From positions 13,888,001-13,952,000 of the forward strand of contig OZ059900.1 in NCBI GenBank assembly GCA_964057225.1: a stretch of 64,000 nucleotides of DNA. Direction: 5' to 3'. Made by a program: the position numbers and the translations under genes. Positions 1-64,000 of this stretch are shown here, one piece after another; position 1 is the first letter of the stretch, and each line of letters opens with the position of its first letter. The notes under the pieces were generated by a model. That model was given only the letters and a program-made list of their open reading frames with translations. It ran no database searches and had not been told where the DNA came from. Source of the DNA: Auanema rhodensis (lineage: Eukaryota; Animalia; Nematoda).

Positions 1-403
1 GCAGAGATCGTTATTCGCCAGAATTTTGTTGAACCCGTAATATTTCGAGAATTATATTCAAGCCGGCTACCTAAATGGTTAAAAGTAAGTGTTCTCGTAC
101 TTCACGCAGAGATTTAAAAATATTAATATTGAAATTGAATAAAGTTTCTGAAATATTCTCATAATCGTATAAAAATTCAAGATATCGGGGAAAACATGAC
201 AAAACAAGACAAAACTTTGTTCTTGTATTTTATTTTCATATGTTCAATCTGAGATTTTCAGCTGCTAACACAATAACTAAATAAACATAAACATGTTCAT
301 ATGCGTGAGTTAGTGAACATGCTTAGTAAGCTCTTTCCTTGATTTACAGCAGAAAAATCGAATGAATATAAAATATAATAATAAGAATACTAACCTCAGC
401 ACA

Positions 404-950
404 TTATTTCTATAATAATTAATGATTAATATTATTATTCAATTTACTCAATATACCTGTTCTTCTAATTCATTTTCTTCATTTTCTTCCTTTTCTTTAC
501 TTTCTTCCTTTTCTTTACTTTCTTCCTTTTCATTGTTTTCTTCCTTCTCTTCATTTATTTCATATATTTCATTTTCTTCGTTTTCTTCATTTTCTTCGTT
601 TTCTGCAATTTCTTCATTTTCTTCCTCTAAATCAACTTCTTCCTCTTCTTTATTTTCAAGTTGAAAGTGAGTCTAGAAATAGAAAAAATTGATTAAGCAT
701 TAAAATTGTTGAACATACTAATTTTTTAGCCTTTAAATAGCCAGCCAACAGAGTACGGCAGTTGTATAAAGATTCTTGAGGTTCCCAAGAATCGGACTTG
801 CTGCCATAACCAGTCCATCTGAGCTAAATGAACTTTCAGGTGAAACGACAAAAGTACATTATGCAATCAACTTACTCTAAGCAGCAGAGTGCCGCTTGGC
901 TGAATTTTATGATCCAAAATGGATTCAACTTCAAATTCATGATGATACAT
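404..950 (-). CDS. Chromodomain protein with Glu-rich C-terminal tail (about 133 aa; start may extend upstream to an ATG at 1128)
   Basis: Spliced exons (about 950-876, 823-719, 672-457, 409-404) read MYHHEFEVESILDHKIQPSGTLLLR|LRWTGYGSKSDSWEPQESLYNCRTLLAGYLKAKKL|THFQLENKEEEEVDLEEENEE...ELEEQ|K*. EFEVESIL...RWTGY...SWEP is the chromodomain signature. Last exon and start are uncertain. Confidence 0.8.
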
Positions 951-1754
951 CCCTGGAAGAAACACTTTAGAAAAAAAGCGAAAACATAAATTATTAAACG
1001 AAAAAATAAATTAGGATACGCTGGAGAAGCTGAAAAATCAATTTATGAGGAAATGACCGACGTTTAAACTAAAATCACTACGTATTTCCTTTTGGCCATA
1101 ACTGACAATGAACGAGCGTGTTGCTCATGATTCTTGTAAACTAAAATAATAAAAACTAAGATAAAATAAAATAGCTACCTATGACAAATAATGAAATGAA
1201 ACCTATTTAACAGATGAAATTCAAAGGTCCCTGAAACATGGAACGTGAAATAACCGATTTAAGATAAGATAATCGAAGTAGATTCGAGAATCTTGAATAT
1301 ACAAGTTGCCTCACAAAATATTTTAAATGCTCTCAGATTCTCCTTTGATATTTACTTCATTTCTCAGCTAAATTTATATAATTTATTACTTAATGAATTA
1401 TAAGAACCATATATCATTCATCCTTCTTTCCAGTTTTATTTATTGAATCTGCATCCTTATTTTTCTTCAATCAACATTCTGCGTATGAAAAATATTTGTA
1501 GCTGGTTGTATTAGTTCTTTTTATTAGAAGCCATATATATTCCTCATTATTTTCATTGTTTTTGTTTTGGCAGTTTTTGGTTTTTAGGTACGCAATCTCG
1601 CGTGGTATCAACAGCGGTTTTATCGATTAATCTTTTTGAAAAGCGCGCGCTGTTTTTTCTGCACTATCAGATTATTCAAATCCATGTGATTCTGTTTTTC
1701 ATTTCCTAGTTTCCTGATTTTTATTTTTATCTTTTTTTAGTTAAATTTTTATAA

Positions 1755-3360
1755 ATGGGTAGGCGTACCAGCAAGAAACGGGCCGCAAATGCGAAGTACG
1801 TTTTTGAACAATGGGTCTATAGTTCTATCAATACTATTGCTTTAATTAATTTTTTCCAGAACCAATGCAGGAGTAGGCACTGGATTGCCTTTACATGGAT
1901 CCAGAAACCGTCCGTGTTTTTGCTACGAGTGCCGTAGATCAGTATTTTCCATAAGATTCCAGCCTCCGTAATTCGTTTACTTTATATTTTTTATAATATT
2001 TATTTCTCAGAGTTTCCCCCTTGGAAGATATAAGATATGTGGATTTTTTTGATCCTAATTATAAAAAAAAAGAATTTATTGTAAGATAAAAGTCATTAAA
2101 GTATATATATATATTTATAAAATCATGATTACAGTCTGTTGATCTTAATGGTTTCCAACGTTCATTTTACATCAACCCTGGCGTGCTCGCTGATGAATCA
2201 CCTTTTCTTTTGAAAAGTTATTCTGTATGTTCTGATAGCTATAATTGAATATTTTTTTTATATAGGAGATGCCGTATAATCACATGTGCCAACTAGCATT
2301 CCATTGTAATTTGAGTACCTTATTAAAGTTCGTTGTTTACATTCTATAGTTTGTTAATATATCATTTGCAGAATTCATGGGCCAAAACCAGGTAAAGAGA
2401 ATTTCTATGAAAATCTATGCACTTACTTTGATATTGTGGCTCTTTCAATAGCTTTAAAGTATCATAGAATTATTGAAAGTTTTGATAAGTACGATTGTTT
2501 TTACCTCAAGTTTTCACAATTAATGTTTAGATTAACGAAAGAGAAGCTATTAAAAATGAGAGATCCTATTTTATCAAAAACAGATGAAAAAGGGTAAGTG
2601 TATTTGTTTATTTATTTTTATTTATTTTTTGAATTACTCAGAAATAAACGAATAATGAATAAAGGATTAATATTTTATGAATGGCTAATGAGCTTAATGA
2701 GAAAATATCGTGATCACAATGAAACTGTTGAACATGATCAGGTTTATTTAATTAATTCTTAATATGGTCATTATATTTTGTGATTAATTTAGCCTCCTCC
2801 AACATCCGAGTTTGATGATATATCTCCGTTCGACCCAGCGCGATCTCTATCACCAAGAACATATCCTCTTGTAAGATTTTATTTTTGAAAAATGTTATTA
2901 TAATTTGTTTAAAAGTTTTTCCAAGATTTTCCTCCTGCTAATGCTGAAGACATTGAGAATTGCTATAGTAGTTCAGCTGTGAGTTTTCTTTTTTTGCTCG
3001 ACGTTTTTAATTCCCTTCATAGAGTTCGCGACCAAAGTCAAAGGCTAAGACGATGCCTAAATCATTAGAGCGAAAAATTGAGAAATCACGAAAAGAGGTA
3101 GAAAAGCAAAAACTTTTATTTGAATTGAAACTGGCTGAGTATAAAGAACAAGCCGATATGCTAAGAAAGGTTTTCATGAAGATAATAAATTTCACAGTTT
3201 ATTTTTATAGCTTAATGAGGAAAGTGTCGAACGTATTATGGCTAAAGTTGACGACGACGATGACGATGACTTTGATGCTGTCCTCGAAGGTTTAACGGAT
3301 CAGGAGATTGATGAAGAGATTGAGCGTTTAGCCTCACAGCTCATGAACACCCAGCTTTAG
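1755..3360 (+). CDS. Multi-exon lineage-specific protein, possibly with a divergent BTB/POZ domain and an acidic helical C-terminus
   Basis: In-frame GT-AG exon chain MGRRTSKKRAANAKTNAG...PCFCYECRR...SVDLNGFQRSFYINPGVLADESPFLLKSY...EIDEEIERLASQLMNTQL*. FYINPGVLADESPFL resembles the BTB 'F.v.k.vLa..Sp.F' motif (inference). Confidence 0.65.
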
Positions 3361-5046
3361 ATATAATATTACCAAATTTGTTTTGACTTCTGCTTTTTTG
3401 AAGCTTTTATCATTTTACGTGTTTGGCGTTTTGAGAGCGACAATCATTACTTTCTGCTCATAATTCTCGATGTTTCTCATTCCTTGTTAAATTCTATGTC
3501 TTTTGCCATTTCTTTTCTTTGTTCGATGTACTAAGCGTAAATATACAAGTTTGTTTTTCTATAATGGGAATAAACAAATGAAATTTTTTAAAAATAAAAA
3601 AATAAAGTTCTTTTTTAAAGTTCAAATAATAAATTTCACTGGATATTTCATGATAAATTAAGGATCGATAAACACATCTGTTAAAAATCATAGGCATTGC
3701 AAGTGAAAAGCAATTCGATATTCAACATGGCTGTCAATCTTCTTAAATGACATTTTAAACCCACATTCGAAAAAAAAACCTTTTTCTTTAAATTTATTAA
3801 AAAAGATCTGTGAAATAAACAGAAAGAATTAAATGTTACATTTTTCTATAAAAAACTTAAAACTTCAATATCGAAAAAGATTTGATTTACCGCAGAAAAA
3901 ATACTAAAAGTTATCTTGTTGCCTTTGTAATGAAATAACTAATTTTCGATAATTGCTGCATTTTCAATTGAAAGGTTTTCACTTGTAATTATACTTCCGA
4001 ATCCTTTATTCAGGCATCTATTGTTGATCATGAAGTAATGTCTCTTACGCTTTTATTACTGCCTCGTGTTCAGATGAAAAATCGATGCTTCATTAACTTC
4101 TTTTATTTCATACTGGAAAGTACTTACTTGCGCTGAGTAGCGAAAAATGGACAAACGGGTTTAGACCTTAATCCTTCTTCTTTTACCATTTATTCATATT
4201 GTGACAACTATAATCCAGAGATTACAACATTCTGTAGTGTCTTCAAATCTAAGAATATGCATTACTTTCTCGTTATTTGTGCCTATTCTTCTATTAATTT
4301 TGCGAGTTTTTCTAAAATCCAAGATATTTCTCTCAATTAAGTAGCAAATATATTTTATTTAATTTATTGTTTATCTTTCAAATGCATTTTAGCTTTTAAT
4401 ATTTTTTTTCGGATTTTATAAATTAATCAATAATTTACTTTTGTTTTGGCGCGAATCTACATTTTAATAACATTTTTGAACGGAAATAGTTATAGTTAAA
4501 AGAAAAGTGGAAAAATCAGTGAATCTTTTGTTTTTATTATATTGAAGTACAATTTTCATATTCTTATTTTTCATTAACACTCTCTGCTATTTTAATTACT
4601 TTTAAATAATTTATATAGGTTTATAATTACTTTTCACTTAATAATACATTCCATTTCTTTGAAAAAGGGTAAAGTGCTCAATCAAATCTTTGAAGACGAA
4701 ACAATTTCTCTCTTCTCTCAGCCTTACACTTGTTAGTTTTTTTCGTGAGATATTCGTGAGAAAGATTTTGGAACGCATCTTTTTCTGTTTTTGCTAAATG
4801 TTCGATCGATGTGCCGTTTGCATGAAAACTTAGAAATTTTTGCTCTTACTATATGCATTCTTCGGGTTGAAGATTATTTTATTGATTTACCTTCTGAGCT
4901 AAATATATTTTTTTCCTATTGTTATATTAATTATTTTGTTAATTATTCAAATATTTTATCTATCTAAAAACTATCAGAATTTTTCTTGTTGCTAGGTATA
5001 CGTAATAATTTTTTATTTTAAAGAAGGATTATTGATACTGAATAGA

Positions 5047-7016
5047 ATGGCAACTGTTGAAAGTGAGCCACTCAATGAAGTAGGTGATCCACCGAAAGAA
5101 TCTGATAATGTTTGTCAATTTACTTTATTCTAAACTTATAAAGAATATTAAGGAAAATAAGGGTTTGGCAAAATCTTTAACACTTTTCAACGGTGTTTCC
5201 ATAATTGTCGGTTGTATAATAGGCTCCGGAATATTTGTTTCACCTACAGGAGTGCAAGAAAGTTTAAATTCATGAGAATAAGGTAATTAAGTTTTGTTTT
5301 TAAGAAGCTGGTTCTGTTGGATTATCCTTAATCGTATGGATTGCCTCTGGTATTTTTGCCGCTATTGGTGCATATTGCTATGCTGAATTGGGAACTCTTA
5401 TCAAGAAATCTGGTGGAGACTACGCATATATAATGGAGGCTTTTGGACCATTTTTTGCTTTTCTCAGACTCTGGATTGAAAGTATGGTTGTAAGGTAACA
5501 GAAAATAAATAAATTTTCTTACTTAAGTAATTTTATTTGCAGACCGTGCACTGCTACTATTGTTGCTTTGACGTTTTCCATTTATATCTTAAGACCGTTT
5601 TTTCCTGATTGTGATCCACCAAGTGGAATCACACAGTTATTAGCAGCTTGTTTGCTCAGTAAGATTACATCAGGATCTTTTTTCAAAATATTCTTATTTA
5701 ATTTCAGTTGTGCTAACTGCTATTAATTGCATTTCGGTTCGAGTTGCAACATTTGTCATGGATGTGTTTACTATTGCAAAGGTGTTTGCCCTAATTCTCA
5801 TCATTTTAACATCAGCATTCATGATGTTCTCTGGTTTGTTTCATTGAGGCTACCTCAAAATTAATCTTATTTCTAGGAAAACCTCAATACTTTGATTCGT
5901 TTGAGAACTTATTTGAGAATACAAATCAAGATTTTCAAACAGTTTCTCTTGCGTTTTACTCCGGACTATTTGCGTATCAAGGCTGGAATTACCTCAATTT
6001 CATTATCGAAGAATTGCAAAACCCTAAAAGGTTTTTTTATATAAACAGAGCGTTTCAAAAACATTTTTTAAAGAAATTTACCTTTTGCAATTGCAATAAG
6101 TTGTACATTATGCACCGTAATATACACTCTTACTAATATTGCGTTATATACTGTTATATCTCCTGATGAAATGCTCGAGAGTCCTGCCGTTGCTGTGGTA
6201 TCATGTCACACTATTTAAATTTAAAATAATGTTTTTCTTTCAGCTTTATGCTCAGAAAATGTATGGCAAGTTTGCATTTATCATGCCTCTGTTTGTTGCA
6301 TGTTCAACAATTGGTTCAGCGAATGGCGTAATTTTTACAAGCTCACGGTTTGAAAGCTACAGACTTCGCATGATCCTGATTGATCCTTACAGACTATTCT
6401 ACGTGGGTGCTAGAGAAGGTCATATGCCTACAGTTCTAACAATGATTAACAAGAAAACTAGAACACCAATTCCAGCTGTAGTGTTTATAGTAAGAAAATC
6501 TTTTGTTTTTGGAAAAAAAACAAATTGTTCAGGGATTGCTGTCGTTGTTTTATTTGACTCTTTCAAATGATATTTTCTCTCTGATTAACTACATTCAAAT
6601 AAGCTACTGGCTTGCTATCGGTGCAGCTATGCTCGCCCTGTTTAGACTTCGTCAAACAATGCCAGATGCAGAAAGACCAATCAAGGTATCTTGTTTTAAA
6701 TACATCGTATCACATACATTTCGATTAGGTGAATTTAATTTGGCCAGCCATTTTCTTCCTCGGTTGTTGTTGCTTAGTATTCATTCCTATCGTTGGTGCT
6801 CCAAAAGATACCGCTATTGGAATTATAATTATGCTTACTGGTGTACCGGTGTATCTCATATTTATTGCTTGGAAAAATAAGCCTGCCTTTTTCGCAAAAA
6901 TGTCTGGTATGTTTCATTAATTATTGTGATTAACGTTAGATAATATGTTTTCAGATTCCCTAACTATTTCGATGCAGAAGCTTTTCCTGGTTGTTGACGA
7001 TTCAAAAGCAGATTGA
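5047..7016 (+). CDS. SLC7/LAT-family amino-acid transporter light chain (aat-1/aat-3-like)
   Basis: Motifs [54 protein letters not shown] and [12 protein letters not shown]; the exon chain stays in frame to TGA at 7014-7016. Confidence 0.95.
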
Positions 7017-9290
7017 AAAGCTATTTCTTTTCATATAATTTAAATTTAAATAGATAATCTCAAGCTTTAACCAAACATTTAAGAATCTCTCTACATAATA
7101 CTCATCATGATCTTAATCTAAAGCTTTAACACTATTGCATATTGATGTTTTTTACTTGTAACATTGAATGTATTGAAAATAAATAAATGAATAAAAACTC
7201 TTCAAACTTACTACTTTTGATACATGATATAACAATTAAACTAAACAAAAGTTTTTTTTTAAGAAAATCTGTTATGTTCGGAGTCAGTGTTGGGTCTTTT
7301 ACTAGTTTGAACTTTGAACATAACCAAAAACAGCATGTATGTTTGTTGATAAAATAGTTCGAAAGATGTTTTATTTATAAATAAAATCTTGAACCAAATT
7401 GAAAATGAATATAATTATAATATTGTAATAAGCAACACTTTATTATTCTTCTTAGCAGTATTTCGATAATAGTTGCGACATCAGTTAAGATGGTTGCGAA
7501 ATAATATATTTGTTGTTTACATTCCAAGTTTCTACATGTAGTACTTGACATTTTAAAAATTTACATATATAAAATAATTTATTTTATATGTTTTTATAAA
7601 CAAATAAATTAACAATTTTTATGTTTAGTTATTCGTAAGCAAGGTATTGGTTATTCATTCTCTCTGCTAATTACATGAAATATACCTCAACTGAATGTTA
7701 TAGATATCCAAAAAGTGTGAACAAACTTTAACATTCAAACCAGCTTTGCTAGATAACTCAAAAAAAATAAGACGAAGACATCATTTCTATCATTTCAGTG
7801 AATCAATAAGGTAAAAAAGCAACTGAGCTTTCCTATGAATGATAGGAGACATAGTTAATGAAAATAGGATAAAACAGGGTAAAAATTCTGGAAATCTTAT
7901 AATGTAACCAGTAATGAAGAAATTTATACTTATACTTTGTACTAAATATTTTCCTCCAATAGAGTGGAATTGACTCTAAGTTCTCAATGGTATGTTATCT
8001 AAATAAAATCAAAAAGCAACAAAGAAAGTAATAAAGAGAGGTTGATGTTGATTATATATAGTATTTAAACTTTAGCTATTTGAATAATGGGAATTTGAAA
8101 AAAGATGTTAATTGAGTTGATTAGAAAAGCAAACAGTTTATTTTGTAATATTCTTCTTTTCTCAATTGTGTAAAAAATGTTTCTCTTAATGTTTTTTTAT
8201 TCTGCCTTCACAGTTTTTTTTTCAAACACACACGTTTTTATGCTTCTTTCTTTTTTCTTTTTTTTTTTACCAAAAAAAGCTGTTATTTCCAACTTTCTTT
8301 ACAGTTATTTGTACATAAGAAATCTATTATATTGTTTCAATGTAATATTGAATAACTACACTTGAGTTATGAGTTCCTTCAAAGTAAAACAGCTTTAGAG
8401 TATTGTGTACAAGTATGCTCACTGGTTTAAGAAGTTTCTATGTAAGCTAATTCTATTAGAATGAGTCCTATACCCAAAAAACGGAAAAAAATGGAATGAA
8501 ATCGTTAATAATTTCCAAATTTCTTTGTTTTTTTTTTATTTTTTTTGCAAGTTGTTCTAAGTTTTTTTGCTAATGCCCTGTTTTGCATAGTCCATATGAA
8601 TATATATATATATATAAATATGGAGAAGTTGAAATAAGAAATATGTATATAACTGCCTTTTCGTGATATTAAAATATATTTCATTTAATCGTTGAATTTT
8701 ATATGAGATACGAATTAGATAGGATGCTTGAGCTTTCAAAAGTTCCTGACTTTTCAATTATTTAATGGATTCAACCCATTGAGTTAAGTGGTAAGCATCA
8801 TTGAGAGCATTTCAAATCTTATGACAAATCTTCTTCATGAAATTGTATGAGGCGAGATTTTAAAATTGGAAGCTATCGCTTATAAAATTATAATGCCATC
8901 AATAAAATATTTCGCTGACTTCTTATCCTGTTTGCCGACCCGTTCGTCATACACATAAATAGGCGCTGTTTCGTAAATAAATTTATGCCGAAGCACACGT
9001 ATTGAAATGTTATTTGGATTTGAAGCAGATCTCATGTTATGAATAATGATGTATTATGCACACAACATATAAAGAAATCAGAGAACTTATAAAACATACT
9101 GAAAGCATAAAAAATGTGAAAGAGAAAACAATTATACCAAGTTTATGATAGTTTTTATTTTGAACAGATCAGAATATCATTAGAGAGAACCAGATGGTTA
9201 CTTTTTTGATTTTCAAAAATGAAAATGGTTGGCTGTGCATTCCATTTATTCAGTTATATACTATATCTGTCTAATTATCTATCCTCTAAC

Positions 9291-9297
9291 CTCTCTT

Positions 9298-9347
<50 letters not shown>
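9291..9347. repeat. Compound (CT)n(AT)n microsatellite
   Basis: ctctct... directly followed by atatat... Confidence 0.9.
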
Positions 9348-9350
<3 letters not shown>

Positions 9351-10661
9351 TAGGTAAATATGTATATATATAGCTTTAAAAAATATATATATGATCCATT
9401 CTCATGTTGCAAACAAATTTTTTCTTCACTACTGTTCTTTCTCTATTTCACATAAGTACCGGAAATCTTTTGGCTCATTACATAGGTCTCATTTATAGTC
9501 TCAATCATTTTCTACCTCGTTTCTTTCACTATCTCATATTTTCTTATTTTCTCTCATACATTATATGAATAAGACAAAGTAAAGCTGCCAACCAAGTGGT
9601 TCAACATCATGTCTCGTACTTGCCAGCGAAGATCATTACTCTGACGTTGCTATGGGTTATGCTTGATCACTAAAGCTATTAAAAGTCTTTTTTAAGATTT
9701 GTAATTGTGTCTTCTCTTTTAAATAGAATACAGTTTTTTTCTGAGCCAATGAATGTTAATGATTCGTTTATAATGAAAATGATTTCTTAGTTATTTGAGT
9801 AACTAGTGTTATGCTTCGTAATCTTGCATCTTCTATCAATATTTTTAACGTTATGTATAAACTATCAACATCAAAAAGTGATGTTTTCTCACTACACCTC
9901 TTCATATCTGTAACATTTTGGACAGATTTCAAACTCCAAAACTTGAGTTCTCACTTCAGATTAGTTTTGAGTGTGGGAATGTATCGGAAAACGTGTCAAA
10001 AGCAACGTTTGGCTCGTTGAGAATTTTTAAGTTACTCATATGAGCAATATTTCTCGATATATTCTCATGTTACGTCTTAACGTATTTGTCTATAATGTTG
10101 CATACACATAGCTAATCATTCCGATTTATACAAGATATATAATAATATTATATTGGCTTTTAGTTAGTGAACATTAGAATTTTTCTTATTTATTTTGTAG
10201 TTCATGACACGCATTCGTTATAACCATTTTCTTGCTTTGTAAGCATAAACGGGTGGCAGGATATGTAAGCACCGAGTAATCTAAATAATTTACGCTCTAT
10301 TCAATCTCAAATTTCTTTTAGCCACAAACTACCTATTTCCAGCATATCAAACACTCATCCATAGCCTTGCTCATTCGATTTGAACCTGCCCTCTCTCTCC
10401 GCCTTTTCCGAAGCTAGCTTGCTCGGCATATTTCAAGATGAAGGTTGTAGTTCTCTTTCTTATCCTCATTCTTCTCAGCTGCCAGCTTTAGCAGTATGCC
10501 TACATTTATTCGTCATTTCAAATTAAATAGAGAAAAAGTTCATACTATTTTCAATTTATTTACCATTCTTTTATCTTTTTCATTTTTGTATTAAAATATC
10601 GATTTTTCAAGTTGAGACTTTTTTAACAGACAACATTAATTTTTATCAGAAATAAGACCTA

Positions 10662-13000
10662 ATGATGGCTGTGAAAGAGTGGATTGCTACATACCATGGC
10701 AATAAGAAAGTGTTGCTTTTCATTGTGTATATTGCGCTTTTTCTGGATAACATGCTTCTAACAGCTATTGGTGATTTTTTGTTAATCAAAATCTACTTGT
10801 CTAATATAATATTTCTGTAGTACCTATAATACCGGAATATCTCATGAAACTGTCGTACCCGGATGTGTCCAAAGATATTCTTGAACAGGCTAAACTAGAA
10901 GAATCTGCTCGCTTTAAACGTCAAGTAGACAACTTCTAGTGAGCTTCAATGTAACGTTTATTTTCTTAGACAACTTGGGACGATGATAGTTGGGATTTAC
11001 CATCATATAAAATTTCTCATAATAAAATGCCTGAAACATCATCTATTGTGCCACCTTGGATTCCTGATTCCGAACAACGATTAACAATGAGCGCTCAGCG
11101 AACAAGAACTCGAGGGTTTTGAAGAAAATTGACTTTTTTTTCTTGATCACCGTGTTTAGAAACAAAAAAGAAAAAAATCAGACTATGGCTCAAAGTTCTA
11201 AAATATTATCTGCAAGAGATAAACATGCTCTGATAGCTAAAGAAAATGTTCTGGTTGGTTTGATGTTTGGATCGAAAGCATTGGTTCAGCTATTGGTTAA
11301 TCCTTGGGTTGGCCCTTTAACTAATAGGTTGTTAAATCTCTGTTTTCGAAACATTTTGTATTTTTAAGAATTGGATACAGCGTTCCCATGTTTGTAGGAT
11401 TTGTTATTATGTTTTTATCAACGCTATTGTTTGCATTTGGTGAATCGTATCCTATGCTATGGCTTGCGAGAGCTCTACAAGGAGTTGGTTCAGCTTGTAC
11501 TAGCACATCTGGTATTAGCGATTATACTGATGTACTATGAATTACGCTACCTATAGGTATGGGCATGCTAGCTCAGGCTTATCCTGATGATGCGGAACGT
11601 GGCAGTGCTATGGGTATAGCTCTTGGTGGATTAGCTTTAGGAGTTCTTGTCGGCCCCCCTTATGGTGGTATTCTATATCAATGGAGCGGAAAAGAGCTAC
11701 CTTTTGTTATACTCGCACTTCTAGCGTTATTTGATGGAAGTTAGTGTTTTTAAATTAGCAGCCAAGGAACATCACCATGCTCAAATACATCTTATTTAGC
11801 ATTACAATTTGCTGTACTGCAACCCAAAATATCAAAAGGAGAGCCAGAAGGTTCTACAATCAAGCAATTGGCTAAAGATCCTTATATTATTCTGTCAGCC
11901 GGTAAATTATATGATTTTCATTCTCAAATGTTTTGAAGCCAACACTTAATTGAAAAATATAAATAAATGACTTTATTTTCTCAATATCTAAGGCGCTATT
12001 ACAATTGGAAATCTGGGAATCGCAATGTTAGAACCGTCACTTCCACTATGGATGATGGAATCATGGGGAGCGAATTCTTTCGAACGAGGAGCTGCATTTA
12101 TTCCTGCATCTATATCTTATCTGGTTGGAACAAATATTTTTGGTCCTCTAGCTCATCGAATGGGACGGTATGTCTTTGTCAGTTTTCTCTAATGTATGGA
12201 ATTGTCATGTGAACATTTCTATTATGTCTAATCATGTTCAACATGCTACTTGCAGTTTCATCAAATAAACTTTTAAACTCAAATTTCTCTTTTCAGTTGG
12301 CTGTCAGCATTGATCGGTTTGGTTGTTATCGGATTTAGCTTGCTGTCAATTCCATCAGCTTCATCCGTTGGAGGCCTCATTTTGCCACATCTTTTCATGG
12401 GTTTAAGCATTGGTACATGTTTTAATTATTATTTCAAACCGAAGCATTTAGCCGGAAATTAAAAACTGCTATAGTTCCGAAGAGAATTTCCTTTTTTTGC
12501 CAAAAGAGATTGTTCAGGGGCTATAATTCTTTAAAAAATGGAGAATCCATTTACAGGAATGATAGATGCTTCCATGTTCCCCCTTATGGGATATCTGGTC
12601 GATATCCGGCACGTTGGAGTATACGGTTCAATTTATGCTATCGCTGATGCAGCTTTTTGCTTTGCATTTGCGTTAGGGCCATTCTTTTCCGGACCACTTG
12701 TTCGTAGCGTCGGATTTCCAACGTGAGATCACAGTATAAAAGGGAAATAATACATTTTGTTTTAAAGAATGCTGTACATCATTGCAATTATTAGCTTTGC
12801 CTATGCCCCTTTTATGTATCTGCTACGTGATCCTCCTGCAATCAACCGCGAGGAAGTGAACAAAGTCAAACCTTTATAACAAACTATATAAACTTCTTCA
12901 GGTACAATCTGTGAATACTCAAGCTGTAAAAGAAACATCTAACCGTTATGATGCTATTCCCGGAAACAATATAGTTGAAATGGAAGGATATCATTATTGA
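10662..13000 (+). CDS. cat-1: Vesicular monoamine transporter (VMAT, SLC18A)
   Basis: [59 protein letters not shown] and [13 protein letters not shown]. The [16 protein letters not shown] segment is VMAT-type rather than VAChT-type. Confidence 0.95.
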
Positions 13001-13932
13001 TTTATTTTTACTTCCATAAACCAGATGAAAAATTGGAAACAAACATTTATAACAGAAAAACGTTTACATAGTTCATTTTGGTTCAATTTGATTTAATTGT
13101 TGCGCATCTTTTCATAATTAGAATATTAGAATACATAAACCATATTAGATCCAGATTATGGTCGTCATTTATTAAAACTTTATTAATTTGTAGTTTGTAT
13201 GAATAATATTAATAAATATTAAATGATAAAATAAAAATTAGTAATGAGAAAGTAAAAGTAAATGACGAAAGACGTTTATCACATCACAATTAAATCATAA
13301 GTATTCGACATTTTTAATGATAGGACAATCGTAAAATCATAGATAACTTAATTGAATTCTGGCAAAACGCCAATATTTTTGAAGAGTTAAAACCGGAAAA
13401 ATACATAAACTGACGAAAATTGGAATAAAACCATCTATATTCAATCCATTTTGAAAAATGTGCTTTGCAGCAATCATGAGTGACGCTCTGAAATGATAAT
13501 GTGATCAGTTAATTTTTGTTAAAATCTTGCTATCTCGCATCTTATTGAGAAAATAAAATGTTATACCAAATTAATATAATATTTTAATGTTCCACCCAAA
13601 TCATTGATATTTTATTTCACAACTCTAAAGATCCCGGGAAGAATATTACATTTAAAGATGAAATTAGAAGGGTGTCGGCCCCATTATGATCGTAAAATCA
13701 CGCAACCATAAAACTTTGATAATATATACATATATGTATATATATCTATGTGGGTTTTTACGTAAAAACGTTGAAATATGAAATATTGATTGACATTATC
13801 AGTACAATTCAAAAAATTTAAAAAACATATTTAAGAAATAATGTTTATTTCGCATTTTTCATGTTTATAACATACATTGACAACACAAAAATTACTTAGT
13901 GAACTCTATAGCGTTTTCTTCTATTTCATTTA

Positions 13933-14984
13933 CTATCCAATAATTCCACCATAACTAGGCACTAAAATAAACGAATTTTGAAAAAATAAAGTAATATTCA
14001 GAAGAAAATAGAAAAAACTTACAGACACATTTGTTGGGACAAGTGGGATATCTAGTAAAGATATTCACACGAGCATATTCGCATCCCCAGAATTGAACAT
14101 CGTTAGATTGATCTCCGCAAATACTTCGAATATGACTTTCCCAACAGTCCATGTATATATTTCCATAACTTAAAAAAATGAGATATTAAGAAAAGCAATC
14201 TTTTGATTTGAGAATAAGAAAAACTCACGTGCAAGCAAAATCAGGAGCACCATCACTGTTACCTTCAAATTTAGTTCGGCATTCATTCAATTGTTTAGAA
14301 TTGTTAGAATCCCATAATGTTTTAAAGCAATCATGTTTGCGAATCATGGCTGAAAAACGTTTATAACTTTTTGAGTTCAAAAAGAAAAGAAAAAAGTACT
14401 TTGAAATCCTGCTCCACAAGTATAGTGAATGGTGTTAAATGTAGATACATATTGATATGCAGCTAATTGGGTAATATTCTTTGAAATAATCAAAGACAGA
14501 GGGTCGATACAACGTTTGTAGTTGTCACCCATACATTGTCTGAATTCCCGGAAAGCCCTAAAATCTTTCATTGTATCGAACTTCTACACAAATAACTTAC
14601 TTGCACACTTTGCGAGTACCGACTATCTGGCTTTGATGATATAAATTTTCAACCTAAATACTCATTAATTGAAAATTCATAGAAAATGTTTGTACCTCGT
14701 AACGGAAGTGTTCAGGAGCTTTCCATGGTTCAGAATCAGAGAGTCCTAGTACGGAAGTCAATGTATTTATACAATCAGTATTCAAATTCTGATTACATTG
14801 GTCATCAGCTGTTACGTGATTAACTATAATTGTATTCTTGTTATATTTTATTTTAAAAATTTCAATTCTTAAAATATATCCAGAAATATTGTTTAAAAAA
14901 CATCATGATGACGATTAATTTAAAACAAGAGATCATTTTATGCTTACCTAAAAGAACAGCAAGAAATATCGACAGTGCATTCAT
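13933..14984 (-). CDS. Uncharacterised secreted Cys-rich nematode protein (paralog A)
   Basis: Signal-like start MNALSIFLAVLL; exons give ...QCMGDNYKRCIDPL...YTCGAGF...FWGCEYARVNIFTRYPTCPNKCVLPSYGGIIG*. Confidence 0.85.
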
Positions 14985-15492
14985 AGCTACACAATCCAAC
15001 TGATAGCCACAGTCTACAATACAATCTTCAATCGTAAAGATAAAATGAAATGTATCAATGGACTAGTAAATGATCACCAAACTAAACTAAATGACGTTTT
15101 AATTGTTGACAGTAACATTCATATGTTTAGATATTGATAGAATTAACTTTTACTTTAAAACTGAATCATAACTGATTTCATTCATCTACTAAGTGATTGT
15201 GTGAGATTTTTTATCTTTCAAGCAGCACAATGCAAATATTTTTTTTTTTTTTTTAAAAACATCAATAAGAAAAATAATAATTGTCTTTATTATATGTGAT
15301 ACTACTACGACTATTTTTTCTTTGAAACATCAATGTATTAGACAAAAACTTATTCAGAAATTACTTTATTTTTCTCATTTTATCAGCAACTACAATAACT
15401 TTAAAGAATTTATCATAATATTTCGTTCCAGCTCAAGCCGTTTTTCCGTTCTCAATTCAACTTCTTCTCATTATCTGGAATGTATAAATCAA

Positions 15493-16691
15493 TTAGATTT
15501 CCTTTTCAACTCTTGAAAAAGCTATTTATCCTATTAATTACTCTTCTAATAAACTTTCAACACTTACAAGTACAAAATAGTTGTGTGCATTGAGGGAATA
15601 GAATTTGAGTGCCGGAAAGCTCGTACTGACAACCCCACCATCCCATTTCCGGGGCATTACTACAAGCTGAGGAGAAAACATTTCCTACACAGTCCGTTGC
15701 AATACGCATGAAACTGCAAGTATTTATATGATATAGTTTCTAAAACAAATTTCTGGAACATACACGCAAACGTCGTTTGGATTTTGAGCAACACTTTGTT
15801 CAAAGTAAGATTGACAATTATTCAAATCTCTTGTGCGATTATGGAACACAGATGATCCACATTGGTCGTTATTAGCGAATTCTAAAACATGAATAATAGT
15901 TTTTTGCATATCACTGTGCTTACCCATAAAACCTGACCCACAAGCGAAATCAAATTGATTGAAAATTTTATCATAACTAAATGCTTGGGTTTTAGTAACT
16001 CCAGTAGCAGTACTAAAATTGAAGCATAATTACTTGTGAACCAGAAATGAAAATTTACAAACCCTTGACTATCAACTAGCAATTTTAATGGATTTTCAAC
16101 GCAGTTGTAATACTCTACGGAATTTCTGTAAAAAATTTAAATACCCAAATACTATAAAATGTGAATTAACTTACTCAAAGCATCCCTTAAAATTTTTGAA
16201 TGATAAACATGTTTTTTGAAGACCAATAGCTCCCTCATTGGCCCAAACGCCTTGAATTGCTCTTAATAATTGGTCAGAATCCAATACGCCCAATGAAGCT
16301 GAAATTCGAAAATATGAAAGAATCATGATCTTGTCTTGCCATCTATTTTCATCTCATCATTGAACTTTGCTTGACATTTTTGAAGCATTTGAATGTCACA
16401 TGGTGATCCAAAAACTTGAGCGGAAGCAGTTCCTGGAATGTTAAAATATTTTGACAGAAACAAATTTTTTAAAATATATTCATGATATTTATTTTTTCTT
16501 CAGCCACAAGGTAATTATTCACTTTATCATCAAAGACCAGTTGAGTATAAATAGCAAAATAAGTTGTTTTAGAAATTTTTCAAAATTAAACTTATTAGAA
16601 TATAATACTACAGTTTGAAATATAAATAATAATTGATTTAAAAAAACAAACCAATCAAGAATAATGACAACGAAACCAACACGATATTCAT
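15493..16691 (-). CDS. Uncharacterised secreted Cys-rich nematode protein (paralog B)
   Basis: Signal-like start MNIVLVSLSLFLIGTASAQ; Cys pattern shared with paralog A (FACGSGF, WWGCQYE...FPQC); contains a GC-AG intron at 16339-16299; last exon inferred. Confidence 0.85.
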
Positions 16692-17059
16692 TGTTATAAT
16701 ATGATGAATAAGAAACATAGAAAGAGCCACTTTATCTTAACGATAAAGTAATAAATTCACCAATAAAGAGTTATCACTATTTGGATTATACAAGCAAAAA
16801 TGTACCAATGGTTTATCAATGGGTTATACATCTGAGCAACAGACAATTGTAAAAGGACCTTCTCATTAAACAAAGAATAATTTACTTTTTTTCTAATATT
16901 CGACATATCATAATAGGTATGTCATTTTAAAAAGTTTTATGAGACATACTATAATAAAGTTTCAATTAATTATTCTAAATAAAACAATTAATTTTCTGGT
17001 AAAAGTTTATTCATTATTTGAATTATCGTAAGCGAAATAATCATAAGCTAATTTGTTTT

Positions 17060-19315
17060 TCATTGAACATCATATGCATAGGTATTATTGTTAAATCTCT
17101 CCACCCAATATGGCTGAATATGCACGTCGTCTGTGTTGATTACTTCAAATTCAGGAAGGTCAGGTAAATCTGGTGATTCAATTCGATCTAACGTTTCTGG
17201 CTCTAGCTTAACAGTGGGTGGTTCAAGATTGTCATCAGTTGTACCAATCCAAATAGGAATTGCATATTGATGCTCATGTCCATCCAGAAGTGTCACATCA
17301 ACTATTAGAGAATATCTGAGAATCAAAACATTCCAATAACTGATTTCAATGCATGGAGGAATTGTATGTGGAATATGTACTGCCCAAACGTGTGGCCAAT
17401 TTGATTTCTGCTTTGGAGCAGGTTGCATGGAAACCGTACGCTCCACGCAAAAACTGTCGTTTGATGATAGTTCAGGCCGTCTTATTCTGCGATGTTGCAT
17501 AATCATGAAACGGACGTTTCGAATATTTTTAACGTTTGTTAGGGTGATGTAAGCATGTTTACCACGTTGAAAACATCGCTGACTCATGCTTACGCTAATA
17601 GATCCAAGCTGATCTCTATATTCATTCTGATATTCTTGTTTGGCCCATGTATCCACTGCTCTGTCTACAAATACTTCCGCATCAACAGTAACATAATTTT
17701 TGCGCCACGACATCATTGAGGCGCAGCAGATGTATCTAATATCGTCACCTATTGACGGAGGAAGAATTTTCGAGTCCAACTGTGATTTGGCAAAGGGCAA
17801 CGAAATTTTAACAGAATGACGTCCTGGACTAAACGATGATGTTTGATTACTTGAAACGATGCTTTTAAAACGGATGAACTCGTACCAAGTGTGACCTGCT
17901 CTTACTTCGCCTCGAAACAACAAACGCAGATTTCGTAAGCGTTCTGAATTTCGGCTGTTAATATCAAAAATGACTTTGGCATAAGAATTTTCTAAATCTC
18001 CGTTGTGTTTAGTCTTGATGAAAATCTTATGTAAATCAATCGAATGACTGGGATCCGACTTTGCATCTTCATAATCATCGCTCAATTCTGAATCATCATC
18101 GTCATCATCTTGACTGTCATCATCTTCATCCATAGCTCTTTCAAATAGAAAGCGATCTTTTGATTCTCTTTCACGACCTTGTTCCTTAATTTCAAATTTT
18201 TTTAAACAGTGAAATGAAATAAAAATACTTTAATAAAGCTTGAGCTGATGATTATTGGAATTGTATATACAAATGGTTTTTTATGATCAAGTAATTTGAA
18301 ATCTACAACCAGTTCGTAGTTAATGCGTAAAACATTCCACAACGTCATTGGAATAGTTATTGGAATATTTGATGGTATCTCCAATTCACATTCTCCAGCC
18401 TTCACGCTAGAATTCTCTATACACTTACTGGCTAACACCTCTTTCCTAGTTTGCATTAGTTGATAATGTCCAGGATCAGGATCTCTGTAATACACACATT
18501 ATCTAGTTTTTACTAATTTTAACAAGAATACCGAATATGTAAGTACTGCACTAACAACATGCGAACGCTTTTGAGTTTCGTTTCGCTGCTAATGAACCAA
18601 CAACATTTTGCAAGTTCATTTTGTGTGAAAACTCCTTTATTTATATAAATATCAACATTTAATGGCGTGCACTTTCTTTAAATAATTAAATTAATATTAT
18701 TTAAGAATAGAACATACTTATGGGCCCACGATCCATGTCCAATGCATTTATTCAGTTTATAACGCAGTTGATAGCTGGCAATATGCGGCATTTTAAGAGA
18801 CAATTCTCGATTTATAATAAATTTCTTTTCAATAAAATTATTTTGATGCCAAGGATTAACACTGGCTTGCACAGAATATTCTACAAATCGGTATTTTCCT
18901 ATCTGCATTGTAGGAGGAAAGCGTGATAACCACACATCAACAGATACTTCACTTTCTGTGGCTTCTATATAAAAATGAATGTTAGTGTATTGTGTTAAAG
19001 AAAACAACTAATTTACCATGAGGAGATACAAGAGTCCACACTTGCTCATATAAAAATTCGTAGAGTAGCCGATTTTTTTCTTTAACATATCCGCGGAATA
19101 TGACTTGACACGAAACAACAAAATCTGTTGGATTTTCCACAGTAACTTGTGCCACCAACTGATTATCTAATCGATTGTTGAAGTAATCTTTTACGGTCAG
19201 ATTAGTAACAGCTGGCAGAGCAGTTGTAGTAACCATCAAGCATAAAATGAGCAAATGTTTTTCTTCGAAACTTAGCTTTGTCTGAAGAAGCCTACTCACA
19301 AAATGAATTATGCAT
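17060..19315 (-). CDS. Arrestin-domain (alpha-arrestin/ARRD-like) protein with two tandem N+C modules
   Basis: Exons from MHNSFSVTNL... through IFRG...YEF...PPT...Y and IPSNIPITIPMTLWNVLRINYEL splice in frame (FIK|EQGRERE...) into a 1.1 kb terminal exon that repeats the pattern (LFRG...YEF...LPPS...Y; IPHTIPPCIEISYWNVLILRYSL...IPIWIGT). Confidence 0.75.
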
Positions 19316-20053
19316 GGTTTCTTGGTGAACATGAATTGTACATGAAGTACAATAATGCTGTCGTTTGTATGTGAGGAGATTCTTCAAACATTTCCTTTAT
19401 ATTCCCTAATTTGTTGAACAAAGTGTTTCGTGTCAAGCTATGGTAACAACAGATCAGAAGATACATTAGTTTTTATTCTTATTTTTGCGTTCGGTGTATA
19501 GTTAAGCAATGTGAACATACAATTACATTATTGTGAATGTTGTTAGAGAGAATGTTCGAGAATATGTTATAACATTTAAGCTCATTATTATAATTCTACA
19601 ATATGTCATGATTTAGAATATTAATACATGAATTACTGATAAAATATAATAATAATAATATATATATATTTATATATATTACTAATTTGTTTAGTTTAAT
19701 TATATATTTTTTTATATATAAAGCTTTGAATATTAATTAAGCTCTGCTCATTAATACTAGCATAATGTATATAATATAATGTCAGTATGATATCATATAT
19801 ATATAATAAAAAATTGAATTGAAAATAGAGGTATATGTAAAAAAACAAATGCCACAGGCGCATATACGTTTTAGGGTTAAATTTAATTGTATAGTCTCTC
19901 ATGCATATGCATAGACAATAAAAACGGTATAGTATAATGATGCAATATTATATAGTGTGGTATATAAACAAAAACAAGAAAAAAAGATAATAGAAATGAA
20001 ATTGCATATGATGTATATGTAATATATGCAATTATTAATTATGAAAGTTAGCA

Positions 20054-20962
20054 TCAGAAGTTCTGTAAAGTCATTACGGGTTCCTCGGGAAGACGTCTTT
20101 CGGAAGGTGACCCAGCCGCTCTTGTTTCCGAAAACAAAGTAAGACAATTGCGGAAATATTTATTGTCAAAACAATTACTTCTGAAAATTTTGAAATTTTA
20201 AATAGTTTTAAAAGCCACAGTTCAGCTATGAACTAATAGAATTTGAGTAGAACTAGCAAATGTTGAAGAGATGAGAAAATCTTTTTCTATCATCTAGATA
20301 AATGTTTCAAATTTTGTGAGATAACACTATAATTTGCAAAATCATCGCAATTTGCTTCAATTTTTTTTGTCTTGCATCTCTGTTGAAAATCAGTATTTGA
20401 GATAATCTGCGTTTACCTGCATTGAGCTCGTAAGCTATTGAGCTCATGTGAAAACATTTCATGGCACATTTCACATACCCGATCCATAACAAAGTGGATT
20501 TGTTCCACTTTATGAACACCACAATTCTAAAGTTTACTAATTTCTCTCTGTTCATTAAGATAATATTGTAAGAAATTATCTTCTACCTCTTCTTCAATCC
20601 AGTCCGCTTCTTTGCGCGTCCGTAAAAACATGCCTTCTCTATCAAACTGCAATGATCTTTGATCAAAATATGAATTATTTTTATTTCTGACACCATGGAA
20701 AAATTGAATGAGAGTAAAAAAAACTCTCTTTATTACATGAATTCAATAAAAAGAAGCATGAATTCATAAATATTTTGTTTTTGTTTTATAAAATGAAATA
20801 GAAGATTTCCCAAACGATTGTATACCAAAAAAGTATTTCTGTCTAAGTGCTGACCTGAATATCGGGCTGAAATTTTGAACGAGCTTCTCCTCCGCTAATT
20901 TGCATAACTAATAAAAAGGTTAAAGTTATGAAACGAATGGAGATTTGCCATTTGTTTTCCAT
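20054..20962 (-). CDS. CHH/ITP-family (crustacean hyperglycemic hormone / ion transport peptide-like) neurohormone precursor
   Basis: Four exons splice to MENKWQISIRFITLTFLLVMQISGGEARSKFQPDIQFDREGMFLRTRKEADWIEEENCGVHKVEQIHFVMDRVCEMCHEMFSHELNSLRAQCRSNCFDNKYFRNCLTLFSETRAAGSPSERRLPEEPVMTLQNF*. It has a signal peptide and the six-Cys CHH signature (DRVC..C, CRSNCF.N..F..C). Confidence 0.92.
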
Positions 20963-21425
20963 TCTACTACAACATACTGATTAGAATAAGGCTAACAATT
21001 TAACTAAGCTATACACATAGCTATACAGACACATGTAACGATAAAATTGAAATGCAGCACTATATCAAAATATATCTGTATATCTATATATATAACTTTT
21101 TGCAAAGTTATTGTATTTTTCAATTATAAACAAATATAGTGTAATGTGTAAAATAATAAAAATATGTAAAATAATCAAATATGTTTAAATACGAACACAA
21201 AAAAAGTTACAAAAACTTGAAAATAATAGAAAGAAGATAACGAATATAGTCATTTTAGCTTCAATCTCCTGCAGATAATATTATGTTCATGAATGAAAGA
21301 ATATCAATAAATATCCATCAATTCTAAAACTAAGTTTCAAATTAAATAAAGTGCATATTGAATGTTCCTGAGTTGTTCCAGTTGAGAAAGCAAAGTGAGA
21401 ATAAGATTAAAATTTAATTTTGCAG

Positions 21426-24400
21426 TGGATAGACAACGATTATGATGAACGAGTTATTGGCTTTGTTGGCAGGTAAGTGTAGACAAGCACTTGGCAAAAG
21501 GACAACCGTATTGACGACAATGTGATAAACGAATAAAAAGGCTTACAAATTAAAGCTAATTACAAGAAAAATCTTTATTCAAGCATTTTCAAGCGTGAAA
21601 TTATTATATGTGCCTTTCAATTATTCGTATTTCTTCTATAAAACAGATAACTGTTTTGAATTTAGATTTCAAAATTTAAATTTTTCGAATAATCTTTAAA
21701 AAAAGGAAAATGTAATCGTAGATGAAGTTGAACTTGGAAAAAACGAAGAAAAGGAAAAAAATGCAATACGATTTCGTAGCAGAAGTAAATAATGAATATC
21801 GCATATTTAGTGTATGAATACAATTTTCAGAAATCAGAATTGGTATTTTCAAACCAGTGATTGTCGTAACATTTAATTTTCCTTTCTTTTTGATACACGC
21901 GAAATGCATCGTGTTATTATAAGAGAACATTGAAAATGCTGTACCGATATAATTCAATTCAATATTTTCAAGAAATTATGCTAATGACTATTTTGACGCG
22001 TATACAATAAAAACAGCTCAGAATAAACTATATTTCTGTATTAAGAAATGGAAAAATTTCGTAGTAGGTTGGTTATTACATTAATTTTTTTTTTACTAAT
22101 AAAATGAATGTTTTCTAGTTCTGACGTACGAATACTGTCAACGATTGCGATTTCGATACGCAATGGTAGACACAGATTCATTTTTTTTCAACCACATTGT
22201 TTTCTTATTTTGATTTCAACTAAAGAAAACAAAGACTTCTATTTTTCTCACTTCTATTTTCTTTTCATGTCTTGAACTCAGGACAAAACAAAACGTTTTC
22301 AATAGTGAAATTTGAAGCTACATTAGAAGTATAAAGGCTATATTTGCATGACCTAAGCAAAACTACATCTATATTCAACTTTAGTTATTTATATACATAT
22401 GCATATAGATATTTTTTTATTTTCTTTCTATCAATGCTTGTCAAAAGATTTAGATCATACCTTCTAGCATTACCCGAATATTTTTGTTCTTTCTTTTTAT
22501 AAATAACACCAACGCGTATTATATATTTCCGAAAATGAGAACAAAGAAAAGATATGAACAATGCAAGATGATATTGAACAAAAACTGCAACAAAAATATT
22601 TCCAAACAAGAAAAAGAAAAAAAAATTTGCTTGGTGTTTTCAAAAAATGGTCAGTAATACTAGCCGAAATGATCTTTTTTAATTCTATTAAACATTTCTT
22701 GTGCAGTGCAAAAACAAATCAAAAGTTAGATGCGACAAATATGTACTTTCGTATAATGAATAGATATGTAATTGAATAAATAAAAAGTATTCTTTCGACT
22801 CAAATAGGTATTAATGCATTTTATTGAAAAAGCATTAATTTGCTATAATTTACAAAATGTAACAGCATAATTATAGATGAATTATCGATTAGAAAGAAAT
22901 TATAGAAAGATTAATACGAATATAGTCATTATCAAAATGTAACATTAAGTACGAAAGAGAAGGAAATGGATAAAAACAATAATAATATGTAAATAAAGAA
23001 TCACAAAATATCAATATTATTTTTCCAATTAGGATGCCCGATCACACACTATCATGTTACAATTATCTTTCATGAATTTCATATTATAAAAACAGATATG
23101 TGAAGATTTTTTTCAAAAAATCATTATTATTTTCTCGACCTCGTTCACTCAACAATATGAAGCATAAAAAATATATATCATATTTGTGAGGTGATTAAAA
23201 TTTTTATAACGTCTTTCAATTGGAACGAACATAAAACTTTACTTAATCGACTTTTCAGATATTTACGTCATATTTTTGTTTATAATTTTTTATACTTGTG
23301 GAAGAAGAGGAAGAGAAAAATATATTGAATAGTGTTTTTTATTTATTTCCTTTATATTGAAAATGATAAAGCAAAATTTTTCGTTATAAGTTTCAAAATG
23401 ACTTCAATTCTCAAAGTTATTGAGAGCGAGAGTACGAAACGAATAAGTTATCAAATATTCTTGAGAAAAATTCTGATTTGATCATATCAAATCACATTAA
23501 ATCAGACCCAAAGTATTAAAAATAAGACAAAATCCGAAGAATCGAGATATTCTATTTGATTTAATTCAAAGGTATAGAAAATTGATATTTAATTAAATTT
23601 AAACCAAGTTAAGAATTTTCGTAACTATTTTTAGTCAACTGCATACAAGCTTGAAACGACTTTTAAGTTTCCATAACAAAACAGAAAGATAAAATAAATA
23701 AAAGGGTATTTCTTAATTATTACTAATACATAATACTAACTGAGTGAGAAATAATTGCATGAAATGAGGTAGAGCTTCTAAATTGTTTCATGAAAAATAG
23801 GAAATGTGATAAGCTTATTATTGTACTTATAATTATAGGTGACTGCTACGAAGTTTTGGAACATATATTTTGACTAGTTTACATCATCGAGATATTTGCT
23901 TTCTGTTAAAAAAAGTGTTAACTTTTCAATTGTCAATTTGTATAAACAAAAAAAAATCAGAACAAAATCTTTTCTAATTCATTTCCATACTGTTTTTTGT
24001 TCATTTCATAATCTCAAGATACAAGCCTCTGTCTCGTATGTAGAACAATGAGTATCCTCAACGGAATGGAATGCTTTTAAAACCGGAAAAACAACTTTCT
24101 TAACCAATAGCTCATCTATTCATCAATCTGAAATATCATCAATAGATAATGACCACCCCTAGTTTATTAACAGGCTGAATGAAACTGGAAATAAACGAAC
24201 GAGATAGATAGCTGGAATTTAATAATTTAAAAATATTGAAATTAAGATATTAAAATATCTTAACGAACAGAGTTTTTCTGTTCAATCAGTTTTGTTTATA
24301 AATATTAAGATAACATTCGGATTAAATGAAACAAGTGTTACGCTTATTTGTTTGTTTACAACTAATCCATTTCATTTCAAACTGCAATTACCATCATTTA

Positions 24401-24989
24401 TTTCAAGATTTCGCATTTAAACTATAGTGCAAAAATAACTGAGAAGTTGTTTTAGAAATTTAATTGGTGAACTAGTTTTGAAAATCGGCAGTGATGAGAG
24501 AATAACCGAGGTTGTCCATCAGAGTGGGTCATTTCAAATAATGGTGTGATATTTATCTCCTTTTGAAGGCTATCCAAGCTGATTTGATTTCTGGTCCTAG
24601 GATAAAACTAAGGAAGACAATAAGACAAAAAGTAATTTTGTTCAAGGTTGCCCTACATGATGATTTCTTATTATTTTTTTTTTGAAAAACCAAAGTGTGT
24701 TTGACATATAACCTTCGATAATAGGATGGAAATCCTTCATTTCAACTTTCGAATTGTTTCTTTGCTGATGGGATCAACCACAATTTTTTGATGTCAATAG
24801 CAAATTATAGAAGTGTGTACGTTAATTCTCTTATACATTGTCGGAATACTCAAGAAGTGGTGCTAATGAACACTTCATTGAGGCGCGTAATTCACAAGAA
24901 GATGGCGTGTCTATGCCCACATAAATATGAAATAAAAAAAGTTTTTATTTTTTCAGGGCTACGCAGTTCGTCACTTAGAAAACTTATAA
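21426..24989 (+). other. Possible highly divergent or decayed multi-exon gene (cryptic exon chains)
   Basis: Two phase-consistent chains of short AG/GT-flanked segments: 21426-21472, 22119-22165, 22282-22328; and 24476-24545, 24601-24646, 24725-24816, 24855-24906, 24957-24989. I could not join them or find a start codon. Confidence 0.3.
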
Positions 24990-27900
24990 TAGAGTTAAAT
25001 GATGGTAGTACACCTCGCTCACATCATGCGTATTCATTTAATTTTATTGAACAATATTCTGCATTGTTTTCTTCCTTAATACTGTTGTTTTTCACTAACT
25101 CCTTTATTTTATTATTCTGCTACACCCGTATTTTTAAGAACATTTATGCACTGATATGTATATACATATACATATATATATACATATTTTTTCTATATAT
25201 ACTATATTATTATTTATATTCGGCTTATTTCAAGTTTTAAAATCAACTACTCAGCTTAATTTGGAAAATATGCAAGAAAAAGCTGTCTGTTGCACGCTTT
25301 TGGCCAACAGCGAATTTCTCACAGTTTTCATATCTGGTTCGAAGATTTAGATGTCGGAATCTCTTAATCTTTCTCTCATATCTGAAACTACATATTTCAT
25401 CTTTTCTCATTAAATTCGTATTTAGCTCTCAATGCGAAGAACGACAAAGTCAGGTCAAGATTTAGTCCGGTTTTAGAAGGTGGAGTAAGCAGAAATTTTA
25501 ACAAAGTTTTCTCGCATTTCTCAATTTTGAAATTCTCAAAAATAATCAAATGTTTATTATTATTGTTGAGTTTAATTTTGTGAATGAAAAGTTTTTCATA
25601 CCCCTACGGATAAACCCAAGTTTACTCAGTAGTTGTACATGCTGACGCAATATACATATATGTCACACAGTGTGCTAGTGAGAAGACTTAAAAATTTATG
25701 AGTATTTGACGGATTCAAAATGTAAAATTCTGGTTACATTTTTGCTCCATTCCATCAGCTATCCACTTTCTTATTCTTTTCTTTTTTCGACCACCTCATA
25801 TGAATTTTATGTGCTCATGCTTGCTAAGACATTTTTTTCCATTTCTTTGAAGAAAAATGTATAAGTTACTACATGGATTATCCTTCTTTTATCATGAAAA
25901 TATAAATGCTAATATCTTTGAGTCGCATTGTTCATATCTTGTTTATTTCTAAAAATCAAAGAAAACTTAGATTTGTATTAGCATTATATTCATAATTTTT
26001 ATTTCTGATTATATAATATATTGTAAATATTTTGTCAATTTTTTATTTCTCATTTAATGTTTATTTTTTATTTTTTCATATGTTGTACATGATACGTATT
26101 TCAAATTTTATTGATGAGTACATTTAACATATCTCTCTATGTTCACACTCGTACATCTTGTCATCCTTTTATTACAATGCTTTGTTCCAGACATCTGATA
26201 GATCACTTAGCGGCGTTTTCAAACACAATCATTGATTTTTTTTTCGTAGTAAAAGTATGTCATTTTTTATCTTTTTTTTTACACTGTCATCTATTTACTA
26301 AAACAATATATTTTTAAATTATATTAATATAAAGGACATATAGATTTTATCTGAATTTTCAACTCATCAGATTCAACATCTGTAGTGAAGTATAACAGCT
26401 GTGACTAATGGAATTTTTTGATATGTCGCTCGTTCTACGCACAACCTTTTCTTCTACCATTCACATCCACATCAAACTTTCTTGTATCTTTTCCATTTTC
26501 CTTTAGTCTTTCTTTCTCTCATTTTTCCTACTCCCTTCTTTTCCAACTCCCTATATCTTTTTGCCTATCTTTCAACAATGTTGATTCATTTGTCTATCTG
26601 TTTTTTTCCTTTGATTTTTCATTTTTTTTCCAAAATTTGCATACTCACTTCATATAAGAACTATTTGAAGAAGTTATTCAAATTCACATCAGATAGCAAG
26701 TATTTCATATTTTTAACGTAATTTATCAATTTAATAAAATGAGAATAGGTAGGAGTGTATGTTTGCTTAACCCTGCCTCTTTACTTCATTTGTTGGTTCA
26801 ACAATCACTACGTAGCAATTGTGTCTTCTAAAGCTTCATAATATACTTACGTAGTGGAAAAAAGGTCACCATTATAAGTGATAGATAAGCTTATTCTTCA
26901 AAGCCATATTTGTGACACTTTATGCGATTATAGTTTTTTCTATTCGTGGCTCATTTGTATTTAGCATATACACATATCTTTTAAATTTGTACCCGTTATT
27001 CTGTTATTCAAGATTATTTTGAAAAATATCATATTGAAATTGGAGCAGATATTTAATTAAAAATTAAAAAATTATTTTTTTTTACCTTCTTAATTAAGAC
27101 AAAGAAAGTTAATTTCATCATTCTCATATTTAGAAAATTGAATGATTGATTGATATGCTGGTAAATGTGTTTTACTTCAAAACCTATTTCATTTGAACAG
27201 TCAAACAAATACAATGGGTGTGCATGCGATTTTCCCTGAACCACAAACTACCGTTATTGATTGCGAACTCTCTATCAGACCACGCACTTGTTCTTTGTTG
27301 TTTTGTCATCAGTTGTCGTTATTCAATTCACAAATTTGTGAACATATTTGAAGAGTCGCATTGATTTATTTTACTTTATGAGTTGCGAGTGATTCATTAT
27401 TGTTTTTTTTAAATTCTAACTGTTTCATCTGAAGAAGGATGTTCCATTTTTCAGAACTTTCACTGTCTTGAAAATTGGGCACCACCTGTCATTCACTGAC
27501 GAGTAAAGAAAAAAGAAATACCCGTTCTTTTCCGAGCATCCTTTGTTTAATTTGTCAGTTTCACTGCAAAGTGATAGGTCTGTTATATAAAACTTCATCT
27601 TTAATTTTGTTCTCTCGTTGCCTCTCTGTCTCGCTCGTTTTTATCGCATTTGATCTTTTTTGTTCGCTTTCCTTATTCAGCTATTTCCATTCAGCTATCT
27701 CCGGCTTAATTTTTCCCACATGAACTAAGAATCTCATGTTGCACCTCTAGCAGGAACTCTCTTGTTTCAAATGTTGTTCACATGTATTGTACAACTGCAT
27801 CTCATGTTATAATTTTTGAATTTTTGATTGAAATTCTTTACGGCAGGCCATAAAATTTTCATTGAACGTAGTGTTTAATTGAAGTTTTATGTGGTTCCAC

Positions 27901-30268
27901 TTGTTTTAGTTATTGGATCAAAAAAAAATGTGAGAATGGTTTCGGTTAGTTGTAGACCAAGTCAATAGAACTAATTTTAATGGCGGTTTTTGATTATTTG
28001 ATGTTTTGAAAACATAGACAATTGAGAAAGTTTATATCTAATTTTTGAAAAATTGAGATATATATTTGAAAATTTAAGACCAAATCAATGATGAAAAGAA
28101 AACTTAGAAAAATATGGAGTACTTGCTATAGAACAAACAGATACTTGTTACTAGACAGTGCAAACTTCTGGTCCATTTCAAAAAATCTTTCCTAAACGTC
28201 TGACATCCTTCTTCTGTAGATTTTACGTGCAAACTGATGTATATTGATATAGCTTTATTGAACTTTTATAACTTTTTTTCCCAATATTCGATGTAGTTTC
28301 ATAAATATTCTCATTTCTCATATCACCCGCTATTTAACTTTAAGCATTTATCTATATAATATTTAGATAAAAGAAACCTAATGTATTGAAGTCTTTCATC
28401 CTAATCTTTTCAGTCAGATGTGTTTTTAATTTTTCTCAGCATACGTGCTGCTCATAGCTGTTGGTAACTATTCTCATGCAAAGTTCAAATGATAATGATA
28501 GGTGTCAATTATACTTTGGCGTTTCTACGCACCTTCTTCGTGATATCATAGAAATACTTAGGAACCTTACATTTTGTCAAATGTCTGCGTAAAATTCTTC
28601 TTTAAACTTTCTATTCTTCGAAGTAGTGTGCCGAATTGAATTCTTTAATTTTATTCCCTTTTTCCAATTTCACCGAAAGTAATTTGTTCCTTTAGTTCAA
28701 GCTCCCCTCGCACATTTAACTCAACAAATTCGATAGAAAGAAAGTACGTTTCCTAAATGACAACGAGAAAGTTATCTAAAATCTTTATGCTTTCGATTTC
28801 GAGCTGCTTTCTGCCCCATTTAGGCTCAGACTAGTCTTCTTTCAAATTTCGCGTAATTTTGAATAATGACAGTTTATTCCAATTAGTTTGTTAAGTTTAA
28901 TTGCTTTATCTACAGTCATTAAGGGGATGAAAGCCAATTTGCTTGAACTATCTCAACGATGGCTGCATCGTTTCGCTTTAAATGTTCCGCATTTCCAAAC
29001 CCTTTCAGAAATGCTTAAAATAGAAAGCTCAGATATCAAAATGTATATGTAGTAAACGTGTTCTGCGATGAAAATCACTGCATTGTCAGTATTTACTCAC
29101 ATTATTAAACATTTCTATACTTATTTACATTAATATCAAGTCTACTATTTGCTGACTAGTAGTCTCATGCCATACGTAATTCTCGAATATTCAAGAATTC
29201 TTTAAATTAGATGAAAATAGATTGAAAAACATATAAGTGATGTGAATTTTTTGTTCGGATTTCGATTCTTTTGCTTGAGCCTATTCGAGAAAATATTGAA
29301 AGAAGTTGGAAATACAATTTCAAATAGTCTTTGAACTCTACTCATGTATTTTCAACTAATTTATGTTTTTCTATTATATCTATAAGGGATATAAACTAGT
29401 TGTATGTATTCTGTTTTCATTTGGAAATAATCTTAATTTTTTGATTCATCCTTTTGTAATTTTTATAATTTCTGTCTCGCTTGGGGAACAATTTGCTCTC
29501 ATCAGTTTCAAATAATCAATCCAATATAGTTTTTATAATCATATCGAATGTTTTACATTGAACAAGTTATGTTTGCTTGTTCACATTTTTGTTGCTTTTG
29601 ATATTGACTCAGCTTAGCATATTCAAACGGGAAAAGGTGAAAGAAATAGCATGAGCGGCATAGGTTTTCCACTGTGTACAATTTTTTTATTTTTGCTTTT
29701 GTCGGAAACATTTCATCATCAGTATATTCATACAATTTATGAGCATACGTCATCACATGTTTCATCCTAAAACTTATTCGTCAATTTGTTTTGTTCGCTA
29801 AATAACATTTCGAATCTAATACAATTCTTTATTTCTGCTTTCTTTAATATATATCTATATATAATATCTTTTCTGATGTTTCTATGGCAATCATCATCCG
29901 TATATTGATTTACGAATTGTATTAGTCTAAAATTTGCTAAAATTAAAACTAGTGGATAAGCGCGAGATGAGATTAACAAAAATTATATATAAATATATAA
30001 ATAAACCTGAAATAAACCACATTTGAAAGATTATTAGAATGTTATTCTAATATTTTAATGATTGTGCTTTGACTGAATTTTTGAGAGATTGGATGAACAT
30101 GGATAATCGAACATTTTTATTTGAAAAATTTAAAAAGATTGCTATGACGACATAATAATTCATAAACTTATTTTCTTAATGTATTTCATTCAAATCATTT
30201 TGTATACTCCTGACCATCACTTTAGCTTTTTTTTCAGTTTTTGATATCGCTATGGCATAAATGAAAAA

Positions 30269-32589
30269 ATGAGGTGCAATATACGCCGAATTTTCACATT
30301 CGCTGTTCTGCTCTTTGGAACTACGCTAGTTATACTCTCTCTGCCTCGTAATAATGTAACAGGTTAGTCATATTTCCTTTGATGTTTTCTAATATAGATT
30401 CATTATAGACGATGGATATGAAGTTTTTACAATGCGAACTGCTCAAGATGAATGGGATCTGAAGAAACCAGCAAATGATTATAATAATCCTAAATCACAA
30501 ATATCTGGCCAGAACCGGATTCCATTGCAGCCAAATCCGCCAAGTTTAGTGCAGTCTACTGACGATAAGGATCCGTTTGGTAAGTCGCATTATAAAACAA
30601 TAATAAATAAATGAAAATATTATGGATGCAATGAATAATCAGAAACATAGAGCAAATTCAATTTTTTGAAACCTTTAAAAAATTTGGAATTTTAAAATTT
30701 TTATCGAAAATATTAACAAAGATATTTCAGATTTTCCGGTTTCATCTAATAAAGTACTGCTGAATAAGCTGTACCCATTCTTAAAACATGTTAACTTGTT
30801 GGATATGTCATTGAATGAATGTACAACAAATACAACATTAGGACAATATTGGAAAAAAAAACGGTGAGTGTAGATATGCTCATGGTGTTTCTGTTTAAAA
30901 CTTTGTTTTTTAATTTTTAGTATGGATGTTCAAGCAGAAGATTCATGGGAACATTTCTATTCTGAAATTGGTAGTTGCAATGTGTATAATAATGAAGAAA
31001 CAATAGATAATCTATTATATGATCTCAACAAATTGCCATTGAAATCTGTTCATATAATGGATGGAGGAACACAGGTAGTGTTCCAATTATACTTTGGGTT
31101 TATAATTTGAATATTTTAGGTCAAATTAGTGTTTACATTCATAAATGATAAACAAGCAGTTTTTAAGCCCATGAGGTAAGAATTGAAATTAAGCATAGAT
31201 AACAGTTGATTTTCAGATTTGGAAGAGATTACGAGTCAGATCCAAATCATTTTTACTTCAGTGATTTTGAACGTCATCATGCAGAAATTGCAACCTACCA
31301 TTTAGACAAGTTAGTTGAATACTGTTTTTAAGCCAAAGTTGAAACTGTTTTTAGAATTTTGGGCTTTCGTCGGGCCGTTCCTACTGTTGGAAGAATTTTG
31401 AATATGACTTCCGAACTATTTGAAAAAGCTGAGAAAAGATTGAAAAAGACATTTTTCTGGTCTCCAGGTTAGATTAAACATTTGAAAATGTCTAGTTATT
31501 CGACATATTTTAGTAAAAAATCACTGTTTTGTTTCTCGTTGTGATTATTATTGCGATACTACGCATGCCATATGTGGCTCACCTGATTTGAAAGAAGGAT
31601 CAGTTCAAGTTTTCCTCCCTGATGAAGTACATGTTCCTAGACGTCATAACAAAAGCCCTTATAGAAGGTTATTTTAAAAAATTATTTTTATTTTTATTTT
31701 TTATTTTAGAACTTATTCTAAGAAAAATCAGTTGGCAGAATGGCAGACTGACATGAATTATTGCACAGACAAAGTTAAAATGAAGAAGCAATATGCTCAT
31801 GGACGCCATTTACAAGATTTAATTGATTTGCACATATTGGATTATCTCATCGGTATTTGGAAAATTGAGCATATGTACAAAGTTTGTTTGTTATAGGAAA
31901 TCAGGATAGGCATCATTATGAATCATTCAATGTTTTCTCAGATATTCCATCATACGCTATACACTTAGATAATGGAAGAGCGTTAGTTTCATTCAATACA
32001 TACCTTATCAAATGCCTATTTTTTCAGTTTTGGCCGTTCAAACTTTGATGACGACGATATTCTGTTGCCTCTCAGACAATGTTGTGTTATACGACCATCA
32101 ACTCTTAATACTCTCCTTCAATTCTATAAGAATCCCCGTTCGTTATCAAAAGCACTATACAAGTAAGAAATAATGAAAAGAAAAGGAAAAGAGAATATTA
32201 TTGAATTCAGATCATTATTAAAAGATCCTGTCGCTCCTATTCTTCATAATAAGCATTATCCGGCTATTGAAAGACGGCTGCACAAAGGTTGGCATTGATT
32301 TAGTTTAGACTTTGCAAATGCTTTTGCAATAAAAAACATGAGATTTTAGACGAAAAAATTTAAAAAATATTTTATATTTGGTTTAATAATCATTTTAAAT
32401 ATTGATTTAGTCATGTCCTACATATTGGAATGTCTCGAAAATAATCCATTTTCATCTGTTGTCATGCCAATTTACAATAATCCAAACTACGTTGAAGCCG
32501 AGGAGGAAGAAGAAAATAGTCAACAAGCAGATTTGGAAAAGAAAGATCCAAAGAATATGAATAACAACGATCATAATGTCAAATCTTAA
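30269..32589 (+). CDS. famk-1: FAM20C-family secretory-pathway kinase
   Basis: [13 protein letters not shown] signal anchor, [42 protein letters not shown] and HLDNGRAFG. Confidence 0.95.
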
Positions 32590-33822
32590 GCATTTTTCCT
32601 TTAATTATTGGGGGAAATGTGATTTGGATCTCATGCATTTCTACCTTGACTATCTGGGAATTTGAATTATATCAAAAGTAATTGTAATTAGGTGCTTGTA
32701 ACGTTAATTTAAAAATGTTGTATGTTAGGATTTTGATTATTATAGTCGAGAATGTTTTGAAACGTATATGCATATATATATTTATATATATATAGCTTAT
32801 AACCCTCAATAGTATTGCAGTAATTGCAGTCACATGGTCTAATAATTTCCACATTCTGAGGTTATTTACGTGTAGGCGAGAGAGTATGGTTGTTTCATAA
32901 GTAGAGAATATCACTTTTTTTGATATGTAGCAAAATTGACTGTTTCCTCTATGTATTTGTTGTTTCAGTCGGGTTGTTAAGTACGCACAAAGTTTATAGT
33001 TTACCTTTCCTTCGTATTCCGCACAGCATTGTGCTTGTTCTTATCCTGTGATAATATTTCATTTTTTTACGAATATGTATGCATTTTTTATTGTTTTGAT
33101 ATTAGTCGCTTCAAATTAGTATCGCACTGTTTTTGTTGTATTTTTTAGTAATGTATTTGATCGGGAATTTATAGTTTGATAATTTTTTTGACACCTCATT
33201 TCAATGAATCAATACTAAGTTCTATAGCATGAAAAGTAACTTGAAAAACTCTTAAGACAAGAAGACAAACAAACAAACTGATATCTTCAACCATTAAACG
33301 ATGAACAAAACAAAACAAGAAAATTATTTTTTATCCCTTTTCTTCTATTTTCTTTTTCCAAAAGTCATTTTTAAAATGTCTGTCAATGAGCAACAGACAC
33401 GTTGTTTAATTGAACAGACATCTTTCGATTTTTATACATTCTGCTTGAGAAATCTTTATCGACTTTTCCGATTTTACACAACTCCAGATATTTTATTAGG
33501 AAAAACTTCCTCATAGATAGTGTTTTTTGACCTTTTTTTTTACTTTGTATTGAAAAAAAGCATTTTTTTCGAAAACCATAGTTGCATTTTCGTCGTTAAT
33601 ATATACAGATGCATATAATATATATGTAGATTCATAGCTTTTACAACTATTATCATCATAATATAGTTTTCGTCATCAAATATATATTTTCAAGTAAACA
33701 CCGCAATTATTTTCTGAGCTATTGGTTTTTCAATCAAAAGCCTTGCATACGCTATATATATATATATATTTATATTCATAAAAACAGATATTTATAACGT
33801 GTATTGTAGAGTAGTTAACTCA

Positions 33823-34790
33823 ATGTCATTTCATCGACGTCCAGCAATAGCTGTTACAGCAGATTTTGATGGGCCTATACTTGGTAAAAAAAAATACATA
33901 AAGATAGAATATCTGTTCATAATTGCTTTTCTTCCAATAAAAATATGCATTTTGTAGACTTTGGTCCAGATGTTCCTTTGGCATCATCAATACATACACA
34001 ATATTATAGGCCTCCCAGTTTAAAACAAGTCGTTTTATTGGGTTTTATCTTACTATTATCGATTTATAGGTTGTTGAGCAAACTCATTTTTCCAAGAACG
34101 AGATTAGAGCCATTTATCGAGCTTTCAAAGAAACTTCACCTAACGCTCTAATAAATCGAGGTACCATTGAATAAATCAGTTAAATTATGTGAAAAAATAG
34201 AAATTTTACGTGAAAAATTCACCGAACTATTCCCTCAAGGAGATTCTAAGTTCTATTCTGATCTACTTTTTGATTCATTTGACAGCGATGGTAGTGGAAC
34301 TATTAGCTTTATGGTAGCCATCAGCAACTACTCTAGTTGATATATCAGAAATATTCATTTTTTTCAGGAATTTGTTAGAGCTTTGTCAATTTTATGTAGG
34401 GGCACGATTGAAGAGAAAATAGATTGGGTATACAAAATATACGATCCGAAAGGTTTAGGCAGAATAACATGGGACCGTTTGTACAATGTGCTTACTTCGG
34501 CTGATAGTTTAATAGGTCAGAAATCAATGTTGTGTTAGCTATATACAACTTTTTAGGCAAAAATGCGTTACCTCGAACATCCCGTCGTCTTTTAGCGGAA
34601 AGAACACATAAAATATTTGAGGTATTTGAGGTTATGCTCGTTTTCATTAGATATGAATTTTATAATTTCTCAGAAGTTCGATAAAAGTGATAAAGGCCAC
34701 ATTACGCGAGAAGAATTTTTCCAGGTGTGTCTCAATGATACACAAATTTTACAATCGATTACAAGTCTCTACACAATATTACCCGGCTAA
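33823..34790 (+). CDS. Neuronal calcium sensor, KChIP-like EF-hand protein
   Basis: THFSKNEIRAIYRAFKETSPN, LFPQGDS, FDSDGSGTISFMEF, RGTIEEKIDW and FDKSDKGHITREEF. Confidence 0.9.
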
Positions 34791-35399
34791 TTCAATTGTT
34801 GAATCAGTATACAACATAATGCTCGATGATAAATCTTTCATGTGTACAAACTTATATTTCTGTTTCTTCAAAATAGATAATAGAAAAAGTAATTGTTTAG
34901 ACAATTGATTTCACTTTAATCGAGCTAATCAATATTTTTTTCGATAGAAACTTCATCCAAATATACGAAATCCAGTGTTTAAGAACTTTGAACCAAGTTA
35001 GTTTATCATGATTAGCGATTCAAATAAAATCGGACAGCGGAATATCTTCTTTCGTTTCCAAATTCCCAATGAAATTTTTTTTTGTCAAAATTCAATCAAT
35101 TTATCGAAATCAATATGAAATCGATTAGAAATTTATGATGAACCATTTCTATTTTTTTTAAGAAAACTGAATAATTTTCAGAGTTATGATAATATCTCTG
35201 TTATGATTGTGTTTATTAAAATAAACATAGCATATGAGATGTTTCAATTGATAGTTGGAGCTTTAATCATTGTAAACGTCAAGCAGAGATCGTTTTATTT
35301 ATCACCTATTCAACTGTATATAACATGAACATATATAAATGTTAAATTCAACAGAAAAGCGATAATATGCAACATAAACAGTTCCTTTTCAAGTTTTTT

Positions 35400-38300
35400 C
35401 TATGGAGCATATGTAGCTGTCGCTGAACATGTGCGATAAAATACCAAATTGTATTCTTCGTAGCTTCCATGCATATTATCCTCAGTCATAAAACATGATT
35501 CAGTAGTATAACCAGCACGGAAACGGTAAGCAGATTGCAGATATTGTCCAACAGATATTTCAAATGTCATATCATCAATCTGAAGATTGAATTATATTAT
35601 TATGATTCATTCTGATAATTATACAAACCTGATAAGCTGTTGGATAACCTCCATTTTCCGTAGAAGACGCAGAATCCACGTTACAAAGCTTGTTTTGGAA
35701 GTTTGCCAAATAACCACAGTTATTTACAACTTTACCCTTAGGTATACTGAAACAAAATGATTTGCAAACATCTTTTGCTTAATAGACTTACTTGAAACGA
35801 ATATCAATAGATATTGTAGGTAAATAAGGAGATACCGGTATATACAAATTATAACGATTACGTTTAAGACTACAACTTCCTTCCACGCAATAACGACTAT
35901 CAATTGTTGCATTCAAGGCGGGAATCTCAATAGTTACTCCATCCGAAAATGATTTTCCAATGCCATTCAAAATATTAGGGGCATTGCGTATTATTGCATC
36001 AGATTTTTTGCTGTCCATTAAATCCATTTGATATTGGAATTGGAACTGAAACAAACGAGATTTTCTTCGCACGTAATAAACTTTGATACCTCATCATGAG
36101 ATACTGCTCCAGGTACAACACTATCAGGAAAGTCCATATTCGGTCGACAACAATAAGAATGACAATTTCCAAGCGGACACTGGAAGCCGACCAGCGGCGG
36201 TGCGTCTGGTTGTGACATTCCAGGAGGTTTAACCATTTCTCCAATATCTTCATTACGTTCATTTCCGCTCATACCACCACGTCCATTTGGCCCATAATAA
36301 ATAGAAAAATTGCGATTGTACCAGTCCAAAATATAAAGACCCGACATTGCTAAGAGACAAGCAGTCATCACAAATACTAATGCGACTACTGTCCCTTGCG
36401 TTATTTTCGAATTACAAATTGGATCTCCTCGATGACAATTTGATCGACATTCCTAAAAAAATAATCATAAGCTACTTTTTGATCTGAATGCATACCCTCC
36501 GACGATGGAAAATATTGCTTGAAACAACTGAGCTAAGACTCAAAACACTTTTAGAATCCATGTCGGTACTAGAGAGATTTGTTCCCGAAGTGCTCAAAAG
36601 TTTTTTCCGTCGAGCATACATTGCTAGTCGTTGACTGATTTCTTCGACCTTATCATCAATCTTGCTATCCAGATCACCAGTGAGACGACATAGTTCTTTA
36701 GTTGCTAGCAGTGTTTCGTAGAAAACACGGTTTTCGTCAACAGTCAGATATGCACCAATATCGTGTACGGCTTCCGGTAAAACCTGAGCAAAACTTTGTT
36801 ATAAACATTTGAGGAAAAAAAACTTACAGTTGCAAGCTCTTGTGCAATCAAACCAGTTTTGTGTCGTTGCTTTTCTGGAAGACCCCATTTGTCCGCTACT
36901 TCTTGTTTATAAGAATAGCCAACAACATGAAGTTTACGAACATTTTCTAAAGCTTGAATCTGATCTTTCTCTGTAAAATTTTCCTTCAATGTAGCATCTG
37001 ACGGTGTTATTAGCTAAAATTTGAAAAATTAATGCAAATATTCTTATTAATCTCTCCAACCTTTCCAACATGATATATATCTCCGTGAACTGTTAATTTA
37101 GCATCACCAACTGTCATATCCGACCCCACAGCTACAGGATTTTGAGTATAGAGTAGCGAGCCATTGCGATTCCACTGAGCTTCTACTTCTGGTGGTTCAA
37201 AGGAACCAGGGTTTGTTGCCTGCAATATAGTTAATGGTAAAACAACGAGTTGTAAACTGCTATATTCTCTATCTTGAAAGCTGAGAGATGTGAATAATCA
37301 TACAATTAAACTCACTCGAACTATGACTTTTTCAGACTGATACGATTGAATAATATGTGTCTGTCCATCGTCCATAAGAGCTACTAATCGAATAACCAAT
37401 AAGAAATACTTCTGATCTGGATTTGGCTTATAGTTTTTTCTTTGATTATTAAGTGTTGTGTCTTGGAAATGAAGACGGGGTACAGTAACTTTAGTCATTT
37501 GACGTTCTATAATCTTGATTCTGAAAATTATTTGTTAAATTTAATAAATGAATAATAGATGCATACGTCACAGGATCATGGTTGATTGGTTTCCTGTCGT
37601 TTTGAGATTGTTTTATTTGAATCTCGCAACTGGGCATTTCGGCTTTGACTCCACAGAAGACAAGCTTGAACTCGTTGATAGGAATAAGTTGTCTATCCTT
37701 CTTTACATACACTGGAGGCAAGTTGTCTATAGCTTCGATATGAACAGAAATCTAGAAATTTCAATGAAAATGATGTTATATCTGTGTTTGAAAACAAACC
37801 TGGAAATGATTCTTCTTCTGATTTACAAAGCATTGATCAGCCCCAGAATAGTTAAATCCTTTATCAGCAACAACATGCACTTGTAATTTTTCCAGTTCAT
37901 TTCGCTCAGCATCATATAAAGGCAACCATTTATCTTCTTCAAACTTTGAAAACTTGATGACAGGATTGTGAGGTAGATGCGGTTCAGTTTTCATATATCC
38001 GTTTGTTATCATGTTAATTGATTGACTATATTCACCGCCACCCGGTTGAGATATTTTCATAACTGGAGGATTTATTAAACGTTGCTGTTGTGAGCTGGCA
38101 GCGATATCGGGTGATATCACATTGAGTTGGCGCTGCTGCGAATGAGATGAATTCATAACACTTCCAGTTTGACCACAAGGTGGAGAAGGTCCAGATTGAG
38201 GTGGTGCCATGCTTTGGGGTTGATTAGACAGCTGAGATGGAGCCATGCCATATTGTCCATTTGATTGATCTGGAGGTGCTCCTCCCGTCATATTTAGTGA

Positions 38301-39954
38301 TGATATCCCATTATTCATGCCTAATGGAGGTGATTCCATGTTATAAACTGTTTTCTTATCAATATCATCCAAATCATCTTCAAGGCGTGGTCTTTTTCTG
38401 AAACATTTGATTAAAAAAATATTTAAGTAATTTCATACCGGATAAATGGTTCCTGCGACCCAATCATACCATAAAAGCTTAAATCATCAGGATAGCCACT
38501 ATTGGATTGATATCCAGATCTTCTCAAATGAGATTTTCGTGATCCTGGCTGCTGTGCGCCATTAATCTTAAAAATAATATAATAAGTGAGACATGGTACA
38601 TTTGATGTCTTACATCAGGTATTTGCTGATTTGGCTGTTCATGTTGAGCATAAGGAGTTACATAGCAATCTCCATCAGGCACATTCATGCCATGTGTGTT
38701 ATGCATCGGCCTGTAAATAGAATGAATATAACATTTTAGTTAATTATAATATACTACCGAGAATACATTGCTATCTGATCTGGTTGTGACACCATCATAC
38801 CGTTGCCTAAATCTGGTACTCCAAGTATTAAACTCTGATGACTTGGGTTATTTGGATTATATGCTGAAATCAAATTAATTCTAATTCTAATCTCATTATA
38901 TTTATACTCACCGCCACTTGAATAGCTAGAAAAGGTGTCAGGGCTGTAAGGAGGATCAGAATTGCTTGAAGGTGAAGCCGAAGAGCCATTTCCAGATATG
39001 TCGGTTATAGGAGGAGAGTCCGGCAAGCGACCATTATTCTGAATAAAATAGCAATGAAAAACACAGACAAATTAATTTGTAAATGTTATAAGACTACGAC
39101 TTACTTCGCACATCAAATGATGAGGCACTTGAATATGATTAACACGATTTGACATGTAATTGTGTTGCATGTTTTGTTGAGGATGATTAACTCCTTGATT
39201 TTGTTGATTATGAGGATTATTGTTATTAGGTCCTAGAGGTACGTGTGATATCTCGTTATTGTTTTGTACATTTGAACGCTGTGATCGATGAGCCTCTTGG
39301 TGTGTTGGCTGTGCAGGGCTTTCGACGGGTGTGCTGAAATACAAAAAAATATGTTCTTGTATTCAAGTTTTTCAATTTTTTTTCTTATCGGAATTCTACA
39401 AAAGTGCGGGAGTGCTTGCTATTTTAGATGTTTAATCTTTATTTAAACATTCACATAAACCTTTAAAAGCAACTGTAGCAAAAACTTTTTTTTATTTTAT
39501 CATGGCAATTAATTATATCCATATTTTAAAAATAATAATTAAAATTAAATAAAAACGTTGCTCGATTATTAAAACTAAATTAGATATGTGAGAATAATTC
39601 ATGAATATGAAACAAGATCACAATTAAAATAATTAATTTCCAACTTTTTGCAGTTTTTATTACTTGGAGCTAAAGTTTTTCATAGTTTCAGAGTAAAATG
39701 CGCATAAAAAATGACGTTCGTTGTTGTGCAGTGAGAAAGTTTAAGAAAGGACTAAAAATGTAGCTTACGTGTTATCAGCCGATAAAAATTGTATTATGTC
39801 AAACGACGATACGTCTGTAAAATCAGATAAGGGATCGGCAAGCGGCTCATCGAGAACTAAAAGATAATTTTAAGTAATTTGAATATCAAATTGTTTTTAA
39901 TTTCAAAATAATCTATAATTTACCTTTATAGCTACGCCGTTTATTATTAGCCAT
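35400..39954 (-). CDS. MYRF: Myelin regulatory factor (Ndt80 DNA-binding domain, intramolecular chaperone autoprotease, TM helix, luminal domain); myrf-1/myrf-2 family
   Basis: [17 protein letters not shown]...[24 protein letters not shown]...[34 protein letters not shown], a TM helix, and C-terminal YNLVFYRTC. Confidence 0.95.
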
Positions 39955-42900
39955 TATATATCATTTATTTATCAATCGAATATTCAATTATCGGTACACT
40001 TCTTCTTCTGGAAAAAAAAAACTATATTCTGTTTCGAGATCATATCAGAGAAATATGCGGCACAAAATAAATAAATAAGTTAACAAGTTTGTCATAAAAT
40101 CTTTTTTTAGAGAATTAATTAGAAGTTTAGGATTGTGTTCTAAAATTAGAATAAATTAGCAACATTAATAACATAATACAGACTTTGAAATAGTTTAGTT
40201 ATGTTTTTATATGTCTTACTCTGTCTTCGAAAGGATTTCGGTATGTTTTTTCAAGTCTTACTGTGTAAGACGTGAGAACAATTTAAAAATATAATTCAAC
40301 AACAGTAAAAAATTGATAAACAATAAAATAATGAAATAAGAAATTGAGTGAACTATTGCAACGAAACAGAAGTTTAGTGAAAAAAGTGCAAAAGATTGCT
40401 TTGAAGAGTGGATAGATCGATTCAGAACAAAGCACATAGAGAAATATACGATGATGCGGTAGAGAAAAAGATGAAATGAGAGAGTACGAGTGAGGGGATA
40501 GAGATTGCAACTTATGTTATAAAGAAGAAGACAGACATGCAGAGAGTTTGGAAGAGGAATAGAGTGGTAGTGCAAGATCAATGTGAATCGTTCATGATTG
40601 ATTCGAGTGAATGCAATGGAGATTTCAGAGACAAGGTGACTGCGTTGAATAGAGAAATATTGGAATATTTATGAGAAACAAGACAGAGAAGAACTAAGAA
40701 GAGAGCAGAACACTCTGTTGAACCCCGCAAAAAAAACCGGAAAAATGAAATGTGCCGGCGCACGGATGTTGTATTAGAAGTTTCGATAAACTGCTAGTGA
40801 CAATGTGGACAACGATAGAGAGGAATAAAGGATAGAAATATAGATAGATAGGGATGATGAGATGAAGAGAATATCGCTACGTAAAACAAAGAAGAGAACA
40901 AGATCGAAAAAAACCAAATTGGTGATCTATGTTGAATAAGAGCAAAATACGTCAAATATCGTTAGGTATTCACACTTATTGTTCGTTGAAAAAAAAAGTA
41001 AAAGAATGAGCCGTAAAATAAGAAAACCTATAATATCAAGATGAAAAAAGTGCTGATGCACACACATATGGGTAATACAAAAGCGGTACCATGCAAACAA
41101 TGAATGAGACTGCGCTGTTTCAGCATCTGCATGGTAAGCATACTTTTTCTTCTATCCCGCTATTATTCATTCGCATTCCTAGTAATGCTAATCTTAGTAA
41201 TTTTTAGAGACAAATACGAACGGGCGTTGAAAATAGAAATTGCTGAATCGCATATGTTCCGCAAAACGCACCATTATAACAATCGGTTAGGAGGGTTTAA
41301 CTATATGTTTATTTCAGACATAGTTAACATTGAAACAAAGAATTATCACTCTGTGTTCAAAATATGCGAGATACAAACGATATAGAGCAATCTTCAAGTA
41401 AAGTCTTAATCAGAAGAAAATAAAATATTCAAAATGTAGTCATAGCTTGCTTGAAAGACAATAATTGTCTTTTGTCTTAAGTATGTATTGGTTATCATGA
41501 AAGGAATTATAATTAAAAGTAAAAATAATAATTTTGTATTGATACACAAACAAACTATTTCTCAAAGTTGAAAAAACATTGATTTCAAAAGTCTGTAAAT
41601 GAATTCAAAGCATCTCTTGTTATATCATTATATTTCCCAGCTGCACATAGGAAATTACATTAATTCCGCAGAAACTGAAATAGCTCACTCACAAGGCCGA
41701 GCCAGGCACCAACATCCTAGCTCTTTCACTCTTGTCCGTTGCACGTTGTTGGTCAATAAAAGCAGAGAGCCAGAGGATATATCGTAAACAACATTTTTCG
41801 AACGCTGAACGATGCCTCAAACGCTTATTGAAAGCAAAGAACTAAGTATAATCTTCGATTTTTGATCTGTTGTGCATTATTTCGCAGACATTACGCTTTT
41901 TTGCGGGAAAAGGGTTATAGTTAAAAGACTTGAGGAGTAGCACATATGAATATAAGAGATTTTCAGGAAAAAAACGATCCATTAAGCCCAATGTTTCGAA
42001 AATCAGGGAAAGCAACTTTGAATGAAAAAACACATTGATATATAAATAAAAAGAATTCAGATAACATTAACATTTATAATTTAATACTTAAAGTTCAGGC
42101 TTATAGTTCGCAACAGATGCATGCAGTTGATAAATTGTAAACAAAACTTAGTTACCGCAACTAGTTATCTAGTCCGGCCTCTGTGCCAGGCAGTAACATT
42201 ACTCTATTATTATTAACCTATCATTCTCTTTTACTCACTTGCGACCTCAAAAATTTTATTCAAAATTACATTATACTACTCATTTACTTAATTAACTGAA
42301 AAAAACAACATATGAAGCTTCTGTTTGCTTCTATTTAGTCAAAACAAAACAAGTTCAAAATGTCATCCCAATGATTTCTTTATCTTAGTATCTATCGTTG
42401 TAATTTTTCAGAAATATTAGTTTCTCACATTCTGTAAATACAATAAACTGCTCAGAAAAAATCTTATCGAACGCCTCATTGAAAAGAACCCAGTGCTATA
42501 CCGCGCAAAAAAATAGAGGAGAACATTGCAAACGTTCAAGGCTGTCTCAACATGACGCAGGACATTCAATCAACAGAGGAGAGCTCTATGTTTCTCTGTC
42601 TACCCACAATCACCACCAGGCACGAAAGGGCCTTCACTCGCATGTCTATCATTGAAATGCGCTCTCGGGTTTCTCACACTCTTTTTTCTCTAGCCTTTTC
42701 TTCTGCCACTCTTTTGTACTCATACTCTCTCGCTTTTCTTCTTTTCGTCAAATGGGTATATGTATTCTTTTGATGTCTATTTCACTAGCAATAGGGCAAA
42801 GAGAAAATGAAATACTCGGCTGAAACGAAATACTCTAAACAAATAGAAGCAGGAATATAGATTGAATACAGCAGAAAAAGCAACGTAGCTAACTTGTGAT

Positions 42901-44093
42901 ATACGTATATATCGAATCTAAAAAATTTTACGAAAAAAGAGCAAATAAAAAATATATATATTCACATATAGTAGAATAATTTTAAAAAATAAGCTAAAAT
43001 CATTTCTGAAAAATAGTAGAAGTTGTTTTCAAAAGTTCAAAATTAAAACTCTAAATTATACTGAAATAATAAAAAGTTAACAAGTCTAGCATCTTTAAAG
43101 TATTTCGCTGTGTTTTCAATATTAACAAGTGATGAATAAAGTTGATTACATCGAACAAAAACTTTAGTTTTATAGGAAGTTTTGTTAAAAATTCCAAAAA
43201 TTACGAAAAACTCAGTGTCTACCAATTATTAGAATTTAGTATAAAATATTATATTATTATTGGTTTCTATAGTTTAACATACATATGTATATTCGTTTGA
43301 AAAAAGGAAAAAAAACGCCCCTTCAATAGAATAAAAATATTCTTCGTATTAGTTAATATAATAAATTAATTATAAGAAAAATATAACTTTCAAAGACGAA
43401 AGAATATGAAAAGACACAATTCTTATTCAATATTTCGAAATTGTCTGACTAACGACCTCCAAATAATCGCTTGTTCGGATACAACAAACATGACAAAACC
43501 TACTAGCAGCCTCGGAGAGGCTATTGGCATTGATTGCATAAAGGAGTAAAGGTCATAGACCTAAAAGAATAAAAAAAAGGGTTATTATGAGGATTTGTGA
43601 TTGTTTATGTACACAAATATGGAGCATAAAGCACAATAGCCCCAATATATGAAATAATAAAAGATTACAATCAATAAAATTTATAAAGAAAAATGATATT
43701 TTCAATTTTATAACAAATCAATAAATTATACACTTTTTCTATTTTTATAAATAACTATTAATAGAGAACAATTCACATTTAAAATAAAAGTATTTGAACT
43801 AGACTAACGCCTATTTTATGGCGCACGCATTGCTCTTCTTTTCTTAGTAAACGCGCTCTAACGACATTTAGTTGCGACAAATGGTTATTTTCAAGAAGAC
43901 TGCAAACCGCGTCATTCATATAAAATAGTTGAGCGTTTGGTTTTCTTTAAGATTTTTAAAGCAATTCAGTTATTGTGTGCCTATTTTGTCTATGTAACTT
44001 GTTTCCACTAATCTTTAAAAACAACTGATTTTCATACCTGATATTTCACTTCTCTCTCATTTTATTTTTATTATATAGTATACTAAACCTACA

Positions 44094-45896
44094 ATGAAGA
44101 GTGTTTTACTATTCTTCGTACTGATAATAGGGACAATTGCACCTCCTCCTCAAAGGGCCATTCAACCTGAGGTTATTACATATTTTTTATTCATTATTCA
44201 TCATTTCAATATTGTATTAATTCTTTTTGTGCAGACTTCAACTGAACAACCTGTTGTACATGAAACTTCTCAAAATCCCCAAACTGATAATGATCAGAAT
44301 TCAAATCAGGAGGCTGGAAAGAGAAATGTATGTTCTAGAATTGAATTGTTTATAAAAATTTTTGCTCATATGTGTATTTCAGCCTTATGAATTAACATAC
44401 AACAAGTACCTAGAGAAAGTTGTTGAAATTTTGGAAAGTGATGAAAATTTCAGGGCCCGTCTGAAAGATATGCCCGAAGCTGATATTAAGGTTCTTGAAA
44501 CCTAGTAACGTTTAATAATTTTTTTTTGTTAGGAAGGAAAGATAGCTGAACATTTTGATGAATTATCTCACGAAGTTTTTGATAAGTTACATAAAGTAAA
44601 ATTAGAAGAAATCGAAAATTTGAGACAACAAATTGAAAAGCAAATTGAGGTATGTTTGGACTTTACTTTTTCAAAGAAAGTTTTCTATTCAATGTATATT
44701 AACAATATTAAAGGCTGACAAAGGCGCTCATAACGTAAAAATTCCTGAGCATCTTGATTTGAAGCAATGGGAGAAATTTGGTAAAGAAGATTTGCGTATG
44801 TTAATTAAAAAGGTTTTGTTCTCTATATTAAGTTGAAAAAAATAATTTTCGATTTAGACTGTTGCTGATATTGAAGAAATTGATAAGCAGCGCCGCGAAG
44901 AATTCAAGGAATATGAGATGAAGAAGAGAGCAGAACGGGATCATAAATTTGCCCAAATGGACGAAAAGGTTTCTTGTTCAAAGTAATGCTGTTAAATGTT
45001 TTTATAGGAAAGACTTGCTGCTTTAAAAGAAGAAGAAGAATTGAAGCAAAAGCATAATACACACGAAAAGTTGAAGCACCCAGCTAGTCGCGATCAGTTA
45101 GAAGAAGTTTGGGAAGAAAGAGATCAGGTATCAAGAGAATAATACTAATTTCTTTCAAAAATTATAATAGATGAATAAAGATTCTTTCGATCCAAGAACT
45201 TTCTTCGGACTTCACGATCTAAATGGAGATGGTTAATCATCTGATACAAATAATATTCAGTTTTTTGTTTTAGGCTTTTGGAATTCTGAAGAACTTGAAG
45301 CATTGTTCAATCTTGAACTTGAGAAGATGTACAATGACACTAATCCTGATTTTGATGCTCGGGAAAAGTAATTGCAGTAATCAACCACGTTTCACTAATT
45401 CTTTTAGATTCGAAGAAATGTATCGCATGCGTGAGCATGTTGTAAAACAGATGGATAAAGATGGGGATCGTCTTATATCTTTACAAGAGTTTTTGCAGGT
45501 GATATTAAGTTTTATAAATTATATATCAAATGAAAAAAAAAGAGATATAAATTATTAAGTTAACTAAAGTTTGATTTCTTATCTATTTGCTTAGGATACT
45601 GAAGCACAAACAGCTGGACAAGATCCTGGATGGAAAGATTTGGGTCAAGAACAAGTATACTCAGATAAAGAATTGCAAGACTACGAACAACAATTCGCAA
45701 AAGAAATGGGTAATAAATACAATTAAAGTCATAGTTCAGATATAATTTAGGTTGGGGAGAACATGCATATGATACAACAACAGCTCATCCTAATCCTGCT
45801 CATCCAGTAAGCTTTTATCTCAACAGAAGTGATAAGTCACTATTAATATTTCAGAATCTTGGCAATGAAGTGAATGTACACCCAGCTCAACCTGCT

Positions 45897-45928
<32 letters not shown>

Positions 45929-45950
45929 TCAGCAACAGCAACAGCAACAT

Positions 45951-45991
<41 letters not shown>

Positions 45992-46013
45992 TCAGCAACA
46001 GCAACAGCAACAG

Positions 46014-46072
<59 letters not shown>

Positions 46073-46170
46073 GGTAAAATGCTTAATAGAATATCAATTT
46101 ATTTTCAAATTTTAAGCCACAAGTCTTGCCTCAAGAAAAAGTAACCAAAGACCCATCTTATGGCATTTAA
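44094..46170 (+). CDS. nucb-1: Nucleobindin (EF-hand Golgi calcium-binding protein) with C-terminal polyQ
   Basis: Signal peptide, YNKYLEKVVEILESD, HEKLKHPASRDQLEEVWEE, FDPRTFFGLHDLNGDG, MREHVVKQMDKDGDRLISLQEF; ends KDPSYGI*. Confidence 0.95.
45897..46073 (+). repeat. Coding CAG/CAA repeat (59 codons, Gln with 4 His interruptions)
   Basis: (CAGCAA)n hexamers with CAT interruptions followed by a pure (CAA)n run, inside a nucb-1 exon. Confidence 0.95.
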
Positions 46171-48769
46171 GTAAACTTTCAAATAAAAGAAATGTATAAT
46201 GCCACGTGATAGAAGAGTAATTGTGATGAAGAAGCATAATTTATTTCATGAACATTGTTCCATATATTAAATATCAGTTTGTTCTTGTTATTTTTAGTAT
46301 TATATAACATTAAACCAAATGGTATATTGTTTTCCATTCAATTTAAATTTCAATAAAACAGTATTTCTTTGAATCACATTTGAAGAGATTTGCTACAATT
46401 TTCAAGAATCTTTTTTCACCACATCAGCTGATATAAAATATGAATTCAAAGGTAATTTGGTTGAAAAAACATTTTGAGCAATTCAAAAGTATAAACCATT
46501 CCAAATAGATAATATTCCAATTCGTGTTATGTTAGCTTTGCTATGCCATTAAATTTCGTTGTCAAAAAAAATATAGCGCTTTAAACTGAGTATTTCTCTG
46601 TTAGATATTTATTAAAAACTAAATTTTAAAAAATTTTGAATTGATATATTAGTGATGTTAAAGAAATCAGTGATGTCTTATGGTATTTAAATCATATCTG
46701 GCTAATAAATAGTTATGTTGGTGACAGGCGACTGTTACTCGTTCTATGCAAATAAATTTTAATCTTTAATAAGAACCATACCTACTTCATATTTTACTTA
46801 ACTAATTTATCTTCAAACAAAATACATTGAAAATTATCAGAACTTTTAGTCCCAAGTCCATAATTCAATTCCAAAAATCTTAATAAATCTTAAATTCTGG
46901 TCAGAATTAGGTAGTATGTGACTCAATAATGTTCACAATTCTCTAATTTGCTTTTTGAATTTAAAAAAATATTCTTATACTTTTTTTTACTTCTTTTTAG
47001 TTACTTTTAGTTAAAAGTGCAAGTTTCCAAAAAGAAAATCAAGTCCTTTCTTCATTTATTCTTTGTTTAACGCGAGTTAAAGAATATTTTGAAATGTTTT
47101 TCTAGTATAATGCTTTTATTTTAAAAAATATGCTATATATAGTGATAAAATAGTGAAATGAAAAACAAAAAGATTATCCTTGTCATTATATAACAGATGA
47201 CCTTTTCTTAGTTTTTTTCTATTCAACCTAATATTCAAATTTGGTTTTGAAACAAAACGAAAATTAATTTTTTTGTTTAAACATTCTTCCAATGTTCTAG
47301 CCTGTTCGAGCAGACAAAAACTTTATTTTATACATACTTGCACAATTGTGATGATACTGTTAATGCCTGTTTGTGGAATTCTTAAGTTGTTCCTTTCTGT
47401 TCATACTTGCTATGTTGAATGATCCGTTTTTCTCTTTTTGTAATCAAATTGAAAGTATTGAACTATTCGGTCTTCAGTTTCATCTAACTCAGACACATAT
47501 ATGCAAAACAGAAAAGTTTTGTTATGATAACATGCTGCATATACAAGTTCAACTAAAGAATCAAGTGTGATGGATTAAGTAAGGTAAAGATGCTCAACGA
47601 AAGGTGGTCTGGGACATTGAAAATACTCCGTTTCAGCTGATGTATATTTGTATGTGAGTGTACGCTGATTTGTGTGCATGTGCTAGAATGTGTATGTGAC
47701 TTTTGTGTGTCTATCTCAAATTCTCCTCTTATTGCAAACACCTTGCTCACTTTTTTTTCTCTTCTCGTATCTTTTTTATCGTTTTTTTTTTATTTTTTCA
47801 TCTTTGTTTGTATGACGTACTGTTTCTATAAGAGCAAGACAAGCGATGAGAAGAAAAGAAAAATAAACAATCCTCCAACGAAAGATAGCAAATGCAATGA
47901 GAGCATAGAGAAGTTGAAATAGACAACGATGCTTCAAGCTTTCAGCTTAGCATTTCCGGTATTCCAGGCAAGAAAACCGGAAGACATGCCGTACGTTAAC
48001 ACCGCTGTGTTCTTTACCACGTGAGCCAGTTTGGTTCACCATCTGCCGTCATATGTAGTTATCTAAAAGAATCTTAGATGTGTCAGAACTTTTCTGTCAG
48101 CTTCCATGCTTTTTCCGTTTTAATAAGATCTCATATTGCTACTTTGAAAAACTTAAAAAGTAACCTTCATCCTGAATGTTCACTTGATTTCTCTATTAGA
48201 TTTTCATTGTAGATTTAATTAATTATTTATATAATTAGTTGTTGTTGATAATATTTATTAGTCTTTCATAACCAAAGCTATTTGCTCATTTTTTATAAGT
48301 AATAGAATTTTGGTAATGCTTTTTCTCAAAGTAATTAAATATCTCTTCTTTCAACTTTTGAATAAATTAAGTTGTACGAGCTACTGAACTTGAATTGCTT
48401 TGATAATTAACTCATTGTTTCAAAGAAATATAATTCCTCTTTTTGGTCTTAGCATGCGTTCAGTCGGCTAAAGAAATTAAGCTATTGATGTTTCTAATTA
48501 GCCTTATAAATAGCAAACTATTGTTTTACTCAATTTCTCTGGACAATAGCATTTGGGATCCGAATTCTTCACAAACTCAACTTTTTTTGCTTGATTTCCT
48601 ATTTCTTTTCCTTATTATTCATTTCTCTACACAATGTAAATATATATATTGTATGGAACCAGCTGTCTCTTACCTAGATAATGTGTATGTGTAACTGCTT
48701 GCAACTTTTTTCTCAACTTTATTATTTCTTGCTAAACCTTCTTTTCTATGAATTCAGTTTTTTTCCAAT

Positions 48770-49472
48770 ATGGACGACCAGGCTGACGCCCATAATGTCT
48801 TACTCATTAGTATGATCATCTTCTTAGTTTTGCTGTCAATTGTTATCTGGGTTTCATTTTGCGCCGCTGTTAAAAAGATGGCTCATTTAGTCATTGAAAT
48901 GAAAGAACAACGAAGAAGACAGGTTTTTTTTCAATAAAATAAAAACAGTTAAAATATCCTCATTTAGTTAAAATTCACAGAATTTTAGTTTTTGAATATT
49001 TTTCGTTGAACAGTTTCAAAATTGTATTTATAGGCCATCATCTCGGCAGCCATTTCTCGTGCCGCCAATGAGCCTGCTGCTCGTTTAAATATGATTATGC
49101 AAGGCCAACAAGTAGGTTTACCTTTGATTTTCAAGTTTTGAATCAGAGAAAGCATTTCTCACCAATATATTGGTAAAGTTTCATTATCTTGATAGAATCC
49201 TCAAAATAGTTTTGAGAAATATGAATATTTTATATGATAATATTCAAATTAGAGATGTTTACTGCCATTTGTAATGTATCGTTTAGGCTGCGATTGAAGA
49301 AGCTCTTCGTACACAACAAGGTGATTTACCAACCTATGAAGAAGCCATATCAATGACAACATACTCTAGTCCACCCAATATAGGGAGACCCTTATCAGCA
49401 CCTATGAGGTAATATGCGAAGATTATTGAGGTTCTCTAGAAATAAATTAATTACAGAGAAAATTACATTTAA
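48770..49472 (+). CDS. Small single-pass membrane protein (about 122 aa) with a cytoplasmic LPTY motif
   Basis: Exons splice to MDDQADAHNVLLISMIIFLVLLSIVIWVSFCAAVKKMAHLVIEMKEQRRRQ|AIISAAISRAANEPAARLNMIMQGQQ|AAIEEALRTQQGDLPTYEEAISMTTYSSPPNIGRPLSAPMR|ENYI*. Not in the ORF track. Confidence 0.8.
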
Positions 49473-50563
49473 TTATTAACGGAATTAGAGTTTATATGAA
49501 ATTTTTTGAAGCTGAATTGTTTTCATAATCCATACCTTCCTCTTCATAATTCCAGCATGAAAACATGAATTAGGAAACGTGAAACAATCTGTTTATAGAC
49601 CTTAAAGTTTATTATGTTCTTTCTCTTTGAATCAACGATCTCTTGAGTTTGTATAGTGGTTTCAAACAATTTATTTATGTATGAAAGTTTATGTTTTAAT
49701 TGAAATGATAATATGAATTTTATCTGTTATCTCAGACTGTTTAATAAACTTAATTGTGAATAGAAATTGTAAAAATAATCATGATGGCTTATGCTTTTCC
49801 TTTTGTTTGTTTAACGACTGTTAATAAATTTCGATTTTACCATACTTCAACGTAACTATATTTTACATTAGTTGAATTCAGTATTATCTGTTAATGAATC
49901 GAAAAGAAGTTTAGTTTTAGCAAACAGATTCGTGAACATCAACAGATACTTCTGCGGATTATACATATGAACATCATTAGTTTTCGTCACACATAGTTTG
50001 ACTGTATTATTTGTCGTATAATGTAATCCATTCATGTAATCCATTCATATACGTTTTATAGTATTTTGATGACGATATGAGATCATCTTCTATACAATAG
50101 CAGTTTTATATTGATATTGCTGTTTTTGAGTTATTTCTTATGGCCATTGACGTCAAAATTTTCAAAAAACATTTTCACATTGTTATATTTTTGTCATTTA
50201 TCTCAATTTAATTGAAATTTATACTTTCATTGACTTTTATGTTTGAACCGCGTTCATTCAGTAGAAAAAAATCCAACGATATGGTTTTGTAAACAACGGG
50301 AATACATTTGAAGAGTAATACACAGAGTACCACGCTATACTGCGAATTTTGCACTGTGTTTACAGAATTTGAACAAAATTTCTTGCTGATAACTCTCGAC
50401 TTACATTGAACAGTTTTTCCTCTGTGACTCATCAACTATAATATTTATTGTCATTTTAAGTTCTTAATGATTTTTCTTCTTTAAAGCTTTATCGATTATA
50501 TTCAAAACTTGTCTTTTTTCAGAACATTTATAAATATATTGTATAGTTTGAGAAAAGGGTAAA

Positions 50564-54598
<4,035 letters not shown>

Positions 54599-55931
54599 AT
54601 TACAGATGCTCAAAAATTTCATATCATATTTGAATTCCAGTTGTATTCTAACGTGTAATTAGTGAGAAAACTAGTATTCCGCCTTACTTTTCTGCTTGAA
54701 TTTCTTATCCCAATACTATTTTGAGCATGAAATATAACTCGTTGCGGGTCATTCATTCTCTTTTTACTATGCGAAGATATGTGTATTATTGAAAATATTT
54801 TAAGATTCATTGTTTTCTACTTTGTTCTTGTCCTCAATATATTTATTCAGATATGTGTTTATTAATAATGTGCAGTACATATATAAGAAGGTATATGTGC
54901 TTGTTTTCAAAAAGTTTATTGTAATATTTTTGATTATTTATTCAAATTTTTGAATCATATCCATCTTTTTTAGTATTGCCTTTTTCTATTGTGATGAACC
55001 TAACAGATTTCTTAAGAAAACAAATCTAACTTTATTCGATGATTTAACCATTCTTCAGACGTTATGTCTGCGTGATTTTTAATATAAATTCATTTGTGCT
55101 CAAGAATTACGTACAATCAAATATTGCAAATGTCTTCATTATCCCCTTGTTCCTCAAAAATTGATTGTTTTTATTAAGTATAATTCTTTGAATTTATTTC
55201 TGTAATAGACTAAAGGATACTTGTTATGCTGATGTTTTGTGTAGAGTACTCTGTTTTTTCTGAAATATTTATTTTATCTTCTGTTGTCTTTGTGCAGTTA
55301 TTGATTTTTTTCCCAGATTGATTTCTAAATGGTAATTCAGCAACGGAACTGAAATCATACTTGGAGATTTAGAACGGAAATTGGTCTTATCGTTTTTTTT
55401 TGTTTAGGAAAATAAAAGTTGATCTTATTGCACGAAAATATCTTATTTTTTCTTCACGTGCTACCCCAAACAAGCTACAGCATTTATTCAGAAAATGTAA
55501 GCCATACTACTTTAATTTGAAAAGTTATTTAATAATGAAACATACATTTTAATATTACAAAAATATCAAAAATCATTTTAAATCATTATATTCCTATAAT
55601 ATGATAGAAATAAAAAAATTCTCGACCAAACTCTTTGTCGTGTGTTATTTTGTTTATAAATGCTGTATTACTAAACGATAAAAGAAATAGTAATCACCAG
55701 CATTTATTTATATTTAAATAGATAACGCATAAGATTAGATCAACTTGACCTTTACCTCCAACTATAACTAGAACTTTGGCTTCTTGTTTGTGAAAATGTT
55801 TCTAGAGCCTTTTTTGGAGAAAGCAATATAGCGAAGCTAGCTATAGTTGCTTTTTCATGCGTTTCATTAAAAATTTAAGTTAACTTGTCTGTGATTATTC
55901 ATTTTAGAAGATTGAACTCGACTACAACGCT

Positions 55932-56360
55932 ATGACAAACAATTCTTCTAGACACTATACCTTATGGTCAGCTTATATTCAGATTGTAATACTAGATGTA
56001 AGATTTTTAAATATTCACTTTTCTCAAGCTCAATCTAACAAAGGTTTACTTGCAGAACGGTCGAATTCAGACATATAGAATTAAACGGAGTGAGCCGATG
56101 TCGAAGATTTTCAATCACTATTTGGAAAGACGTTGCACCGCTAACTTTGAAATGACGTTAGATTATCACTTCAATGTGTTAGTTGGATTATATTTATTTA
56201 GCTTCTGGTACGATGGGCATAGGCTCAACGGAATTGAGACACCATACAGCTTAGTATTGCACAGCGGAGACACGATTGAGGTAATTTTCAGGAACCTGCA
56301 AGTTGTGGTATGAAAAAAAACTTTCAGGTTCGAAGAACTGAAACATCTGATTTCTATTAG
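55932..56360 (+). CDS. SUMO-like protein lacking C-terminal Gly-Gly, copy 1 (92 aa, 4 exons)
   Basis: Three GT-AG introns give MTNNSSRHYTLWSAYIQIVILD|NGRIQTYRIKRSEPMSKIFNHYLERRCTANFEMT|FWYDGHRLNGIETPYSLVLHSGDTIE|VRRTETSDFY*. It aligns by eye to SUMO (YI.I.V, F+VK...M.K+...Y..R, F.+DG.R+N...TP..L.+...D.IEV). Confidence 0.85.
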
Positions 56361-57755
56361 ACTGTTAATATATTCGACGTATTTAACCACTTCTTGTTGT
56401 TTCAAGGTTCCAAGATTTCTTAAACTGTTATTCTCGTTAAGATATTTCAAAAATTTACTTAGTTGAACAAATTGTTTTGATAACTCAACATGATTTCATC
56501 TCAATTTGGACAAATGTTAAGATATCGTTTATTAATTACCTGTGTGAGTTTACTTGAAACTATTTTGAAATCAACAATATGTTGTTTGATAAAACCATAT
56601 CTATATATCTATATATATATCGACTATTGTTTTAATGTTTTCACTCGCATCTTAAAAAACTCGCAATCATGAACATTCTTTCAAAATTTGTCTGTCAAAC
56701 CATTGTTGAAACGTTTCTATATATTTTTTGAATCTCAACAAGTAAGCCTCAAAGGCAAATCACCAAAATCCTTGTTTAACGACTTCAACAATTGATTCTT
56801 ATGCCATTTTTTTTAATTAAAGAGTTTTATAAGATATTATTATAACTATTATTATTAATATTCATTTATAATTATCTTTTTCAAACTGCATACTCGCACA
56901 ATAAAATTATTAAAGTTTGGTGTTCACATCTCTTTGAACTAGATGTTCCAAGGTGAGGACATAGAAATAAGCAAATTCTCGGATTGACCAAGCTGACTCA
57001 TGTTTTCTTCATAGTTACTAGAATTCAAATATGTTTCAGCTGCATATACTAAACAGAAAAAAATAACATAATTGAAAGAATTTCTCCAAATCCTACAGAC
57101 TTTTTGTATTTTCAATAAACTTTTTCACAATAAATATTGTTCAAAAAAGTTGTCAAAGTTTTCATTATCACAACTGTGAGATTTTGATTGTGTTCCTTGC
57201 TTAGTCATGCAGGTTCGGCACTTTTTATGAATTTCTTGACTTTTTGAAATCTCAGATCTGCGCTCTCACACAGCTCTGTCATAGTTTTCATAGTTTTTAC
57301 TGACAACGATTTGAATAGGTAGCGTGTCTCATCATGTTCAGTTTCCATACTCTCTCGAAGGTTCTGCTAACTGTTTCTCCAAAAATGATTGTAATCCTCA
57401 ACCACTTGCTAATTTGAAGCTCCTCTTGTAATTTTAAATAAATTTATAACAAAACTCTTTGTCGTGTGTTATTTTGTTTATAAATGCTGTATTACTAAAC
57501 GATAAAAGAAATAGTAATCACCAGCATTTATTTATATTTAAATAGATAACGCATAAGATTAGATCAACTTGACCTTTACCTCCAACTATAACTAGAACTT
57601 TGGCTTCTTGTTTGTGAAAATGTTTCTAGAGCCTTTTTTGGAGAAAGCAATATAGCGAAGCTAGCTATAGTTGCTTTTTCATGCGTTTCATTAAAAATTT
57701 AAGTTAACTTGTCTGTGATTATTCATTTTAGAAGATTGAACTCGACTACAACGCT

Positions 57756-58184
57756 ATGACCAACAATTCTTCTAGACACTATACCTTATGGTCAGCTTAT
57801 ATTCAGATTGTAATACTAGATGTAAGATTTTTAAATATTCACTTTTCTCAAGCTCAATCTAACAAAGGTTTACTTGCAGAACGGTCGAATTCAGACATAT
57901 AGAATTAAACGGAGTGAGCCGATGTCGAAGATTTTCAATCACTATTTGGAAAGACGTTGCACCGCTAACTTTGAAATGACGTTAGATTATCACTTCAATG
58001 TGTTAGTTGGATTATATTTATTTAGCTTCTGGTACGATGGGCATAGGCTCAACGGAATTGAGACACCATACAGCTTAGTATTGCACAGCGGAGACACGAT
58101 TGAGGTAATTTTCAGGAACCTGCAAGTTGTGGTATGAAAAAAAACTTTCAGGTTCGAAGAACTGAAACATCTGATTTCTATTAG
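57756..58184 (+). CDS. SUMO-like protein lacking Gly-Gly, copy 2
   Basis: Same protein as copy 1; codon 2 is ACC instead of ACA. Confidence 0.85.
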
Positions 58185-59578
58185 ACTGTTAATATATTCG
58201 ACGTATTTAACCACTTCTTGTTGTTTCAAGGTTCCAAGATTTCTTAAACTGTTATTCTCGTTAAGATATTTCAAAAATTTACTTAGTTGAACAAATTGTT
58301 TTGATAACTCAACATGATTTCATCTCAATTTGGACAAATGTTAAGATATCGTTTATTAATTACCTGTGTGAGTTTACTTGAAACTATTTTGAAATCAACA
58401 ATATGTTGTTTGATAAAACCATATCTATATATCTATATATATATCGACTATTGTTTTAATGTTTTCACTCGCATCTTAAAAAACTCGCAATCATGAACAT
58501 TCTTTCAAAATTTGTCTGTCAAACCATTGTTGAAACGTTTCTATATATTTTTTGAATCTCAACAAGTAAGCCTCAAAGGCAAATCACCAAAATCCTTGTT
58601 TAACGACTTCAACAATTGATTCTTATGCCATTTTTTTTAATTAAAGAGTTTTATAAGATATTATTATAACTATTATTATTAATATTCATTTATAATTATC
58701 TTTTTCAAACTGCATACTCGCACAATAAAATTATTAAAGTTTGGTGTTCACATCTCTTTGAACTAGATGTTCCAAGGTGAGGACATAGAAATAAGCAAAT
58801 TCTCGGATTGACCAAGCTGACTCATGTTTTCTTCATAGTTACTAGAATTCAAATATGTTTCAGCTGCATATACTAAACAGAAAAAAATAACATAATTGAA
58901 AGAATTTCTCCAAATCCTACAGACTTTTTGTATTTTCAATAAACTTTTTCACAATAAATATTGTTCAAAAAAGTTGTCAAAGTTTTCATTATCACAACTG
59001 TGAGATTTTGATTGTGTTCCTTGCTTAGTCATGCAGGTCGGCACTTTTTATGAATTTCTTGACTTTTTGAAATCTCAGATCTGCGCTCTCACACAGCTCT
59101 GTCATAGTTTTCATAGTTTTTACTGACAACGATTTGAATAGGTAGCGTGTCTCATCATGTTCAGTTTCCATACTCTCTCGAAGGTTCTGCTAACTGTTTC
59201 TCCAAAAATGATTGTAATCCTCAACCACTTGCTAATTTGAAGCTCCTCTTGTAATTTTAAATAAATTTATAACAAAACTCTTTGTCGTGTGTTATTTTGT
59301 TTATAAATGCTGTATTACTAAACGATAAAAGAAATAGTAATCACCAGCATTTATTTATATTTAAATAGATAACGCATAAGATTAGATCAACTTGACCTTT
59401 ACCTCCAACTATAACTAGAACTTTGGCTTCTTGTTTGTGAAAATGTTTCTAGAGCCTTTTTTGGAGAAAGCAATATAGCGAAGCTAGCTATAGTTGCTTT
59501 TTCATGCGTTTCATTAAAAATTTAAGTTAACTTGTCTGTGATTATTCATTTTAGAAGATTGAACTCGACTACAACGCT

Positions 59579-60007
59579 ATGACAAACAATTCTTCTAGAC
59601 ACTATACCTTATGGTCAGCTTATATTCAGATTGTAATACTAGATGTAAGATTTTTAAATATTCACTTTTCTCAAGCTCAATCTAACAAAGGTTTACTTGC
59701 AGAACGGTCGAATTCAGACATATAGAATTAAACGGAGTGAGCCGATGTCGAAGATTTTCAATCACTATTTGGAAAGACGTTGCACCGCTAACTTTGAAAT
59801 GACGTTAGATTATCACTTCAATGTGTTAGTTGGATTATATTTATTTAGCTTCTGGTACGATGGGCATAGGCTCAACGGAATTGAGACACCATACAGCTTA
59901 GTATTGCACAGCGGAGACACGATTGAGGTAATTTTCAGGAACCTGCAAGTTGTGGTATGAAAAAAAACTTTCAGGTTCGAAGAACTGAAACATCTGATTT
60001 CTATTAG
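59579..60007 (+). CDS. SUMO-like protein lacking Gly-Gly, copy 3
   Basis: Same as copy 1. Confidence 0.85.
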
Positions 60008-61402
60008 ACTGTTAATATATTCGACGTATTTAACCACTTCTTGTTGTTTCAAGGTTCCAAGATTTCTTAAACTGTTATTCTCGTTAAGATATTTCAAAAA
60101 TTTACTTAGTTGAACAAATTGTTTTGATAACTCAACATGATTTCATCTCAATTTGGACAAATGTTAAGATATCGTTTATTAATTACCTGTGTGAGTTTAC
60201 TTGAAACTATTTTGAAATCAACAATATGTTGTTTGATAAAACCATATCTATATATCTATATATATATCGACTATTGTTTTAATGTTTTCACTCGCATCTT
60301 AAAAAACTCGCAATCATGAACATTCTTTCAAAATTTGTCTGTCAAACCATTGTTGAAACGTTTCTATATATTTTTTGAATCTCAACAAGTAAGCCTCAAA
60401 GGCAAATCACCAAAATCCTTGTTTAACGACTTCAACAATTGATTCTTATGCCATTTTTTTTAATTAAAGAGTTTTATAAGATATTATTATAACTATTATT
60501 ATTAATATTCATTTATAATTATCTTTTTCAAACTGCATACTCGCACAATAAAATTATTAAAGTTTGGTGTTCACATCTCTTTGAACTAGATGTTCCAAGG
60601 TGAGGACATAGAAATAAGCAAATTCTCGGATTGACCAAGCTGACTCATGTTTTCTTCATAGTTACTAGAATTCAAATATGTTTCAGCTGCATATACTAAA
60701 CAGAAAAAAATAACATAATTGAAAGAATTTCTCCAAATCCTACAGACTTTTTGTATTTTCAATAAACTTTTTCACAATAAATATTGTTCAAAAAAGTTGT
60801 CAAAGTTTTCATTATCACAACTGTGAGATTTTGATTGTGTTCCTTGCTTAGTCATGCAGGTTCGGCACTTTTTATGAATTTCTTGACTTTTTGAAATCTC
60901 AGATCTGCGCTCTCACACAGCTCTGTCATAGTTTTCATAGTTTTTACTGACAACGATTTGAATAGGTAGCGTGTCTCATCATGTTCAGTTTCCATACTCT
61001 CTCGAAGGTTCTGCTAACTGTTTCTCCAAAAATGATTGTAATCCTCAACCACTTGCTAATTTGAAGCTCCTCTTGTAATTTTAAATAAATTTATAACAAA
61101 ACTCTTTGTCGTGTGTTATTTTGTTTATAAATGCTGTATTACTAAACGATAAAAGAAATAGTAATCACCAGCATTTATTTATATTTAAATAGATAACGCA
61201 TAAGATTAGATCAACTTGACCTTTACCTCCAACTATAACTAGAACTTTGGCTTCTTGTTTGTGAAAATGTTTCTAGAGCCTTTTTTGGAGAAAGCAATAT
61301 AGCGAAGCTAGCTATAGTTGCTTTTTCATGCGTTTCATTAAAAATTTAAGTTAACTTGTCTGTGATTATTCATTTTAGAAGATTGAACTCGACTACAACG
61401 CT

Positions 61403-61831
61403 ATGACCAACAATTCTTCTAGACACTATACCTTATGGTCAGCTTATATTCAGATTGTAATACTAGATGTAAGATTTTTAAATATTCACTTTTCTCAAGC
61501 TCAATCTAACAAAGGTTTACTTGCAGAACGGTCGAATTCAGACATATAGAATTAAACGGAGTGAGCCGATGTCGAAGATTTTCAATCACTATTTGGAAAG
61601 ACGTTGCACCGCTAACTTTGAAATGACGTTAGATTATCACTTCAATGTGTTAATTGGATTATATTTATTTAGCTTCTGGTACGATGGGCATAGGCTCAAC
61701 GGAATTGAGACACCATACAGCTTAGTATTGCACAGCGGAGACACGATTGAGGTAATTTTCAGGAACCTGCAAGTTGTGGTATGAAAAAAAACTTTCAGGT
61801 TCGAAGAACTGAAACATCTGATTTCTATTAG
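61403..61831 (+). CDS. SUMO-like protein lacking Gly-Gly, copy 4
   Basis: Codon 2 ACC. A private G>A change lies in intron 2; it appears as V>I only in the unspliced ORF track. Confidence 0.85.
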
Positions 61832-63225
61832 ACTGTTAATATATTCGACGTATTTAACCACTTCTTGTTGTTTCAAGGTTCCAAGATTTCTTAAACTGTT
61901 ATTCTCGTTAAGATATTTCAAAAATTTACTTAGTTGAACAAATTGTTTTGATAACTCAACATGATTTCATCTCAATTTGGACAAATGTTAAGATATCGTT
62001 TATTAATTACCTGTGTGAGTTTACTTGAAACTATTTTGAAATCAACAATATGTTGTTTGATAAAACCATATCTATATATCTATATATATATCGACTATTG
62101 TTTTAATGTTTTCACTCGCATCTTAAAAAACTCGCAATCATGAACATTCTTTCAAAATTTGTCTGTCAAACCATTGTTGAAACGTTTCTATATATTTTTT
62201 GAATCTCAACAAGTAAGCCTCAAAGGCAAATCACCAAAATCCTTGTTTAACGACTTCAACAATTGATTCTTATGCCATTTTTTTTAATTAAAGAGTTTTA
62301 TAAGATATTATTATAACTATTATTATTAATATTCATTTATAATTATCTTTTTCAAACTGCATACTCGCACAATAAAATTATTAAAGTTTGGTGTTCACAT
62401 CTCTTTGAACTAGATGTTCCAAGGTGAGGACATAGAAATAAGCAAATTCTCGGATTGACCAAGCTGACTCATGTTTTCTTCATAGTTACTAGAATTCAAA
62501 TATGTTTCAGCTGCATATACTAAACAGAAAAAAATAACATAATTGAGAGAATTTCTCCAAATCCTACAGACTTTTTGTATTTTCAATAAACTTTTTCACA
62601 ATAAATATTGTTCAAAAAAGTTGTCAAAGTTTTCATTATCACAACTGTGAGATTTTGATTGTGTTCCTTGCTTAGTCATGCAGGTCGGCACTTTTTATGA
62701 ATTTCTTGACTTTTTGAAATCTCAGATCTGCGCTCTCACACAGCTCTGTCATAGTTTTCATAGTTTTTACTGACAACGATTTGAATAGGTAGCGTGTCTC
62801 ATCATGTTCAGTTTCCATACTCTCTCGAAGGTTCTGCTAACTGTTTCTCCAAAAATGATTGTAATCCTCAACCACTTGCTAATTTGAAGCTCCTCTTGTA
62901 ATTTTAAATAAATTTATAACAAAACTCTTTGTCGTGTGTTATTTTGTTTATAAATGCTGTATTACTAAACGATAAAAGAAATAGTAATCACCAGCATTTA
63001 TTTATATTTAAATAGATAACGCATAAGATTAGATCAACTTGACCTTTACCTCCAACTATAACTAGAACTTTGGCTTCTTGTTTGTGAAAATGTTTCTAGA
63101 GCCTTTTTTGGAGAAAGCAATATAGCGAAGCTAGCTATAGTTGCTTTTTCATGCGTTTCATTAAAAATTTAAGTTAACTTGTCTGTGATTATTCATTTTA
63201 GAAGATTGAACTCGACTACAACGAT

Positions 63226-63654
63226 ATGACAAACAATTCTTCTAGACACTATACCTTATGGTCAGCTTATATTCAGATTGTAATACTAGATGTAAGATTT
63301 TTAAATATTCACTTTTCTCAAGCTCAATCTAACAAAGGTTTACTTGCAGAACGGTCGAATTCAGACATATAGAATTAAACGGAGTGAGCCGATGTCGAAG
63401 ATTTTCAATCACTATTTGGAAAGACGTTGCACCGCTAACTTTGAAATGACGTTAGATTATCACTTCAATGTGTTAGTTGGATTATATTTATTTAGCTTCT
63501 GGTACGATGGGCATAGGCTCAACGGAATTGAGACACCATACAGCTTAGTATTGCACAGCGGAGACACGATTGAGGTAATTTTCAGGAACCTGCAAGTTGT
63601 GGTATGAAAAAAAACTTTCAGGTTCGAAGAACTGAAACATCTGATTTCTATTAG
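63226..63654 (+). CDS. SUMO-like protein lacking Gly-Gly, copy 5
   Basis: Same protein; private C>A two bases before the ATG (63224). Confidence 0.85.
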
Positions 63655-64000
63655 ACTGTTAATATATTCGACGTATTTAACCACTTCTTGTTGTTTCAAG
63701 GTTCCAAGATTTCTTAAACTGTTATTCTCGTTAAGATATTTCAAAAATTTACTTAGTTGAACAAATTGTTTTGATAACTCAACATGATTTCATCTCAATT
63801 TGGACAAATGTTAAGATATCGTTTATTAATTACCTGTGTGAGTTTACTTGAAACTATTTTGAAATCAACAATATGTTGTTTGATAAAACCATATCTATAT
63901 ATCTATATATATATCGACTATTGTTTTAATGTTTTCACTCGCATCTTAAAAAACTCGCAATCATGAACATTCTTTCAAAATTTGTCTGTCAAACCATTGT

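Follow-up and report, generated by a model that had tools for sequence, protein, structure and literature searches.

The stretch of Auanema rhodensis DNA analysed here (the window, 64,000 nucleotides long) closes with a tandem array whose units, arranged head to tail and running past the window end, each carry a small gene for a 92-aa SUMO-like protein. The features of the locus, in window positions, are the following:

55312..55496, + strand: exon 0, a non-coding 5' exon; the 3' end is exact (GT donor at 55497), the 5' end approximate
55497..55907, + strand: intron 0, 411 nt, GTAAGC...TTTTAG
55628..64000, + strand: tandem array of a 1823/1824-bp unit, 4.6 units with five gene copies within the window
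55908..56360, + strand: copy 1, comprising the remainder of the 5' UTR (55908-55931) and then the coding exons
55932-55997, 56056-56156, 56202-56280 and 56328-56360 (including the stop codon), + strand: coding exons of copy 1
56361..56886, + strand: 3' UTR, to the extent covered by RNA contigs, whose ends fall at 56806-56886
56887..57434, no strand: remaining spacer of the unit, without gene, RNA family, Pfam domain or RNA contig
57756..58184, + strand: coding region of copy 2, B type, codon 2 ACC
59579..60007, + strand: coding region of copy 3, A type
61403..61831, + strand: coding region of copy 4, B type, with a private G>A at 61653 in intron 2
63226..63654, + strand: coding region of copy 5, A type, with a private C>A at 63224, two bases 5' of the ATG

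Since the array continues off the end of the window, the total copy number is not readable from it and five is a lower bound. The five start codons lie at 55932, 57756, 59579, 61403 and 63226 (spacings of 1824/1823/1824/1823 bases), and when the four coding exons are applied to each, copies 1-5 yield one identical 92-aa protein ending TETSDFY. The sequence-only reading from which we started, which had counted at least five intact copies with retained splice sites and the same product, was therefore right in this respect. Comparison of the units revealed five variable sites per 1824 bases. Two of them fall in the spacer; the 5' UTR and intron 2 have one each, and the fifth is a synonymous change in codon 2 (ACA/ACC). 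The unit types alternate A-B-A-B-A, the alternating sites being codon 2 and a 1-bp indel in the spacer, and differences private to single copies occur at 63224, 61653 and 62547. With units more than 99.7% identical, it could be argued that the array is an artefact of assembly and that the genome has one or two copies; such private differences and so regular an A/B alternation, however, do not come from repeating one unit during assembly, and we consider this explanation very unlikely. Either a block of two units was amplified very recently or gene conversion keeps the array uniform. The array offers a dated case of very recent gene amplification, with the original first exon present only at the first copy. 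Small ORFs on both strands of the spacer had no Pfam match and the spacer had no Rfam match; as its distal part also lacks RNA contigs, a second gene or RNA at this place was rejected.

Evidence of transcription was taken from assembled contigs of four runs belonging to one study. The library type was guessed as RNA, for which the spliced joints argue. In all four runs the three coding introns are absent from the contigs, removed exactly as predicted, with GT..AG joints at 55997/56056, 56156/56202 and 56280/56328. The spliced contigs have depths of 13-52 across the runs, show no sequence difference from copy 1 and contain one 3' exon structure only; an AATAAA is located at 56900-56905. On the 5' side, acceptor 55908 is joined in each of the four runs to at least 182 foreign letters, the last 30 of which match the window solely at 55467-55496, which is the end of exon 0. 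This exon is unique in the window and sits upstream of the array. The gene is thus transcribed and spliced as predicted, and its mRNA begins in a unique non-coding exon outside the repeated units. The earlier description of a four-exon gene holds for the coding part, but a fifth, non-coding 5' exon ending at 55496 has to be added. Because the left edge of the array falls inside intron 0, the later units possess the acceptor without exon 0. One contig (X1) extends 3895 nt upstream of the acceptor, and the mRNA may originate by read-through of the upstream kinase gene, in which case the small ORF might be poorly translated. The flanking kinase was seen to have short exons only.

Exon 0 contains an in-frame TAA about 80 bases before its end and no ATG after it, so that the 92-aa protein is free-standing, as had been supposed; this call assumes an exon 0 colinear with the genome over 80 bases or more, as contig extensions of 182-255 letters suggest. 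The same in-frame stop led us to reject a larger protein of the Rad60/Esc2/NIP45 type, in which upstream exons would encode the rest and the SUMO-like domain would form the C-terminus. Such a protein would be in keeping with a frame that is open over the 24 bases from acceptor to ATG and over 27 codons back into exon 0, with the upstream reach of the contigs, and with the presence of SUMO-like domain 2 of NIP45 among the PDB matches (E 1.6e-7). Yet the upstream gene, which has its own stop at 54598, codes for a kinase carrying PKK domains and not for a RENi-type protein. The 92-aa protein, for its part, finds its best matches in true SUMOs, with the precursor tail included in the alignment. 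We hold a larger protein to be extremely improbable. The RENi family is recognised by two C-terminal SUMO-like domains in a larger protein; here a single domain was found.

The sole transcript start seen is exon 0; copy 1 is therefore the one copy linked to a known start, and amplification need not mean higher dosage. The high dosage assumed by the sequence-only reading does not follow from these data, in which the contigs, too, carry letters of the copy-1 type. The array would nevertheless be a dosage device if all copies were expressed, either from a primary transcript running through it or from a start of their own in each unit. Exon 0 or a spliced leader would then be spliced to each TTTTAG acceptor, as happens to downstream genes in nematode operons, whose trans-splicing is established in these animals. 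The acceptor and 280 bases 5' of it are kept in every unit, and a separate low-depth contig (55650-55861), lying within the repeated part of intron 0, is present in two runs. On the other hand, positions 56892-57434, between copies, have no contig in any run, the single upstream junction seen leads to exon 0, and the contigs show codon 2 ACA and C at 55930, like copy 1, with no B-type variant reported, although contigs drop minor variants and the evidence they give against expression of all copies is weak. Taking both sides together, we regard all-copy expression as doubtful, but as an alternative deserving attention.

The 92-aa protein matches Pfam Rad60-SLD (PF11976) over residues 28-84 (31.9 bits, cut-off 23.8, E 1.2e-7), while Ubiquitin (PF00240) remained below threshold (13.6 bits, cut-off 25.4). 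A phmmer search of the PDB found SUMO2/3 and Drosophila Smt3 (E about 5e-9 to 2e-8); C. elegans SMO-1 (5xqm) scored 31.4 bits as compared to 38-39 bits for SUMO2. The proposed colinearity with SUMO is confirmed by the SUMO2 alignment, which reaches the last residue (QQQTGGVY vs RRTETSDFY). AlphaFold with a 23-sequence alignment, consisting of SUMOs only, returned a beta-grasp model with the beta-beta-alpha-beta-beta-beta order, mean pLDDT of 79.9 and a core of about 90; from the single sequence the model was poor (mean pLDDT 50.8). Foldseek best matches of the model are SUMO structures (TM about 0.9 by target, rmsd 1.0-1.3). The HMM search and structure prediction by which the SUMO similarity was to be checked thus both speak for it.

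Conservation and pI were judged against a comparison set of 22 SUMOs. All seven invariant core columns are kept (K32, K39, F57, D60, G61, T69 and D79), and identity to the SUMO consensus amounts to 56% over residues 33-48 of the beta2-alpha1 stretch, one of the best conserved parts, and 71% in beta5. Mean core identity to the SUMOs is, however, about 34%, as opposed to 39-61% among the SUMOs themselves, which makes the 92-aa protein the most divergent sequence in the comparison. Its pI is 7.9 (mature SUMOs: 4.6-5.7 in 20 of 22) and the acidic loop of the SUMO consensus, EMEDGD, reads VLHSGD, so that the reported loss of the acidic patch is substantiated. In the groove between beta2 and alpha1, sequence comparison indicates that K32, K39, Y44 and R47 are kept, that F29 is Tyr, and that L40, M41 and C45 are changed conservatively. 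Two residues invariant in SUMOs are replaced: Thr35 by Glu and Gln87, which precedes Gly-Gly, by Glu. The view that the SIM-binding beta2-alpha1 stretch is retained is accordingly borne out for the stretch as a whole, but not for Thr35, which lies beside the groove; because of this replacement an intact SIM groove is not a given. Judging from the sequence, the two exchanges may alter both the SIM groove and enzyme contacts. As far as alignments and the predicted model go, the 92-aa protein is a very divergent SUMO-like member with the SUMO fold.

Where all 22 SUMOs have the Gly-Gly, the alignment puts Ser89-Asp90, and no glycine follows G78; the C-terminus is Thr-Ser-Asp-Phe-Tyr, where SUMO precursors have Thr-Gly-Gly-x-x. 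From the end of exon 3 onwards, none of the + strand frames of the unit encodes a GG dipeptide, and an alternative exon supplying it was therefore rejected. The Gly-Gly is genuinely absent, as first noticed. SENP maturation, adenylation by E1 and thioester transfer all require an exposed Gly-Gly. By the established SUMO pathway, its loss would leave the protein capable of neither maturation nor conjugation, with non-covalent action as the only one.

A word-based search with the 92-aa query through 5.8 billion proteins gave no candidate, which says little, as the collection is without the Auanema rhodensis genome or close relatives; the neighbouring 356-aa ORF has its best match at 53% identity, with Diploscapter, Caenorhabditis and Oesophagostomum at 44-48%. 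An exhaustive HMMER search of 1.84 billion proteins produced 254 matches, among them no close relative or orthologue, only ordinary SUMOs of 30-42% identity. The top scores belong to multi-SUMO repeat proteins, scores being summed over the repeats, and the best single-domain matches are ordinary SUMOs of a chytrid, Lichtheimia, Mixia, a plant and a eukprot gene model. Taken together, the closest database entries are ordinary fungal, plant and animal SUMOs, with no preference for a particular clade. The only hint of a canonical SMO-1 in Auanema rhodensis is that its chromosomes are stained by an anti-SMO-1 antibody (PMC9713428).

The lack of any relative in the protein searches fits also with an expressed but functionless relic, i.e. 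a SUMO duplicate which lost its Gly-Gly, has been drifting and was recently copied by unequal crossing-over, its transcription being incidental, for instance a read-through from the kinase gene. Gly-Gly loss and the exchanges T35E and Q87E at invariant sites, in the most divergent of the sequences compared, are in keeping with such a relic, contig X1 reaches far enough upstream to enter the kinase gene, and copies 2-5 have no exon 0. What such a relic explains poorly is a 92-codon frame open over four coding exons with canonical splice sites at about 34% identity to SUMO: with some 8% of random codons being stops (an estimate for 31% G+C), a fully drifted frame would stay open less than once per thousand. 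The seven invariant core residues retained, a fold predicted with confidence when SUMOs are aligned, and spliced contigs in all the runs likewise tell against it. We therefore consider a relic unlikely, if still worth keeping in mind.

We favour, as probably correct, the explanation that the gene encodes a lineage-specific, fast-evolved, free-standing SUMO paralogue, a 92-aa beta-grasp protein predicted to be non-conjugatable and to have a non-covalent role. The most likely mode would be binding of SIM-bearing proteins in the beta2-alpha1 groove, or binding to the back of the E2 enzyme UBC-9; either could modulate SUMO-dependent interactions or compete with them, and the near-neutral charge would favour acidic or phosphorylated partners. 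A more specific version sees in the protein an antagonist or adaptor dedicated to the SUMO pathway and acting non-covalently, which arose in the Auanema lineage, binds SIM proteins or UBC-9 and was amplified by selection for dosage; this seems to us improbable. Such selection might act, for example, in a conflict over germline chromatin or over segregation of the X chromosome, which is unusual in Auanema worms. The roles suggested in the sequence-only reading, those of a SUMO decoy, a selfish element or its suppressor, or a germline regulator, are hypothetical.

Caenorhabditis elegans, yeast and Drosophila are described as having a single SUMO gene each (PMC5646861), and given the single gene in C. 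elegans an expressed, non-conjugatable second SUMO-derived gene is unexpected in a rhabditid nematode. With canonical SUMOs (SUMO2/3, Smt3, SMO-1) the 92-aa protein has in common the fold, the length, colinearity from beta1 to the precursor tail, the invariant core residues and the basic/aromatic beta2-alpha1 stretch. It departs from them in Ser-Asp for Gly-Gly, Glu for Gln and for the Thr before alpha1, VLHSGD for EMEDGD, pI of 7.9 for about 5, and an identity of 30-42%. It resembles the Rad60/Esc2/NIP45 (RENi) domains in the Rad60-SLD match and in lacking Gly-Gly; those domains, which act non-covalently (Esc2 is a cofactor of the SUMO E2 enzyme, PMC7849368), are paired at the end of larger proteins, whereas the domain described here is single and free, and is preceded by an in-frame stop. 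SUMO-like domains without Gly-Gly had been said to exist only inside larger proteins, which is incorrect in view of free plant SUMO-v and the human SUMO alpha isoforms (PMC6117578, PMC6629649, PMC9911741). The human isoforms SUMO1-alpha and SUMO2-alpha cannot be conjugated and were put forward as binders of SIM proteins or of SUMO enzymes (PMC9911741), but they arise by exon skipping from normal genes and their fold is predicted to be disturbed, in contrast to the separate gene and complete predicted fold described here. Plant SUMO-v is described as a non-conjugatable SUMO analogue and is thought to act non-covalently via SIMs (PMC6117578, PMC6629649). Across plants SUMO-v is conserved, and its closest affinity is said to be with the RENi family; the 92-aa protein, a nematode orphan with a tandemly repeated gene, is closest to true SUMOs, and the likeness of the two does not imply common descent. 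The 92-aa protein represents a natural experiment on the binding-only role of a free SUMO fold; if functional, it would stand as an animal equivalent of plant SUMO-v and supply a ready-made probe for steps that depend on SIMs or UBC-9.

The SUMO-like gene is part of a tandem array, which was delimited by repeat comparison and is laid out in the window as follows.

55628 to the window end, + strand: head-to-tail tandem array, unit length 1823 or 1824 bases
55932, 57756, 59579, 61403 and 63226, + strand: start codons of gene copies 1-5
55932-55997, 56056-56156, 56202-56280 and 56328-56360, + strand: coding exons of copy 1, according to the four-exon model of the sequence-only reading

When the four coding exons of that model were applied to each copy, all five yielded an identical product of 92 aa, which bears out the earlier claim of an array of at least five intact genes coding for one protein. 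Only 5 variable sites in 1824 positions distinguish the units:

C/A, two bases 5' of the ATG of copy 5
ACA/ACC in codon 2, synonymous
G/A, intron 2 of copy 4
A/G, spacer of copy 4
indel of one base, spacer

The codon 2 site and the spacer indel alternate in the order A-B-A-B-A, the letters standing for the two unit types, which shows that a dimer of two units was amplified. Judging by the unit sequences, either the amplification is very recent or uniformity is maintained by gene conversion. The spacer holds short ORFs only, without Pfam matches, and gave no match in Rfam.

Evidence for transcription comes from assembled contigs of four runs of one study, the library type being guessed as RNA; of the words sampled from the gene region, about half were present in these runs. 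Three joints, 55997 to 56056, 56156 to 56202 and 56280 to 56328, all of the GT..AG type, were found in each of the four runs, and contigs lacking introns are as expected from RNA. Placed on one unit, the contigs showed zero differences from copy 1. They pass the stop codon and end at 56806-56886, while an AATAAA is located at 56900, past their 3' ends; no RNA contigs from the four runs covered 56892-57434. The 3' UTR of each copy contains an AT-rich 12-base tandem repeat (56827-56875 and equivalents), and several RNA contigs stop at or just before it.

On the 5' side all contigs depart from the unit at 55908, immediately 3' of a TTTTAG acceptor. The last 30 contig letters before the acceptor match the window only at 55467-55496, where they are followed by GTAAGC, which places a 5' exon of the mRNA (exon 0, non-coding) outside the array. 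The left edge of the array falls inside the first intron (intron 0, 411 bases). The three coding introns are spliced as the sequence-only reading had predicted, but its gene model has to be extended by one 5' exon beyond the four proposed.

Exon 0 precedes copy 1 only; copies 2-5 possess the acceptor and the 280 bases before it, without exon 0. At both transcribed variable sites the contigs, which drop minor variants, carry the letters of copy 1. Expression of copies 2-5 could proceed by read-through, with either exon 0 or a spliced leader as the splice partner. A separate contig of 206-208 letters and a depth of about 3 was present in two of the four runs at 55650-55861, in the repeated part of intron 0, which has equivalents in each unit. 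It is unjoined to the main mRNA contig and may represent unspliced precursor, or else weak transcription from or starting within the units.

Upstream of the array, the following gene was recognized by its domains and has its own stop.

~50564-54598, + strand: multi-exon STE20-type kinase gene of the SLK/LOK type, with protein kinase and PKK (polo kinase kinase) domains

One contig, X1 (4659 letters, carrying the SUMO-like mRNA), has 3895 letters upstream of the acceptor, enough to enter the kinase gene, so that the two genes may be co-transcribed or linked by read-through; X1 itself may be either a genuine read-through RNA or overlapping transcripts joined in assembly. Between the acceptor and the ATG the SUMO-like frame has no stop, and in exon 0 it stays open for another 27 codons upstream before reaching a TAA. 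There is no ATG between this TAA and 55932, and the only ATG in the ~185 bases before 55496 starts an ORF of seven codons. The 92-aa protein is accordingly predicted to be free-standing, provided that exon 0 follows the genome without a break over at least 80 bases, as contig extensions of 182-255 letters suggest.

Elsewhere in the window, a long CAG/CAA-type repeat at 45843-46115, reading as poly-Gln on the + strand and as poly-Leu on the - strand, probably lies inside an exon coding for a Gln-rich protein. At 37776-39344 (- strand) there are consecutive ORFs with a high content of Gln, Pro and Asn; by eye, the end stretch of the last one is similar to a DNA-binding domain of the NDT80/MYRF type, but this ORF had no Pfam match.

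The 92-aa protein matched the Pfam family Rad60-SLD, of the SUMO fold, over residues 28-84 (31.9 bits, cut-off 23.8), so the similarity expected from the first reading was recovered by HMM search; against the Pfam ubiquitin family it scored under the threshold. Of the proteins with solved structures, SUMO2/3 and Drosophila Smt3 matched best by sequence (E ~5e-9 to 2e-8), with C. elegans SMO-1 (5xqm) somewhat below them at 31.4 bits. Structure prediction, likewise proposed earlier as a check, gave a poor AlphaFold model from the single sequence (pLDDT 50.8) and a beta-grasp when the alignment of 22 SUMOs was supplied (mean pLDDT 79.9, core ~90), a model that leans on SUMOs because the input alignment is made of them. 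In Foldseek the best matches of this alignment-based model were SUMO chains, with rmsd of 1.0-1.3. By sequence and predicted fold, we assign the protein to the SUMO fold family.

Alignment with the 22 SUMOs of fungi, plants and animals showed that the 92-aa protein agrees with SUMOs in every one of the seven invariant columns (K32, K39, F57, D60, G61, T69 and D79). Conservation is highest in beta5 (71% identity to the SUMO consensus) and in residues 33-48, the loop and helix forming one wall of the SIM groove (56%), and lowest in the tails. Where at least 80% of SUMOs share a residue, most replacements in the protein are conservative (F to Y, L to I, M to F, C to L, F to Y, M to L); four are not, namely T35 to E, E76 to H, Q87 to E and that of the Gly-Gly. 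Over the core, the protein is on average 34% identical to SUMOs, with a maximum of 37%, against averages of 39-61% among SUMOs themselves, which indicates a long branch, and the pI is 7.9 versus 4.6-5.7 in 20 of the 22 mature SUMOs. Since at such divergence the four-exon frame is open, splice sites are canonical and core residues are kept, the sequence points to past purifying selection on the fold, which is not proof of present function.

In the alignment with the SUMO2 precursor, Ser-Asp stands at the position of the Gly-Gly. This alignment extends to the final residue (SUMO2 DTIDVFQQQTGGVY, 92-aa protein DTIEVRRTETSDFY), hence the Gly-Gly was replaced by substitution and not lost by truncation. 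Between the end of exon 3 and the end of the unit, none of the + strand frames contains a GG dipeptide, and the RNA contigs show a single 3' exon structure; an alternative downstream exon within the unit supplying Gly-Gly, the escape left by the earlier proposal, is thereby dismissed. An exposed Gly-Gly is the substrate of SENP processing, E1 adenylation and thioester transfer, and the 92-aa protein is therefore predicted not to be conjugatable by the known route.

A word-based protein search with the 92-aa sequence returned zero relatives. An exhaustive HMMER search of 1.84 billion representatives gave 254 matches, none closer than 42% identity. The top totals belong to multi-SUMO repeat proteins, whose scores are additive over repeats, and single-domain matches are all at or below 46 bits, the best of them having Gly-Gly ends and coming from scattered taxa. 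Gly-Gly is missing from a minority of the small matches, which comprise di-SUMO-like proteins, fragments and genes that were probably mis-modelled. No recognisable orthologue was found in annotated Caenorhabditis, Diploscapter and strongylid proteomes. The window also contains a single ORF of 356-357 aa with an acidic N-terminus at 17060-18133 (- strand), whose Caenorhabditis and Oesophagostomum relatives carry an arrestin C-terminal-like domain. Its nearest database match has only 53% identity (Diploscapter, Caenorhabditis and Oesophagostomum 44-48%), which places the source of the window among rhabditid nematodes, so the proteome of this species and its close relatives are absent from the protein collections; the empty search for relatives of the 92-aa protein is only partly informative, the collections being without close relatives of this genome.

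That the product is a free SUMO paralogue, expressed and lacking Gly-Gly, has good support. It would bind partners non-covalently and modulate SUMO-dependent interactions, an inferred mechanism with modest support. The decoy, selfish-element and high-dosage roles put forward in the sequence-only reading are conjectural. One SUMO gene is described in C. elegans (PMC5646861), and a second, SUMO-derived gene is therefore new for nematodes of that group. The protein is neither a conjugatable SUMO nor a member of the RENi proteins (Rad60/Esc2/NIP45), whose SUMO-like domains are used non-covalently, Esc2 being an E2 enzyme cofactor (PMC7849368). It is placed here among non-conjugatable SUMO paralogues, a kind already known, which contradicts the premise that SUMO-like domains without Gly-Gly are confined to larger proteins. 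Plant SUMO-v has been described as a non-conjugatable SUMO analogue with SIM contacts as its presumed mode (PMC6117578, PMC6629649), and the human isoforms SUMO1-alpha and SUMO2-alpha, proposed binders of SIM proteins or SUMO enzymes, are non-conjugatable too (PMC9911741).
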